DNA of 64,000 nt from Pseudobdellovibrionaceae bacterium (GTDB lineage: Bacteria; Bdellovibrionota; Bdellovibrionia; Bdellovibrionales; JAMPXM01): NCBI GenBank assembly GCA_947462815.1, contig CANHQR010000004.1, positions 13,099 to 77,098 of the forward strand, read 5' to 3'. Both the position numbers and the translations under genes were made by a program. Under the pieces are notes generated by a model. It was not told where the DNA came from. It searched no databases and saw only the letters and a list, made by a program, of their open reading frames with translations. Below are positions 1 to 64,000 of this stretch, piece by piece (position 1 is the first letter of the stretch; each line of letters begins with the position of its first letter).

Positions 1-303
1 AGCGAACAATCCGAAGGCAATTCCAAACGCAAAGGTGATCACGCCCCACATCAGGAACAAGTCTTCGCGTTGCCAGCCCTTCAAAACGGGAAAGCGTTCA
101 AAGTAGAGAGCCCAAAATAGGACCCAAAGCGAGTCATTGATGAGCATTCCAACGAGCTGGGTAAAGAAGCTGCTTCGATACTCGATCGCAGAAGCCAAGT
201 TGTTGCGGAGTCCAGCGACAACAAAGTTCAGTTGCGCTCGCGCCCCGCCACGAGGTGCATCGAAGGTTCTGGTTGAAACTCGACCTGCATGTTGATCTGA
301 CAT
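1..303 (-). CDS. ABC-2 family (ABC2_membrane_6/DUF990-type) permease, 5' part; runs off the window edge
   Basis: Not in the ORF track. My translation from the ATG at 303 is open to position 1: MSDQHAG...NNLASAIEYRSSFFTQLVGMLINDSLWVLFWALYFERFPVLKGW. The 'EYR..F' and 'GW' motifs and its position after a partner permease fit this family. Confidence 0.85.
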   Translation of the reverse strand, partial: MSDQHAGRVSTRTFDAPRGGARAQLNFVVAGLRNNLASAIEYRSSFFTQLVGMLINDSLWVLFWALYFERFPVLKGWQREDLFLMWGVITFAFGIAFGLFA

Positions 304-304
304 A

Positions 305-1141
305 TCAACCTCCATTGACATCCAGGCGTCGCACGCCCGCGCGATACATACCCCATGCCATCAAGCTCAAGAGCACCAGCAATCCCAACTGTCGCGAGCT
401 CACATCGAACCATTTGGCCCAGCTGAAATCGATGGCCATGCGCGCAGGCTCATAGATCATGAGCGGAAAGGGACTCCACGCGACAAAGTCTTGCATCCAA
501 CCTGGGAAAAGCGTGATCGGCATGAGAAATCCACCCATGAGCCACTTCAGTCGATCAAAGACAAAATAGAATCCCGTCACATCCTCCGTCCAAAATGCGA
601 GCAAGCCAATCATCGCACCCCAGAGAAAATTCAACATCGCTGTCAAAACAAAACTCAGAAGTAAAGCCGGGACTTGTGAGGCCTGAAAACTCGGAAATCC
701 CACAGCCCAGAAGGCCGCGACGCCACCCATGCCAGCTAACACGAGGGCCTTTAAAGCGCCTTCGCCCAAAAAGACCGCGGCATGCCAACCCAAGAAGGAG
801 TACGGCTTATTCAGTCGAATCGCGACATCGCCATTCTTAATTTCGTTCTCGATGTGACGATGAATCGGAATCATCGACATGATGATGGTTTCTGTCGCCA
901 CCAAATACCAAATCATCTGCGTCAAACTGAATCCCGCGACCAGGCCACTGGCATCGCCACCTTGTGCGTAGGTCACACGCCAAAGCTCGATGAACACATA
1001 CATCACGACGAGAATAAAAAATACCGAGCCCCACAAATCTCCCAAGTAGCGCACCCGTGAACGCAGCGTGACCTGCATCACGGCCCAGAATTTCTGCAAA
1101 GCCGTCCACCAGCTGCCTCGAGCGTCAACTCCCACTTTCAC
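305..1141 (-). CDS. ABC-2 family transporter permease
   Basis: Multiple TM segments; motifs 'AGFSLTQMIWY', 'IKNGDVAIRLNKP', 'GFLMPITLFP' and C-terminal 'VNGG'. Overlaps the ATPase stop codon. Confidence 0.9.
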   Translation of the reverse strand: MKVGVDARGSWWTALQKFWAVMQVTLRSRVRYLGDLWGSVFFILVVMYVFIELWRVTYAQGGDASGLVAGFSLTQMIWYLVATETIIMSMIPIHRHIENEIKNGDVAIRLNKPYSFLGWHAAVFLGEGALKALVLAGMGGVAAFWAVGFPSFQASQVPALLLSFVLTAMLNFLWGAMIGLLAFWTEDVTGFYFVFDRLKWLMGGFLMPITLFPGWMQDFVAWSPFPLMIYEPARMAIDFSWAKWFDVSSRQLGLLVLLSLMAWGMYRAGVRRLDVNGG

Positions 1142-2124
1142 AACCCACCTCGACGATAAATTTCAGCAATCACGTCCTCGAGTGGGGCCGGCTGAATGGC
1201 GATATCCTCGACGTCGTGAACTCGCAAGATATCCCCCACCACTCGATCAATACCCGTTGCCTGGGTGTCGACACTCAGTTTGATGCCCGCACCCTTTTGC
1301 TTCACAATGCTCGATCCCTCTGGCGCCACAAAGTTCTCCACTTCGCGGACCAACTTCAGATCGATCTCTTTTTTGGCCAAAACTTTCTGGCGCAAGGCCG
1401 AAGTTGATCCGTCATAGACCGCCTCGCCGCGGTTCACGATCACGGTTCGGCGGCATAGACTTTCGATATCTCCCGCATCGTGGGAGGTGAGAAAGACCGT
1501 CAGGCCAGTTTCGACATTCGCGCGACGGATCAATTCGCGAATCGAAGCTTTGGCCACGGGATCCAGACCGATGGTCGGCTCATCAAGGAACAAGATCCTC
1601 GGCTCATGGAGAAGACTCGCGGCGACTTCGCAACGCATGCGCTGACCCAAAGACAGTTTGCGCACCGGCACATCGACGAATTCGCCCAACTCAAAGAGCT
1701 CAATCAGTAAATCGCGGCGGCGACGAAATTTTTCCCGATCGAGTTCATAGATGCGCGAGAGCAACTCGAAAGCATCCATCGCCGGCAAGTGCAACCAGAG
1801 CTGAGATTTCTGCCCAAACACCGAGCCGATTTCATAGGCTAAGGCAACACGATCTTGCCAAGGCACAAGATCGAGAACCCGGGCTTCTCCTGAAGTTGGG
1901 AACAGAATTCCCGTGAGAATCTTGATCGTCGTCGACTTGCCGGCGCCGTTCGGTCCGATGAGCGCCAAGGATTCCCCAGAGCGTACCTCGAGATTCAATG
2001 AACGAAGCGCCACGTGCGTTTCTTCGACACGCGACATCGGATTCAGGCGATTGAGCAAAGATCCACTCGCTCGCGTACGCACAAAACTCTTATGAAGTGA
2101 ACGAACCGAAATGATGGTCGACAT
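1138..2124 (-). CDS. ABC transporter ATP-binding protein (NatA/DrrA-like)
   Basis: Walker A GPNGAGKST, signature LSLGQRMR, Walker B ILFLDEPT, H-loop TSHD. Confidence 0.95.
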   Translation of the reverse strand: MSTIISVRSLHKSFVRTRASGSLLNRLNPMSRVEETHVALRSLNLEVRSGESLALIGPNGAGKSTTIKILTGILFPTSGEARVLDLVPWQDRVALAYEIGSVFGQKSQLWLHLPAMDAFELLSRIYELDREKFRRRRDLLIELFELGEFVDVPVRKLSLGQRMRCEVAASLLHEPRILFLDEPTIGLDPVAKASIRELIRRANVETGLTVFLTSHDAGDIESLCRRTVIVNRGEAVYDGSTSALRQKVLAKKEIDLKLVREVENFVAPEGSSIVKQKGAGIKLSVDTQATGIDRVVGDILRVHDVEDIAIQPAPLEDVIAEIYRRGGL

Positions 2125-2237
2125 GGGCGACTCCTTCTTCTCTCAGTCTCAAAGGAGTCGTCGTTCAATTCAAATCGTGAATTTTGATACGCAGGCCAAG
2201 TTCGACTCGAGTTCCAAGCTGGAACCGATCGGATCGT

Positions 2238-3362
2238 CTATGGAACCAAGGCGCGAATCTCGGTCTGCTTCTGATTGATGAACCAGCCGTAGTAGTTTTC
2301 TTCAGGGAGAATCACGCGTTGCCCGCGCCGCAGAGCTTCGAGATTGCGTCGATAGAGCTCACGAGCTCGGCCTTTCTCTCTTCCAAGGTTGTAAAGCGTT
2401 GCTGTCAATCCAGGATTGCCACTGATATCAAAGTTCGCTTCGTTGATATAGGTATCGATCGCGAGTTTCAAATTCGCCGCGATGTAATGAACCGTCGTCG
2501 TGGGTTCAATGATGTCCTCATAGATTTCCACAGGCCGAGATACATCCAAACGTCGCAGACCACTCAACTCCTGCACTCGATCGGTCACCATCAAAGCACG
2601 GAGAGGATCCAGCTGGCCCAAGCCATAGGAAAGGCCCGAAGCAACCGGATTAAAGAAAGTCATACGAAGTGAAGAGTTAGGAAAGGTTCTTCCATCAACC
2701 GTTTTGCCTCGATAGTCGCGTTCCCAAATCCAACCGATACAGTCCCAATACTCGGCCTGAGGCCCATCGGCCCGGCAAGTGGCAAAGCGAGGCCCCTTGA
2801 TCAGTTCATCTAAACCAATGCCGCTTGCCCGAAAGCGAAGCGCCCATGAGGCCGCAAAGCGTGTCGCCAAAATTGCATACGTCTGCACCGTATCTTGGCC
2901 GCTGACATTGTAAGTATGTTCGCCGATGATCGCGCTCACGACATGAATCGGATCCAGCCCATGCAACAGCGAAGCGCGACGAATCTCCTGCAAGATAGCC
3001 TGATCGCGACGAAGCATATTGAGTGCTCTCAAATAACGAGTCTGAACTTCACCTTCACGAGCCTGGGGGTCTTCCGAGAAGCGATCCTTCGTACTGTCAG
3101 GAAACTCAGGCTGCACCGCTTGCCGATTGCCAGAAGGGACCGCGATCAAAACTCGCTTGTCGCGATAAGTTTGCAGCGTGATTTCGGATGAGTCCGGCGC
3201 CACCGAATAGTCCGAAGTGTTGGTCAGTGGCACCGATCGCGTACAAGCCAACACGATCTGCGAGCCTACAGCCACAAGTGCCACCGCACTCCACACTCGC
3301 CGCTTCGATCGCCCTGTACCCATAGCGCACTGATGCAACTTCTCTCCGAACAACATATCCAT
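2238..3362 (-). CDS. DUF1402-like secreted or lipoprotein, probably lysozyme-like fold
   Basis: Motifs 'PSGNR...QP', 'DPIHVVSAIIGEHTYNV', 'GLGQLDPL', 'NPGLTATLYNLG', 'ENYYGWFIN'. Signal peptide with possible lipobox VLAC. The true start is uncertain (3362, 3356 or 3323). Confidence 0.75.
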   Translation of the reverse strand: MDMLFGEKLHQCAMGTGRSKRRVWSAVALVAVGSQIVLACTRSVPLTNTSDYSVAPDSSEITLQTYRDKRVLIAVPSGNRQAVQPEFPDSTKDRFSEDPQAREGEVQTRYLRALNMLRRDQAILQEIRRASLLHGLDPIHVVSAIIGEHTYNVSGQDTVQTYAILATRFAASWALRFRASGIGLDELIKGPRFATCRADGPQAEYWDCIGWIWERDYRGKTVDGRTFPNSSLRMTFFNPVASGLSYGLGQLDPLRALMVTDRVQELSGLRRLDVSRPVEIYEDIIEPTTTVHYIAANLKLAIDTYINEANFDISGNPGLTATLYNLGREKGRARELYRRNLEALRRGQRVILPEENYYGWFINQKQTEIRALVP

Positions 3363-3660
3363 CTCCCTTGTGCCGAGGCCGACGGCCTTCGCCGCTTGAT
3401 CGACACCGACCTCGTTAATCCGTGTGAACGGGGGATGATGTGCAATTCCTGAGCTGCCCGGTCTGAGTGTGCGGGAGTTGTTGCAAATTCTTGAAATCAA
3501 AGAACTAATCGGAGAATTATGCCTGACTTGCATCGCGCGCCCGCCAACGCGAGATCCGTTGGAAAATACTGTGTGCTTCCAGTAGGTTACGATCGAATTC
3601 CGGCAGATTTAACACACTCAATTAGGGCAGCTCAGGGACGAAAACGGGCCCCGCCCGGAC

Positions 3661-4629
3661 TCAGTAGCCCTCTAACTTCACAGGCCCCCAAGGGACTCCA
3701 GGGTCAGGGCGCGACTCCCAAAGCGCTCCGCGCACTCGCATCTCTTCATTGCGCACCTCGTGAAGTGGATACCAAATTTTTTCGTCAGGAAAGTCAGCGG
3801 TCTCACCGAGCACCACGTACTCCGCATCGGCGCCGGAGTTGTTGATCACACAATGCGCAAGTCCTGTACCCGGCCGAAAGTAAACCACATCGCCGGGCGT
3901 GATCGTGCGCGTCCAACCGTGTAGGAAAACTTCGGCCTGACCCGACAACATCACCAACCATTCTTCTTCGTGGGTATGTGCGTGCGGCCACGAGCTTCTC
4001 CGGCCTGAAGGATGAATTTCGTGCCAGATTCCCAATCGCTGAAGTCCCAATCGCTGCGTGAGCCTTGCGCCTAAGCCGAAGACCTCGTGGCTACCGGGAT
4101 AGGACCAAGGTTTCTCGCGCGAGGCCGAAGGCGCGTGAATAATCCGATGACTCCAGTCTGGCGTGGACTCAGGACCCATCGCTTGCGCAGGCCAGTTCGA
4201 CCACCATGAATTCCCTGCCCCGGCTCGACGCTCGGGGTGCAAGGGATAGATCCATTGATTTGTGGGCTTCGATCTCTCGCCCATCATCAGGAGACGACAT
4301 GCGGAATTCGCTGTGGCCTGCACCGCATGCACCAGTCCTTCACCGGCTGGGAAGCCGATGCAGTCCCCGGCGCGCATGTCATAGGCCCGAGCATTCAACC
4401 AAACGATGGCTTCTCCCTCGAGCATATACACAAACTCTTCTTCTTCACTTTCGGCATGCGGAGTTGATGACCATGCGCCGGGTGGAAGATCGAGCACATG
4501 CACAGCTGTGCGCAGAGAATCGAAAGCCGGGGCGAAGCTGGAGATCGAGCCTCGAGCTCCCGTGAGCGGACATGTCCACGCGCGGACGAGATCAGCTCCC
4601 TGACAAATCACCTTCGACCAGTTCATCAT
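3661..4629 (-). CDS. tandem cupin-domain protein
   Basis: Two cupin motif pairs: 'PHAESEEEEFVYMLEG...H' and 'PHAHTHEEEWLVMLSG...H'. Confidence 0.85.
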   Translation of the reverse strand: MMNWSKVICQGADLVRAWTCPLTGARGSISSFAPAFDSLRTAVHVLDLPPGAWSSTPHAESEEEEFVYMLEGEAIVWLNARAYDMRAGDCIGFPAGEGLVHAVQATANSACRLLMMGERSKPTNQWIYPLHPERRAGAGNSWWSNWPAQAMGPESTPDWSHRIIHAPSASREKPWSYPGSHEVFGLGARLTQRLGLQRLGIWHEIHPSGRRSSWPHAHTHEEEWLVMLSGQAEVFLHGWTRTITPGDVVYFRPGTGLAHCVINNSGADAEYVVLGETADFPDEKIWYPLHEVRNEEMRVRGALWESRPDPGVPWGPVKLEGY

Positions 4630-4667
4630 GGGAGCTTCTCTCGACCTTTCGGTTCAACGACGCTCGA

Positions 4668-5597
4668 TCACTTTCTCACGTCAGCCGCACGGACGCCTTC
4701 AATCACGGCCATGGCCGTCGTCACCACGCTCGATGGATCCGCGACGTTCGCCGGCACAATAATGGCACGAGCGTCATAAGCCACTTGTCCCAGCTGTCGA
4801 ACATACTCTTCGGCGACCTTAAATTGCGCAGCTCGATCGCCGCCCTTGGACTCAATCGCGTCCGCCATTTGGCGCAAGCCTTCGGCTGAAGCGCGAGCGA
4901 CCGCCAAAATCGCAGACGCTCGACCTTCAGCTTCGTTAATCTGCTTTTGCTTATCGGCCTCCGAGGCCTTGATGACTTCCTGCTTAGCACCTTCGGCGCG
5001 ATTGATCTTGGAGTCGCGCTCAGCTTCCGAAGTCAGAATTGAGGCGCGTTTTTCTCGCTCCGCCCGCATCTGCTTCTCCATCGCTTCCAACACGTCTTTC
5101 GGCGGCTGAATCTGCTTGATCTCATAGCGCAAAACCTTAACACCCCAGGGCTGGGTGGCATTCTCGATCCCCAGGATCACGGCGGAGTTGATCTTATCTC
5201 TCTCCTCAAAGGTCCGATCGAGGTCAATCTTACCAATCTCGGAACGCAGAGTCGTCTGCGCCAGTTGCGTGACGGCCGCGATGTAGTCGCTGATTCCGTA
5301 AGAAGCCTTAACCGCATCCATCACGCGAAAGAACAACACTCCGTCAACATGCACGGAGACGTTGTCTTTCGTGATACAGACCTGCGCTGGAATATCGAGG
5401 ACGATTTCTTTGAGTGAGTGCTTGTAGCGAATCACGTCAATGAAGGGCACCACAAAGTGCAGTCCGGCCTGCATGGAAGTTTGGAACTTTCCCAAACGCT
5501 CCATGATCCAGATTTCCTGTTGAGGGACGATGCGGACAGCCTTGAAAACAACAACGATGGCAAATGCGACGACACCAAGAGCGAATATTGATTCCAC
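4668..5597 (-). CDS. qmcA: SPFH/stomatin-like protein (QmcA/paraslipin)
   Basis: 'ERLGKF...GLHFVVPFID', 'ITKDNV', 'QTTLRSEIG', 'WGVKVLRYEIK', 'MEKQMRAEREKRA'. Confidence 0.9.
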   Translation of the reverse strand: MESIFALGVVAFAIVVVFKAVRIVPQQEIWIMERLGKFQTSMQAGLHFVVPFIDVIRYKHSLKEIVLDIPAQVCITKDNVSVHVDGVLFFRVMDAVKASYGISDYIAAVTQLAQTTLRSEIGKIDLDRTFEERDKINSAVILGIENATQPWGVKVLRYEIKQIQPPKDVLEAMEKQMRAEREKRASILTSEAERDSKINRAEGAKQEVIKASEADKQKQINEAEGRASAILAVARASAEGLRQMADAIESKGGDRAAQFKVAEEYVRQLGQVAYDARAIIVPANVADPSSVVTTAMAVIEGVRAADVRK

Positions 5598-5600
5598 AAC

Positions 5601-6053
5601 TTACCCCAATTTGCTGACTTTGATTTTGATTCCCTGCGTGCCTTCAACGCGAACTCGATCACCGACCCGAATGCTGCTGGAGCCGACATTTATGGCGGTA
5701 AAGGGAGCACCTTGATAAGAGAGCTGTCCCTCCGCACCCACCTCGAGAGCCGCATCCGCAACGAACTCGTGCCGTTCATCGTTCGCGAAGCTCGATTTTG
5801 CCATGCTCTGCATGCGGGCGCGGATCACTTTTTTACCGGCGACCAACGAGATTAAACCCGTGGCACCAAAGCAGATCAGTTGTCCCCAAAGACCCATCGG
5901 GGTGAGGGCAACGGCCGCTGTCGTCAATCCAGCAGCGGCCGCAAAGAACATCAGCACGAAGGTTCCGGTCGCCACTTCTCCAGCGAGAAGGATCACACTC
6001 ACGGCTGCCCAAAACCAAACTGGCCCAAACGAACTCACGTCTAAGTTTTCCAT
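5601..6053 (-). CDS. NfeD-like (YbbJ) membrane protein
   Basis: N-terminal TM helices and a C-terminal OB-like domain ('GDRVRV'); lies directly upstream of the SPFH gene, the canonical pairing. Confidence 0.85.
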   Translation of the reverse strand: MENLDVSSFGPVWFWAAVSVILLAGEVATGTFVLMFFAAAAGLTTAAVALTPMGLWGQLICFGATGLISLVAGKKVIRARMQSMAKSSFANDERHEFVADAALEVGAEGQLSYQGAPFTAINVGSSSIRVGDRVRVEGTQGIKIKVSKLG

Positions 6054-6138
6054 GCTCTCAAGTGTACAGTGATGCGCGACGAAATCATCCGCTACTAGCG
6101 AGCCGCGTTAGGCCCGAAGCAAATCGAACTTGGCCCCA

Positions 6139-7932
6139 TCACCAGTGAGACTCATGAGATCGAAGCTCAGCTTGATCGCGCTGAAACATTTGTTCCAAGT
6201 CCGCCCGTGATTGCTTGGCCTTCGCAACCATCAACTCGCGATCACTACGGAGCTGATGAAGATCAGCGATCATGTCGTAATTATGACGCCGAAATTGATT
6301 GGTGGCTCGCCAGGCCTCATGAGGATCGACGCCGAGTCCGACCAAAACTTTGCGCCCCAAGCTCAGCGAGGACTCAAAGGTCTCTCGCTCGATTCCCGCT
6401 AAGTTTCGATCCATGAGATCATAAAGATGTCGCAAGTTTCGCGCCCGTGAATAAATCTTCACGTTGGGGAACTCCTTGCGAACGAGGTCAACAAGCTTGA
6501 GAGCCTCGTCGGGATCATCGATTGCGACGACCAGGACTTTGGCCTCGCGAAGCCCCGCAGCTTCAAGTAACTCCAATCGAGTCGCATCTCCATAATAGAC
6601 TTTGAAACCAAACTGCCGCAGCAATTCAATTTGGTCGGGCTCATGGTCGACGACCGTCGCCTTGAGGCCGCGTGCAAACAGCAAGCGACCGACGATCTGC
6701 CCAAATCGTCCGAATCCCGCGATAATCACCGACGGGTGTTCATTTTCTATTTGATCCTCAGGTGGCTTGACGCTTCCATTCTTCGCATCCCACTTCGCCT
6801 GCAAAATCAACACGAGCGGCGACAACAACATGGTGAGAGCTGTTGCGGCGATCAGTTGTCCGCTCTGTTGCGCGGACAGAATGCCTAAGGTCGCTGCCGC
6901 ACCAAACAAGACGAAAGCGAACTCCCCAACTTGCGAAAGTACGGCGGCAAAGCCCCATCTTTGCGAGGACGGCAACTGAAAGATTCGCGCCAAACCGAGA
7001 TGGTACACGAGCTTAATCAGCGTCGCCAGAACGGCCATGCCCAAAACCAATCCCGGTGTCTCCATCACCACATTGAGGTTCACCGACATACCGACTGAAA
7101 TAAAAAACAAACCGAGGAGGAGACCTTTGAACGGCTCAAGATCAGTTTCGAGAGCATGCCTATATTCACTGTTGGCCAGCATGACTCCCGCCATGAACGC
7201 GCCCAAGCCCATCGATAAACCGAGGCTTGTCATCAAGGCCGACATGCCGACGACGAGAAACAGGGCGAGCGCCGTGAACACTTCGCGCAAGTGAGATCCG
7301 GCTACTAACCGAAGCAGAGGGCGGAGTCCGAAGCGAGTAAAGAAAACGAGAGCGGTGAAGATTCCCAGCACTTTGATGGTGCCGACAAAGGTCATTGGGT
7401 CGGCGTCTTGTGCGGAAGACGTGGCCATGAACGGCAGCAACGCCAGCATGGGAATAACAGCTAAGTCTTGAAACAACAAAACGGAAAAGGCTGAGCCTCC
7501 ACCGGTCGTATCCATCCAGGCGCGTTCCTTCATGACTTGAACGGCGATCGCCGTCGAAGACAACGAAAACCCCATGCCGACTACGGCCGAGGCCATCCAA
7601 CTCCATCCCCAAATTTTAAAACAAAGTCCAACGAGCAATCCGGTTCCCAGAACTTGCAAACCGCCCATTCCAAAGATCGGTACGCGAAGTTTCCAAAGTC
7701 GACTGGGCTCGAGCTCCAAACCGATCAAGAACAGCAAAAGCACGACACCAAATTCCGAGAAGTGAAGAATTTCTTCGACATTGGTGACCAGACCTAAGAC
7801 TCCAGGACCGATGACGATTCCCGCAATGAGGTATCCAAGGACACTGCCCAATCCTAAGCGCTGAAAGATCGGCACAAACATGACAGCCGCACCCAGAAAC
7901 ACCAAACTCAAGTGCAGAAATCCATGACTCAT
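6139..7932 (-). CDS. kefC: glutathione-regulated K+ efflux antiporter KefC/KefB
   Basis: CPA2 TM domain, regulatory loop 'EYRHALETDLEPFKGLLLGLFF', KTN domain 'GFGRFGQ' and 'YGDATR'. Confidence 0.92.
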   Translation of the reverse strand: MSHGFLHLSLVFLGAAVMFVPIFQRLGLGSVLGYLIAGIVIGPGVLGLVTNVEEILHFSEFGVVLLLFLIGLELEPSRLWKLRVPIFGMGGLQVLGTGLLVGLCFKIWGWSWMASAVVGMGFSLSSTAIAVQVMKERAWMDTTGGGSAFSVLLFQDLAVIPMLALLPFMATSSAQDADPMTFVGTIKVLGIFTALVFFTRFGLRPLLRLVAGSHLREVFTALALFLVVGMSALMTSLGLSMGLGAFMAGVMLANSEYRHALETDLEPFKGLLLGLFFISVGMSVNLNVVMETPGLVLGMAVLATLIKLVYHLGLARIFQLPSSQRWGFAAVLSQVGEFAFVLFGAAATLGILSAQQSGQLIAATALTMLLSPLVLILQAKWDAKNGSVKPPEDQIENEHPSVIIAGFGRFGQIVGRLLFARGLKATVVDHEPDQIELLRQFGFKVYYGDATRLELLEAAGLREAKVLVVAIDDPDEALKLVDLVRKEFPNVKIYSRARNLRHLYDLMDRNLAGIERETFESSLSLGRKVLVGLGVDPHEAWRATNQFRRHNYDMIADLHQLRSDRELMVAKAKQSRADLEQMFQRDQAELRSHESHW

Positions 7933-8531
7933 GGAGAACCCAAACTTTTAGAATCGTAGCCAGGCAAAGTGTAAGCCATCACGCGATCCCGAACTTTTTC
8001 TGCGTGAATCAAGAGTTCATCATCATTGGATCTGACCGCGGCATGCAAAACGATGGGCTCGGCGAACTTCATCTCCATCAACTTCGCCGTCTGCTTCCAA
8101 GGATAGAGAAACTCTTCGAAATGATGTCCGTGAAACCCTTGCGGCGTGTAGGCTTCGGGACCTCCGCCCGTTGTCATCGAGATTTGCATGGTCTTGCCCC
8201 GAAGCGCCATTTCGCCTTTGCCATAGGCAAAACCCGAAAGAAAAACTTCATCCAACCAAAGCTTCAACAACGGCGGCATCGAGTACCAGTACATCGGATG
8301 TTGAATGAATAAAACATCGTGGGATCGCAGAAGATCTTGCTGGCGACGAACGGCGTACTCATCGAGCGCGAAGTCCGGAAACTCCGTGTACAAATCCAAA
8401 AAGTGAATGCGCTCGAGATCACGGACCCTTTCACCAACTCGACGATTGGCACGCGATTTCGAAGAGCGCGGATGAGCGAATACAAACAAAACTTTGCGAG
8501 GCAGATTGAGAGATGATCCTTCTGAACTCAT
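7929..8531 (-). CDS. NAD(P)H oxidoreductase KefF/KefG (flavodoxin-2 fold)
   Basis: 'FAHP..S.AN', 'DLY', 'QHPMYWYSMPPLLKLWLD', 'GFAYG', 'TTGG'; ATGA overlap with kefC. Confidence 0.9.
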   Translation of the reverse strand: MSSEGSSLNLPRKVLFVFAHPRSSKSRANRRVGERVRDLERIHFLDLYTEFPDFALDEYAVRRQQDLLRSHDVLFIQHPMYWYSMPPLLKLWLDEVFLSGFAYGKGEMALRGKTMQISMTTGGGPEAYTPQGFHGHHFEEFLYPWKQTAKLMEMKFAEPIVLHAAVRSNDDELLIHAEKVRDRVMAYTLPGYDSKSLGSP

Positions 8532-10426
8532 ACAGGCAAGCCTTCAAGCTGCATCACGCGTAGAGCATTGGTTGAAGGGCAAGGACCGACCTCCTTTTTG
8601 AAGGAGAATTGCATGCGGCCTTCGACGACCTCGTCTTTGAAATGGAAGTTCTTGAGTCCTGGCACTTGGCTCTCCAGCGTCGCCAAATCTAGATCATGTG
8701 TCGTCACGGCGCCGATCGCGGTCGTCGCGGCGATCGCGCGAATGTAGGCCTCAGCACCCTGACGACGCTCACGATTATTCGTGCCGCGAAAAATTTCATC
8801 GATCAAATAGAGCGTGAGCTCTCGCTCTTGAGCCCGCGACAGCATCGCACGCAGCTCGCGCACTTCCGCATAAAACGATGAGAAACCATCATCCAGCGAA
8901 TCCCCGGGCCGCAAAGAGGTTTCAACCCGTAACGGCGAAAGCCGCAGGCGCTGAGCCGGCACCTTCGCCCCCGACCGTGCCAAGATCACGTTCAAGCCCA
9001 CCGTTCGCAAAAACGTACTCTTCCCTGCCATATTCGATCCCGTGATCAGGTGACATGCACCCGCTTCGCTTTTCCGATGCATCTGCAAATCATTGCCTAC
9101 GCGCCGGTCGCGCGAGAGTCGCGGATGCGACAAGTCGACAGCTTCGAGCTGGGCATCTGTGGAGTCGATGAACTCGGGCTCCACGTAATCTCGATTGAGG
9201 GCACCAAACTCCGCGATGGGGGCAGCGGCCTCGAGCTCCTCAAGTCCTAACATCCACGCTCCGACCTCACTCTGAATGCGTTCACGCGCACGCTCCAAAC
9301 GAATCGACCAGAATAAATCCCAGGGCAAAAACAAGTGCACGAGCATGTGCAGGATGAAGTTTTGGCGGAGACCTAGGGCACCTGCTGCGCGCTCAATTTT
9401 CTTGAGTTCCTCTTCTGGAGATGTGTCACCCCAAAAACCCTGGAGCAGTCGAGAAAGCTCAACTGCCCCTGATCTTCGCAGCGCCTGCGCCAGACGCGTC
9501 ACTTCCATTAAGGCCCCGAGCGAGCGCGCCAACGAAAGCGCCTGACCGTAAGCACTGAGAAATTGAACTCGCGTCGCCGCAAAGCCATAGAGGGCAAGAG
9601 TCAGTGCTCCAAAGACTGTGAAGCCGATTTTAATCTGCAGCAAAGCACAAAGCCAAATCCCCACCTGCGCCAAAGCGATGGCAATCAGCACCGGCTGACT
9701 TCCCGGTTTTGCGATCGGGAGCGACAACTGCTGCCGAAGTTCCTCGCTGTCAAAGTGCCCGCCCTTTTCCTCCGCCATTCTGAGAGAAAGCTGAAGAAAA
9801 CGACGACGCAATAAATGCCGCTTCTCCAACTCGCGAACCTGCTGGCGACGCATCCGCAAATCCACAGCCTGCGGCACACTCGTCAACTTGAAGGAGCTGC
9901 CACCGGCCAACCGCCAACCTAAGCGCTGAAGCCCCCCTGTGGAGAGCGGAAATGCGAGAGCTCGGAAGACACCATGCTCTCCTCCTAGATCAAGATCCCG
10001 CCATTCGGCGCTCGCTTCCAACTCGTGCGTCCAGCTTCGCGTTTTGAGATTCGCAGGAACACGGAGCTGACGTAACTCTCGACCGCGGGCGTAGAGTGCC
10101 GCCCGAAGATCAGCACGTCGAAGTTTGGCGCGAAGCCTTTGGTGAAGATAGAGAAAGACGAAAAAAACTAAGCCGGCCCCGACAGCCAACCAACTCCAAG
10201 AATCGGGCGCAGACGGACGAGCCGCCATAACAGCCGCCGCGAGACCTAAGAATGCAGCGCCTGTTCGCCAACTTCCCATCTTCGACTCTGCCGAACGCAA
10301 AGGTCTTCGAACTAAGTTGTCCAACAACCTTATCGCACGGTCCTCTTGCGACGTTTGGGGCCACGCGCTCGGCGAGCCTGAAGAGTTGGATAATGAGGGC
10401 GGAGCCGAAGGCGCTGAACTCGACAT
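8528..10426 (-). CDS. membrane-anchored MutS-like ATPase (MutS domain V, no mismatch-recognition domain)
   Basis: N-terminal TM pairs; C-terminal 'ITGSNMAGKSTFLRT', 'SSFYAEV', 'IDEIFRGTN', 'TTHDL', 'STNALRVM'. Confidence 0.88.
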   Translation of the reverse strand: MSSSAPSAPPSLSNSSGSPSAWPQTSQEDRAIRLLDNLVRRPLRSAESKMGSWRTGAAFLGLAAAVMAARPSAPDSWSWLAVGAGLVFFVFLYLHQRLRAKLRRADLRAALYARGRELRQLRVPANLKTRSWTHELEASAEWRDLDLGGEHGVFRALAFPLSTGGLQRLGWRLAGGSSFKLTSVPQAVDLRMRRQQVRELEKRHLLRRRFLQLSLRMAEEKGGHFDSEELRQQLSLPIAKPGSQPVLIAIALAQVGIWLCALLQIKIGFTVFGALTLALYGFAATRVQFLSAYGQALSLARSLGALMEVTRLAQALRRSGAVELSRLLQGFWGDTSPEEELKKIERAAGALGLRQNFILHMLVHLFLPWDLFWSIRLERARERIQSEVGAWMLGLEELEAAAPIAEFGALNRDYVEPEFIDSTDAQLEAVDLSHPRLSRDRRVGNDLQMHRKSEAGACHLITGSNMAGKSTFLRTVGLNVILARSGAKVPAQRLRLSPLRVETSLRPGDSLDDGFSSFYAEVRELRAMLSRAQERELTLYLIDEIFRGTNNRERRQGAEAYIRAIAATTAIGAVTTHDLDLATLESQVPGLKNFHFKDEVVEGRMQFSFKKEVGPCPSTNALRVMQLEGLPV

Positions 10427-10478
10427 TTAGGATTCTCACTTGGCGAAGACAGTCGAAGGCCCTCATACTGGGGCCTCT

Positions 10479-11387
10479 ATGATCAAGCTTGCGTCTCCAC
10501 ATCGTCAGGGTCAGCTCTTGGTGCTGTGTGCCGGACTTTGTTTTGGATTCCTCGGCTTCTTCGGCGCGAAGGCCCAGCAGGCGGATGTGAAGATCGCCGA
10601 TCTGCTGGGACTCCGATTCCTTTTGGCGGGCGTGATCATGGGATTGATCTCGCTCATCGTCCATCCGAACGCATGGCGAACTTGGCCCAAGACGCAGATT
10701 CTCCTCGCTCTAGGTCTGGGTGCCGGCGGGTACGCGGTGTTCTCGATGTTCTACTTCACGAGTTTGCGTGGCTTGAGCTCCTCACTCGCGGTTTTGCTTC
10801 TCTACACTTATCCGTTGTTCGTGTTGATACTCGGCTACTTTCTACTCAACGAGCGCCCTCACAACAAACAGCTGTTGAGTTTGCCCCTCGCCCTCGGTGG
10901 TCTCGTGATGATTTTTTGGGGCGAGATTCGCGTCGAGAGCTTGAGCGCTTTCTCTTTCGGCTTAGGTTCAGGATTCCTCTATGCACTCTATATTCTCCTT
11001 TCGCGAAAGTATCTACGCACCGAATGGCTCGGCCCCGCTCTCAGCGTGATTCAGATGAGCGCAGGTGCTGCTCTGCTCTTGGCGAGTGAACTTCAAGGTG
11101 GCGCACAGATCGTACTCACCCTCAAGTTGGCATGGCTACCCGTCCTCGGCCTCACTTTGGTGTGTTCACTTCTCGCCATGGGTCTTTTCCAGTTGGGCCT
11201 GTCGCGACTTCCAGCCTGGGAGGCCAGCCTCATCGGTATGTCCGAGCCCCTCGCCGCAATGTGGATCGGCACGCTGCTTTTGAACGAAACTCTGTCGCCG
11301 CGGCAATGGCTGGGTGGAAGCCTCGCGCTCGCCGGCTTGGCGCTTCTGGCCTGGGCAAGCTCCCCATCCTCTCAACGACCCGGCTGA
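10479..11387 (+). CDS. EamA/DMT family transporter
   Basis: About 10 TM segments in two repeats; 'LRF', 'LLYTYP', 'SEP', 'LLNE'. Confidence 0.9.
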   Translation: MIKLASPHRQGQLLVLCAGLCFGFLGFFGAKAQQADVKIADLLGLRFLLAGVIMGLISLIVHPNAWRTWPKTQILLALGLGAGGYAVFSMFYFTSLRGLSSSLAVLLLYTYPLFVLILGYFLLNERPHNKQLLSLPLALGGLVMIFWGEIRVESLSAFSFGLGSGFLYALYILLSRKYLRTEWLGPALSVIQMSAGAALLLASELQGGAQIVLTLKLAWLPVLGLTLVCSLLAMGLFQLGLSRLPAWEASLIGMSEPLAAMWIGTLLLNETLSPRQWLGGSLALAGLALLAWASSPSSQRPG

Positions 11388-11536
11388 TCAGCGTCCAATT
11401 GTTGCTAAAATCGGAACAGTTAATTGAATTTGTTGCGACTTATCGAAATGCTCGTCTTACGAGACAATCGTGAAAGATCAAAGTCACCGACAAGAAGAGC
11501 TCGTGATCCGTCCCGAGACTGCAAGTGAGGCAGAAG

Positions 11537-12478
11537 ATGACGAAGAACAAACCGAACCACTCCCCCTCCCATTCTCGCTCCCATTCTCGCGAAGATGTGC
11601 GACAAATTGAATTCATCTTACCACCGACGGAACAGCACTGGGTTGGCGACGGCTTCTTCGTGCACACACTCATGCATCCTCATCCTCGATTAGTGGATCG
11701 GATCAGTCCTTTTCTTCTACTCGACTATGCTCCTCCCAGATCTTTCACACCCTCTCGTCATAGGCGCGGTGTGGGAGAACATCCCCATCGTGGCTTTGAA
11801 ACCGTGACCTTTGCCTATTCAGGAGAAGTCGAACACCGAGATTCTGCTGGAGGCGGAGGCAAGATCGAATCGGGCGATGTACAGTGGATGACGGCGGGCT
11901 CAGGCCTTGTTCACGAAGAAAAGTTCAGCCGCGATTTCAGTGATCAAGGTGGAGAGTTTGAGATGGTCCAACTCTGGGTCAATCTTCCCAAAGTCAAAAA
12001 GATGATGCCACCGCGATATCAAGCTCTTCAAGGTCGGCAATTTCCTCAGCTGACCTTGGGAAAAAGCGCCACGGGTCGACTGATCGCGGGCAAAGTCAGC
12101 CTCGACGGTCAGGAGCTAGAGGGACCCGCTTTGACAAACTCACCGATGCTGGTCATGGATTTACGCGCCCAGGAAGATGGCGGCGTTCAGTTCCCGGTGT
12201 CCAAATCGAGCAACACCTTACTCTTACTTCGCAAAGGTAAGCTCCGAGTTGGCGAAACAGAGGTTCCGGAAAAGAGCTTAGCCGTACTCAGCCTGAAGGC
12301 CGGTCAAGTACAACTGCATCTCAGCAAAGGCAGTGAGGTCCTGGTTCTCAGCGGTGAGCCTCTCGGCGAACCCGTTTTTGCCCATGGTCCCTTCGTCATG
12401 AACACGCGCGATGAGATCATTCAGGCGATGGAGGACTATCAGGCTGGACGCATGGGACATCTCGAAGAACGCGACTGA
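11537..12478 (+). CDS. pirin family protein
   Basis: 'VGDGF', 'PFLLLD', 'HPHRGFETVT', 'VQWMTAGSGLVHEE', 'QLWVNLP', 'GPFVMN'. Confidence 0.95.
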   Translation: MTKNKPNHSPSHSRSHSREDVRQIEFILPPTEQHWVGDGFFVHTLMHPHPRLVDRISPFLLLDYAPPRSFTPSRHRRGVGEHPHRGFETVTFAYSGEVEHRDSAGGGGKIESGDVQWMTAGSGLVHEEKFSRDFSDQGGEFEMVQLWVNLPKVKKMMPPRYQALQGRQFPQLTLGKSATGRLIAGKVSLDGQELEGPALTNSPMLVMDLRAQEDGGVQFPVSKSSNTLLLLRKGKLRVGETEVPEKSLAVLSLKAGQVQLHLSKGSEVLVLSGEPLGEPVFAHGPFVMNTRDEIIQAMEDYQAGRMGHLEERD

Positions 12479-12538
12479 TCCACTCACGCCTTCAAACGGA
12501 CGTGAATTCAAAATTATGAACGCTCTGCTTGCCTGACC

Positions 12539-13072
12539 TCAGACCGCAGCGTCGTTGGCGCCACAGCACTTTTTGTACTTTTTGCCGCTTCCGCAATGAC
12601 AAGGGTCGTTGCGGCCGAGCTTGGGCTGCTCGCGAACAACCGTTTCACGCACCGGGGCCTCTTGACCTTCATCGACGACATCTCCATCGATAAAGTACCA
12701 CTGACCATCCTCTTGGCGAAAACGCGAAATCTCTCGATGCGCGAACTCACGCCCCCCCATTGCGTAGTGAGCGACGAACTCCACGACACCCTCGGAATCG
12801 CTCGGACCGCCTTGCTCGGTACGGCGAATCTCGAGTCCCTTCCACTTTGATTCTTTCGCCCACTTGCGAGTCGCACCTGCATCGAAATCATGACGAGACT
12901 CCGGGGCCAGAGTCTTCCGGAGATAATCAATGTCCACGCGTGTGTAAGCCGTGTAGCGCGAGCGCATCAACGCCTCAGCTGTCGGTGGCCGACGCGCACC
13001 GCTGAGGTAAGGTCCGCAACAACTTTCAAAGTTTGTCGATGAATTTCCAGCTTGGCATGGGCAGTGAGTCAT
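12539..13072 (-). CDS. ychJ: YchJ family protein with SEC-C motifs
   Basis: N-terminal CPC...CC, '[13 protein letters not shown]', 'GVVEFVA', 'WYFIDG', C-terminal '[18 protein letters not shown]'. Confidence 0.92.
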
Positions 13073-13199
13073 AGAGCCTCCGCAGGCATTTTCACGATGC
13101 TCGACAAGCTCCGTCAAGGTCTGAACAAGGCTCAAGCCCCTTGGAACTTAAGAATGGCGATTGCCGAACCTCCTCGTGCTGTCCTATTCTGTCGCTTCT

Positions 13200-14297
13200 A
13201 TGATCGAACTTATAGTGGTCGCGTTGTGCATTCTCTTGAACGCGATTTTAGCCGCTGTCGAGATGGCTTTTGTCACCATCAGTAAGCCTGAACTTCGTTT
13301 GCGCGCCCGCAAAGGCGACGCTCGTGCGGAGCAACTTCTCAAGCTTCGTGAAAATCCAGAGCGTGCCTTGTCGGTTATTCAAATCGGTATCACTTTTGTA
13401 GGTGCCGTTTCAGCGGCGGTCGGTGGCGCTGGGGCTCAAGAAAGTCTAGCGCCCTATTTTCAATCCGAGTGGTTTCTCTCAGAAGATTGGGCTGAGATTC
13501 TTGCGATCACCCTCGTGGTGATTCCACTGACCTACGCCAGTGTGGTTCTCGGCGAGCTGGTGCCCAAGACGATCGCGCTCCGCTACCCGGCCAAAGTTTT
13601 ACGCGTCGGAACTTACATTTTGATCATCGGAGCGCGAAGTTTGCGTCCAGCCGTCGCTGTTCTTGAGTCCTCGACTCACTTGATTACCTCGCTGATCTTC
13701 TCCAAGTCCAAGAAAGACATCGCCACCGCAAGCGAATCCGACTCCAACTCTGACGTCGATTTGGAATCTCTTTCGAGCACGCATCGGCAGTACGTTATGA
13801 ATCTCGTCAGCCTCGAGGGACGACGCGTGCGAGATGTGATGTTGCCGTGGAACGACGTGGACTATTGCCCTTGGGAATCCACGCTCGAGAACGTGCTCGA
13901 TCAAATCATCAACAGCGGACACACGCGCCTTCCCGTCGTCAGCTTCGAAACCGCCAATATCGACACCAAAAACGAAACTAAGATTGAGATCAAAGGCGTT
14001 TTGCACGCGAAAGAGCTCATGTCTTTTGCTGCCGCAGGGAACCAAGACTGGCGGAGTATTTTGCGAGCCGCACTCGTCAGTCAGCCCCAAGATGAGTTGC
14101 TCAATACGCTTCGCCGCATGCAAGAGCAGCGCAAACACATGTCGATCGTCGTACAAAACAGTCGACCCGTGGGAATCGTAACGCTCGAGGATATTCTTGA
14201 AGAAGTGATCGGCGATGTGTTTGACGAGGATGATGATGGTCTCGTCGACCGAATTCTCGCCCAACGAGCAAGCCAACGCGTGCCTCAGCGTCGTTGA
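13200..14297 (+). CDS. hemolysin/CNNM (DUF21 plus CBS pair) protein, TlyC/CorC-like
   Basis: 'E.AFV', 'QIGIT', 'GELVPK', 'SGHTRLPV', 'GIVTLEDILEEVIG'. Lacks the CorC_HlyC C-terminal domain. Confidence 0.9.
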   Translation: MIELIVVALCILLNAILAAVEMAFVTISKPELRLRARKGDARAEQLLKLRENPERALSVIQIGITFVGAVSAAVGGAGAQESLAPYFQSEWFLSEDWAEILAITLVVIPLTYASVVLGELVPKTIALRYPAKVLRVGTYILIIGARSLRPAVAVLESSTHLITSLIFSKSKKDIATASESDSNSDVDLESLSSTHRQYVMNLVSLEGRRVRDVMLPWNDVDYCPWESTLENVLDQIINSGHTRLPVVSFETANIDTKNETKIEIKGVLHAKELMSFAAAGNQDWRSILRAALVSQPQDELLNTLRRMQEQRKHMSIVVQNSRPVGIVTLEDILEEVIGDVFDEDDDGLVDRILAQRASQRVPQRR

Positions 14298-14343
14298 ACG
14301 GGGTCGTTGATCGGGGTCGTTGATCGGGGTCGTTGATCGGGTC
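14291..14343. repeat. 13-bp tandem repeat (tcgttgatcgggg) x4
   Basis: Read directly: tcgttgaacgggg tcgttgatcgggg tcgttgatcgggg tcgttgatcggg tc. It spans the CNNM stop codon and the convergent intergenic gap. Confidence 0.95.
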
Positions 14344-14359
14344 ACTCAAAGGCACGGAC

Positions 14360-15193
14360 TCAGTTTTCGGGGAGTCCCAGTTCGATCCTCAGCAGCTTCA
14401 AATCAAAGCTTGCTCCCCCATCATCTCCATCCACACTGAGCCAGAGGGCTGCCGCGGGTATGGGTCGCGTGAGCTTCCATTCCACATCAAAGTCTCCGGG
14501 CGGAGGCCGCAAACTCATGGCGCGCTCTCGAATCAACTCCGAATGGGGATGCACGCGCTGACGACCTACCCAGTCTTCGCGTGAGGCCATCATCAGGAAC
14601 TCAATTCGATCGATCCCTGCACCCTGAGGAGCTAAATCAAAGAGCTTTTTAACCCAATCGGCCGCGAGCCAACGTCTCGGCCCACTCAGGGTGAGTTGAC
14701 CTGGTACGACGAGTCCGACTCTCAGAAGAGAGTCTTCATCGAATTCCAGACTCGATCGTTGCGCGGCTTGCTGTTCTTCCCAACTCCCTCGCACTCGAAC
14801 TTTAGCGACCTGAAGCGGTTCAGGTAGCGCGTGAATGAGCGGCGAGGCCGAAGACCTGACTTTCACACGCAGCTCTTGATCAACAAACTCGACCTGATTG
14901 GCTTTGATTTTTTTGAATTGCAAACTCGTCCAGGCAGATTCCTGAAGAGGCACTTCTCGGCTCAGTTGCGGCGAGCTCACCGCTCCAGCTCCAGATCGTG
15001 CTGGCGAAATCCCTGAACTGGTTTCAACTTTTTTCGCCGCAATCTTCGATCCTGTTGCAGGGCGACTCGATGCCTCTGACGCATCTGACGCCGCCGCAAA
15101 CTCGATGGCGACTTGAACCATGATTCCAGCGGGGAGCAGAATGAGAAGATGCCTCAACCTTCGAAACACAATGGTCGATTTTCTGTCTTTCAC
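14360..15193 (-). CDS. secreted/periplasmic hypothetical protein (possibly DUF3047-like beta-sandwich)
   Basis: N-terminal hydrophobic signal, low-complexity linker, globular domain ending 'LWLSVDGDD'. Overlaps the acyl-CoA dehydrogenase stop. Confidence 0.65.
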   Translation of the reverse strand: MKDRKSTIVFRRLRHLLILLPAGIMVQVAIEFAAASDASEASSRPATGSKIAAKKVETSSGISPARSGAGAVSSPQLSREVPLQESAWTSLQFKKIKANQVEFVDQELRVKVRSSASPLIHALPEPLQVAKVRVRGSWEEQQAAQRSSLEFDEDSLLRVGLVVPGQLTLSGPRRWLAADWVKKLFDLAPQGAGIDRIEFLMMASREDWVGRQRVHPHSELIRERAMSLRPPPGDFDVEWKLTRPIPAAALWLSVDGDDGGASFDLKLLRIELGLPEN

Positions 15194-16746
15194 AGGACCC
15201 GCCAGTGTGTTCGCACGGCGAGTGCCAATAGCTCCGCAACAGCAAACAGCAGGTCTCGAGCTTGAGGCTCAAGCTGCGAGGGATCACTCGCCAGCAATTG
15301 TGTCCACTTCTGCATTTCGCCTCGTATCGACGCCTGGACGTCAGCGGCGTTCCCACTTCCTTTTCCGAGTTGCTTCTCCAAAAAGCGAAGCAGTACAGGT
15401 CCCGCCCCTTCTTTAGCGAGGGCCCTGACTAGGTCAAGAGCCAGCACATTTGTCGTTCCTTCCCAAATTGAGAACACCTGAGCGTCCCGCAACAACTTGG
15501 GTATTCCGGTGTCTTCAACGTAACCTGCCCCACCGAAAATCTCGACCACTTCGCTGACGATCTCCATGCATCGTTTCGCTGTGTAGGCCTTCACGATGGG
15601 AGTCATCGCTCGCAACAAAATGCGCTCTTCCTCCGTGCAGACGCCCACCTCTTCTCGCCCGAGTAAATGTGCGACGAAGAAGGTCAAATCAAAACATTTT
15701 TCAAACTCGCGTTCGAGCTTCGCCAGCGTCGAAGCATGCAAGGGATGTTCGCGAAGCTTTCGACCAAAAGCGATTCGCACATCCGAATAGACCTGGGCGA
15801 GATCAAGAGCCCGTCGCATGTGGGCCGTCGCACAAACTGAGTTGTAATAGCGAGTGATATTCAACAGGGCCGAGATTTTCTTAACTCCATGACCTTCGCC
15901 ACCGAGTAATTCTGCAGGTGCACCTGTGAGGCGCAACTCTGCCGTCGGCAGAGCTTTGGTGCCCAGCTTATCTTTCAAACGTAGGACTTCGATATCGCGA
16001 AGTTTTCCATTGGCCTGACGTAACTCTAGAGCGAAAAGCGACAAGCCCCGACTGCCCGCCTCCGCCCCCTCCGGCCTCGCGAGCAAGAGACTCATTTGCG
16101 AGTTCGTCGCAGACGTGAACCACTTTACACCCTCGAGCGTCCACGTCGAACCGACTCGTCTCGCGGTCGTAGAAGTTCCACTGACGTCGGAACCTCCGGA
16201 TCGCTCCGTCATCCATTGCCCAGATGTCCAGAAATTTGCCGGATCGCGCGAGATCAAATGACTCATCAAACGTCGCTTCTGATCTTCGCTTCCGTAAAGC
16301 TCTAAGGCCCGCGCCGCACCGTCTGTCATGGCTAATGGGCAAGAGACGAAAGCACTGGAGGCATGAAACAAGTAGAGCAAGCCGCCCTGAACGACGCGCG
16401 AATACTCACCCTGTTTTTTTTCGTAAGCCGTGGCGACAATTCCCTCGCGAGCGGCGACAGCTTCAAGCTCCCTCCATCCGCGACTCATCTGAATCTCATC
16501 GATTCGTCGGCCCCAAGCATCGAAAGCGATATGCCGAGGTAGCTCACGCTCTGCTAACTCGCTCAAAGACAACCACTCCGTGAGGGCCAACTGACCACAG
16601 CGTTGCCATTGAGATACAACGTCTTGGTAGATTTGAGCATCGAGCCGAGTGCGTAACGCCTCGGCCAACGTCACAAGTCGCCGATCACTTTGAAAAGCAT
16701 TGCTGAGATGTTCGACCAGACGAGGTGCAGATTGATAAAAATCCAT
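15190..16746 (-). CDS. acyl-CoA dehydrogenase (AidB/ACAD11-like)
   Basis: 'CPLAMTDG', 'GQWMTERSGGSDV', 'GVKWFTS', 'RLKDKLGT', 'GGAGYVED', 'IWEGTTNV'. Confidence 0.92.
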   Translation of the reverse strand: MDFYQSAPRLVEHLSNAFQSDRRLVTLAEALRTRLDAQIYQDVVSQWQRCGQLALTEWLSLSELAERELPRHIAFDAWGRRIDEIQMSRGWRELEAVAAREGIVATAYEKKQGEYSRVVQGGLLYLFHASSAFVSCPLAMTDGAARALELYGSEDQKRRLMSHLISRDPANFWTSGQWMTERSGGSDVSGTSTTARRVGSTWTLEGVKWFTSATNSQMSLLLARPEGAEAGSRGLSLFALELRQANGKLRDIEVLRLKDKLGTKALPTAELRLTGAPAELLGGEGHGVKKISALLNITRYYNSVCATAHMRRALDLAQVYSDVRIAFGRKLREHPLHASTLAKLEREFEKCFDLTFFVAHLLGREEVGVCTEEERILLRAMTPIVKAYTAKRCMEIVSEVVEIFGGAGYVEDTGIPKLLRDAQVFSIWEGTTNVLALDLVRALAKEGAGPVLLRFLEKQLGKGSGNAADVQASIRGEMQKWTQLLASDPSQLEPQARDLLFAVAELLALAVRTHWRVL

Positions 16747-16783
16747 GCATTCACGCTAGGGTGAAGGCCGTGCACGAGCAACC

Positions 16784-18361
16784 CTAGACTCCGGTACTTT
16801 CGCGTCGCACCCAGCCCTCCGCCCATCGCGCCAGCTGCACAAATGGCAAACCCAACAGGAAGTAGAGCCCAGCGACGAGAAGGCCCAAGCCTAAGTAATC
16901 AAAGGACGCCGAGGCCAACTGCCCGTAGGTCGACGTGAGCTCCACCATGGTGATCACCGAAACCAAAGAGGAGTCTTTGAGCAGGGCGATGAAGTCATTC
17001 GTCATCGGAGGTAAGACCAGCTTCGCGGCTTGAGGCCAAATGATATGTCTCAATCGTTGCCACAGGTTCATTCCCAAAGCCCGGGCGGCATCAACTTGCG
17101 CCCGAGGAACGGAGAGTACTCCCGCGCGGTAGTTCTCCGCCTCGCAAGCTCCATAATTCAAACCCAATCCAAGTACGGCGGCGACAAACGGCGAAAGCTC
17201 CACGCCGACTCGTGGCAGACCATAGAATATTAAAAACAACTGAATCAGAAGCGGCGTGCCGCGAAACACTTCGACAAATGCGACGGCTAACCAGCGAATT
17301 GGAGCTGGCCCATAGAGTCGCATGGTGCTCACCAAGACGCCGACGAACATCGCCAGCAACATGGAAATCAGTGAGATCTTCAGCGTCATCCAGGCTCCTC
17401 GAGCCAGCAACGGTGCGTACTTGGCGTAGCGAGCGACACGCTCCGACCAAGCTTGCTCGGATTCCAAACGGCGCAAATCCTCGAGGAATTTTTGATATTC
17501 GACCGGCGGATTTTTTGGCGAAGGAGATTGAGACCAGGCCTCAGCCGTCAAAGTGTTCCAGAGTCCCCATCGTTCCAAAATCCGACGAAGGCTTCCGTCT
17601 TCAATCATCGCTGTGAGAGCGACATCAACGTCTCCTGCAAGTTTCACATCATCGCGTCGTACAGCCACGCCATATTCCATGCGACCAATAGATTCGCCGA
17701 CGATCTTGAGTCGCGGATTGGTCTTGGCGTAATAGATGGCGATGGGCTCATCGAGGAACACGGCATCGAGCCGACCCCATGCAAGGTCTTGGTAAGCATG
17801 AAGCTCTTCGCTGTAGGTGACGACCTGCAGAGGAAAGCTCTGTTCGCCCAACATTCGCTGTGCCAAACTCCCTGCCAGAGTCCCGACGCGCTGACCTTGC
17901 AAATCCTCGAGTCGATTCACATTATCGATCTCTTTTCGCACCGCGATCACCTGGGAAGTGATGTAGTAAGGACGCGAGAAGCGAACAACGCGCGCGCGAT
18001 CATCAGTGATCTCCAGTCCGTTGACGATCAGATCGCAGTCGCCGCGCTTAAGCCCCTCGACCAAGCCTTCCCAATTGTTCTGACGAAATTCGATATCTCG
18101 ACCCAAACGCTGGGCGAGCTCTGCAACAATCTCGGCTTCAAAGCCCTTGATCCGCTGAGGCGCTTCTGGATCTTTGAAAGAAAACGGTGCACCACTTTCC
18201 GCATCGGCGCCCCAACCCAAAGTCGCTGGGCTCTTCAAGTCCAAGGCCTGCGCCTGTTCAGCAGAAAATCCGATCAAAAAAAGCACATAGACCAAGATAG
18301 CCAAATAACAAACTGGCGATAAGCGTTGAAGACTCTGCATTCGAAAACAAGCCAACTTCAT
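16784..18361 (-). CDS. polar amino acid ABC transporter, fused substrate-binding and permease domains
   Basis: SBP_bac_3-like N-terminal half followed by a HisM-type permease ('FRGTPLLIQL', 'LKDSSL'). Confidence 0.92.
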   Translation of the reverse strand: MKLACFRMQSLQRLSPVCYLAILVYVLFLIGFSAEQAQALDLKSPATLGWGADAESGAPFSFKDPEAPQRIKGFEAEIVAELAQRLGRDIEFRQNNWEGLVEGLKRGDCDLIVNGLEITDDRARVVRFSRPYYITSQVIAVRKEIDNVNRLEDLQGQRVGTLAGSLAQRMLGEQSFPLQVVTYSEELHAYQDLAWGRLDAVFLDEPIAIYYAKTNPRLKIVGESIGRMEYGVAVRRDDVKLAGDVDVALTAMIEDGSLRRILERWGLWNTLTAEAWSQSPSPKNPPVEYQKFLEDLRRLESEQAWSERVARYAKYAPLLARGAWMTLKISLISMLLAMFVGVLVSTMRLYGPAPIRWLAVAFVEVFRGTPLLIQLFLIFYGLPRVGVELSPFVAAVLGLGLNYGACEAENYRAGVLSVPRAQVDAARALGMNLWQRLRHIIWPQAAKLVLPPMTNDFIALLKDSSLVSVITMVELTSTYGQLASASFDYLGLGLLVAGLYFLLGLPFVQLARWAEGWVRRESTGV

Positions 18362-19119
18362 ACGAAATGCCTTAGAAACTTTTGCGTCAGTGGGTGCTGA
18401 GGGCTATTAAAGACTTGCTCAGGAGGCCCTTCTTCGACGATTCGCCCTGCGTTCATGACGCACACTCGGTCCGCAAAGCGTTCGGCGAATTTCAATTCAT
18501 GAGTCACCAAAATCTGTGTCGGTCGCGACTCACCTAGGCTGAGCTCCGACATGACGGCCAGAACCTCGCTGACCATTTCCGGATCCAGCGCACTCGTCGG
18601 TTCGTCATAAAGCATAACCTTAGGCGACATTGCGAGGGCTCGAGCGATCGCCCCTCGCTGCTGTTGGCCACCTGAAAGTTGCTGAGGATAGTGTTCAGCA
18701 AAATCCGCCAATCCGACTCGTCTCAACAGGATTTCAGCTCGTTCGCGGGCCAAATCGCGTGTGAGGCCCTGCACCACCATCGGCGCACGCATCAGATTTT
18801 CGCGAAGACTCATATGTGTAAAGAGATTGAAGCTTTGAAAAACCATTCCCACTTGCTGGCGCACGCGTAGAGCTCGACGTTCAAACTCTCGCTCGCCCAA
18901 ATCGCGCCAAGGCAAAAGATGTTCTCCGACAACTCCGACTTTTCCTTGATCGAAAGCTTGCAGTCCATTCAGACACCGCAGCAATGTGGATTTGCCACAT
19001 CCCGACGGTCCGATGATCGCGACACGTTCTCCCTCATTGACATAAAGCTCGGCTCGATCGAGGACTTGTCGACCGGACAGCTGGAGCTGCAAAGAGATCG
19101 CGCGCAGAAGCATCGCCAT
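18358..19119 (-). CDS. amino acid ABC transporter ATP-binding protein (GlnQ-like)
   Basis: GPSGCGKST, 'GMVFQSFNLF', LSGGQQQR, 'DEPTSALDPE'. Confidence 0.95.
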   Translation of the reverse strand: MAMLLRAISLQLQLSGRQVLDRAELYVNEGERVAIIGPSGCGKSTLLRCLNGLQAFDQGKVGVVGEHLLPWRDLGEREFERRALRVRQQVGMVFQSFNLFTHMSLRENLMRAPMVVQGLTRDLARERAEILLRRVGLADFAEHYPQQLSGGQQQRGAIARALAMSPKVMLYDEPTSALDPEMVSEVLAVMSELSLGESRPTQILVTHELKFAERFADRVCVMNAGRIVEEGPPEQVFNSPQHPLTQKFLRHFV

Positions 19120-19206
19120 AGCTCACTCTTTCAATGTCATCCTCTCAGGTCAATCCGGCCAGCAGCGCGGCGACTTGTCTTCTCCGTGTGCTCGTGATGG
19201 CCTAGG

Positions 19207-19791
19207 ATGATGTCGAACCCAAGCGCGCCCACCTTGAAATTCATGACGTCTAAACTTCTGCCGCTCAGCGTTCTTCTTCTTTTGATTGGGCTTCCTCTCG
19301 CGGGCGTTTTCTATACACCTGACGGGCGAGGTTGGAACACTTGGGGCCATCTCCCCCAAATTCGACTCGTGGGCAAAGAAGATCAAGATGGCCGCGTCCA
19401 CGCGCTGCTCGTCGCCAAGGTGATAGCGACACCTGCCTACGAATTTCCCATCGTTTCACTCGGCTTTCGCCGGCTGACTTATCTCACGCAAGCTGAGATC
19501 ATTGGCATCACACCGCCCAGCGATCCCGAAGTCGTCGGTCTTGAAACTCACGGTACACTTCAAAAGGGTGGTCGCTATCTTCTGCTGCTCAATTCAAACA
19601 ATGAAGTCTTCGATGGCCTTGAGTTGGAGAATGATGGACGCGTGCGTCTCATCGATGTGGAAATGAATCAGCGTCTTGCCGGTCAGCCGATCGGCGGCAT
19701 CGCCTACACGGATCCGATGAGTGTTGAAGAGGCTGCCGAAAAGCTATTGGGCCAAAAGTTTCCGCGTATTCCGACTCGATTTCACCCTTGA
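19207..19791 (+). CDS. hypothetical secreted/membrane-anchored protein
   Basis: 194-aa ORF filling the gap; N-terminal hydrophobic segment; no family recognised. Confidence 0.6.
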   Translation: MMSNPSAPTLKFMTSKLLPLSVLLLLIGLPLAGVFYTPDGRGWNTWGHLPQIRLVGKEDQDGRVHALLVAKVIATPAYEFPIVSLGFRRLTYLTQAEIIGITPPSDPEVVGLETHGTLQKGGRYLLLLNSNNEVFDGLELENDGRVRLIDVEMNQRLAGQPIGGIAYTDPMSVEEAAEKLLGQKFPRIPTRFHP

Positions 19792-19831
19792 GCTCTCGAC
19801 ATCACCCTGAGTATCGAAGTGGAGATCTTCT

Positions 19832-20260
19832 TCAATTCTGCAATGGTGCCAGCAGTTGCTTAACGGCCTCTAAAATGTCGGGATGATAGTTGAAGACTTT
19901 CTCGACTTCGGTTTCTGGAACCCAAACGACGCCTCGATGATACTGGGCATCCTGAACATCCGTGCGAAGCTGCTTTTCAAGATCGGCCGCATAGAACCAT
20001 GTTCGACAAGCGTAGGACTTTCCATCCCAGTTGAAGTCATATTCGCGAACGTATTCCGTCTCGAGTTTGACCCGAACAAGACAGCCGGTCTCCTCCAGGC
20101 ACTCACGCCTTGCGGCGGCCTCCCGACTCTCGCCGGGCTCGATTCCGCCACCCGGCAGGAATACGTAATTCACTTGTGTCGTCGGATCCGTAGCACGAAA
20201 GGCTAAAATCGAAGCTTGATGCCGAACCACGACAGTCACTCTCTCGCGCCAAAATTTCAC
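19832..20260 (-). CDS. NUDIX hydrolase
   Basis: Nudix box GGGIEPGESREAAARRECLEETG. Confidence 0.92.
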   Translation of the reverse strand: MKFWRERVTVVVRHQASILAFRATDPTTQVNYVFLPGGGIEPGESREAAARRECLEETGCLVRVKLETEYVREYDFNWDGKSYACRTWFYAADLEKQLRTDVQDAQYHRGVVWVPETEVEKVFNYHPDILEAVKQLLAPLQN

Positions 20261-20330
20261 GCTTTCCTCCGCCGTGCGCAGTTTTCCGACCGTAAGTCAT
20301 GAGTGGATCGTAGGTCCCACAAACAACAGG

Positions 20331-21209
20331 TCAGCGCGCCGCGCCCGTACGCGTGCCCGAAACCAAGCGTCCCAGCCCGTAAACCAAGACCGCACTGGCG
20401 GGCATCATCAACGCCATGGTGGGAACCGTTGGCAAGCTTCCATCGCCCCACGAGAGCGAAGTCAAGAAGCCCAATCCAGCCCCCCCAGCTGTGGCCAACA
20501 AAATTCGCCAAGCTAATCCGCGCAAACTTCGATGCCAACGAACGAGAATGACGGGAACAAGAAACAAGCTCGCCAACGTAAACAGCAGTCCTAAAAACTG
20601 TACGGCTCCAGCGATCAATATGAAACTCGCCAGATTCATCGCGAGGTCGACTTGCTGATCTCGGCGCCGCAAGGGTGGCAACTCAAAACTCATGAGATTA
20701 AATGAAATGGCCGTGAGTCTTTTCCAGGCCCAGATCATACCGACTCCGACCGCAAGACCCAAAACAGAGAGCAACTGCGCCTCAGTTTCACTCGACACAG
20801 CGAGGTCGCCAAAGTAGGCCGCCGAAGTGTGGGCCTCGAGGCCCGGCGAAATCGCAATCACGCAGGCGTTCAAAGACATCAGCATACAAAACAGTGCGAT
20901 AAAGTAGGTATTTCTCGATGGCCACTTCGTTCGAATCAGGCGCTGTGAGATGAGACCCATGACCAAGGCAAACAGAAAGCCACTCATCGTCGGCCAGAGA
21001 CTGGGCTCGTGCGGGTGCGTGTGCTCGCCATGCAGGGCCGCCAACAAACCCAGAGCTGAGATCACACCGAGAGAAGCCGACTGACTGACCACCAAAGTCT
21101 GCATGGCTTGCTGCCGCGCCGCGAGCTGCGTGCCAATGAGAGCGAGCGCAGCAGAAACAATCACAGCGGCCACGACGGACCATTTATAAATCCAAATGAG
21201 CTCACTCAC
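20331..21209 (-). CDS. metal ABC transporter permease (ZnuB/MntB-like, divergent)
   Basis: ABC-3-type TM pattern, 'YFGD', His-rich loop HGEHTHPHE. The GTG start at 21209 overlaps the 3' end of the ATPase gene. Confidence 0.8.
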   Translation of the reverse strand: MSELIWIYKWSVVAAVIVSAALALIGTQLAARQQAMQTLVVSQSASLGVISALGLLAALHGEHTHPHEPSLWPTMSGFLFALVMGLISQRLIRTKWPSRNTYFIALFCMLMSLNACVIAISPGLEAHTSAAYFGDLAVSSETEAQLLSVLGLAVGVGMIWAWKRLTAISFNLMSFELPPLRRRDQQVDLAMNLASFILIAGAVQFLGLLFTLASLFLVPVILVRWHRSLRGLAWRILLATAGGAGLGFLTSLSWGDGSLPTVPTMALMMPASAVLVYGLGRLVSGTRTGAAR

Positions 21210-21876
21210 GCGAGGCCTCGACAATTTGAAGACTGGTGTCATTCAAATTCCTTCCTCTGAGTCGAATCACCTTCACGGGAAAATTCTCGCGCAAACTCAC
21301 GGGAATCCGATGTTCTTCGCCATGCGCAACCAGCAAAACCGATGCTCCTCGTCCGAGACTCGCCAAAATCTCCGACCAAAGCGCCTGAGTGGACTCGTGG
21401 TCGAGATGATTGAAAGGCTCATCCAGCAAAAATAGGCGTGACGACGATCGGAAGAGTCGTGTGAGCAAAGCCTTCTGGCGCTCGCCTCCACTCGCCGAAT
21501 CCCATTGCACGTCCCACATATCGGGCTTCAAGATCTCTTGCGTATGTCGTGATTCGCCTTCGCCCAGCTCGACCACCTCACCCAAGGTCAACGGCAAGAA
21601 AAACTGGAGCTGTCCTTGCTGGGGAAGATAGGACACGTCTTCATCATCAAAGCTCAAAGTCAGTTCGATTCTTCCGCTACTCTGACGCCACAGGCCTAAA
21701 ATCGCGCGAAGTAAAGTGGACTTCCCCACTCCATTTGGGCCCTGGACGATCATCAACTCACCTGAATTGAGGTCTGCGCTGATCTCATCGAACATCGGCC
21801 GACCATCAGGACGACGCAGTCGAAAATCTGTCATACGCAGATGCAATGCGGAGCGAGGATCGGCGGACTCTGTCAT
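21202..21876 (-). CDS. metal ABC transporter ATP-binding protein (ZnuC-like)
   Basis: GPNGVGKST, 'YLPQ', 'PLT..EVV', SGGERQK, LLDEP. Confidence 0.88.
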   Translation of the reverse strand: MTESADPRSALHLRMTDFRLRRPDGRPMFDEISADLNSGELMIVQGPNGVGKSTLLRAILGLWRQSSGRIELTLSFDDEDVSYLPQQGQLQFFLPLTLGEVVELGEGESRHTQEILKPDMWDVQWDSASGGERQKALLTRLFRSSSRLFLLDEPFNHLDHESTQALWSEILASLGRGASVLLVAHGEEHRIPVSLRENFPVKVIRLRGRNLNDTSLQIVEASRE

Positions 21877-22934
21877 CTCCCCTTCACCTCAGGCTGAGTC
21901 ACAGACTGCTTCAACACTTCAATGAGCTGTTCAATGTAAAACCGTTGCAGCTTTTCGATGCGATCCAATTTGACATCACCGGATTGAAGCATCACGGGCC
22001 AACGACGATGCGGAACTCCGCTGAGCTCAGAAAACTTTGTCATGGTCGATGCCGGATGATGAGTCGCCGCCAAAGCCACGCGCACACCTTCCGCTGTAGC
22101 CCACTGAGCCGCCTTCGCAATCCGGGCCGCCGAAGGGGGAACGCCGGGCTTTTCTTCAATTGCACCAATGCTGTGCAGACGATAAGCCGCAAACAAGTAA
22201 GTGAAATCCTGATGATACTCCATGAATCGCACCGAGGCTCCTGCACCCAAGGACTGCACCACCGTGGCGAGCTTCGACAACAAGTCCTGATGAAGGCTGG
22301 TCATGCGCTTTTCAAACAGAATGACTTGGGCCGCAATCTTTTGAGCCGAGCCCGGGCGAAGGCGAGCCATACAATCCCCGAGTCGCCGACCCGCCGAAAT
22401 CAAGTGCAAGGGACTCAAATAAAAATGTGGATTACCCGAGGCGTGCACGTCACCCATCGCCCGTGTAATGGGCCCCTGCGGCTTCTGCAGAACTTCGACA
22501 GCCGATCCCAACTCACAGTAACCCGGGCCTCCGACCTGCACTTGTGCGTGGCCACTCTTGGCGAGCACCTTGCTTAGCCACGCGTTCTCCAACTCCAAGC
22601 CTGCAGAAACGATGAGATCAGCTCGTGAGGCTCGCTTCACAAAGGACGGTAGAGCCTCGACAAAATGGGGATCCTCGTTGCCGCGCAACAAAGCCTCCAC
22701 CTCGACACGCAAGCCAGCTTCTCCCCCTGAAAGCTCGCGAGCCATTTCCGCGAACTCAGGCAAGGTGGTGACGATGCGAAGAGGCTCTTCCCCTGAGGCG
22801 ACTGGCGACAGCCAACTCGAGGCACACAAAGCGCCGATCACCAGCCAGGTATTCAATCGGTATCTGGATGCGCGAGGAACCTCGAAGATCGACTTAAAGA
22901 TCGGATTAAAGTCCAAGGCTCTCTCCTCTTTCAT
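21873..22934 (-). CDS. metal ABC substrate-binding protein (ZnuA/TroA cluster A-I)
   Basis: 'IVTT', 'DPHF', 'GLELE..WL', 'GDVH..GNPHFYL', 'YH..F.Y', 'KPGVPPS'. Confidence 0.9.
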   Translation of the reverse strand: MKEERALDFNPIFKSIFEVPRASRYRLNTWLVIGALCASSWLSPVASGEEPLRIVTTLPEFAEMARELSGGEAGLRVEVEALLRGNEDPHFVEALPSFVKRASRADLIVSAGLELENAWLSKVLAKSGHAQVQVGGPGYCELGSAVEVLQKPQGPITRAMGDVHASGNPHFYLSPLHLISAGRRLGDCMARLRPGSAQKIAAQVILFEKRMTSLHQDLLSKLATVVQSLGAGASVRFMEYHQDFTYLFAAYRLHSIGAIEEKPGVPPSAARIAKAAQWATAEGVRVALAATHHPASTMTKFSELSGVPHRRWPVMLQSGDVKLDRIEKLQRFYIEQLIEVLKQSVTQPEVKGR

Positions 22935-23051
22935 CTTCTTTTTTTCTTCTTCTATTTCTTCTTCTTTTTTGGCAGCTCACTAACTTGGCTGAAAATCAGG
23001 CTCTATAGCCATCGATCAGCACGAATCGACCAGCACATAGAATCGACAAGA

Positions 23052-24203
23052 TCAAAAGTCGTGCGCCGGGTGAGCTCCCATAATGTAAACAGCTTGCAGC
23101 ATAAACTGTCGATCGCGTAGATCTCCAGAGCCTTCGGTCGTGTCCACTTCATGAGCATACGCCATGCGAAACAAGAGATACTCACTCGAACGATAAGTGA
23201 ATGTCGGCACAATCGCATAGTCCAGATCCGCTCGCCTTTGACCGTTGGAGGTGAACTTGAGACTCAACTCGGAAAACGCATCGAAGCGACAACCGAAGCT
23301 CCAGTTCGAGTCCCATCCATACTGAGGATAAACATAGGCGCCCACCTGCTGAACATCTTCGGCGCCTGAACGTCGACGCGTTTGCAAGTAGGCCTCGCTC
23401 TGCACCAACCAAGTCAAACGACGGCCCTCGCGAAATTTGTACGTCCAATCGAACCCCGCAAGCTCGGTGATGCTACCTGCCGAATCACTTCGGCGCAAAA
23501 ACGTCGCGCCCAACAGATGTCCGCCCGAAGTATCACTTTCGACGAACCAGGTCGGATGCAAATAAACTAAGGGGTGAATGGGACGCTGACCCTCGGTGTG
23601 ACAATGTCCGAAGCAGTAGCCATTCGTCACGCCGATGGTGAAGTCCACGACGGCATCGGTCGGCAGATTCCAAGTATACTCAAGGCCCGAGTCGGCGGCG
23701 CTCTCGGCTTGTAGAACTCCCGCCCCTGCATTGAAGAACTGTCGATGCACCTTCGGCGCTGTAATGAAGGGCCAATCGTGTTGATGAAACTGATTCAGCC
23801 GCCCCACACCCAATAGGAACTTCCCGAGCTTGAATCGACTTTGAGGAATCAGCTTGCTGGAGCCGACGTAGCCTTCGTGAAGTCCAAAACGAAATTCATC
23901 CGATTCCGTGTGACCTGCGAAAACCAAAACGCCATCGAACATCGGGTCGATGGCTCCAGAAAAGGAAAACTCAGCCGAGCGCGGAACCCAACGATTTTGT
24001 GAGTCTTGATCCAAAGAAAACGGTCCCACAAGATCCACAGCCGCAAAGACATCCATCGGAAGTTGTCGTGGCGCTTCACTCGTCCTGGCGATGGGCGGCT
24101 GAGCCAAGAAGCCAAGCCCCAAGAAAAAGGCGACAGAGAACCAGTGCGCCGCGCGCTTGAGATCCTTCGATTCTGCAAACAATGTCCGAGCTGTGCTTCG
24201 CAT
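23052..24203 (-). CDS. outer-membrane porin-like protein of a metal-uptake operon
   Basis: Signal peptide, alternating beta-strand pattern, 'GRLNQFHQHDWPF', 'CFGHCH', C-terminal 'GAHPAHDF'. At 383 aa it is too short to be a TonB-dependent receptor. Confidence 0.75.
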   Translation of the reverse strand: MRSTARTLFAESKDLKRAAHWFSVAFFLGLGFLAQPPIARTSEAPRQLPMDVFAAVDLVGPFSLDQDSQNRWVPRSAEFSFSGAIDPMFDGVLVFAGHTESDEFRFGLHEGYVGSSKLIPQSRFKLGKFLLGVGRLNQFHQHDWPFITAPKVHRQFFNAGAGVLQAESAADSGLEYTWNLPTDAVVDFTIGVTNGYCFGHCHTEGQRPIHPLVYLHPTWFVESDTSGGHLLGATFLRRSDSAGSITELAGFDWTYKFREGRRLTWLVQSEAYLQTRRRSGAEDVQQVGAYVYPQYGWDSNWSFGCRFDAFSELSLKFTSNGQRRADLDYAIVPTFTYRSSEYLLFRMAYAHEVDTTEGSGDLRDRQFMLQAVYIMGAHPAHDF

Positions 24204-24283
24204 ACGACTCTCGTCAATTCATAGTTGATGTTGAAGGATCCGTTTTGCTCAGCACGAGCTCAATCAAAATGCAGCTCTACGTT

Positions 24284-24970
24284 TCACTCATGACGGTCAC
24301 GAACATCTTGTCGATCTAAGCCCAACAAACTCGCACCGCGCAAGCGAGCGCCCCATTGCACGCCAATTCCCTGCACGGGCAAAAGGTCTTCAAGCAATTC
24401 GTCGCCTTGCGCCTGATTCCACAATACGGCATGCATTTGATCGCCATCATTGTTGTGCACATCCCACCAAAGCTCATGCTCTTGATCCGCACGAAATCGC
24501 GGCAGCAGGTCCGTGTAATCGCGCTCTTCCGATCCAACGATCAAAGCGATCGAGAGCTGATCGGTCCCGACGGGCCGACGAATCCAAAGGTCGACCCCAC
24601 CGTTCAAATCGCTATTGGCGAAGGTTTGAAGGCGCAACTCGCCACCTTCTTCGATCTTGAACTTGAGGTAAAAGTTGTGAGCCGAGTTGGCTTTCAGCAT
24701 CGGCGAGGCCAATCGAATCTGCCCATCGCCTTCGATTTGACCACGGCCCAACTTGAAGTTTGAGCCCGGAAGAATCTCAAACTTGAAACCCCCGAGCTTT
24801 TGATCTTCCGGCAAGGCTTCGGCCGCTTCGCGGTCCGGATTTCGCGAAGACCCGCAGGCCGAGATCGACACGAGGGCGATGCACGCCAGCATCATGACGC
24901 CGACAACACGGATTGTAGGTTTCGACGACTGAAAATGAGCCTTGGGGCTCGAGCCTTTGGAATAAGACAT
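24284..24970 (-). CDS. lipoprotein, hypothetical (metal operon)
   Basis: Lipobox ISAC; 'DVHN...H' and C-terminal 'RHE'. Confidence 0.7.
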   Translation of the reverse strand: MSYSKGSSPKAHFQSSKPTIRVVGVMMLACIALVSISACGSSRNPDREAAEALPEDQKLGGFKFEILPGSNFKLGRGQIEGDGQIRLASPMLKANSAHNFYLKFKIEEGGELRLQTFANSDLNGGVDLWIRRPVGTDQLSIALIVGSEERDYTDLLPRFRADQEHELWWDVHNNDGDQMHAVLWNQAQGDELLEDLLPVQGIGVQWGARLRGASLLGLDRQDVRDRHE

Positions 24971-25066
24971 ATTCTCTCACCTCATGGAGCGTACGATTTC
25001 ACTCTTGCAGGTTCACTCTTGCAGGTAGCGTCGGAACATCGAACTTCGAATCGTTCTGGACAGCGA

Positions 25067-25651
25067 TCAGAATTCACCAGCACCAGCGCGCGTCTGACGA
25101 TGGCAATCGACGTGTGAGCCATGTTGGTGACACGCCATGAAGCTGGTTTGCAATCCAACTCCGGGTTTCTGCCATTCCATTCGGTAGTAGGCGTATGCAC
25201 CCCGCACCCAAAGCTTCAAAGAGACCAATTGCTCGAGCGCGGCAATTTTGCTCGTGAACTCATCCTCTGCGGCCAACAATGTCTCCAGCAGGAGTTGATC
25301 GCTCAGGCGGCGTTGCGAATGCGAATAGGCCTGCGAGGGCAAGCCACCTCCCAACACGCAAGCGGGCGAGCAACGTAGCTCTTGACCCACAATCGAGCTC
25401 GCCGAGTCCGCAACCCACACGCGGACGATCTGCTCGCCACTGGTCGCGTCAATCTGCGAGCTGAGACCCACAAATTCGGTGCCCAACACACGTCCCGTTG
25501 CCGCCAAATAGTTTTGCGCGAAGACCTCGCGAGCTGACCAGCTCGACTCAAACAAATTCGCGGCCGTGGGAGTTTGCGCTCCCGCCGAAGGGGAAACGCT
25601 GAACAAAAGAGCAGCACTCAATATCCAAAATCGATATCCAAGACTTAGCAT
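25067..25651 (-). CDS. secreted His/Cys-motif protein, putative metal-binding
   Basis: Signal peptide (AGA-Q); 'CSPAC' and C-terminal 'CHQHGSHVDCH'. Confidence 0.7.
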   Translation of the reverse strand: MLSLGYRFWILSAALLFSVSPSAGAQTPTAANLFESSWSAREVFAQNYLAATGRVLGTEFVGLSSQIDATSGEQIVRVWVADSASSIVGQELRCSPACVLGGGLPSQAYSHSQRRLSDQLLLETLLAAEDEFTSKIAALEQLVSLKLWVRGAYAYYRMEWQKPGVGLQTSFMACHQHGSHVDCHRQTRAGAGEF

Positions 25652-25740
25652 TTGATCTTTTCCTAGATTGAAGTTTCGTTTTCCGACGGCCCACCCGCGG
25701 GATGCACCATTCTTTATCCGAATCCTAACGCCGTTTCAAC

Positions 25741-25763
25741 TTATTGCGAATGATTTGCAATAA
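25741..25763. promoter_or_regulatory. Fur-family (Zur/Fur) operator-like palindrome
   Basis: TTATTGCgAATgATTtGCAATAA: a 23-bp inverted repeat with one mismatched pair, 90 bp upstream of the first gene of the metal operon. Confidence 0.75.
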
Positions 25764-25901
25764 GGTCCAGCGCTCAAATCGAAGAATTCCGTCCGTCTGA
25801 GGCCCCGCCGTCGACCACCCCGCAGTCCAAGGAGATTAAAATGCTCTTATGGACCCAGACCGCGTTTTGACCCCTCAATCTTCGATCCCGTAAACTGAGG
25901 C

Positions 25902-26690
25902 ATGCTCAATTCCCCATCAACTCCCGACTCCGCGCCACGTCACCTCCATCTTTTCGGCGACAGCCTCATGCGCGGCGATCTGGGGGATGGCTGGTGGCAA
26001 AGGCTCGGAGCGAGCCTAACGCCGACCGAACATTGGCAGATCCAAAACTTTGCACGAAACGGCGAAACCTTTGCGTCGCTCTTGAAGCTCGTCCAGCGGG
26101 ACCAAGAAGCCAACTCACCTCGCTTCGTTGGCGATCTGGCCCTCATCAGCTGTGGCACAAACGATGCTCTCGCCAAAACCTCAACTCCGGCACGAATCGC
26201 TTACAATTTCTATTGGGGGACGCGAGCGAGCTCGCCCGACTCGGTCGCTCTCGCCATGGCGGTCGCTCGACAACTTCGCCAACGCTATCATCGCGTCGGT
26301 CTGTTGCTTCCCCCGTCGCCTCACGTTTCGCAAGAGAGTGGTCGGTTTGGCGAGGAGCTGCGGCATTTGCGTTCGAGCCTCCTGAAAGCCAGGCCTCTCT
26401 TCGAAGCTCAGTCGCAGCTTGAACTTCTCGAGATCAATTCGCCAAAAGATCAATCCGAAGCTCCAACTCACACCGACTTTCCGCAAGGCCTTTCCGCCAT
26501 TGTCCGAGGCTACTTGCGAAAGAAAGTTTTCGCCGAGCCGACGGCCATCGAGTTTTGGCACGATGGCATTCACCTTGGTCGCCAAGGTGGCGACGCCTTT
26601 TTGCAGCTCAGTCTCGATTTCATCACCCGTGCAATTCACAACATGGGTGAGACCACGGAGCTGAACAACGACTCGCATCGCACACCTTGA
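25902..26690 (+). CDS. SGNH/GDSL hydrolase
   Basis: Block I FGDSL, block II 'NFARNGET', block III GTND, block V DGIH. Confidence 0.88.
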   Translation: MLNSPSTPDSAPRHLHLFGDSLMRGDLGDGWWQRLGASLTPTEHWQIQNFARNGETFASLLKLVQRDQEANSPRFVGDLALISCGTNDALAKTSTPARIAYNFYWGTRASSPDSVALAMAVARQLRQRYHRVGLLLPPSPHVSQESGRFGEELRHLRSSLLKARPLFEAQSQLELLEINSPKDQSEAPTHTDFPQGLSAIVRGYLRKKVFAEPTAIEFWHDGIHLGRQGGDAFLQLSLDFITRAIHNMGETTELNNDSHRTP

Positions 26691-28111
26691 AGGGCCGGCC
26701 GTCGCGGAGTCGAAATCGGTACGCGGCTTCCGGGAACAAAACTTCTCACCCTCAGGTCGACCATCTGCAGGCCCCGATGCCGAAGTGTTGCCTCTTCAAA
26801 CTGTCGCCGCATGCTTTCAACCCACTCATCCTGGCGACTCAAATTCATGCTGGGCACTCGCACGGGTTGTCCCACCGTTACCGTTAACGGCGCATCACGC
26901 GTCGATGACAAATGCTCCATGGCGTTTGAGAACACGGGCAGAAGATAGACAGGTCTTGAACCGTTGGCCTCGCTCGACGCCTCGATCGCCAGTCGTCGAG
27001 CCAGAACAAAGGCCCCCGACTTCGTGATCGGCGGAAATCGTGCATGAAAGTAGGGAACTTGGCCCTCCGGAGCAATGCTCACGACGCGTCGGCCTTCCGT
27101 TGTCGATGAAGAAGGATCTAAGGCCATAGACGTCAATCGACGAATGGGATCTCCATCCTCGATGAACACGACATTGCGCTCGCGAGGTCGACCCAACTTG
27201 TAGTGGGGCCAAGATCGCTCAACGGTCAACAAACCCGGAGCCGTGTCGCCAAGCCTTGCCGCCACCCGCTCGGCCATCATCACATCAAACATGGCGTAAT
27301 CATGCGAGAAGGCGAGAACAAAGATGGCGTGACGAGGCGCTTGGCTCAAATCGAAGCCGACATATCGAAGAGCCTCACGGGAATCCGCCCGCGAAAAGGT
27401 ATGATCGGGCAGGCGATGCAGATGCTCAAAGAGTCGGTGACCCCCAACCACGGTGTCCGCAACATAGCGGTAGGGCACAAGGGTTTTCGCTCGGGCCGTT
27501 GGCATCACGAGGTTAAGGTCTTTGATGAGCGGATTCGAGATCAACTCACCCGGTCGGCGCAATACCGACGTCGCGGCCTGCAATCGGCGATCGAGCTCAA
27601 GCCAAACGCTTTCTCTTCGGGAGGCTCCGCTTCCCCATTCGCCCATCTCACGCAATACCTCAAGGCCCGCGTCTAAGGCCTTCACAAAGCCGGCCTCATC
27701 GTTGGCCAGCTGCGCGGCATACTGTTGGCGAAGCTCGGGGGTCGCGGGCGCGCCCGCGAAGAGAACTCGATAGCGCTGGAGAAAGTCTTGCCCTCGCTCG
27801 CGCAGAGCTTGCTGGAAGCTGTGCACCGTTGCTAAGCGAATTTCAATGGCCCGACCACTCTCGATCTCTCGCAGAGAATCGACCAGGTCGCGTTCAACAC
27901 TCTGATCCAACATTTGCAAATAGTTTACAAAGCTCACTTCCCAAGCTGTCGGCTCTCGAGGCTCGTTCGCGTCGGCGATCCACGAGACCCCCAGCGGCGC
28001 CGTGAGACCAACAACTAAGATCAGACTTTTCAATATTCTGGTCGATGTTCTGGTCGATATTTTGGGCGATCGATCGCTGCGCTGTTTGGCGCGGCAAAGT
28101 TTGGCGTTCAT
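26636..28111 (-). CDS. secreted protein with a divergent lysophospholipid-acyltransferase-like C-terminal domain and terminal CxxLF motif
   Basis: Signal peptide (ADA-N); 'SHDYAMFD', 'IAPEG', 'KSGAFVLA', 'LLPV' resemble PlsC blocks I, III and IV; ends GVRCESLF-SSVVSPML. Confidence 0.65.
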   Translation of the reverse strand: MNAKLCRAKQRSDRSPKISTRTSTRILKSLILVVGLTAPLGVSWIADANEPREPTAWEVSFVNYLQMLDQSVERDLVDSLREIESGRAIEIRLATVHSFQQALRERGQDFLQRYRVLFAGAPATPELRQQYAAQLANDEAGFVKALDAGLEVLREMGEWGSGASRRESVWLELDRRLQAATSVLRRPGELISNPLIKDLNLVMPTARAKTLVPYRYVADTVVGGHRLFEHLHRLPDHTFSRADSREALRYVGFDLSQAPRHAIFVLAFSHDYAMFDVMMAERVAARLGDTAPGLLTVERSWPHYKLGRPRERNVVFIEDGDPIRRLTSMALDPSSSTTEGRRVVSIAPEGQVPYFHARFPPITKSGAFVLARRLAIEASSEANGSRPVYLLPVFSNAMEHLSSTRDAPLTVTVGQPVRVPSMNLSRQDEWVESMRRQFEEATLRHRGLQMVDLRVRSFVPGSRVPISTPRRPALQGVRCESLFSSVVSPML

Positions 28112-28112
28112 T

Positions 28113-29171
28113 TCAGCCCCCGGCGGCGGGAAAAAAGAGATGCATGCATTTGAATCCCACCTCGCGGAGACCGCTCAGCCAATCCGATTGCGCAGCACGA
28201 ACTTCAGTGGCCTCCGGGGATCGAAAGACAACCGCCAAGCGACGCCAGAATCCGGCGCGAGAGATCGCGAGCCTCAGACGCTCTTCCGCCTCGGCCAATC
28301 GAGCACCTCGCGCGAGAAGCGCCCAGGCTTCCGAACTCAAATCGGTTTGCGGGATCAACGCGAATTGACTTCTTAACCGCTGTCCCAACCCCGGATTCTC
28401 AGCCAAGCGTTGATCTAAGGCGGCCATCATCATGCGCAAACGCAGGCGCCGATCTGGAGACTCTCGCTGAATCAATCGCATCAACTCGGCATCTTCAAAG
28501 ACTTGAGCGAGTCTCTCCTCCGCACCGACGGCGAAGACGTACGCCCGACCATCGAGGCGAACCTGCAAGGCATCGATTTGCTGGGGAGTCGCACCCAGAA
28601 TTTCTCGCGCTCGAGGCGTCAACAACGGAGCGACACCAGCCTGAGCGCGCTCCGTCGCGGTCAGTCCCATCTGCCGATTGAGGCGACGCTCGCGAATCAA
28701 GCGCTTCACTCTCACATAAGCATAGTCGACAATCTCAACGTCCGCCGGAACAGTGAGCATCACCGCCACGATTTCGTAATAACCCATAGAGATCAGAGTC
28801 GGATAGACCAACACGAAGCGGCTGATCCTCTGCAGGCCATCAATTGCGACGACCTCGGGCGCTTCGATCATCAAGCCTTCGACAAAACGACCTAAACTCT
28901 TCACCTGTCGCAGAGTCTCTCGAGTGTACAGACTCAAACGTCGTCGAACTTCAGTACGCTGTTGGGGTGTCGCGTTTCGCCATTCGGCCCAACGATTCTC
29001 GAGCAGTTCCAGCTCGACCTGTGCACTGATCTCAAGGGCCTGTTCGGCTTGCGCGAAGCGAGTCGCATCGCTCCGGTTTTGCTGCGACACGAGTTCATCA
29101 GCTGAACTCGTGTAGGTCCAACCTCCGAACAGAAACAAAAGCGCCGCAAGGGCTGAGCGGATGAACGCCAA
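28113..29171 (-). CDS. secreted alpha-helical hypothetical protein with terminal CxxLF motif
   Basis: TTG start with RBS gaggag; signal peptide (SSA-D); ends GFKCMHLF-FPAAGG; 1 bp from the next gene. Confidence 0.7.
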   Translation of the reverse strand: MAFIRSALAALLFLFGGWTYTSSADELVSQQNRSDATRFAQAEQALEISAQVELELLENRWAEWRNATPQQRTEVRRRLSLYTRETLRQVKSLGRFVEGLMIEAPEVVAIDGLQRISRFVLVYPTLISMGYYEIVAVMLTVPADVEIVDYAYVRVKRLIRERRLNRQMGLTATERAQAGVAPLLTPRAREILGATPQQIDALQVRLDGRAYVFAVGAEERLAQVFEDAELMRLIQRESPDRRLRLRMMMAALDQRLAENPGLGQRLRSQFALIPQTDLSSEAWALLARGARLAEAEERLRLAISRAGFWRRLAVVFRSPEATEVRAAQSDWLSGLREVGFKCMHLFFPAAGG

Positions 29172-29458
29172 AAGAACTCCTCAACGAAGTTATGACCTCG
29201 CACTTCGGACGACGCTGCATTCGCCGAAAGCCACAATCAGGGGCGGACCACACCCGATGGGAAATTGAATCCCGCGCAAGCCATCACAAAGGCTGCAAAC
29301 TTTGAGCTGTTTCCATGGGGTGATCGTGATGCAACCCATTCGTTTTGGGGAGACCCGAGGCGGCGGATTCGCCTCGCAAGAATTGATTTTTTCTCCTGAT
29401 CTTGAGGACTTAAGTTTCTAGGGGGCGCATCCCGAATCGAATTGAAAGAGCTAACCCC

Positions 29459-31741
29459 TTACCGGGTGAGCGGTGCCAATTCTCCGCTCCTCGAAAGGTC
29501 GGGTGGCTTGCGGCCGACGACCCACAAGCGATCGCCCGACCGCAAAATCATCGACGAGTCGGGGTTCAAAATACGTTCGCCCTCGCGCTCGACGCCGACA
29601 ACCAAGGCATCGTCTTTCTCACGCAATCCACTCTCACGAATACTTCGACCAACGACGCTCGAATCCTCAAGCAAGATCACATCAAAGAGCCCATAATCCT
29701 TCGTTCCCGAAGGGCCAGAGCCGGAACCTAACTTCACATCGAGCGGAGAAGGTTGCAGCCTGGACGCAAGCTGAGCGAGCTGGTCATCTGAACCGATCAC
29801 GTAAATGCGATCGTGGGACATCAGCACCTCCTCGCGACGAGGCGCCAAAATTTGGCGTTGGCCTCGGCGAATCATCGCCACGGTCACGCCGAGCTCTTCG
29901 CGAAACTTGAACTCCGCCAAGGACTGTCCTACGACTTGCGAATCGGGATGAATTTCAAATTCGGTGAGATGCACATCCCACGGCGCCAAGATCGGCAGCT
30001 GGGCCCTTGAGCGAAGAGCCTGGAGCTCCCGTTCGCGCTCACGCTCATTGAGATGCCCCAAGAACCGATTTTCAAGCCAATCATAAATCAGCGTGAAGTT
30101 TCGAACACCCAGGAAACCCACCGACATGGCGATGAGCGCGATCACCGCGAGACTCGTCACGGCCGAAATGAACTCGGAAATGATGAAGCCGAGGAGAATC
30201 GTCGCCACGAGCACTCGGCCAATAAGCGCGAGGACTTCGCGAAACTTCAGCAGGTTGAAGTCCTGCGCGCGCGTTCGCATTTCGAGCAGCGAGTTCTGCC
30301 AATTCGCTCGACTGAGAATGATGGCCCACAAAAACGGCAGGACCAACAACACCGTGAGCGCCATAGTCGCGTAGCGAGTGATCGGATCATCGCCCCAGTT
30401 TTCCAAAAGCCACGGCAATCCGACACGCGACATCGACAGTCCGATGCCGATCACAATCACGACATGCAGGAAGATCCGCCCCAACCCATCGAAGGGACTC
30501 GCAGAAGATCCTCGAGAAACCTGCCGATCGACGTCCTGATCAAGGCGCGCCAGCACATTTGGGGGCAGTCGTCGAGCCAACCATTCATAAAGTGCGTCGG
30601 AGGATCGAATCATGTACGGCGTGGTGAAGGTCGTGATCACCGAAACCGCCACAGCAAGCGGGTACAGAAACTCGGAGGTGACCTTGAGCGAGAGGCCCAA
30701 TGTCGCGATGATGAAGGAGAACTCGCCAATTTGCGCCATGCTCATACCGGCTTGGACCGCATGCCGAAGCCGATATCCCGAAATGAGGGCTCCCAATCCT
30801 GTCGACAAGGTCTTGCCGACGATGGTCACACTCGCGAGTACAAGGATTGGCCAAGCATTCTCGGAGAGGATCTTGAGGTCCAAGAGCATTCCGACCGAGA
30901 CAAAGAAGATCGCTGCAAAAAGATCGCGAACGGGCCGGAGGACGTGCTCAATTCTCTCCCCGTCCGGAGTTTCGGCCAGGATCGAGCCCATGACAAAGGC
31001 ACCCAAAGCCGGAGAAAAACCCGAGTGCGTCGCCAACAAAACCATCGTCAAGCAAAGACCGAGCGACGCGATCAGCATGGTTTCATCATTGAGCATCGGT
31101 CGAACTTTCCGAAGAAACCAAGGCACTAATAAAATGCCGCCCAAAAACCAAAGCGTCAGAAAGAACCCAAGTCGAGTGGCCGACCAAAGCAACTGCGTGC
31201 CCTCGAAGGTTTGTGAGATCGAAATCGAGGTGAGAATCACGAGCAACAAAATCGCCGCAAGATCCTCGACGATCAGGGCACCAAAGACGAGGTCGGCAAA
31301 ACGCCGGCGCTTCATATTGAGCTCATCGAGTGCACGAACAATAATCGTCGTCGACGAAATGCTCAGCACACCACCGAGGAAGATCGAGTCCATCTCGGAC
31401 CAATCAAAGGCCCGTCCGACGAGATAGCCCACGCCGAACATGGCGAGTATTTCCGTCGTCGCCGTGACCGTCGCACCACGCCCTACGGCTGCGAGTTTTT
31501 TAAAGCTGAACTCAAGTCCCAGGCCGAAGAGAAGGACGATCACACCAATCTCTGCCCAAATTTTGATCGCATCTCGCTCTTGAATCGTCGGCAAAAAGCT
31601 GATCTCAGGACCGACTAAGACTCCCGCCAGCAGGTAACCCAGGACCACGGGTTGACCAATTCGCTTAAAGAGCAAAGTCACGATTCCCGCTGTCGCGAGA
31701 ATGATGCCGAGGTCCGAGATCAGAGGCGGGAGATGCAGCAT
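29459..31741 (-). CDS. CPA2 cation:proton antiporter with two C-terminal TrkA-C (RCK_C) domains
   Basis: 'QPVVLGYLLAG', 'GLEFS', 'SISST', 'EDL', 'LGAF..G', 'FFVSVG', 'QIGEFSF'; two RCK_C repeats. Confidence 0.92.
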   Translation of the reverse strand: MLHLPPLISDLGIILATAGIVTLLFKRIGQPVVLGYLLAGVLVGPEISFLPTIQERDAIKIWAEIGVIVLLFGLGLEFSFKKLAAVGRGATVTATTEILAMFGVGYLVGRAFDWSEMDSIFLGGVLSISSTTIIVRALDELNMKRRRFADLVFGALIVEDLAAILLLVILTSISISQTFEGTQLLWSATRLGFFLTLWFLGGILLVPWFLRKVRPMLNDETMLIASLGLCLTMVLLATHSGFSPALGAFVMGSILAETPDGERIEHVLRPVRDLFAAIFFVSVGMLLDLKILSENAWPILVLASVTIVGKTLSTGLGALISGYRLRHAVQAGMSMAQIGEFSFIIATLGLSLKVTSEFLYPLAVAVSVITTFTTPYMIRSSDALYEWLARRLPPNVLARLDQDVDRQVSRGSSASPFDGLGRIFLHVVIVIGIGLSMSRVGLPWLLENWGDDPITRYATMALTVLLVLPFLWAIILSRANWQNSLLEMRTRAQDFNLLKFREVLALIGRVLVATILLGFIISEFISAVTSLAVIALIAMSVGFLGVRNFTLIYDWLENRFLGHLNERERERELQALRSRAQLPILAPWDVHLTEFEIHPDSQVVGQSLAEFKFREELGVTVAMIRRGQRQILAPRREEVLMSHDRIYVIGSDDQLAQLASRLQPSPLDVKLGSGSGPSGTKDYGLFDVILLEDSSVVGRSIRESGLREKDDALVVGVEREGERILNPDSSMILRSGDRLWVVGRKPPDLSRSGELAPLTR

Positions 31742-31987
31742 GGTCACATTTTAACCTGAGGACAGAAGTCCTGCCTAGCCAAGTTTCCTCCTGCGTCGGA
31801 CTTTCTCCGCGAAGCCAACGCGTGAACTCAGGAGAACCCCGCCGAGCTTTACAGACCGAAGTCGGCGGTTGAGCTCTGGGCGCGCATCGCCGCGAGTCTT
31901 GTCAGATGAGGTTATCCTGAGATCTTTCAACAATGACTTCACAAATCATCCGGCGACCTCCTTTCCAAAGTTCGATAGCTTTTTTCT

Positions 31988-34900
31988 ATGTCGACCCGAC
32001 CACAGCTGAAAACTCGTTGGTATCGCCTGTATTATGCTCTAGCCGCATTTGATCTTTTGGCCATCGCGGCTTTGCTGTATTTCAATCGACAACACATCAC
32101 GGACTTTGCGGGACTCGTTGAAGAGAACCGTCAGTCCATTGAAGTTCTTCATGATCTCAATCACAGTACAGCGCTGATTTCCGACGCGGAACTCATCGCG
32201 AGCCAAATTGCGCAATTGACCGGGTCCCCCGAGACCTCACAGCGAGAAACTGCGATCGCTGAATTGAATGAAGCTGAAGTTCGACTCACCGAGCACCTCC
32301 AGTCTCTGCAAGAAGAACTTCGCCGATGGCCCGATCTTTCACGTGACGATCTCGCGCGACTGGACGTGGCCGAAAGGGCCATTACGGAGGCCCGGGCCGC
32401 CAGTCAGTTGGTCATCGCTGCGCGAACCGAGCCTGCGGCTGAACGATCTCTTCGCGTCATGGATGCAAACAACAAACGCGCCCGGAACGAGCTCAACAAA
32501 ATTCGCGTCGAGCTCACGGATCGCCACCAACGTCTCTTTGAAGACTTCAAGGTCCAACTCGAAGAATCACAAACCTTAGTTGAGCTATTCGTCGGACTGA
32601 TTTTGATTATTCTCATCACCATCGTCATCTACGGGCGGAAGTTGAACCGAGTTTTTAATAGTCAGTTTGAGCGCGAAGTCGAACAAATGGAGGAGAACAA
32701 CAAACTCATTGACGCCCTCCGAACGACCAACGCCCGCCTTGATTTCGTGGTCGAGGGCGCGGGACTTGGAACTTGGGACTGGTGGCTCAACAGTAACGAC
32801 GTCACCTTCGATCGACGTTGGTGCGAAATGATTGGGCTCAAGTGGGAGGACACACCTCAAGTCTACTCGACGTGGATGCGCCGGGTTCACCCCGACGACT
32901 TTCAGGTCGCCGAACGCGCGATTCGTCGTCACGTCAATGGCGAAGATGCCTATTACGAGAACATTCATCGGATGCGCCACGCCGATGGCTCATGGGTTTG
33001 GATCTTAGCGAGAGGACGAGTGAGCGAACGCGACGTCGAAGGGCGCCCCATTCGGTTCTCCGGCACGCATTTGAACATCACGGAGTATAAAGAGTCCGAG
33101 CTCCTGTCGCTTGAGATTCAACGCCTGGCTAAAATCGGCGGCTGGGAACTCGACCTCCAATCGCAAAGGGTTTCATGGACGGAGGAGTCGTATCGCATTC
33201 ATCGGCTTCCGATTGGCGAGCCTCTCGATCTCGAAAAGGCCAAGAGTTTTTTTGACTCTCACGACCTTCCCCGACTGCAAAGGTGTTTGGACAAAGCCAA
33301 GGCCGGCGAGCGCTACTCAGAGACCTTCAGGATCACGGATCGTCTCGGACAAATCCGATGGGTCGAGGCCACGGGAGAGCCTGTTCACGGTATCGATGGG
33401 CAAGTCGTTCGGCTCCGAGGCACACTTCAAGATGTCACGGAACGCCACGAAGCCTCCATGCAGTTACAAAGGCGCGAGGCCTACATCAATGCCCTCTTTT
33501 CTCAGTCTCGAGATCCGATGATGACCTTGAATCCGCCGGACTGGCGCTTCACGAGTGCCAACCAAGCCGCACTCGATCTGTTCGGCGCCAAGGATCCCCA
33601 TGATTTTGTTGGTCGAGGTCCCTGGGATGTCTCGCCCGAGCGCCAACCCAACAATCAACTGTCCAGCGAGGCGGCCGCGCAAAGGATCCAAGACGCCATG
33701 CGATCTGGCCGTGCGTTCTTCGAGTGGACGCATCAAACCCTCGATGGCGTCGAAGTTCCCTGTACTGTTCTGCTGAGCCGCGTGTCCCATGGCGATCAGA
33801 GCTTTCTTCAAGCGACGGTGCGCGACATCTCGGAGCAGAAGGCCGCCGAACTCGCTCTGCTCCGTAAGACTCGAGAGCTTGACCAGTTTTTTGCGATCTC
33901 CATCGACATGCTGTGCATCTCCGATCTCGAAGGGCGCTTTCGGCGCGTGAACCCCGCTTTTTCAGAAGTCCTCGGCTACAGTGAAGCCGAGCTGACCTCA
34001 CAAAGCTTTCTCAACTTCATTCACCCCGATGATCTCGAACAAACACGTCAAGAAATGGCAGCTCTTGTGGACGGTCGGCCGACACTTCATTTTGAAAACC
34101 GTTACCGCTGCAAGGACGGTCGATATCGGATTATCTCCTGGACGGCGACACCCGACCGAGCCGCTGGAGTGGTGTACGCGGCAGCCCGCGACGTTACCTT
34201 GGATCGGACGCGGGAAAATGAAATGCGCGAGGTGATGCGCGCCATTGAGCAAAGTGCGATTGTGTCGACACTGGATCGCGAAGGCCGCCTGCTCACCGTG
34301 AATGATGAGTACTGTCGGATTACCGGCCTGCAACGTGAAGAACTTATTGGACTCCCCGCGCAGGTTTCCAAAACGGGATTCGAGTCGAAAGAAAAGTTTG
34401 CGGAAATTTGGCCATTGGTCAATTCGGGGAAGACCTGGACTGGAGAGCTTCATCATCGTTCAGCGGATGGGCGTACGGCCATCGTCAAGGCCGTCGTTGC
34501 CCCTGTTCATAATGCCTCCGAAGAAATTGATCGCTTTATCTCCATTCGCTTTGATCTCACTGAACAGCGGCGACTTCAACGTCAGCTGGAAGAAGCTCAG
34601 CGCGTCGCTCGGATTGGCAATTGGACCTACGATCTCGATACCGGACGCTTCGAGTGGTCACCGCAACTTTTTGAGATCTTGATGGCCAGCGCGGGCCTCG
34701 ATCTCATGAAGATTGATGCCATCAGTTCAAGATTGCATTTCGAAGATCGTGAGGCGTGGCAATCCGCATTCGATAAGTGCCGGCGCCTAGGGGTTTCTTT
34801 CCGAATTCGCTCTCGTCTGCGGACCGAATCAACCGACTCAAACAACTCCAAACCTCGCACGCGATGGCTTGAGACGATCGGTCAGAGCGTGAAAACCGAT

Positions 34901-35752
34901 GAGACCGAGATCAACGCCGTCACCGGCACCTGTCAGGACATTACGGAAAAAGTCGAGGCTGAGATCGCCCTCGAAGAACAAAGAATCATGACCATTCACA
35001 CCGCAAAGCTCGCCTCTTTGGGGGAAATGTCGGCCGGCGTCGCCCATGAAATCAATAACCCGCTGGCGATTATCAACGGCAATCTCGGGTTACTCAACAA
35101 ACATCGACTGGACGAAACGCGCTTTAAAGAAAAAGTGGCCACACTTCAGCGTGCCGTGACCCGCATCGCGAAGATCGTCAATGGCCTACGTAAGTTTGCG
35201 CGGAGTACAGATGGACAGACTCTGGTCTCAACGTCCTTGCTGCAGATCGTACGCGACGCCATTGTGATTACGGAAACAAAGTCGAAGCGACACGGAACCA
35301 GTGTCGAACTTGAGATTTCACCAGAGTCGAACGAAGCGGATTTTATATTGTCTTGCGATCCGATTGAGATCGAGCAGGTCGTGATCAATCTGGTGAATAA
35401 CGCCATCGACGCCGTCAAGAACAACGAAGCTGGGAAGCAAAGATGGGTCAAGGTGACGATCGAGGCTTCCCACCTCAAGTCACCAGATCCGGAAGGCGAA
35501 GTTGTGCTCAGGATCAAGGACTCAGGTCTCGGTCTTTCAGCTGAGGCGGAGGCGAAAATGTTCGAACCCTTCTTCACAACCAAGCCGATTGGTGAGGGAA
35601 CGGGACTCGGACTTTCAATCTCGAGGGGTATTATCGATCGACATCACGGGCAATTGCTTCTCAATAAGAGTTTCGCTCACACCTGTTTTGAGGTTCGACT
35701 TCCACGCGACTTCGGCGACTCGAGTCGGCCTGATTCACCTCGGGAAATTTAA
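31988..35752 (+). CDS. membrane-bound multi-PAS sensor histidine kinase
   Basis: Two TM segments around a helical periplasmic domain, about six PAS/PAC repeats ('VHPDD', 'IHPDD'), H-box 'AHEINNPL', N box, '[16 protein letters not shown]'. Confidence 0.95.
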
Positions 35753-35761
35753 GGAGGCCTG

Positions 35762-36154
35762 ATGAAGTACGTCATCTTCTACATCGATGATGAAGCCGAT
35801 CTTCTTGAAATCTTTGTCGAGTCGTATGCTAGTGAAGACTTCGATGTGCGCATCTTCACGGATCCACAACAATTGCTGGCAGCCCTCGACGATAGAACGT
35901 CAAATCAGATATTGCCAGATCTGATCTTAATTGATTTTCGCCTCCCAGGAACAAACGGCGATCAATTGGCTCAAGAGATTGATCGAAAGCTCAACGCCAC
36001 GGTTCCCAAGGTCCTCATCACAGGGGATCTTCGCATCGCCTCCACGGCTCGGTTCATCAAGGTTTTTTCAAAGCCCTATGACCCCGAAGACATGCAGCGC
36101 TTCCTGGATTCCGGTGAATGGCGGCGATCCAGGAGCACTGCGGAGCCACGCTGA
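35762..36154 (+). CDS. single-domain response regulator
   Basis: 'YIDDE', phosphoacceptor in 'LIDFRLP', 'ITG', 'KP'. Confidence 0.9.
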   Translation: MKYVIFYIDDEADLLEIFVESYASEDFDVRIFTDPQQLLAALDDRTSNQILPDLILIDFRLPGTNGDQLAQEIDRKLNATVPKVLITGDLRIASTARFIKVFSKPYDPEDMQRFLDSGEWRRSRSTAEPR

Positions 36155-36156
36155 AC

Positions 36157-36825
36157 TCAAACTCGCGAAGCCACTTTCGAGATTTTCAAATCAAAAACAC
36201 CCACAGGCTCACGACCCGCCGCCGGAACTTGAAACTTCACGATGGACTCTTGCTGATCCTGAGGCGAGAGAGACTGTAGAATTCGGTCGTCGGCATTGAG
36301 TCCCTCACCCGCAAAGTACATTTGCGTCACCAATTCATGATACCCGCGCTTCATCACCCGAAAATGAATGTGAGGCGGCCTCACCCAATCGCGATCGGCC
36401 GGATAGGCGCCGGGGCGAATCGTTTTAAAAGCATATCGACCCTGAGCATCCGTGATCGCTCGACCCCAATATTGAAAATGGGGATCTAACGGAGCGGTGT
36501 TGGGGTCGTTCGGATGATTGTAGCGGCCTGAGGCACAAGCCTGCCAAATCTCCACGAGGGCTCCATCAACAATGACACAATTCTGATCACGAACCGTGCC
36601 CATGACCCAAACCACCTCACCCTGAGCTCGTACGGCAGAGCCCGCCAAAGTGGTGAGGTCGGTGTCTTTGTCCGCTTGATTGATGATGGGATAGAAGGGA
36701 CCACGTGGCTGAGACGCGGTGATGGAACAAACCTGTGCCGCCGAAGCCTCCATGGCGCGCCAGCCGCCAAGTGCCGTCAGGACCAGACCCGATGACTTCA
36801 AAAATCCACGTCGCGACTTCATCAC
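36157..36825 (-). CDS. Tat-exported intradiol ring-cleavage dioxygenase (protocatechuate 3,4-dioxygenase family)
   Basis: Tat motif SRRGFLK; 'GPFYP', 'VEIWQA...GRY', 'RPGAYP', 'RPPHIHF' supply two Tyr and two His iron ligands; 'TQMYF'. Confidence 0.9.
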   Translation of the reverse strand: MMKSRRGFLKSSGLVLTALGGWRAMEASAAQVCSITASQPRGPFYPIINQADKDTDLTTLAGSAVRAQGEVVWVMGTVRDQNCVIVDGALVEIWQACASGRYNHPNDPNTAPLDPHFQYWGRAITDAQGRYAFKTIRPGAYPADRDWVRPPHIHFRVMKRGYHELVTQMYFAGEGLNADDRILQSLSPQDQQESIVKFQVPAAGREPVGVFDLKISKVASRV

Positions 36826-37454
36826 TCACCTCCACGAGCCGTATGTTCAGACTTCTCACTGCCAACGACACCGCCAGCGCCGGATCGAACACAGTCTGCA
36901 TAGCTTCGCTCTCCGAGATCCGCCCAGCGCTCATGAGTTAAGCTCTGACCGCGAATCACGGTGTTCACTGTTTCTCGCAAGCCCACCTGACACTTTTGTT
37001 GTTGATGATCGACCGTTTCCACCCGCTCGGCGAGAACCTCGACATCAATGCTCTCCACGCCATCGCGGCCTTGCAAAATGAGCTCAGGCCCCACAAGACC
37101 GCTTGCATCACAGATCTGACCGGTGGTGACACAAGGCGCTCCAGCGCCTGTGTTCTGATGATCCAAGAGCGTGATCTCGGCGAGTTCAGGAATCAGAACC
37201 TTGAGCATGGGCATGGAATAATCCGCGCGGGAGCACAAGACGCTTTTCTCATTGAGTTCGACTCGGACGCTCTTACGGCTTCGATGAACTTCGATCGTTC
37301 GATTCTCGAAGTTCGCCAAAGGTGACGCGGCGATGTCGGGGCCGTACCAACCTACCAGAACCGCCAAGGCCGCGAGAGTTCTGCTCGAACCGACTTTTAT
37401 AAGACTTTGTACCTTTTCCTGCCTGAGTCTGCTGACTGGGACTTGATTGGGCAT
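36822..37454 (-). CDS. secreted Cys-containing hypothetical protein
   Basis: RBS ggagg, hydrophobic signal, several Cys, 'LDHQN.GAGAPC'; overlaps the dioxygenase start. Confidence 0.7.
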   Translation of the reverse strand: MPNQVPVSRLRQEKVQSLIKVGSSRTLAALAVLVGWYGPDIAASPLANFENRTIEVHRSRKSVRVELNEKSVLCSRADYSMPMLKVLIPELAEITLLDHQNTGAGAPCVTTGQICDASGLVGPELILQGRDGVESIDVEVLAERVETVDHQQQKCQVGLRETVNTVIRGQSLTHERWADLGERSYADCVRSGAGGVVGSEKSEHTARGGE

Positions 37455-37550
37455 ATCGCACCTCCGACGATCGGTTTAGAGCGGCCCGCGTGATAAAAGA
37501 ACTGAATCTTGTTTACTTTTGCTATTCAAATTATTTATCACATTTCCATC

Positions 37551-38402
37551 ATGCTCTCACCTCAAGACGTCACCTACTTCCTTGCGATGGCTCAGCATCT
37601 CTCCCTGCGGGCAGCAGCCGCAGAACTGCACATCACTCAGCCCGCCTTGAGTCATTCACTCAAGCGCCTCGAGACTCAGCTCGATTCGCAGCTCTTCGAG
37701 CGCACCGCCAAAGGTCTTCGCCTGACGCCGGCCGGGCAACGCCTCCAAAGCGAGAGCCAGAGCCTGCTGCCGCAATGGCAGAGCTTAAGTCAGAAGTCAT
37801 CATCACAGCTCGGCCGCCTTCGCGTCGGCATGCACGCCTCTGTCGCCACCTATATGGCGCCCACCCTGCTTCGACATTTCATGGAAAAGGACCTGACTCT
37901 CGGGATGGAGCTCGTGCACTCGCTGTCTCGGGATCTCGTTCGCCAGGTCCTTGAAGGTGAATTGGATCTCGCTCTGGCGATGAACCCCTCTGAGCATCCC
38001 TCATTGGTGATTCGCGAGATTCTTGATGATCATGTCGAAGTTTATGCAGCGGCTCGCCGAACCTTTGTGGCGGAACATCTTATCTACGACCCCGCGCTGG
38101 CTCAATCACAGTGGATCCTTAAATCTCTCCGCCGCGCCGGGCATGAGTTTAGAACTCACACTCACTCAGGAAGCCTCGAAGTGATTCGCGCCATCGCCGA
38201 AGAGGGAATGGGTGCCGCCATCCTCCCCGCACGCGTTGCGGCGCTTTCGCGCAAGCCACTTCGCCCCTTACTCAAAAGCGGTCCCCGGTATCGAGATCGA
38301 CTTTGCATCGTCACGCGACCGCACTTTGCACAACACGAACCGGGGCAGACTTGGCTGAAGAGCCTTCGCGAACTCGCTCGCACAGAGTTCAGCGAGCCCT
38401 AA
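37551..38402 (+). CDS. LysR family transcriptional regulator
   Basis: HTH 'AAAELHITQPALSHSLKRLE..L...LFER...LTPAG'; divergent from the dioxygenase operon. Confidence 0.93.
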   Translation: MLSPQDVTYFLAMAQHLSLRAAAAELHITQPALSHSLKRLETQLDSQLFERTAKGLRLTPAGQRLQSESQSLLPQWQSLSQKSSSQLGRLRVGMHASVATYMAPTLLRHFMEKDLTLGMELVHSLSRDLVRQVLEGELDLALAMNPSEHPSLVIREILDDHVEVYAAARRTFVAEHLIYDPALAQSQWILKSLRRAGHEFRTHTHSGSLEVIRAIAEEGMGAAILPARVAALSRKPLRPLLKSGPRYRDRLCIVTRPHFAQHEPGQTWLKSLRELARTEFSEP

Positions 38403-38524
38403 CGGATTCTCAAGACTTGAGATCTGGACCAAGTGGCCGTCGGAATTTTATTGGACGCTTGCGAGGTGTCGTCTTAGATTGAAGGCACCAACGTTCCCGT
38501 CTCGGAATTTATCAAGAGGAGCTT

Positions 38525-40312
38525 GTGCCGGATTCACTTCCTCCCTCGAGCGAAGCGCACGTCGAGTCCTCTCGGTTCGCTCGATCGAGCCGTGTGTTGC
38601 GCCTTCTGATCATGTCCATCGTGTTGACCGAGTTGGCATTGCAAGGCGCTGCCGCCGTCGCGCAATTCTTGATGACTTTTTCAATTCGCGCACAGACTCC
38701 ATCCTCACTCAGTGACTCCGAGGCTTTCCAAACCCGCGTACTCTGTGTTGGCCACTCACTCACGCTTGGTGCCGAGTCCCCCGCTCTCCTGACTTACCCC
38801 GCGCAACTTGAAACTCGTTTGCAGACTCGGTCGCAAGCTCAAGGTCAACGGGTGCAAGCTCAAGGTCAACGGGCTCAAGTCATCAACGCGGGAAAACCCG
38901 GGTGGCCAACTCGACGTCATCTCTCAACGCTGCCTGATCTACTCAGCCATCATCGACCTCATGTGCTTGTTCTTTGGAGCGGCGATCATGATTTTGAAGC
39001 CGACACGCTTCGCGAGCCCGCGCCCTGGATGACTCATCTGACCCAACACATCAAGCTCCTGCAGCTCGGAAACTGGGTGTGGCAAAGCCTTCGGCTGCGA
39101 GAGTTCAATCAGCCGGATCCTCAGCTCAATTCTCTGGACAATTCTTTGGCCAATGCTCGGGGCGAAACTCGCTACGCCGATCTTTTGCCCAATTCGGACG
39201 AGAAGCTTGTCTCCCTGATCGCTTCGCGCGTGGACCCCCTCGTCGACGCCATTCGAGCGACGCCAGGACCTGCGGGAACTTCGCTTCGGGATCTTGCGCT
39301 CCGCACGCAAGCGAAGGATCGGCCCCGCGGCCTGCACCCTCGACATTGGGCGCTCACGCGCGCCCATCTGCACATCACCGAGGCGGCCGACTTCCAAGCG
39401 GCTCTGCGTATTCTTCAGGAATGGGCCGAACAGAATACCGAGCCGGCACTTTCCCACTTGCTCTTCGCCCAACAGATGCGCGATTTGGAGCCGCAAGTCC
39501 ATGCCTGGTTCAAACTCCAAGAGCTCCACCTGCTGCGCTTGCAGGCTTTACCCGAATTCAGGTCCCAGCCAGATCTCATCCGCCGCGTTCAGCATCTCCG
39601 AGAAGTTCAGCTCGCCCAGTTGAGCTCCAGCGAGACACAAAGTCTTTTTGAAATCGCTCCCGAACTTCCGTCTTTGGCCTGGGAAGTGATCGTTCGCCAA
39701 CTCACGTCTCCCTCTTCTCGGGAAGCCAGTTTAGTTCTTCTCCGAAAACACATGATGGCGTTAAGCGATTCTCCCGTTCTCGGGCAGAGCCTTCTTGGAC
39801 TCCGCTACCATACAACTTTGAAACCCGATGAGCTTCGCGCTGCGTGGGAGCGCCTGCCGCCCCTGATCGATGGCGCAATTCAAAATGAACTTCAGCAGAG
39901 ATTTGAAGCGGCCTTGGAGGTTTCGGCTCCGGATCAAATGCGAACTTCACTTCGTGAGGTCTTCGGCGAGATCAAGAAACTCGCCGAAACTTCAGGTGTT
40001 CAACGCATTCTGGTATTGGGCTATCATCCGGTTCGCGCTCCCAGAAGCTCGGTGTTCTACAAATACCGCCAAACTCTCAATCAAAATCTCGAAGGCGTCG
40101 CACGCGAGCTCGACCTCGAATTTGTGTCGCTCGAGCGCGCCTTCGTCGCTCGTTACGGAAACGGACGCGACAGCCTTGAGGCACTGAACTCACTTCATCA
40201 TCAACCCGACCAACTTTGGGATTCGCACTTGAACGCGGCCGGCAATGAGTTCGTCGCAAGAGCCGTCGATGAGGCTCTCAGCCGTCCGCCCGCTTTGGAG
40301 TCCTCGCCTTAA
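38525..40312 (+). CDS. membrane-anchored SGNH-hydrolase-like protein with a large helical insertion
   Basis: TM anchor; 'CVGHSLT.G' (block I), 'INAGKPG', 'SGDHD', and C-terminal 'DSHLNAAGN' (block V) about 400 aa later. Confidence 0.7.
   Translation: MPDSLPPSSEAHVESSRFARSSRVLRLLIMSIVLTELALQGAAAVAQFLMTFSIRAQTPSSLSDSEAFQTRVLCVGHSLTLGAESPALLTYPAQLETRLQTRSQAQGQRVQAQGQRAQVINAGKPGWPTRRHLSTLPDLLSHHRPHVLVLWSGDHDFEADTLREPAPWMTHLTQHIKLLQLGNWVWQSLRLREFNQPDPQLNSLDNSLANARGETRYADLLPNSDEKLVSLIASRVDPLVDAIRATPGPAGTSLRDLALRTQAKDRPRGLHPRHWALTRAHLHITEAADFQAALRILQEWAEQNTEPALSHLLFAQQMRDLEPQVHAWFKLQELHLLRLQALPEFRSQPDLIRRVQHLREVQLAQLSSSETQSLFEIAPELPSLAWEVIVRQLTSPSSREASLVLLRKHMMALSDSPVLGQSLLGLRYHTTLKPDELRAAWERLPPLIDGAIQNELQQRFEAALEVSAPDQMRTSLREVFGEIKKLAETSGVQRILVLGYHPVRAPRSSVFYKYRQTLNQNLEGVARELDLEFVSLERAFVARYGNGRDSLEALNSLHHQPDQLWDSHLNAAGNEFVARAVDEALSRPPALESSP
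38833..38874. repeat. 21-bp in-frame tandem duplication (QAQGQRV/QAQGQRA)
   Basis: gcaagctcaaggtcaacgggt followed by gcaagctcaaggtcaacgggc. Confidence 0.9.
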
Positions 40313-41243
40313 CCCTCGATTTGACAGGCCTGAGGGACTTCGCCTTCTTATTGACCCGAACCTTAGGCTGCGCCACTCGAGACTGAGCTTCGGCCGCTAA
40401 AGGCTTGGCCAGCTTTCGCAACTTGAGGGCACGAGGCACTGACTTCTTCGCTGGATAGCGGAGCGCATGACGGATCACCCAAAGCCGCTGAGGCGAAGCG
40501 CCCTTCAACCAAGCTTCGGCCCATTCCAAGGCCAAATCCAGGTTGTCTTTCGCCACGTCGCCGAGATGATTCGCTACACTTCGCCGCACATAGAGGGAGG
40601 AATCATCCTTCAGAGCTTCCAGAATGGAGCGCGTCGGGCGCGGATTTTGAATCAGCGCTGGAATTCTCATTCCCCAAGGTAAACGAGGCCGACTTCCCTC
40701 TGAACACCATCGGCGCACGTGCTCACTTTCGTGTTCCACCCACTGCTTGAGAAGTTTCAAACTTCGCTCGGGCTCGCGAATGAGGAAAGGCCGCACGGAA
40801 AATTCCGCCGTAAATCTTTGGGTCAGTTCGCGTTGCGCAAGCATGGACGCCATAAAGGGATCTCGGCCTCCATTGCCTTCGGCATCGAGTCCGTAATTCG
40901 CAATGAATTGGCTATGGGGCAGATAGAAGAAGACCCCTAGCCCCAAATTCTTTTCCAACTCGCGCGAGGGCATGGAATTCATCAAAATTTCGAGCGCTTC
41001 TTCATACCGCTCAGGGAGATGCGACCTCAATACCGCCGCGATTTGGTGGGATCGTTGAAACAAGGACTGCCCGCCTAAGCCGCGAGCCGCTTCGCGAACA
41101 AAACTCTCAGCAGCAAACGCGGGATGCGCGCTGCTAAGATTTTCGGCCAACACGCGAAGAGCTGGCGGCGAGAGAATTTCTGCGAGAGAACTACCTTTTT
41201 GAATCGAGCCTGCGCCCGCGGGCGGTGCCTTGAGTTTCGCCAT
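40278..41243 (-). CDS. DNA alkylation repair protein (AlkC/AlkD HEAT-repeat family)
   Basis: 'LTQRFTAEFSVRPF', 'HVRR..SEGSRPRLPW', 'LKDDSSLYVRRSVANHLGD..KD'; basic C-terminal tail. Confidence 0.9.
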   Translation of the reverse strand: MAKLKAPPAGAGSIQKGSSLAEILSPPALRVLAENLSSAHPAFAAESFVREAARGLGGQSLFQRSHQIAAVLRSHLPERYEEALEILMNSMPSRELEKNLGLGVFFYLPHSQFIANYGLDAEGNGGRDPFMASMLAQRELTQRFTAEFSVRPFLIREPERSLKLLKQWVEHESEHVRRWCSEGSRPRLPWGMRIPALIQNPRPTRSILEALKDDSSLYVRRSVANHLGDVAKDNLDLALEWAEAWLKGASPQRLWVIRHALRYPAKKSVPRALKLRKLAKPLAAEAQSRVAQPKVRVNKKAKSLRPVKSRVKARTPKRADG

Positions 41244-41331
41244 GCACGCACCTTCGCATAGGGTGAGTGGCGACGCAACCCAGAGGCCTCGCTCTTCGGA
41301 TCGGCTCAGCCCCCAAAAGAGCTGGCCGAAC

Positions 41332-41727
41332 TCACACCTTTGATCTGAGAAGCTCCGCATAGGCACGATCTTCCACATCGATGTGCTCGCGCAGCCATTG
41401 ATCGCAAAAGTTGACTGTGTCCTTCAAGAGTTGCCGCTTTTGCTCCAGGCCTTCGGCCTCACGAAGTGCCGTGTAAACTTCCATGGCTCGCACGCGAAAA
41501 TCGCGGTGCAATCCCACATGCGACTCGAGAAAGTCCTCGAGGCCCTGCTCGGCCAAAAACGTTTCTTCCAATTCCAAATGCGTCTTCGCATAGTTCACCA
41601 GATCAAGAATCAAGAGCTGCACGTCGCCCTCGTCGGGTTCCGGCCTCTGACCTCGATCGATCAGCTCAAAAAGCCGGGCGTGCTGAGCATCCATTTCAGG
41701 TACACCGATTCGATATCGCTCTTCCAT
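41332..41727 (-). CDS. bacteriohemerythrin
   Basis: 'IGVPEMDAQH', 'YAKTHLELEE', 'H...H', 'WLREHIDVED.AY' di-iron ligands. Confidence 0.9.
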   Translation of the reverse strand: MEERYRIGVPEMDAQHARLFELIDRGQRPEPDEGDVQLLILDLVNYAKTHLELEETFLAEQGLEDFLESHVGLHRDFRVRAMEVYTALREAEGLEQKRQLLKDTVNFCDQWLREHIDVEDRAYAELLRSKV

Positions 41728-42542
41728 TAGCTCATTCCTTTCGGTGCGGGTTTGGAAAGATCGCGGCTTGGGTTCACCCGGCCGGGGATCGAGGACTCCA
41801 CGCTCACCTTCGCCCGAGGCGTCGTATCCGAGCTTACCGCATGCGCATCAATGTACTGTTTCTTCAACCACAGACGGACAGCCGTCAATGTCGACCGCGA
41901 ATGGCCCAGGAAGGACAATCGACTTTCAAAGTGATCCTCACCCGCTCGAGGCTGGCTACTCACCACTCGAGCCCAAACTCCCAGAGAGTTTTCACCAAAC
42001 ATCGGGCTCTGCAATCGCAAAGTCTCGCCCGTCTGAAACTGCACGGGACCGCGAAGCACAACACTATATTCCGAAGCGCGCAGAACGTCCGTTGCAATTG
42101 AAACCTGCAGCGAGCTCGTCACGTCTAAACTGAACAAGAGGTCTTCCTTGAGCAGTCGCGTCGACCCCAACGCGATCTGCAGCTTCTGAAACAAAAAGCT
42201 CAGATCCACAGGCTTGGTGATGAGATCCGCGTAACCTTGCCAGAGGAGCTTTTCCACTCCATCTAAATCGCGCTCTGCGCCCAAGAGAATAACCGGCGCA
42301 TTTTGATTCCCGAATTGCACAGAGAGTCCTGCTCGTAACTTCCTCACCCAATCCGCAGAGTTGGGATCATGAAAGGCTTCGTCGAAGAGCACAGCGGCAA
42401 ATTAATGTTGATGACCGTACTCGGCAAAATTTCGGCCGTTGGAGCAGGGATAAACCTTCAGTGGCTCAACGCGGATCTTTGATGCGCCCTGAATATCTTT
42501 GGCGAGCTGAAGATCATGGCTGAATAGCAAGATGGATGGCAA
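41727..42542 (-). pseudogene. receiver-like plus PilZ-like protein interrupted by an in-frame TAA
   Basis: RBS ggagg and TTG at 42542. Reads MPSILLFSHDLQLAKDIQ...YGHQH*FAAVLFDE with TAA at 42402-42404, then stays in frame through 'PVILL', 'ITKPVD' and a PilZ-like beta domain. Confidence 0.7.
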
Positions 42543-42566
42543 ACGAACCTCCGCGAAAGCGGATGC

Positions 42567-42596
42567 GCCTCATGCAGCCTCATGCAGCCTCATGCA
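42567..42596. repeat. 10-bp tandem repeat (gcctcatgca) x3
   Basis: Read directly; flanked by the inverted pair cggatgc/gcatccg. Confidence 0.9.
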
Positions 42597-42840
42597 TCCG
42601 AGTGCATCTGATCGCCAAGTTTTCAGTCTATCGAGACTTCGGCCCGAGATCGCGCGGAAGTCAGACTTGAGAACATTTGATTCGTCAATACTTCGGGTGT
42701 GGGCCGAGTCCCATCGCACAAGGATTCTGGCGATCTCGACTTCACGACTTTGAACCAATTTGAAACAGCTGAGCCGTGAGGCGGAGAGCGTTAAGGTCAC
42801 TGAACCCGGCTTTTTTCCGCGCGCATCGCCCACAAAACTC

Positions 42841-42849
42841 TGTTACACT
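42841..42849 (+). promoter_or_regulatory. extended -10 element of the ssrA promoter
   Basis: TGtTACACT, 13 bp upstream of the mature tmRNA 5' end. Confidence 0.5.
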
Positions 42850-42862
42850 CTCCAAGTTCACC

Positions 42863-43210
42863 GGGGGCGCACTGGTTTCGACGTGGGTGCTGAACTCCGA
42901 GGAGCATGCCGGGGCGCACGAGGTCCTCGTAAAAACGTGCAACTTGTAATTGGCAACGATTACGCTCTTGCTGCTTAATGCACGCAACGCGACCGACTCT
43001 TTGATCGTGTGAGTCGAGTTCGCGCAATTTAGCGATCTCGGGCGCGCTTGGTTTTCTCCAGCGAGCGCGCTCTAAACAAGCTGGGGGAGGGACAGAAAGA
43101 AGTGTGTCGTTCAACGTCCTTCTGTCATCCAAAATTGAGCGACTAAGCATGTAGCCCGCCTCGTGACGGATCTCTCGCGGACGGGGGTTCGATTCCCCCC
43201 GCCTCCACCA
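42863..43210 (+). ncRNA. ssrA: tmRNA (transfer-messenger RNA)
   Basis: 5' GGGGGCG pairs with 3' CGCCTCC-ACCA, giving the G3:U alanine determinant; 'ggtttcgac' near the 5' end; T-arm GGGGTTCGATTCCCC; tag frame 42952-42978 encodes GNDYALAA*. Confidence 0.97.
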
Positions 43211-43355
43211 ATTTCAGAGTTTGAGAACCCGGGCCGTCCCCCGGAGTTCTCGCCACTCGATTTTGGGAATTGGTTACGGATTTTAATAAGTTGATCTGAG
43301 CCGCAGCTCTGAAGCGGCAAATCCAAGAATGCAAAATGGGGACGAAAACGTTGAA

Positions 43356-43394
43356 CCCGAGGGGCTGAGACAACACAGACTTCGGGCTTTTTTT
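43356..43394 (+). terminator. rho-independent terminator downstream of ssrA
   Basis: cccgagg...cttcggg stem followed by c and T7. Confidence 0.6.
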
Positions 43395-43424
43395 ATGAGG
43401 TGGGGACGAAATGGAGAAATTGTG

Positions 43425-43547
43425 ATGATGGACATGAACCACATCCAGTTGAATACGGCGAATGTTGATGCCGCGGCTAAGTTTTATGGCCACTTCTTCG
43501 ACTTCACCGTCCAGAAGAAGCATGGGGATGGTTTGTTTCTCTGGAAC
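43425..43547 (+). pseudogene. VOC/glyoxalase family gene, 5' fragment truncated by IS3
   Basis: RBS ggag; MMDMNHIQLNTANVDAAAKFYGHFFDF is a typical VOC N-terminus; ends exactly at the IS terminal TGA. Confidence 0.75.
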
Positions 43548-43646
43548 TGACCTGGCCGGCTTAAATTGGTCCAGATGAAATGTTAATCTGGGCCCGAAAG
43601 GTCTGTCTTGTTTGATTGGTCCGCTCTGAGGCTTAGAAGTTCTGCG

Positions 43647-44489
43647 TCAACAAGCGATCTGTGTTTGCATCTTTCTGCGTGCAAATTCTCTTGGTGTCAA
43701 GTTTCCGATCGAACTGTGAGGCTTCCATTCGTTGTATTCGATTCTCCATTTCTCGACGATCTCTTTTGCATGTGCGAGCGATTGAAAAAGATGAACGTTC
43801 AGGCATTCATCGCGAAGCTTGCTGTTGAACGATTCGATGTGCCCGTTTTCTGTGGGCTTTCCAGGACGAATGAAGAATAACTTCACGCCGTTGATGTAGG
43901 CCCACTGGTCCATGATCTTCGAAGTAAACTCCGACCCATTGTCGACGCTGATCGTTTCTGGTAGCCCTCGAGTCACGCGAAGATACTCGAGCATCTCGAC
44001 AACATGATTTGATCTCAGTCCAAAATCGAGTTCGATCCAAAGACATTCTCTCGTAAACTTATCGATCAGATTTAGCGTTCTGATTTTCTTCCCGCAGATC
44101 AATTGATCGTGCATAAAATCCATCGACCACACTTCGTTAAGTTTAGTTGGCTTTGTCGGCGGCACGCGAAGCTGCGTGATCACGCGGCGTCGACGCTTGG
44201 GCTGAGTTCTTACATAGAGATTTTCCTCTCGGTAGATTCGGTGGACTTGGTCTTTGCCGAGCTTAAAACCCTCGCGGAGCAGCAGTATGTGTAGCCTTCG
44301 ATAGCCATAGCGTGGTCGGTCTTGAGCGAGCTCTTTCAAGCGAAGACGAACAGCTCGGTCATCACGAGGATGTGGCTCATAGCGAATCGAGGAACGCCAT
44401 TGATCGAAGAGCCTGCACGCGTAGCGTTCACTCACGCAAAACTTCGCCATCAAATGCCTGATGGCGAAGCGAAGTCTTGCAGGCTTCAA
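43647..44489 (-). CDS. IS3 transposase OrfB (DDE integrase core)
   Basis: 'RYGYRR', WSMDF (D), VDNGSEF (D), IESFN (E), 'YN..KPHSS'. Confidence 0.95.
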   Translation of the reverse strand: MKPARLRFAIRHLMAKFCVSERYACRLFDQWRSSIRYEPHPRDDRAVRLRLKELAQDRPRYGYRRLHILLLREGFKLGKDQVHRIYREENLYVRTQPKRRRRVITQLRVPPTKPTKLNEVWSMDFMHDQLICGKKIRTLNLIDKFTRECLWIELDFGLRSNHVVEMLEYLRVTRGLPETISVDNGSEFTSKIMDQWAYINGVKLFFIRPGKPTENGHIESFNSKLRDECLNVHLFQSLAHAKEIVEKWRIEYNEWKPHSSIGNLTPREFARRKMQTQIAC

Positions 44490-44752
44490 AACTTTTTTGA
44501 AACGACCTCTTGAAGCATTTGTTTATCCAGAAGTAGATCCGCAACAAGTCGCTTCAACCGGGAAATCTCGTCGTCTTGCTGCTTGAGCTTTCTGAGCTCT
44601 GTGACGCCAAGGCCTGCGTATTTACGCTTCCAGGTGTAGAACGTCTGCTCGGTGATTCCGAGCTCACGAACGATGTCTTTTATCGCCTCGCCGGCCTCTT
44701 GGCGCCTCAGCGTGTGGATGATTTTTTCTTCTGTGAATCTCGACTTTTTCAT
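44486..44752 (-). CDS. IS3 transposase OrfA (HTH)
   Basis: MKKSRFTEEKI...GITEQTFYTWKRKY...LKRLVADL; RBS ggag. Confidence 0.93.
   Translation of the reverse strand: MKKSRFTEEKIIHTLRRQEAGEAIKDIVRELGITEQTFYTWKRKYAGLGVTELRKLKQQDDEISRLKRLVADLLLDKQMLQEVVSKKF
44492..44498 (-). other. -1 programmed ribosomal frameshift site A AAA AAG
   Basis: The minus strand reads tcA AAA AAG ttt tga at the orfA/orfB overlap; this is the canonical IS3 slippery heptamer. Confidence 0.85.
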
Positions 44753-44863
44753 GGGTCTCCTTATGGTGATTTGGAGACCGCTTGTCACGTCGCTTCTAAG
44801 ATTTTGATGGACCAGTTATTTCAAAGCAGGCCACATCTGGACCAATTTAAGCCGGCCAGGTCA

Positions 44864-45913
44864 CGTGCATCTTCTAGGCTTAGGAGCCAGTGAGCGTTGA
44901 GACACTCGTTGCGGAACTTCCCGTTGAATGACCCAATAAATTCGTTCTCGTTTGGTTTTCCGGGATTGATGAAATCAAGTTTAATTCCGCTAGCATCAGC
45001 CAACTGATTCATTACTGCTCCGGTGAATTCGGATCCATTGTCGATACGAATCGAAGCTGGGAGAGCTTCGATCGAGTCGAGTGCTCGAGCGACTCTTTGG
45101 CCTGGGATCGAGAAGTCAACGTAGAGCGCTTTCCACTCACGCGTTAGCTCATCGATGACCGTGAGTCCACGGAACCTTCGGCCTGATGGACCAAGCTGAT
45201 CGGAGACGAAGTCCATCTACCAACGCTGTTTTGGCTTCGCGGGCTTTGGCATCGGAACGCGAGGTTTGTGATCCTGCCTTCGACCTTTTGCGATGCTCGA
45301 TTGAAAGACTCTCGGCCTTGTAGATACGTCGGAATTTTTTTTTTCATTTTGATTCCATCCACTCGTTTCATCCATCTCAAAAGTTGGCCATAGCCCCACG
45401 ATGGACGGTCTTGCGCCCGCTGCTTGAGTAGCGCGATAAATGTCGGATCATCGACACTACTTCAAAGCGTGGCGATTTGCTTTTCTTGAGAGCTTTAAGA
45501 GCCTACAGGCACGGCACTCGCTAAACTGATGCTGCTCTTGAAGACGCCGAGCCGCCGCCTTCCTGGCCTGAGGCGCTACCACTTTCGACTGTTCACGTCC
45601 TTCAGTGCGATGATGTCGAGGACTTGCTCGGGAACCAGAAGTTTAAGCTTTGCGTTCTCCGTCTCGAGTGCTCGAAGTCATTTGGCATCGGATGCTTCCA
45701 TGCCGATAAACTTTGCTTTCCAGCGATAGATCGTCTGCTGGGTGATCGAGTGCTGCCGATAAACTTCCTTGATCGGCATCCCTTTTTCGAGCTGCTGCAA
45801 TACCTGACTGATCTGTTCTTCCGTGAACCGTACACCTTTCATTTGCCTCTCCTACGGTCGATTTTGAAACGAGGAGACTCTCAGCCAGTGGCACTAAGAT
45901 CAGTGCGCACTTC
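44864..45913 (-). mobile_element. degenerate IS3-family element (pseudogenised orfA and orfB), 3' end cut by the intact IS
   Basis: orfA from 45842 reads MKGVRFTEEQI...ASDAK*LRALETEN (premature stop). orfB is fragmented: 'W*MDFVSD', 'DNGSEF', 'PGKP', 'FRNECLNAHW'. The outer boundary is approximate. Confidence 0.85.
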
Positions 45914-45945
45914 GAGTTTCGATTCTGATTAGGTGAATGATAAGC

Positions 45946-47022
45946 CTAGAGTGACAAAAAACCCTCAATGTATCTAGGGGAACACATATGGTGTTCTGGC
46001 AGTGAGACATTTAAATGGTAGATTTGCTTCATCAAATCTCCCAAGTAGCCGGGATGCCCGATGCGCATATGGATTTTAACGTAACCCGGAAATGTCAGCT
46101 TCGAAACTGGGATGCTCTTCCAGTCGCGTTCCTGATTGATCCAGCTCAAGTCAGCCTTGAAGTTGAAGTCGTGTGGACTGACTGTTGTCACTGAGGAATT
46201 CAGTCTTGCTCTTAAATACCGGCGAAGTAAGTGAACCACTTGTCGGGACCCCGAATTGTAAGCCAGGTTTGATAGAATCCCACGAAGAGAAGAGAAGTGT
46301 CGCTCATCAAGGCGCGTCTCTTTCAACAGCGGATAGATACCGAGAAGCTTCATCTCTTCCTCAATCAGTATTTCCAGATGGCGATAGAAGAGAACTGTCA
46401 GGACCGTATTTTTCAATGGATTGTCTGGCCACGAAATCGCAATGCAACGATGTTGAGGACTTGATGATATGTTCTCCGCAATCAACTTCCAGTGTCCGAG
46501 AATAATTGAGCAAGACTGCCGCTCGCTCTTCGTTTCGGCTTCCTTTCGAAATTTTTCTAGCTGCCTCGATAAATCGCCAAGAGCACCTCCCGTGAGTTGC
46601 CCAATTCCTGCATCGCTACCGCCGCCGAGAGCCGCGTGGAGGAATCCACTTTCACCTTTGATCTTTGGCACAAGGAACTTTGCATCCACGTCAAAGCAAT
46701 CGCTGGCAATCGCAAGAGACTTGTGTGCGAGCTGGACATAGTCAGGAGTCAGGCAAGGGGGTTTTGCGCCCCGCACGGGTATGCCCGTTGGAGAGTCGCA
46801 GCGAGCAAGGAAGCTGACTTCGCCTTTCTTTTTTCCGAATCCGAGCCACGAATTCATTGAAAAAGAGACGCATTCTTGGGGTAGCTCGTAGGGCGAGGTG
46901 TAATCTAGAACTCCGCGAAATTTCTCTGGTACCTCGAACTTTTCACAAAATTCCATGGATGCATGCGCGGATTGGCAATTCAAAATTAGCCCAACAACGA
47001 TGCACTTCAACATCTTTATCAT
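45946..47022 (-). CDS. secreted lytic transglycosylase (SLT)-like protein
   Basis: Signal peptide (AHA-S), Cys-rich N-terminal part, 'KIKGESGF' (catalytic E-S), 'GIGQLT', 'LAYNSG'. Confidence 0.75.
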   Translation of the reverse strand: MIKMLKCIVVGLILNCQSAHASMEFCEKFEVPEKFRGVLDYTSPYELPQECVSFSMNSWLGFGKKKGEVSFLARCDSPTGIPVRGAKPPCLTPDYVQLAHKSLAIASDCFDVDAKFLVPKIKGESGFLHAALGGGSDAGIGQLTGGALGDLSRQLEKFRKEAETKSERQSCSIILGHWKLIAENISSSPQHRCIAISWPDNPLKNTVLTVLFYRHLEILIEEEMKLLGIYPLLKETRLDERHFSSLRGILSNLAYNSGSRQVVHLLRRYLRARLNSSVTTVSPHDFNFKADLSWINQERDWKSIPVSKLTFPGYVKIHMRIGHPGYLGDLMKQIYHLNVSLPEHHMCSPRYIEGFLSL

Positions 47023-47526
47023 CGCCGAGTCAGAAGCAAGCACAGTGCCCACTTACAAAATCTATTTCACTTTAAAAAAGCTAACTGATTAGGCTGTCCA
47101 AAAAATTGACAGAATTATCATCCGACGCACGATGGTCTTACTAGTTTTTTTGGACGACGCGCCATTAATCCCGGTCGATGCATCGACTAGGACAACACTT
47201 CTGTAAACTACGCGAGATTTTGGCCCGTCCTTCTTACCTCGTTTTTTGAAAGATTGCGGGTTCTCAACGTCGATCTCGCTGAACAGTCGATGCTCGATCT
47301 CGGCCCCGATGCGGGAGTACTAGCACGCGAGTTCGCCGAGAAGGACGGTCCTCAGATCCACTTCGACCTCGCATAGGCCAACAAACAACCGTTCGGTGAT
47401 CGAGAGTTAAACGTCATCACCGCTAATCAATGTCGGCTCGACTTCGATGACCTCAACGTTATTCATGAAATCTGGAGATGACTCAAGACCCGCGGTATTT
47501 TGGTCACCAGCTATTTCTCATGACCT

Positions 47527-47794
47527 GCTCCGCGTGACCCGCCACAACACAGCTTGGCTCAAGCCGGGAATGGTCGCTCAGCGGGCGAAGAATCGCCCCA
47601 ATCAGTTGGGCTCGACGATTTGTCGCATCCTCAAAGTCGAGGGCCGCAGGCTCTTTGTCGAAGGCTTGGATGCGGTTGACGGTACACCCGTGCTCGATCT
47701 CAAGCCCTGGGTGCATGAGTTCGCGCCACGTGGTCCAACTTATCAGCCGAACTGGATCACCGAACTCATGTCGGAGTACTGGAAAAAGTCCTGA
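47527..47794 (+). pseudogene. TrmO/TsaA (YaeB) family remnant, C-terminal half
   Basis: 'AQRAKNRPNQLG', 'GLDAVDGTPVLDLKP', 'QPNW..ELMSEYW'; the N-terminal half and a credible start are missing. Confidence 0.75.
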
Positions 47795-47833
47795 AGTCCC
47801 TCTCATTGAGACAACGCGAAGACCGATCGGCGC

Positions 47834-48199
47834 TTAGCGACTCGCTGATGTCTTTAGACTTCCGAGAGCGCGGGCCACTTCGCGCCCTTTCACACGCGCT
47901 CGGTCGCCAGAGCGATTGAGGCGTTCCAGCAAGTGATCCGCGACATCCGCCAGCGCCGCATAGAGATTGGACGCCGACTTTTCGAGCGTCAGATCGCGAT
48001 AGCGACCCTCACGGCAATGAAATTTCACGGTGAACTCGTCCGGGCCGGCCTGCTCGGAGGAGTTCTGCATGCTGAGTGTGACCACCACTTTGGCGTCGAC
48101 AAGGTCCGGGAATCTCTCAAAAGCTGCGGCGAGGCGTTCTTCGACTATCTCGCGCGCGAGCTCGGATGCTTCAAGGTTCTTGAACTTGATCTGAATCAT
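47834..48199 (-). CDS. HPF/RaiA family ribosome-associated protein
   Basis: 'IQIKFKNLEASE', 'VVVTLS', 'NLYAAL..VAD.L..RL'; RBS aggagg. Confidence 0.75.
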   Translation of the reverse strand: MIQIKFKNLEASELAREIVEERLAAAFERFPDLVDAKVVVTLSMQNSSEQAGPDEFTVKFHCREGRYRDLTLEKSASNLYAALADVADHLLERLNRSGDRARVKGREVARALGSLKTSASR

Positions 48200-48234
48200 C
48201 AGCACCTCCTTGCGATGAATGAACCGTTAGTGAA

Positions 48235-48690
48235 CTAAATATGTCCCTCAAGCGGCCGAGACTTCTCCAATTCCGTCGGATATTCGCCCGGTTGCTCGCC
48301 CCGAAGTTCGTTTGGAGCGCCCGCTGCGGGCTGGCCGATGCAGGCCACGCGCAACTCGTCGAGCGTCTGGCGCAACGGACGGTCCAGCCAAGGCTGCACC
48401 GAGGCCAGCGACTGCGCTTGACTCCAACAGCGCGAGCCTTGCTGCGCCATCTGTGAGACGGAGGCCGTAGCGGCGGGTAGTTGGACGGCATCAATCTGCA
48501 CCGTCGGCACGCGATCCGCCACAAAGCCAAACAGCGCAACGCTCGCCCAAATCCCCAGTCCTGTCACAAGCACCATGAAAAGACCTGCAACAACGGCTAA
48601 GCCTTTGAGCTTCCGCTTCAGTTGCGGACGATGGTGGGTCTGCTTCTGTAACTGCTTTAGAATCTCCATCAGAATGTACCGTTTCATCAC
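48235..48690 (-). CDS. hypothetical single-TM protein
   Basis: RBS gaggagg; basic N-terminus, one TM segment, periplasmic part with a Cys pair. Confidence 0.65.
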   Translation of the reverse strand: MMKRYILMEILKQLQKQTHHRPQLKRKLKGLAVVAGLFMVLVTGLGIWASVALFGFVADRVPTVQIDAVQLPAATASVSQMAQQGSRCWSQAQSLASVQPWLDRPLRQTLDELRVACIGQPAAGAPNELRGEQPGEYPTELEKSRPLEGHI

Positions 48691-48818
48691 GCCTCCTCGA
48701 CGACCTTCAGAATAGCAATTTTTCCGCGCTCACAAAAAATTGATAAAAAGCCGAATTTGTATCACTTAAAGTAATCTATAGGACAAAGGGCGCGTTTCGG
48801 GTCGGCGTGATCAAGACC

Positions 48819-49703
48819 TTAGATGCGGAAGTTTTGAAAGAGCTCACGCGCCAAACGGTTCTCAATCTTCCGACTGGCCGTCATCAAATGGAGATCCTCA
48901 AACACCGACGAAATGACACCAATTTCAACGAGCTCCCCAGCTAGAATTTGTCGTGTTACCGCATGTGTCGGGACTGGAAGAAGCCCGAGCCCGCTGATCG
49001 CCATGAGCTTTTTCACACCGATATCCTGGCTCTCAATCAAGATGTCAAAGTTGAGGCTTCTCGTCTTCGACCAATGATCAAAATCATATCGCAACTGACT
49101 GTCGTGAGTTGGCAAAATCATGGGTTGCCCCGAAAGGGATCTTGGGAAGTCCTTCCGCAAAGGCTTGAACGGTGGAGCGCCGTAGATTCCCACGCTCTTA
49201 TGACTGATGCGCCGATGTTGCAAACCCTTGGCATCGGGAGAATTGGGAATGAAGTTGGTCAGCAAAAGATCAACTCGGTGACCGAGGAGTTCTCTCAATA
49301 ACTCATCGGGCTTCCCCTCGAGCAAGGTGATCTGACAGGGCGAGATCCGCAGCGCGGATTTCACAAGCTGAAGAACAATCTGTTTGGGAACATTATCCAA
49401 TGCGCCGATACAGAGCGTGGGCTTGGCCGGGCGTAATTGATCATGCATGGCCTCGAGCATTTCGGAGCCCATCTTGAAAATGTTGCGCGAATACTCCAGC
49501 GCAATCTGACCTTGTTCGGTCAAAATCAGACGCTTGTGTTGCCTTTCAAAGAGCTTCACACCGAGGTGATCCTCGAACTGCTTCAGTTGTGCGGATAAAG
49601 TGGGCTGCCCAACGCGTAGTTTTGCCGCAGCCTTCGAGACGCTGTTCTCCTCGGCGATTGTCTTAAAATAAAAGAGATGATGGTAGTTGATCCATTTATC
49701 CAC
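48819..49703 (-). CDS. LysR family regulator, NhaR-like
   Basis: 'WINYHHLFYF...AA.KL.VGQPTLSAQLKQFE', 'IGALDNVPK', 'LL..L..HRVDLLL'. Confidence 0.9.
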   Translation of the reverse strand: MDKWINYHHLFYFKTIAEENSVSKAAAKLRVGQPTLSAQLKQFEDHLGVKLFERQHKRLILTEQGQIALEYSRNIFKMGSEMLEAMHDQLRPAKPTLCIGALDNVPKQIVLQLVKSALRISPCQITLLEGKPDELLRELLGHRVDLLLTNFIPNSPDAKGLQHRRISHKSVGIYGAPPFKPLRKDFPRSLSGQPMILPTHDSQLRYDFDHWSKTRSLNFDILIESQDIGVKKLMAISGLGLLPVPTHAVTRQILAGELVEIGVISSVFEDLHLMTASRKIENRLARELFQNFRI

Positions 49704-49742
49704 AGCCTTCTCCTCCCCAAGTCTGACACGCTCCAGGACCAT

Positions 49743-49830
49743 AATACCTATCTATTGTTTTATCAGATATCGATTAATATTTTTATCGATTTTAAGAATG
49801 TTTATAAAAATGCGACGATAACGCTCATTC
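49743..49830. promoter_or_regulatory. AT-rich divergent promoter region with LysR-type ATC...GAT elements
   Basis: 'tatcagatatcgattaatatttttatcgat' between the NhaR-like gene and terC. Confidence 0.55.
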
Positions 49831-49843
49831 AAGGGGTTAATCG

Positions 49844-50866
49844 ATGATTCTGTTTCCATTTGCCGAATACTGGTGGTTCTACGTTGCCTTCACAATATTT
49901 GTTTTGGCCGTACTTGCCCTCGATCTTGGAGTCTTTCACAAGCAAGCTCATGAGGTTTCTTTTAAGGAAGCCAGCATTTGGACGGGAGTTTGGATCAGCC
50001 TCGCCCTCGTCTTCAACTACCTCTTCTATCTTTATGCCCATCATCGCTTTACGACCGACCAAGCCTATCTCGCGATTCCGGGATTTGATCCAGAGGCCCA
50101 AGCCAAAACCAGCGCGCTTGAGTTTCTCACGGGCTTTGTGGTCGAAAAGTCTCTCGCCGTAGACAACATTTTTGTTTTTGCCGTCGTATTTGCCTACTTC
50201 GGCATTCCGAAGATGTACCAACATCGCGTGCTATTCTGGGGAATCCTCGGCGCCCTGTTTTTCCGCGCCATATTCATCGCGATGGGTTCTTTGCTCATGC
50301 AGTACAAGGCCGTCGTGATATTCTTCGGAGCTTTGCTGATCATCACGGGTATCAAGATGTACTTCGCGGGAACAGAGCAAACAGATCTCAACAAGAACGT
50401 GTTGATCCGCTTGCTCAAGAAATTCTTTCGGATTCACCCGAAGGTCGAGGGCGACGCTTTCTTCATCAAGAAGGACGGTCTCACCTACGTGACGCCTCTC
50501 TTCGTTGCGCTGATCTTCCTGGAGCTCACTGACATCATCTTCGCTGTGGATTCCGTACCGGCGATTTTCGCACTGACCAAAGAACCAATGATTGTATTCA
50601 CGTCGAACATATTTGCCATTCTTGGCTTGCGCAGCATGTACTTCATGCTGGCAGGAGTGATGGATAAGTTCGTTTATATCAAGTACGGCCTGGCTTCGGT
50701 GCTGGTCTTCGTGGGACTCAAGATGGTCTATTTGAATGAAGCTTTCGGCGGAAAATTTCCGATCCAGTGGTCGCTCGGCATCATCGCGGCTCTCATTGGG
50801 GGATCGATTCTGGCATCGCTCATCATCGATTCGAAACGGTCCGCGAGTGGCGGGCCAACCTCGTAA
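49844..50866 (+). CDS. TerC/Alx family metal-homeostasis membrane protein
   Basis: 'LALDLG', 'EKSLAVDNIFVF', 'QHRVLFWGILGALFFR', 'DIIFAVDSVPAI', 'TSNIFAILGLRS'. Confidence 0.95.
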   Translation: MILFPFAEYWWFYVAFTIFVLAVLALDLGVFHKQAHEVSFKEASIWTGVWISLALVFNYLFYLYAHHRFTTDQAYLAIPGFDPEAQAKTSALEFLTGFVVEKSLAVDNIFVFAVVFAYFGIPKMYQHRVLFWGILGALFFRAIFIAMGSLLMQYKAVVIFFGALLIITGIKMYFAGTEQTDLNKNVLIRLLKKFFRIHPKVEGDAFFIKKDGLTYVTPLFVALIFLELTDIIFAVDSVPAIFALTKEPMIVFTSNIFAILGLRSMYFMLAGVMDKFVYIKYGLASVLVFVGLKMVYLNEAFGGKFPIQWSLGIIAALIGGSILASLIIDSKRSASGGPTS

Positions 50867-51015
50867 GTGCCTTGATGGCCTCGGCCCCCCGGAACATCAA
50901 CCGATGCGGGCCGAGAAATCCGTGACTCAACTTATACCCGAGTTAAAAGTCATGCTGGTGGATACGTCTCCTTGTTTGCAGAATTGAAACATGAGTTCGG
51001 CGCGACGAGGGCAAA

Positions 51016-51921
51016 CTAAGCTCGTCGCATCTTCGCAATAAGGCTCTCAATGATCTTATGCGGTGCGCGTCTTTGACGAGTGATCGCGTAAAATCGCTGC
51101 TCCACATTTGGGGCCTTGCCAAGCACAAGAAGCTCGTTGTTCTCGATATCGTTCTTCACACCCATTTCTGGAAGCGCCACAATCGCACTCGACCGCAATG
51201 CAAAGATTCGAAGCAAGGCGATGTCATCGATTTCTCCTACGACTTGCGCCGGGACTTTCAATCGCTCGAGATAGGCATCGAGTTCGGGCCTGGCCTCAAA
51301 GCTATGACCCGGTAGATATAACGGCATCGTAGAGAGTATGGCCCTGAGATCAGCAGACTTTCGACTCGCCCGTCCAAGCTGGGTCACAAAGATCACGGGC
51401 GAGGAGGTCAAGACGTGGGAGTAGAAGGAAATCTTTCCGTCGGACTTCACGTTATGTGAGGATAATACCACGTCGAGAGAGTGTTCTTTGAGTTGTCGAA
51501 TGAGGTTCTCTTGATCGCCCGTGACGACTTCGATCCGGACCGAATCATCACCCACAATGGGCTTAAGAAATTCATACTGTAAGTTACGCGACAGGCCCGA
51601 AATCGCACCAATACGGATCGTGCTGGCTTTAGGCGCCTCGCCTTGTGTCGCCCACTTGATGAGCTCTTGGCTGGTTTCGAAAATGGAATTGGCGAAATCA
51701 AGTACCCGTCGACCATCGCTCGTGAGTTGAGGCTGTCGCTTTTGACTTCTGTCGATAAGTGTCAATTCAAGGGCCTCTTCGAGCCTCTTAATTTGCGCTG
51801 TGACGGCCGACTGGGCGATGGAGAGTTCTTTGGCGGCTCCGGTGAAACTTCCCGTCCTGGCTAAGGTCCAAAAGATGAAGAGGTGATGGTGATTGAGTCT
51901 CTGCACATCTCTAATATACAT
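51016..51921 (-). CDS. LysR family regulator, NhaR-like
   Basis: 'RLNHHHLFIFW...GSFTGAAKEL.IAQSAVTAQIK.LE', 'EIDDIALL'; divergent from icd. Confidence 0.9.
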   Translation of the reverse strand: MYIRDVQRLNHHHLFIFWTLARTGSFTGAAKELSIAQSAVTAQIKRLEEALELTLIDRSQKRQPQLTSDGRRVLDFANSIFETSQELIKWATQGEAPKASTIRIGAISGLSRNLQYEFLKPIVGDDSVRIEVVTGDQENLIRQLKEHSLDVVLSSHNVKSDGKISFYSHVLTSSPVIFVTQLGRASRKSADLRAILSTMPLYLPGHSFEARPELDAYLERLKVPAQVVGEIDDIALLRIFALRSSAIVALPEMGVKNDIENNELLVLGKAPNVEQRFYAITRQRRAPHKIIESLIAKMRRA

Positions 51922-51957
51922 AAAATAGATCATTTCTGAACATTTTATCTATTTTAT
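51920..51957. promoter_or_regulatory. 11-bp inverted-repeat operator between LysR and icd
   Basis: ATAAAATAGAT-N16-ATCTATTTTAT with perfect arms. Confidence 0.65.
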
Positions 51958-52007
51958 TAAGATTTGGAGTTTGTCGAAGATGTCTTCACACAAAGGAGAC
52001 ATTTCGC

Positions 52008-53456
52008 ATGAAACCCAGAATTACAGTCGCTCACGGAGACGGGATCGGGCCGGAAATCATGTCCGCCACCCTCAATATCCTCGAAGCCGCTCACGCTGAC
52101 ATCACCTTTGACACGATTGAGATTGGTGAAAAGGTCTATCAACGAGGACTTTTGGCGGGTATTGAGGAGCAATCATGGGAGACTCTGCGCAAGAACAAAG
52201 TCTTTCTCAAGGCACCGATTACGACACCGCAAGGCGGGGGCTTCAAGAGCCTGAATGTCACCGTTCGAAAGTCTCTCGGGCTCTACGCCAACGTACGTCC
52301 ATGCGGCGCTTACAGTCCCTTCATTCGAACCAAACATCCACAGATGGATGTCGTGATTATCCGAGAGAACGAAGAAGACCTCTACGCTGGAATCGAACAC
52401 CGCCAAACCGATGAGGTTTACCAATGTTTGAAACTGATCACTCGACCGGGTTGCGAAAAGATCGTTCGCTATGCTTTCGAGTTCGCCAAGCGAAATAATC
52501 GCAAACGCGTCACCTGCTTCACCAAGGACAATATCATGAAGATGACCGATGGTCTCTTTCACAAGGTCTTTGATGAAATCGGCTCTGAGTATACATCAAT
52601 CGAAAAAGAGCATTGGATCGTCGATATCGGCGCAGCCAAACTCGCTGATACACCCGAAGCCTTCGACGTCGTGGTCATGCCGAATCTCTACGGTGATATT
52701 TTGAGCGACGTTGCCGCACAGATTGCCGGCTCCGTAGGCCTTGCTGGATCCGCGAATATCGGCGAGCAATGTTCGATGTTCGAGGCGATTCATGGATCCG
52801 CACCTCGTCGTGCCGGTCAAGACCTCGCCAACCCGAGCGGGCTGCTACTCGGAGCCGTGCAAATGTTGGTGCATCTCGGCCAGGGCAAGACCGCCGCTAA
52901 GATTCACAACGCTTGGCTGAAGACCATCGAAGACGGAATCCATACTTATGATGTCTTTCAAGAAGGCGTGAGTAAAAAGAAGGTGGGTACAAAGTCTTTC
53001 GCACTTGCCGTCTGCGAACGGTTAGGTGAGGAGCCCACAAGCCTACGGCCTGTCTCCTATTCAGAAAGCACACCACTCGAGTTGCATTACAAGCGTAGTG
53101 ACAACTTCAAACGCGCAAAGAAGGATCTGGTGGGCATCGATGTCTTCGTTCAAGAAGACAACAGAACTCCTGCGCACCTCGCGGAAAAACTGATTTCTGT
53201 CATACGCGATCTTCCGCTGGAGCTGCAGATGATCACCAATCGGGGCGTTAAGGTTTGGCCACAAGGCCTCAGCGAAACCTTCTGTACTGATCATTGGCGC
53301 TGCCGAATGATGTCTAAGGACGGCGGCCCAAGCGGTCCGGAGGTCAATTGGAGACTGATGAAGGCCTTGACCGATCGAGGAATCGACGTCATTAAGTGCG
53401 AGAACCTCTATCTCTTTGATGGTGAAAAGGGATACTCGCTTGGGCAAGGTCAGTAA
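52008..53456 (+). CDS. icd: NADP-dependent isocitrate dehydrogenase (long type with C-terminal extension)
   Basis: 'GDGIGPEI', 'KAPITTP', 'SLNVT.RK', 'RENEEDLY', 'KDNIMK', 'NLYGDILSD', 'EAIHGSAP'; C-terminal domain ending 'YSLGQGQ'. Confidence 0.95.
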   Translation: MKPRITVAHGDGIGPEIMSATLNILEAAHADITFDTIEIGEKVYQRGLLAGIEEQSWETLRKNKVFLKAPITTPQGGGFKSLNVTVRKSLGLYANVRPCGAYSPFIRTKHPQMDVVIIRENEEDLYAGIEHRQTDEVYQCLKLITRPGCEKIVRYAFEFAKRNNRKRVTCFTKDNIMKMTDGLFHKVFDEIGSEYTSIEKEHWIVDIGAAKLADTPEAFDVVVMPNLYGDILSDVAAQIAGSVGLAGSANIGEQCSMFEAIHGSAPRRAGQDLANPSGLLLGAVQMLVHLGQGKTAAKIHNAWLKTIEDGIHTYDVFQEGVSKKKVGTKSFALAVCERLGEEPTSLRPVSYSESTPLELHYKRSDNFKRAKKDLVGIDVFVQEDNRTPAHLAEKLISVIRDLPLELQMITNRGVKVWPQGLSETFCTDHWRCRMMSKDGGPSGPEVNWRLMKALTDRGIDVIKCENLYLFDGEKGYSLGQGQ

Positions 53457-54294
53457 CTTCTACGAAGGCCAAACCGTATTCTTTGCGACAAAGCATGGGA
53501 AAGAGGAGATCTTGGCTCCTCTTTTTCGTGGGGTCGGCCTTGCATGCAAAGCCATTCCCGTCGACACAGACGAGTTTGGTACCTTTTCCGGAGAAGTCGA
53601 GCGACGCGGAAGCGTTCGCGAGATCTTGCGAAACAAGATTCAAGCGGCAGCACGACTTCATCCGTCGGGTCGATTATTTCTCGCGAGTGAAGGAAGTTTT
53701 GGTCCGCATCCCTTGATTGGCTTCCTACCGACTGACCTCGAGTCCCTGCTTCTCTGGGACTGCGAGAGCCGCATCGAGATCTACGCCGAGTATCTTTGTC
53801 GTCGCCCCATTCATCGAGAAGTTCGGTTGACGGCAAGGGATGACTTTCGAGACTTCCTTCGTAGTATCGATTTTCCATCTCACGCCGTCATCGTTCATCC
53901 ACATGGAAAAATCCAGCCTATCTTCAAGGGTCTAAGAACCGAATTGGAAGTCGCCCAGGCCATGCTCGAGTGCTTTCTTCAATCCGAAGATGGAACCGTC
54001 ACTCTCCTCACAGATTTGCGCGCCGACCAAAACGAAACGAGGCGAAAGGCCATCGCTGAAGCCGGACGCGCGATGATCGAGAAACTTCAGTCCATTTGCC
54101 CGGAATGCTCAACGCCTGGCTTTGGTATAGTCAGTGGGGTGCCGGGGATGGTTTGCGAAGCGTGCGGAGAAGCCACTTCAATTCCTCGAGCCGTGCTCTA
54201 CGAATGTGTTCGCTGCGGATTTGTCCACGAACGTCCAAGGCCAGATGGCAAACAAGTCGTTCACGCAGAAGAATGCGAGCACTGCAATCCGTAA
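53440..54294 (+). CDS. DUF6671 family protein with C-terminal CxxC clusters
   Basis: 'ATKHGKE', 'DTD.FGTFSGE', 'ASEGSFGPHP', 'CPECSTPGF', two more CxxC and terminal 'CEHCNP'. The likely TTG start overlaps the icd 3' end. Confidence 0.8.
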   Translation: MGKVSNFYEGQTVFFATKHGKEEILAPLFRGVGLACKAIPVDTDEFGTFSGEVERRGSVREILRNKIQAAARLHPSGRLFLASEGSFGPHPLIGFLPTDLESLLLWDCESRIEIYAEYLCRRPIHREVRLTARDDFRDFLRSIDFPSHAVIVHPHGKIQPIFKGLRTELEVAQAMLECFLQSEDGTVTLLTDLRADQNETRRKAIAEAGRAMIEKLQSICPECSTPGFGIVSGVPGMVCEACGEATSIPRAVLYECVRCGFVHERPRPDGKQVVHAEECEHCNP

Positions 54295-54699
54295 TTCAGC
54301 TTCGGGCGCGATCACCAAGTCCACGTTGATGTGACACCGTCGGGTTCGGGCATTCTATGGCCAAGGCGCCAATACGCATATCCAATCTCCTCACACATAT
54401 GACCTGTGCTTGACGACTTTTGGCACCTTCAGAGTCAATCAAACGCTCGGACTGATGAATGCCGATGCAGTTTCCAAAGCACGTCGTTGAACGAATTTCC
54501 GACGTGCAGATTGCCCCGTGTGGTAGACGAAGTGTCGCAATGCTGAGCCGGCCCTTCTCCAGTCGCGTGCGACAAAAATTGGCCTTGGACTTCAGCCCTC
54601 GCGTTCATGCGAGTCCGCCAGGAACACCTCATCTTGACTCAAATTCGATTGAGCCCCAATTCGCGAGCTCAAGAAAGATTCACGAAGTTTCGGAGAAGA

Positions 54700-54713
54700 G
54701 GCATGCGCATTGC
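54700..54713 (+). promoter_or_regulatory. sigma-54 (-24/-12) promoter
   Basis: GGCAtgcgcaTTGC: exact GG-N10-GC spacing with GGCA and TTGC cores, upstream of secreted-protein genes. Confidence 0.55.
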
Positions 54714-54887
54714 CTCCTTAATGACCTTAAGCTGAAGACCTCAAACTGATGAGCTCGACGCATGAATTGAGCCTGGCGTTGAGGCTGGCGTTGCCGCCGG
54801 TGTCGAAGCTTTCGACAGCGGGGCGAGCCCAAGAGAACCCGAGAGATTTGGCCTCGTATGAGGGAATTTAAACACGGAGTCGAAAAT

Positions 54888-55328
54888 ATGAAAGATCAAC
54901 TGAAAGCCGAAATTATGAAGCCCTTGATTTCGACTTCGCTGAAAGCTCTGGCGGTCCTTTCGATGTTGGGAGGTCAGCTGGCCTCTGCCGAAGTGCTGCA
55001 GCTCCAATGCACTTTGCCCAACAACAGCCAATCGACACTCACGCTGGATATTCCTGTGGATTCTAACTCCGTGGAACCTACGACAAGCGTACCGGTCACC
55101 GGTGTTCTGAACGATCTGGATTTAAGAACTTCGAGTGGTCGGCAACTTCCTCGAATGATCTCCTTGAAGGGAGAGATTTTGATGTCAGCCAAGGGACCGG
55201 CTTTTGATCTCATCGAAGCGGTCGCAAGTTCGACCTCGCCTCTTCGCTTGAATGTCGTGGGCCCTGCGACAGATCTTCCGTCTGAGCTCATTGTCGACTC
55301 TGAGACTTTGCCCATCGTATGCCGATAA
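54888..55328 (+). CDS. secreted hypothetical protein
   Basis: RBS ggag; signal peptide (ASA-E); one N-terminal and one C-terminal Cys (LQC...IVCR). Confidence 0.7.
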   Translation: MKDQLKAEIMKPLISTSLKALAVLSMLGGQLASAEVLQLQCTLPNNSQSTLTLDIPVDSNSVEPTTSVPVTGVLNDLDLRTSSGRQLPRMISLKGEILMSAKGPAFDLIEAVASSTSPLRLNVVGPATDLPSELIVDSETLPIVCR

Positions 55329-55978
55329 AACGATTCGCGCTCGAGGCGACCTCACCCTCAGCCTTGCGGTCGCTGGATCGCTGGGTTTTGGCTGTGTTTC
55401 TCGTCGGATTCGGACGCTTACAAAAATCCGAAGCGTCGACGAGCGGATCGCCTCGTGCGGCGAATTCAAGTCTTACCTCGGGCGTTATTTACGATGACCA
55501 AATCGTCTTTCAAAATCCACTGTTGAGTCTTTCGCCCGCCTGTGAGGTTGAGGTGAAGTTCTATCGTGTCAGCCGCCCCATCGCTCCCGCCGTGAATCAC
55601 ATCTTTGTCGGTGTGCACATCGCTGTGTCACAAAGTCCAGCCAGCGAAGGGCAAGACACCACCGCTCCTTGCCGCGAGCACGGACTGGACGACCTGAAGA
55701 TCTACGGAGCGACGAAGGGCGAATCGGATTTAACCTACTTTCGCCAGCTCATTGAAAGCTCCGACTCCACTCGGTTGATGTATGTCGGACGGGCGCATCG
55801 ATCTGTGGCTTCAGGTCTTCTCGATGAAGCCGTTCGCATCAGCCAGGTTTGGCAACAGAGCTTGCAGAGTACGCCCTACTTTGTTTCACGCATGGTGGCG
55901 ACGCCTCTCATGGGTCGAATTTGTGCGAAGTCAGCAACTGAAGTTCTCACCGCACTGGAACCGCATTTAAGGCGCTGA
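55319..55978 (+). CDS. hypothetical exported protein
   Basis: Overlaps the upstream stop; hydrophobic N-terminal segment; 'VNHIFV' and a late Cys. Confidence 0.6.
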   Translation: MPIKRFALEATSPSALRSLDRWVLAVFLVGFGRLQKSEASTSGSPRAANSSLTSGVIYDDQIVFQNPLLSLSPACEVEVKFYRVSRPIAPAVNHIFVGVHIAVSQSPASEGQDTTAPCREHGLDDLKIYGATKGESDLTYFRQLIESSDSTRLMYVGRAHRSVASGLLDEAVRISQVWQQSLQSTPYFVSRMVATPLMGRICAKSATEVLTALEPHLRR

Positions 55979-56089
55979 GCGCCAGGCTTCACCAATTCGG
56001 ACGTCACCTAACTCGACCTCGGTCTGAGGCGAGTACCACTTTCACAGGCTCTGCTATTGAGTCCCTGTAGACCGAGTTAACATGAGAAA

Positions 56090-57424
56090 GTGCAGAACAT
56101 CCGTTGGCTCATTCCATTCTTTCAAGCTGGGTCATGGACCCTTGATGCTCAGTCCAACGACGCCTATCGCGCATTCATCCTTAGCGTCTTCTGGAGCATC
56201 ATTTGCGGCCTGAGCTTCGGCCTGATGTTCACTTCCACATCCGCCGCGAGTACCACTTGCGAAGCCGTCGACCTTCGAGGTCCCGCTCTCGGAGCCACCC
56301 GCGATCAAGGCGCTGTGGGCTGGTGCTACGCTTTTTCAGCGGCGGATCTGCTGAGTTATCACACGGGCGAGCGCGTCTCGGCGGGCGCCCTCGCGGTGAA
56401 TTATGAGGGTCACACGCCACGAACTGGCGGCTACGCGCAAGAAGTCCTCGATCAAGCTCAGCGAAACGGCTTTTGTCGCCTCGAACAATTCAACGTCGAG
56501 GGAAGAGCCACCGACACGGGCTTCTTCACCACAGAGAGAATGTTGCACATTCTGTCTCGCGAAATCGGCAACGACTTAGAATCCCATGCGAAGCCCATTC
56601 TCGAACAGGTGCGACTGCGAGAGCGCATCGCACAAATCGAAGTTGAGGATCAACAACTCCAAGAGCGCGAGCGAACTCAATACTTTTGGCAAAGGTGGTT
56701 GGATTTGGATACGGCGCCGACGCGGGAGCGCATTCGTTCGCAGATGGCGGACTATACACGCCGTCTGCGCGAGCTCGAGGAGCTGCGCTGTCAGAACCGA
56801 TTGCTGGGTCAGCCCGATCTCCAGGGCATCACTCCTCTTCTCAGTCTCCTCGATCGCATGGAAATTTCGTCGGAGTATATTCGTCGAGAGGCTCTCTCGA
56901 GGAACTCGGAGCTGAGTCTCCCTTATCTCGTGGCTCAACGTGTTTGTCGCCCCTTGCGACCCGTGCAGCCTCCAGCTCGAGTCGTGACCACTCGCAAGGG
57001 CGTTCGACGACCTGTCGTTCCAACACCCCGACCTCGGGCGACACCCGAATCTCATACGCCAACGCTCATCACAACCGGTGCAACACCTGCTCGGCGATCG
57101 ACACCCCAACTGCCGGCTTCATCGGGCGACCACCTGGATCAAACACTCTCCGCAGGGAGACCTTTGGTCATCAAATACGATGTGAATGCCATTTTGAGCG
57201 AGGGCTCGCCCCGCTACCAAAGCCCGCATTCTTCGACGATCGTGGGCCGACGAATGAATGCTGAGACAGGACGATGCGAATACTTGGTCCGCAACAGCTG
57301 GGGCGAGCAGTGTGAGGTCCAAGGCCGGCCCCGTTATCGCTACGAATGCGAACAGGGAAACATCTGGGTCCCCCGCGACACCGTGATGAACATGCACACG
57401 GAGTTTATTTCTCTAGATCCCTGA
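56090..57424 (+). CDS. papain-like (C1) cysteine peptidase, secreted
   Basis: 'RDQGAVGWCYAFS' (oxyanion Gln, catalytic Cys), 'PHSSTIVGR' (His), 'VRNSWG' (Asn). Confidence 0.88.
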   Translation: MQNIRWLIPFFQAGSWTLDAQSNDAYRAFILSVFWSIICGLSFGLMFTSTSAASTTCEAVDLRGPALGATRDQGAVGWCYAFSAADLLSYHTGERVSAGALAVNYEGHTPRTGGYAQEVLDQAQRNGFCRLEQFNVEGRATDTGFFTTERMLHILSREIGNDLESHAKPILEQVRLRERIAQIEVEDQQLQERERTQYFWQRWLDLDTAPTRERIRSQMADYTRRLRELEELRCQNRLLGQPDLQGITPLLSLLDRMEISSEYIRREALSRNSELSLPYLVAQRVCRPLRPVQPPARVVTTRKGVRRPVVPTPRPRATPESHTPTLITTGATPARRSTPQLPASSGDHLDQTLSAGRPLVIKYDVNAILSEGSPRYQSPHSSTIVGRRMNAETGRCEYLVRNSWGEQCEVQGRPRYRYECEQGNIWVPRDTVMNMHTEFISLDP

Positions 57425-57529
57425 TCCACGCCGAGATGAGTTCATCACGATCAGAACCAAAGAATCTGATTGGCCACGCGTTCATCAAAGGGAATGATTC
57501 ATTCAACTTGAGAGCTTGATCCCAATTTC

Positions 57530-59881
57530 ATGGGGCCAAGCTGGGCTCTCATTCGAAAAAAGGATTGCGGCTTGCATCACCCAAATGAGTCACGACCCGC
57601 AAAGCTTAGGCTGAATTACCTCATCGTTTTGCTGAAGCTGAATTTTCTTTTGACAGGCTGTGTGCTTTTGGCCGGTCAACCCGATTCCCGAAGTCAGGCG
57701 CAAAGATTCGCGAGCTTTGAGGCCGGCCGCCCAGTTCTTGAAGCCTCAACGACAGTTTACTGGAATAGGCATTCCGTGCCCTACATCCGAGCCTCCTCGG
57801 ACCGGGATCTGTTCGCGACTTGGGGCTACACGCACACCCACCTGCGTTGGGCCCAAATGGAGATTTTGCGTCGAATTTCACAAGGCCGACTCGCCGAGTC
57901 CGCCGGACCGCTCGCCATTGACCTCGATCACACCATTCGAATTCTTTCCCTCGATCGAGGTCTACAGGAAAGATGGCAAAGCCTGCCGGCTCTCACAAGA
58001 GTTTGGATTGAGGCTTTCGTCGAAGGGATCAACTCCTACATCGAAAGTCATGCAAACTCCAAAGAACAGCCTCGAGAGTTCGAATTGCTCGACATCCAGC
58101 CGACCGCCTGGACACCCATGGATGTTCTGCGCATCGGGCGACTGGCTGCCGCCGATCTGACCTTGGGCTTCTACTTCCAATACTTGAAGAATGAGGGCCG
58201 GCCCGGCTTCGAAGAGATGTGGCGAGAATATGATCGAGGTCGGGACCTAGGCCGCACCTCGGCTGCGACTCCACCTCGAGCCGATCTGCCACGCGTTTTG
58301 GATCAACTGGGCTTTCGTTTGCTCTGGGACACAACACGCAGTGGATCGAACTCTCTTGTGATCGGAAGGAAATGGACGGGCGAGGGAGCGCTGATAGCCA
58401 GTGATCCGCATGTGGGCATTTTTCTGCCGAATCTATGGGTCTTAAATGGCATCGAGTCGCCGAGTTTCCACGCCGTCGGCTTAAGTTTGCCGGGCTTACC
58501 CTTCATTGCATTGGGCCGCGCTCCTCAACACGCATGGGGCGGAACCAATATGCGAACGATTTCCTCTCATCTCTACGAGATCGAAGAGTCTGATCTGAAA
58601 AATTCCACATCTCGGATCGAGAAGATCCGGGTGCGCTGGTGGCCCGATGTGGAGCGTTCAGTTCGGCAGAGCTCGAAGGGTCCCATTCTCTCGGACTCAC
58701 CTTATTTTCGCCGATCATCTGGCCGTCTACCGCTCGCTCTTGATTGGATCGGCCATGACTTCGACGGCGACGAGATCTCAGCGTTTCTCGGTGCCGCGAG
58801 GGCCAAAAATTTTAAGCAGTTCAAGGAGGCCTTTCGTAACTATGCCGTCAGCGGGCAGTCGATCACTTATGCGGACCGTGACGGTCATATCGGTCTGGTG
58901 CTGGCGGCACGAGTCCGCAAGTTTTCACGTCCGGAGCTGAACTCTCTCGTGATCAAACCGGCGGCGGATCACAGTGTCGAATTCTTGCGGCCAACAGATC
59001 TTCCTCACCTCGAGAACCCTAGCGCAGGCTTCATCGCTTCTGCGAACAATCGGCCGCTCAAGACGCCCTTCGCTCTTGCCCAAAGTTATGCGCGAAACGA
59101 CCGCGTCGACAGGCTTCGTCGTTTGATGGAAGACCGAATAGAGAGACAACCTCAGCTCGGATTTGACCTCGAGTTTCTCAGGCAGGTGCAGCTCGACGTC
59201 GTTTCGGAATCATCTCGAGATCTTGCGCATCGCTTGGCCCAGAACTGGCCAGAGCACGCCATCACCCGCGCTCTGCGCGAATGGGATGGTCAGTATCGGG
59301 CCATAGATCACGCTCCCGTCATCTTCGAAGTCGCACTCGCTCATTTTGACGAGTTGACTTCATCACCAAAGGATCACGCCGATCTGAAACTCTTTAAGGA
59401 CCTCAAGACAAGACTTCAGGAACGCCTCGTCGCTGAACCAACGGTCCGATTATTCACGACCATCTTTGATCGGACTCTTAAGAGCCTCGGCACGCGCGAA
59501 GTCAATTGGGGAGACTATCACCGGCAGTCGCTCCAGACTCCCTTGGGAGCTCTTCCCCTCATTGGAAGTCGCTACCGCCGCGGCGAATTCCCGGCCGATG
59601 GTTCGAACGACACGCTCAACAAGTCCGGCCACCCCGTTAGCACCGGGCCCGCACAAGTTACCTACGGGGCCCAGTCACGCCATATCAGTCGGCTGTCCGA
59701 GCTCGATGCCAATGAGTTTGTACTTCTCGGCGGTCAAGATGGTTGGCTCTGGAATCCTCAAATCGACGATCAAGTGATGATGTGGCGAAAGGGCGAGTAC
59801 TTCCGCTTTCCCCTCTCTCGCGAAGGCGTTGAGAGCCTTTTCAACGCCCACGTGACCCGCTTTCCGAGCGTCGCAAAATGA
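57530..59881 (+). CDS. penicillin acylase family (Ntn-hydrolase) lipoprotein
   Basis: Lipobox LTGC; 'VPYI.A', 'R..QME..RR...GRLAE', 'GSNS' nucleophile, 'ASDPH', 'SANN', 'GGQDG'. Confidence 0.9.
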   Translation: MGPSWALIRKKDCGLHHPNESRPAKLRLNYLIVLLKLNFLLTGCVLLAGQPDSRSQAQRFASFEAGRPVLEASTTVYWNRHSVPYIRASSDRDLFATWGYTHTHLRWAQMEILRRISQGRLAESAGPLAIDLDHTIRILSLDRGLQERWQSLPALTRVWIEAFVEGINSYIESHANSKEQPREFELLDIQPTAWTPMDVLRIGRLAAADLTLGFYFQYLKNEGRPGFEEMWREYDRGRDLGRTSAATPPRADLPRVLDQLGFRLLWDTTRSGSNSLVIGRKWTGEGALIASDPHVGIFLPNLWVLNGIESPSFHAVGLSLPGLPFIALGRAPQHAWGGTNMRTISSHLYEIEESDLKNSTSRIEKIRVRWWPDVERSVRQSSKGPILSDSPYFRRSSGRLPLALDWIGHDFDGDEISAFLGAARAKNFKQFKEAFRNYAVSGQSITYADRDGHIGLVLAARVRKFSRPELNSLVIKPAADHSVEFLRPTDLPHLENPSAGFIASANNRPLKTPFALAQSYARNDRVDRLRRLMEDRIERQPQLGFDLEFLRQVQLDVVSESSRDLAHRLAQNWPEHAITRALREWDGQYRAIDHAPVIFEVALAHFDELTSSPKDHADLKLFKDLKTRLQERLVAEPTVRLFTTIFDRTLKSLGTREVNWGDYHRQSLQTPLGALPLIGSRYRRGEFPADGSNDTLNKSGHPVSTGPAQVTYGAQSRHISRLSELDANEFVLLGGQDGWLWNPQIDDQVMMWRKGEYFRFPLSREGVESLFNAHVTRFPSVAK

Positions 59882-60009
59882 AACAGCGGTGCCCACCGAA
59901 TCATCCGTAAAGGAATGAAGATGAATTTCAGACGATGATGAAGTGTGAGTCTTTGCCGACAGTCACGGCGCGAACTTAACTGTCTTGGGTAGGCTCCGAA
60001 AAGCAAAGC

Positions 60010-61191
60010 ATGCAAAGTGCTTCCTTAGCCCTTCGCCAGATCTCACAACTTGCACTCGGTGCCTTTGTCGCCGTGTTCACCCTCGTCAACTGTGCGCCCG
60101 TCGGCACTCACCTCGAGGCTCCGGCGTCCTCAAGTTCAGATCCGAACGACTCAAGCCCCACAACGGACCTCGGAGACGATCCAACACAGGCGGAACTTCC
60201 GCCCCTAATCACGCCGCCGACCGCCGAGGCGCCGGCGCTGAAGTTTTGCTCGAGTCTCGATTTCAAAGGCGTTGAATTCCCCGCAGGGATGTCGGCCGCC
60301 GAACGTCGAGCCTTCTCTGTTGCTCTCACAATTAGTGGCAGCTTCGAAGGCCCCAACGGATGGATCAACATCACCAATGACTTTGACGGCATGGGCCTCA
60401 GTGCAGGCCTTCTCAATCAAACTCTCGGCACGGGCTCGCTGCAACCCTTACTCCTTCGCGCCCGAGCGCGAGACCCTCGTGCCTTCGACGTGCTCAACCG
60501 AGATCGTCGTGCCTCCCTCAACGGCATGCTCGACCGCTGGCAAGCCGCGCGAAAATTCAAGACTTCGTCCTCTAAGATGCAATTCGGGCCTGATGAAGCG
60601 GGTGATGAAGAGAGCTCTCGGCTCGATGAAGACTTTCATCTGACTTCGTCAGACACCTCACTCGGCTCCAAAGAACTCAAAACCGTATCGACGCTCGCCA
60701 CCTTGGCTTCCGCCGAGCAGAGCAGTGTGGAATGGGCCCGAGACAATCTCTACCAGCCCTCCCCGCGACAGGCGCATTTCCGCCCCGAGTGGAAGCGCGA
60801 GCTTCAACTCCTACTCGCTACACCTGCAGTTCGCACCGAGCAAGTTCTCGCGGCCCTCCAACTCCATGCTCGAGCAAAGCAATATGCGCAACGACTCGGG
60901 CGCAAAGATCTTCGTCACTACCTCACGATGTTCGATATTGCGGTTCAAAACGGGGGCTTGAAGTCCGAGGAGTTTGGGCGTGTCGAGGCTTGGGCCAACA
61001 GTCGTCGGTGGTCCGACACCGATCGCCTGAGGCATCTCGTGGAGATCCGCATCGAGCGCGTTCGCACACAGTATAAAGAGGATGTCCGGCGTCGGAAATT
61101 CTCACTCATCACCGGTGAGGGCAACGTGCATGGGCGAATGCGACGCCATGAGAAGGAAGCCTGTATCCGTCTCACCGAAGCCGCATTCTGA
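60010..61191 (+). CDS. lipoprotein with a lysozyme-like catalytic domain, putative peptidoglycan hydrolase
   Basis: Lipobox LVNC, Pro/Ser linker, 'ISGSFEG', 'NDFDGMGLSAGLLNQ..G.GSLQPL', 'MFDIAVQNGG', 'DVRRRK..I.TG.G.VHG'. Confidence 0.65.
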   Translation: MQSASLALRQISQLALGAFVAVFTLVNCAPVGTHLEAPASSSSDPNDSSPTTDLGDDPTQAELPPLITPPTAEAPALKFCSSLDFKGVEFPAGMSAAERRAFSVALTISGSFEGPNGWINITNDFDGMGLSAGLLNQTLGTGSLQPLLLRARARDPRAFDVLNRDRRASLNGMLDRWQAARKFKTSSSKMQFGPDEAGDEESSRLDEDFHLTSSDTSLGSKELKTVSTLATLASAEQSSVEWARDNLYQPSPRQAHFRPEWKRELQLLLATPAVRTEQVLAALQLHARAKQYAQRLGRKDLRHYLTMFDIAVQNGGLKSEEFGRVEAWANSRRWSDTDRLRHLVEIRIERVRTQYKEDVRRRKFSLITGEGNVHGRMRRHEKEACIRLTEAAF

Positions 61192-61426
61192 AGAGTCCTG
61201 CGATCCAGACGTCGACCTGCCTGAGTCAGGCGAGGCTTCGTTCTTATAAATTTAGAAAAATAAAAACAGTCTACCGCTTCCCGCTCGACTCAGTTCGAGA
61301 CAAATTCTCAGGGATAATAATTCCCAAGCATCCCGTTGTTATGAAAAATTGAAATCGTCAAAGAGACCGTCGAGCAAAATTTGATCAGCTCATCCCCGTG
61401 ATATTCTGAGGGTCGGAGGTCTTCCG

Positions 61427-61849
61427 ATGCAGTCTCGAGGAGTCGTCACGGTGTTTTATGATGGTCTTTGCGTGCTCTGCTCACGTGAGATTGATCACTA
61501 TCGAAATCAAATGGGTGCCGACGCGCTTCGCTTCGTCGACATCACGAATGTGCAATTCGACGCTCAACGCGAAGGGGTCGATCCTTTTCTTGTCCACAAG
61601 GTGATGCACGCTAAGACCGCCGATGGCCAGCTCCGCACAGAGGTGGATGCCTTCATCGCAATTTGGGAGCAACTGCCTCGCTATCACTTTGCCGCTCGAT
61701 TGGCCAGTCATGCCTGGCTTCGGCCCATCCTCGATCTTGGCTATCAGGGCTTCGCACGAATTCGCCCGTGGCTTCCTCGGCGCGATCGCAAGGGTTGCGA
61801 ACAAAGTCCCTACTGCGAAACAAAATCGCCCCGGACCTCACCCCTCTGA
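61427..61849 (+). CDS. DCC1-like thiol-disulfide oxidoreductase (DUF393)
   Basis: 'VFYDGLCVLC' (DxxCxxC), 'FVDI', 'DAF...W'. Confidence 0.9.
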   Translation: MQSRGVVTVFYDGLCVLCSREIDHYRNQMGADALRFVDITNVQFDAQREGVDPFLVHKVMHAKTADGQLRTEVDAFIAIWEQLPRYHFAARLASHAWLRPILDLGYQGFARIRPWLPRRDRKGCEQSPYCETKSPRTSPL

Positions 61850-61980
61850 GCGCCTCGCCGCACTCGCTTCGTGCGACTTAAGTTTAAGTTGAGTCAGACT
61901 GATCTCGACGCCACAATCCAGTGATCCTATTCTCTGAGAAGAGCAGCTGTGACAAGCGTCCACGAGCGAAAGGCGAAAAC

Positions 61981-62610
61981 GTGTTTCCATCATCTTGGCT
62001 TCAGCATCTCAAGACCTTCGCCCTTCCCCTCCTCATCGGACTCCTGTCCCTGGGTTACCTCAGCGTGGCGTCCGCGTCGGCGGCCCCCGAGTTTCCAGAG
62101 GGACAATCCTGTGCAGCGTGGAAAACTAAAAAGCGTATGTTCTTGGTGCGCTCCGTGGAGCCCGTCGGGATTTCCTGCGAGCTCAAGGTTGAACGCAATT
62201 TCAACGAGAGTCATCCACCTCAGTTGCAAAGTCTCAGGATCTCGGTGCCGGTTGCTTCTCTCAACAGTGGTGAGGCAGAACGCGACGCCGAAGTCGTCAA
62301 GCTTCTCAAGGGTGAAAGCTTTCCCCATATTGTGATCGCGACCGAGAAGCTCGAGCCCTCCGCCGTCGAGCAGTTTCACAAAGGTGAAAAGCTCCAAGTT
62401 CGAGGACGCATTGAAGTGGGTGGCCAGTCGATCGAGCGGAACTTTTCAGTGCAAAAAGACTCGCAGGGCTTCGCACGCGTGAGCCTCGAGGCGCGGTTCA
62501 AAGACTTCGGGATTCAAGCGCCGCGAGTGGCCGGCGGTGTCGTTGCGCAAGTGCAAGATCAGCTGGAGCTTCACGCGCAAATCCAGATTTCAGAAATGGT
62601 GCCCAAGTGA
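61981..62610 (+). CDS. YceI-like periplasmic protein
   Basis: Signal peptide; 'VPVASLNSG..ERD', 'FP.I', 'FKDFGI..P'. Confidence 0.75.
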   Translation: MFPSSWLQHLKTFALPLLIGLLSLGYLSVASASAAPEFPEGQSCAAWKTKKRMFLVRSVEPVGISCELKVERNFNESHPPQLQSLRISVPVASLNSGEAERDAEVVKLLKGESFPHIVIATEKLEPSAVEQFHKGEKLQVRGRIEVGGQSIERNFSVQKDSQGFARVSLEARFKDFGIQAPRVAGGVVAQVQDQLELHAQIQISEMVPK

Positions 62611-63365
62611 AGATGCGATCGAGCTCACTCACCCTCCTCGCTTTCGGCTTGAGCCTGAGTGCTGTAGGTGTTTCTCAGGAAGCTCGTGCGAGCTGGGGCC
62701 TTGGCGTCGGACTCCACCAAAGACACTCTTTCACTTATACTGCTGAGGATGGGGATCGCGGCGGCCTCGGAGCCGAGTTCTCGGCGACGCGCTCCGGCTC
62801 AGTCGGGCTAGCGCAGTCGCGAATGCCGTCTCTCGAAGCGCATTGGTACAAGTCGCAATTTGCAGCCACCGGACCCCTCGCTCGGCTTCGCTTCACTCCT
62901 TGGTCCAAACAACTCCGCGCCGATCAAGACGTGGAGACCGGTTGGGATGGATCACTGCAGGTCGGTCACAGTTGGAGCGGACCAGAGATGGGTGCTTTGA
63001 CGGTCGCCGCGGAATTTGGTGCCGTTCTTCGCGCTTATATCGCCACACAACGCATTCGCATTCCGAGCACGAGCATGGCGGGTGCTTTCTCATCGTTGAT
63101 CGTAAACCGCCAGCCCTGGTCTTTGCAGCTCGAGCTCTCGCTGCTCGCATTTTCCCTCTCGGGTCATGAAAGCTGGGGGTTTCACCGCGACTCCAATTCA
63201 CTGAGGATTCGCGGCATGCGCCATTTCAACGAAGAGAAGGATTGGACAATCTGGGGTGAGTTCTTTCACCTCCATCGAACATTTACGAATTCTGAGTTCG
63301 GATTCTCTCGCTCCGTGTTCCTATCGGACGTGACCTTCGGCCTCGGCGTGAGTCGCTCTCTCTAG
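62607..63365 (+). CDS. outer-membrane beta-barrel-like hypothetical protein
   Basis: Signal peptide (ARA-S), alternating beta strands, terminal strand 'TFGLGVSRSL'; overlaps the YceI-like stop. Confidence 0.6.
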   Translation: MKMRSSSLTLLAFGLSLSAVGVSQEARASWGLGVGLHQRHSFTYTAEDGDRGGLGAEFSATRSGSVGLAQSRMPSLEAHWYKSQFAATGPLARLRFTPWSKQLRADQDVETGWDGSLQVGHSWSGPEMGALTVAAEFGAVLRAYIATQRIRIPSTSMAGAFSSLIVNRQPWSLQLELSLLAFSLSGHESWGFHRDSNSLRIRGMRHFNEEKDWTIWGEFFHLHRTFTNSEFGFSRSVFLSDVTFGLGVSRSL

Positions 63366-63405
63366 ACCCGATGGTCTCTAAGAATGACATCGTCGAGCCC
63401 AAGCT

Positions 63406-63852
63406 TCAGGATTTGCGGGCTTCGCGCGAAATCTCAATAAGGGCATTCAGGGCGTCCGTAACAGTGAAGATTCCCAACAGCTGATCTCCTTCCGTCACCA
63501 AGACGCTGCCGATCTTCCGACTCGACATTTCCAGCGCGACCCCATCAATCGTCGAATTCGCATCGACCGAAACCGGATCTCGCGCCATGATGTCAGCGGC
63601 TCGCACCGAGAGCTTCTCAGCAAGCTGAAGTCCGGTGACCACCTTGAGGTCTCGCTCACTGACAATACCCACGACCGCAGATCCACGCACGATCGGCAAA
63701 TGACGGATCCCATGTTCTTTCATCAAGCGTTCGAGCTCTTCGACATGAGCCGTCTCCAGAGCCGTCACAGGATTCGGCGTCGTGTACTCTTCAACAGGCA
63801 CGTCGAACCGAATACGAGTCAGCTCCGCTGCCGAACGACCGGTGTGATTCAT
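63406..63852 (-). CDS. CBS-domain pair protein
   Basis: 'IRHLPIV..VVGIVSERDL', 'IGSVLV..LLGIFTVTD'. Confidence 0.9.
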   Translation of the reverse strand: MNHTGRSAAELTRIRFDVPVEEYTTPNPVTALETAHVEELERLMKEHGIRHLPIVRGSAVVGIVSERDLKVVTGLQLAEKLSVRAADIMARDPVSVDANSTIDGVALEMSSRKIGSVLVTEGDQLLGIFTVTDALNALIEISREARKS

Positions 63853-64000
63853 GGAATTCTCCTTGGGCCATTTCGGCGCCTTAAACCTTCTGAGTCCGAG
63901 GTTCCCTGTGAGCCCTCAGCATGGTCAATGAGGTAACTCTAATCCGCGTCCAAAGCACAACGCATCGAGACGTTTTGGCCCTAAAAGCAAGTTTGGAGAA

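Follow-up and report, generated by a model that had tools for sequence, protein, structure and literature searches.

Two neighboring, unrelated exported proteins of a Pseudobdellovibrionaceae bacterium end in the same short cysteine motif, an instance of a C-terminal tag that is portable between unrelated proteins, linked to export, selected at the protein level and typical of Bdellovibrionota. Read from sequence, the tag has the core C-x-x-hydrophobic-Phe/hydrophobic, and 0-18 residues follow this core. The tail has the appearance of an address or attachment tag not described before, and it is very probably a functional, export-linked thiol tag.

Two adjacent exported proteins share a cysteine-containing tail

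Genes A and B lie on the minus strand of the window, the 64,000-nucleotide stretch of DNA analyzed here, to which all coordinates refer. Gene A (28113-29171, 352 aa) encodes an exported, mostly helical orphan protein, and gene B (26636-28111, 491 aa) encodes an exported protein in which an N-terminal helical bundle precedes a PlsC/PatA-like acyltransferase domain; both end in the tag. A single base separates the TGA of gene A from the ATG of gene B. The initial annotation had described two unrelated signal-peptide proteins 1 bp apart with shared octamer tails, and reading of the ORFs together with BLASTP (best E = 6 for A against B) bears this out. The octamer is G-F-K-C-M-H-L-F in gene A (28134-28157, minus strand), with 6 residues left to the end, and G-V-R-C-E-S-L-F in gene B (26663-26686, minus strand), with 8. 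Counted from the cysteine to the end of the protein, the tag spans 28116-28148 in gene A (minus strand; Cys342, C-M-H-L-F plus 6 residues) and 26639-26677 in gene B (minus strand; Cys479, C-E-S-L-F plus 8 residues).

Both N-termini read as Sec-like, running from a basic stretch through a hydrophobic core to a small-x-small site. The signal peptide of gene A (29100-29171, minus strand) covers residues 1-24, with T-S-S-A before D-E, as judged by eye and by a hydrophobic-segment heuristic. That of gene B, assigned by sequence reading, is longer (27974-28111, minus strand; residues 1-46), with a long basic stretch, a hydrophobic core and W-I-A before D-A; an orthologue of gene B, P0002 (85% identical), has a canonical short signal peptide. 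As had been claimed, the tail cysteine is the lone cysteine of the mature chain in both proteins: the gene A protein has no other, and the second of the two cysteines in the gene B protein is residue 6, before the hydrophobic core of the signal peptide.

Gene A has few close relatives, the only ones being 75-76% identical, and neither Pfam nor NCBIfam holds a family that matched it. Its AF2 model is weak (pLDDT 43) and unfit for structure search, and a protein atlas search with gene A gave no usable match. Structure prediction of an A and B complex scored 0.00 in both runs.

Gene B is, on the evidence of its predicted structure, an exported PlsC/PatA-like acyltransferase with the LPLAT fold. 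The AF2 model (pLDDT 85) has PatA, PlsC, GPAT and LpxM as its top Foldseek matches, and LPLAT chains occupy ranks 1-15 with probabilities of 0.97-1.0, at modest E-values (E 9e-4 for PatA 5f31; TM-score 0.52, normalized to the target, for PlsC 5kym). In the family alignment, His270 of the predicted alpha/beta domain (26759-27367, minus strand; residues 249-451) never varies and belongs to an N-H-D-x4-D block; the domain also has a Pro-Glu-Gly block (motif III), with P348 and G350 likewise invariant and E349 conserved at 90% or more. Gene B resembles the LPLAT acyltransferases PlsC, PatA, GPAT and LpxM in fold and in having a conserved Pro-Glu-Gly block. Its conserved His-Asp block is a candidate counterpart of their H-x4-D block, with a spacing from the histidine to the second aspartate that is one residue longer. 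Gene B differs from these enzymes in being exported, in its extra N-terminal helical bundle and in falling short of Pfam PF01553, which has no match in B itself and reaches 21.1 bits, below the cut-off of 23, in its relative P0055. Searching PDB sequences with a B-family profile gave no significant match. In the AF2 model the tail is disordered and detached from the domain, with a mini-helix at residues 479-483 that falls exactly on C-E-S-L-F. Cys479 is at least 90% conserved among 26 B-family members of 17-81% identity.

The tag is enriched at the C-termini of exported proteins

We searched for the motif in the 2668 predicted proteins of this genome, using crude in-house heuristics to call genes and to define exported proteins. 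The exported class is defined by an N-terminal hydrophobic segment; an earlier signal-peptide rule was dropped, as it passed 1068 of the 2668 proteins and missed obvious cases. The pattern G-x-[RK]-C-x-x-L-F, as originally proposed, occurs only twice, in the tails of A and B. Its C-x-x-hydrophobic-Phe core turned out to be general, whereas the G-x-[RK] part did not. With at most 9 residues after it, C-x-x-[LIVM]-F is found in 11 proteins, against about 2.7 expected per 10-residue bin, and none of 200 within-protein shuffles reached this number (mean 3.0, maximum 7). An N-terminal export segment is present in 8 of these 11. Proteome-wide enrichment among secreted proteins had been named as a check of the initial annotation, and the check came out in its favor: the exported class has 8 tagged C-termini, and the six internal control windows have 0-1 apiece. 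For 6 of these 8 proteins, the tail cysteine is the sole cysteine after the export segment.

Looser searches gave a weaker signal. The form C-x-x-[LIVMFA]-[LIVMFYW] shows weak enrichment among exported proteins (17 vs 8.2) and none over the whole proteome (38 vs 35.5). A motif-free test on exported proteins with a single cysteine likewise gave no signal, with the cysteine near the end in 10 proteins against 9.8 expected. In a position-weight scan of tails, which is circular for its seeds, the seeds scored at least 11.8, the next best tail 6.1 and the best internal control window 10.6. Most of the tagged genes (9 of 11) stand alone. We calculate a probability of about 0.04 that, with 11 tagged genes among 2668, any two would be adjacent, as A and B are; tagged neighbors are also present in L041 and L045.

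The tag recurs in unrelated families across Bdellovibrionota

The suggestion that the tag is typical of Bdellovibrionota holds in three unrelated families sampled across the phylum, where a cysteine lies 4-22 residues from the end in 132 of 155 complete proteins (51/60, 49/57 and 32/38 by family), although the sampled genomes are related and so are not independent samples. The tag is also found in complete genomes of genus g36, of the same order. Among 128 distinct tails, position +4 after the cysteine is hydrophobic in 94%; position +3 and, often, position +7 are hydrophobic as well. Counted over distinct tails, never fewer than 4 residues follow the cysteine, most often 5-10. On its other side, Ser, Arg, Phe and Lys are the commonest residues at position -1, and position -3 is mixed. 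Serine or alanine never takes the place of the tail cysteine, a count that is anchored on cysteine and hence partly circular. Conservation of the Cys/LF residues in orthologues had also been set as a check: orthologues of A and B retain Cys, Leu and Phe while their codons change synonymously, and in those of A both x positions vary.

Among ATP-grasp proteins, the tail goes together with export. Of 46 homologues that have a signal peptide, 45 carry the tail, while homologues that lack a signal peptide have no tail and carry 5-7 cysteines in the body of the protein; both Myxococcota homologues are without signal peptide and without tail. The tail follows the final conserved element of the catalytic domain and is confined to exported forms. 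Some orthologues with an N-terminal lipobox retain the tail. Among the papers searched, we found no account of such a tail.

No universal partner of the tag among the families examined

The neighborhoods of the 11 tagged genes share no recurring family. In the phylum, 201 genomes were surveyed for the CPBP family (PF02517), and 151 gave a match. As an obligatory partner the family is ruled out by G114 and G094 (both 99% complete), which encode tagged proteins, including 387-aa and 259-aa proteins in G114, and have no PF02517 match; the CPBP protein of this genome itself has relatives in only 9 of the 201. Two Lgt-family genes are present here, one near lspA-like and ileS-like genes and the other a 492-aa form, and among the 101 genomes in the phylum with completeness of 95% or more, 90 have at least two Lgt matches. 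A second Lgt is thus common, but G115, with a single match, still has a tagged ATP-grasp protein, which excludes it as a universal partner. This genome also encodes an oxidizing system, consisting of a VKOR-DsbA fusion and a second DsbA. Even and odd cysteine counts show no bias (0.48 in the exported class vs 0.47 in the cytoplasmic class), so the counts do not point to heavy reliance on periplasmic disulfides.

The tail as a putative thiol-dependent tether

We favor the view that the tail acts as a thiol-dependent tether or sorting tag, via a disulfide or a lipid. For the chemistry, we tentatively put forward a disulfide. The tag would consist of a flexible linker and then the cysteine, with which a very short amphipathic stretch (C-x-x-hydrophobic-Phe) begins. 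Once the protein has been exported through Sec, its lone tail thiol would be captured as a disulfide by the VKOR-DsbA fusion and the second DsbA, with the partner thiol coming from a second tagged protein or a common carrier and docking occurring through the hydrophobic face of the tail. Tagged enzymes would thereby be tethered or assembled outside the cytoplasm, and the link could be reopened in a reducing compartment such as the prey cytoplasm, which offers ATP and acyl thioesters, the usual cofactors of these enzyme types. Such a tether would require no dedicated enzyme, in keeping with the lack of a recurring neighbor and the dispensability of CPBP and the second Lgt, and the oxidizing system it calls for is encoded in this genome. 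The adjacency of A and B, and of tagged neighbors in L041 and L045, also speaks for it, but most tagged genes are solitary, and conservation of the +4 Phe over unrelated families suggests one receptor pocket rather than loose tail-tail pairing. The unbiased cysteine counts lend it no help either, and the closest known systems with an invariant C-terminal cysteine employ lipid.

That lipid reading is possible, if on the doubtful side. The tag would be a lipid anchor or sorting tag of MYXO-CTERM or CAAX-like type without the membrane helix, in which the tail rests on the surface of the membrane, a transferase, perhaps of the Lgt type, attaches a lipid to the thiol, and whatever follows the cysteine is possibly trimmed off; the lipidated protein would then be targeted to the outer membrane, the surface, vesicles or prey. 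An invariant cysteine near the C-terminus with hydrophobic residues at +3, +4 and +7 resembles both CAAX and the cysteine signals that Haft assigns to CPBP proteases (10.1101/2023.06.07.544157), and an Lgt-like transferase is proposed to lipidate the MYXO-CTERM cysteine (PMC11980579). The two Lgt-family genes here, and the multiple matches in most genomes of the phylum, fit as well. Against this, neither a membrane helix nor a basic cluster would keep the cysteine at the membrane, residues -3 to -1 are not a lipobox, CPBP is missing from two tagged genomes and the CPBP protein of this genome is narrowly distributed, and G115 manages with one Lgt match. Moreover, orthologues that are already N-terminal lipoproteins retain the tail, which would make plain membrane anchoring redundant in them.

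Recognition could instead be non-covalent, the short helix docking in a receptor of an outer-membrane or prey-delivery pathway with the cysteine as part of the recognized face. Unrelated cargo sharing a motif on a flexible linker would suit such docking, as would the export of enzymes of a cytoplasmic-cofactor type, expected to work only in another cell's cytoplasm. We nevertheless consider it decidedly unlikely: a lone, near-invariant cysteine in an oxidizing compartment is costly unless its chemistry is used, serine and alanine do not replace it (subject to the same partial circularity), and no receptor candidate was found. More doubtful again is a latency or turnover tail, which would keep the enzyme inactive, or flag it for a tail-specific protease, up to its arrival at the site where it acts. 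C-terminal tails with thiols or non-polar ends have such roles elsewhere, and the position of the tail behind the catalytic domain of exported forms agrees with one, but the same tail would need to inhibit active sites as different as those of ATP-grasp, acyltransferase, papain-like amidase and flavin oxidase enzymes, and the tail of B is modeled apart from its domain. That the resemblance is fortuitous, or reflects a DNA-level element at the ends of genes, has next to no probability and is refuted by the controls. The motif is short and its loose form is not enriched proteome-wide, but the shuffles and control windows point the other way, the octamers of A and B differ at about half of their bases, conserved residues have undergone synonymous changes, and three families spread over the phylum share the tail.

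Tagged cargo and its possible destination

The tagged proteins include ATP-grasp, IucA/IucC-like and acyltransferase-like enzymes, an amidase and a flavin amine oxidase. These are enzyme types normally dependent on cytoplasmic cofactors, and such a cargo would fit delivery into the prey cytoplasm. Extending the thiol-dependent tether in this direction, the tag might be the first linear 'cargo label' of predatory Bdellovibrionota, a low-machinery thiol handle that marks Sec-exported, cytoplasmic-type enzymes for covalent hand-over, delivery into prey and release by the reducing prey cytoplasm, a proposal that we regard as unlikely. If it were true, the list of tagged proteins would be the effector set of each predator. 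We know of no sequence signal that separates the outward or prey-bound proteins of a Bdellovibrio-like predator from ordinary periplasmic ones, and a short, searchable tag on about 10 exported enzymes per genome would allow candidates to be listed directly. A conserved lone cysteine in an oxidizing compartment would be a rare case and would point to a bacterial sorting chemistry so far undescribed. Should g36 contain cultured strains, the tag would be open to standard genetics and mass spectrometry.

Comparison with known C-terminal and cysteine-based signals

Like the N-terminal lipobox processed by Lgt, LspA and Lnt, the tag places a single cysteine on exported proteins, in a genome with two Lgt-family genes. 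It sits, however, at the opposite end of the protein, with no [LVI][ASTVI][GAS]-Cys or Leu-(Ala/Ser)-(Gly/Ala) sequence before the cysteine and no signal-peptide helix to present it. The eukaryotic CAAX box, which directs prenylation, Rce1 cleavage and methylation, is comparable in being a very short C-terminal cysteine motif with aliphatic or aromatic residues after the cysteine and no membrane helix. In contrast to CAAX, the tag cysteine is fifth to twenty-third from the end and never fourth, and the tagged proteins are Sec-exported, so any modification would fall outside the cytoplasm. In the IgM tailpiece and the acetylcholinesterase T peptide, a lone cysteine in a short C-terminal amphipathic tail leads to covalent assembly or retention in an oxidizing compartment. 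These peptides are eukaryotic and unrelated in sequence to the tag, and to our knowledge disulfide-assembly cysteine tailpieces have no bacterial counterpart.

Neither Pfam nor NCBIfam has a model for the tag, and the curated NCBIfam signal models gave no C-terminal match at E up to 1 in the 9 tagged proteins scanned. The word 'Bdellovibrio' occurs 0 times in the text of the Haft preprint (10.1101/2023.06.07.544157) and 0 times in that of PMC11980579. The tripartite signals of MYXO-CTERM type consist of a cysteine, a helix and a basic end, and no tail of that build is found on the exported proteins of this genome. The tag differs from them in lacking the transmembrane helix, with 4-22 residues after the cysteine, and in lacking an Arg/Lys cluster: A ends in P-A-A-G-G and B in S-P-M-L, and there is no basic end in general. 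Its motif is C-x-x-hydrophobic-Phe rather than Gly/Cys-rich, and the cognate CPBP (PF02517) is missing from some genomes that carry the tag. With these signals it nonetheless has in common an invariant cysteine near the C-terminus of signal-peptide proteins, genes that do not adjoin a processing enzyme, and a tag that is common to unrelated proteins of one lineage.

Two adjoining genes encode unrelated proteins with alike C-termini

Genes A and B adjoin on the minus strand (28113-29171, 352 aa, and 26636-28111, 491 aa, both ORFs read directly), with one base between the stop codon of A and the ATG of B. Their N-termini are alike, each with a run of basic residues, then a hydrophobic core and then a small-x-small site. 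At its C-terminus A has G-F-K-C-M-H-L-F followed by six residues and B has G-V-R-C-E-S-L-F followed by eight, and the positions at which the initial annotation had placed these octamers (28134-28157 and 26663-26686) match our direct reading. It had also held that the two bodies are unrelated and that the octamer cysteine is the only one of each mature chain, and both statements stand: the best BLASTP E value between the bodies is 6, A has one cysteine in total, and the second cysteine of B is residue 6, N-terminal to the signal-peptide core. No Pfam or NCBIfam family was found for A or B. Upstream of the pair lies a Na+/H+ exchanger gene with TrkA-C domains; downstream and convergent with B, a plus-strand GDSL-type hydrolase gene (25902-26690; Pfam E 9e-9) overlaps the final 55 bases of B, so that the codons of the B tag are read on the opposite strand too. 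This overlap does not explain the tag, since the tag is kept in relatives with different neighbours.

The tag core is concentrated at the ends of exported proteins

The full motif of the initial annotation, G-x-[RK]-C-x-x-L-F, has two matches in the proteome of the source genome (G000; 3.43 Mb, 107 contigs, 55% G+C), one in A and one in B. Our proteome-wide census covers this genome, with 2668 genes called crudely by a home-made coding model, and 41% of G114. The export classes are likewise home-made; a simple N-terminal export-segment rule puts 795 of the 2668 proteins in the exported class. Across the 969,123 residues of the G000 proteome there are 97 matches to the shorter core C-x-x-[LIVM]-F, of which 11 are followed by at most nine residues, against about 2.7 expected per 10-residue bin, counts of 5, 3, 2, 1, 1 and 4 in six internal control windows, and a mean of 3.0 (s.d. 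1.6, maximum 7) in 200 within-protein shuffles. The proposed enrichment among secreted proteins was borne out: the exported class has eight C-terminal cores versus 0-1 per internal window, the cytoplasmic class two versus a mean of 1.5, and the membrane class one versus a mean of 0.3. Six of the eight exported proteins have the tail cysteine as their sole cysteine after the export segment; the three other matches lack a clear export segment and are of uncertain status. Besides A and B, the eight comprise proteins with Pfam matches to IucA/IucC (weak), circularly permuted ATP-grasp (E 7e-31), Peptidase_C92 and flavin amine oxidase, and two proteins without a Pfam family. G114 is a complete genome from another family of the same order, and in its first 1.52 Mb two exported proteins end in [RS]-C-S-x-V-F plus one or two residues, where 0.3 are expected. 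B-family members of its genus share this type of ending.

The tail is conserved at the protein level across Bdellovibrionota

Close relatives of A and B are confined to about the genus level, with B present in 2 of 41 relatives searched. The initial annotation had made its case depend on orthologues keeping the Cys/LF, and the orthologues, 67-85% identical, do retain the tail. Against a same-genus genome, the final 21 codons carry 10 synonymous differences in A and 10 in B, some falling on the Cys, Leu and Phe codons of the tails, and both x positions of the A tail differ in residue. Selection on the tails is therefore at the protein level. A DNA element at the gene ends is ruled out, as about half of the bases differ between the two octamers.

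Within the family, 17 of 35 genomes have IucA/IucC-like homologues, and the strict core ends 14 of the 17 complete foreign ORFs, including copies of just 23-29% identity; most homologues in the phylum sample (22/201 genomes) end with a lone cysteine and then a looser hydrophobic pattern. Exported ATP-grasp orthologues were found in 25 of the 201 phylum genomes, with 29 relatives in a large protein collection; a conserved G-K-V-N-[LI]-S block closes their catalytic domain and is followed by a short tail with what is usually the sole cysteine. For B, 1.84 billion cluster representatives yielded 58 distant relatives. Almost every full-length one has a signal peptide and a cysteine 4-16 residues from the end, and five without a signal-like start also lack such a cysteine. 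When complete sequences of these three unrelated families are pooled, a cysteine lies 4-22 residues from the end in 51/60, 49/57 and 32/38; because the tail sequences are kin, we give counts and no statistical test. Among 128 distinct tails, the position four after the cysteine is hydrophobic in 94% (Phe in 68), the third in 73% and the seventh in 61%, the first is mostly Glu, Arg or Lys, and at least four residues always follow the cysteine. The range outside the phylum was probed through one family.

Many distant B relatives are of double length (P0037-P0062, about 930-1040 aa), with an N-terminal half of ~550 residues, assigned to no family, preceding the B-like part and with the same type of cysteine tail. 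ORFs adjoining two IucA/IucC-like homologues (L041 in G096 and L045 in G184) are also tagged, at 414 and 426 aa, and have an amphipathic stretch after the last cysteine. Tagged genes thus tend to cluster, like A and B.

B resembles acyltransferases and the tag accompanies export

An alignment of 26 B-family sequences (17-81% identity) has an invariant His within an N-H-D-x4-D block and a Pro-Glu-Gly block, and keeps the tail cysteine in at least 90%. AF2 models B with confidence (pLDDT 85, pTM 0.82): residues 56-240 form a helical bundle and 249-451 an alpha/beta domain, and the tail, modelled with low confidence, has a mini-helix exactly over C-E-S-L-F. Its best Foldseek matches are PatA, PlsC, GPAT and LpxM (LPLAT chains ranked 1-15, probability 0.97-1.0, E about 1e-3), and one relative has a sub-threshold Pfam Acyltransferase match. 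From the family blocks, fold and matches, B is predicted to be an exported LPLAT-like acyltransferase. A has close relatives only, a poor AF2 model (pLDDT 43) and no usable match in a protein atlas search, and stays an orphan.

In the ATP-grasp family the tag accompanies export. Among 49 homologues from named genome records that span the entire domain and are complete at the C-terminus, 45 combine a hydrophobic segment at the N-terminus with the tail (42 with exactly one cysteine), one has the segment with its last cysteine 40 residues from the end, and one has the tail, its N-terminus being lost at a contig end. The remaining two have neither feature and are the sole Myxococcota entries of the set, from a MAG and from Minicystis rosea; the other titles name mostly Bdellovibrionota groups, including Bdellovibrionaceae, Pseudobdellovibrionaceae, Bacteriovoracaceae and Oligoflexia, and a few are labelled broadly ('Proteobacteria bacterium', 'Pseudomonadota bacterium', 'uncultured bacterium'). 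The phylum sample has 17 entries with segment and tail, one with the segment alone, and three distinct ORFs (490-509 aa) that have neither and terminate directly behind the domain; two of these have 5-7 cysteines in the body.

Enzyme types bearing Sec-type signal peptides in G000 include IucA/IucC-like, circularly permuted ATP-grasp, LPLAT-like acyltransferase and amine oxidase proteins (loci L003, L004 and L006 and gene B). Such enzymes ordinarily depend on ATP, acyl thioesters or FAD and are odd in the periplasm, which suggests that these exported cytoplasmic-type enzymes act inside another cell.

Possible roles of the tag cysteine

In an oxidising compartment, a single thiol carried by a flexible tail should become disulfide-bonded or modified, and we tentatively rank highest a disulfide tether, in which the tag cysteine would join tag to tag or tag to carrier. 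G000 encodes VKOR and DsbA domains in a single 453-aa frame (G000:C12:37976-39058, outside the window) and a second DsbA; no DsbB match was found in this genome (96% complete), and together these point to a fused VKOR-DsbA oxidase as its periplasmic disulfide system. The neighbourhoods of tagged genes in G000 yielded no recurrent adjoining gene. Lipidation of the cysteine comes next and is, in our view, somewhat unlikely. A precedent is the Lgt-type route put forward as a hypothesis for MYXO-CTERM (PMC11980579). Two genes of the Lgt family are present in G000 (G000:C33:6678-7673 and G000:C42:14190-14885, both outside the window). One, of 262 aa, adjoins lspA-like and ileS-like genes, and the other, of 492 aa, is extended at its N-terminus and carries an insertion. 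At least two Lgt matches occur in 90 of 101 near-complete phylum genomes. However, G115, with a single Lgt match, still carries a tagged ATP-grasp, the residues preceding the tail cysteine form no lipobox, and the tail is retained in two or more orthologues that bear a clear lipobox at the N-terminus. Lipoprotein-type signal peptides, with I-S-S-C and I-A-S-C ahead of the mature end, occur in exported ATP-grasp orthologues L058 and L059 (also L063, L065 and L068), yet the C-terminal cysteine tail is kept.

An obligatory CPBP/Rce1-like route, through the CAAX-protease-like family, is unlikely: the single CPBP gene of G000 has relatives in just 9 of 201 phylum genomes, the family as a whole occurs in 151, and no CPBP match was found in G114 or G094 (both 99% complete), both of which have tagged proteins. 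Behind the tether and lipidation, we consider it improbable that the tail is a purely non-covalent recognition signal, and slightly more improbable still, last of the four, that it serves latency or turnover.

Comparison with known C-terminal signals

No description of such a tail was found in Pfam, NCBIfam or the full-text literature searched. A tripartite sorting signal is ruled out, as the tag comes with neither a membrane helix nor a basic end and matches no curated model. The nearest known systems are the CAAX box and the C-terminal signals with a cysteine that are known from Myxococcota and elsewhere. The tag lacks defining features of both, and we regard it as a further form within the known kind of C-terminal cysteine tags, for which the roles considered above are candidates.
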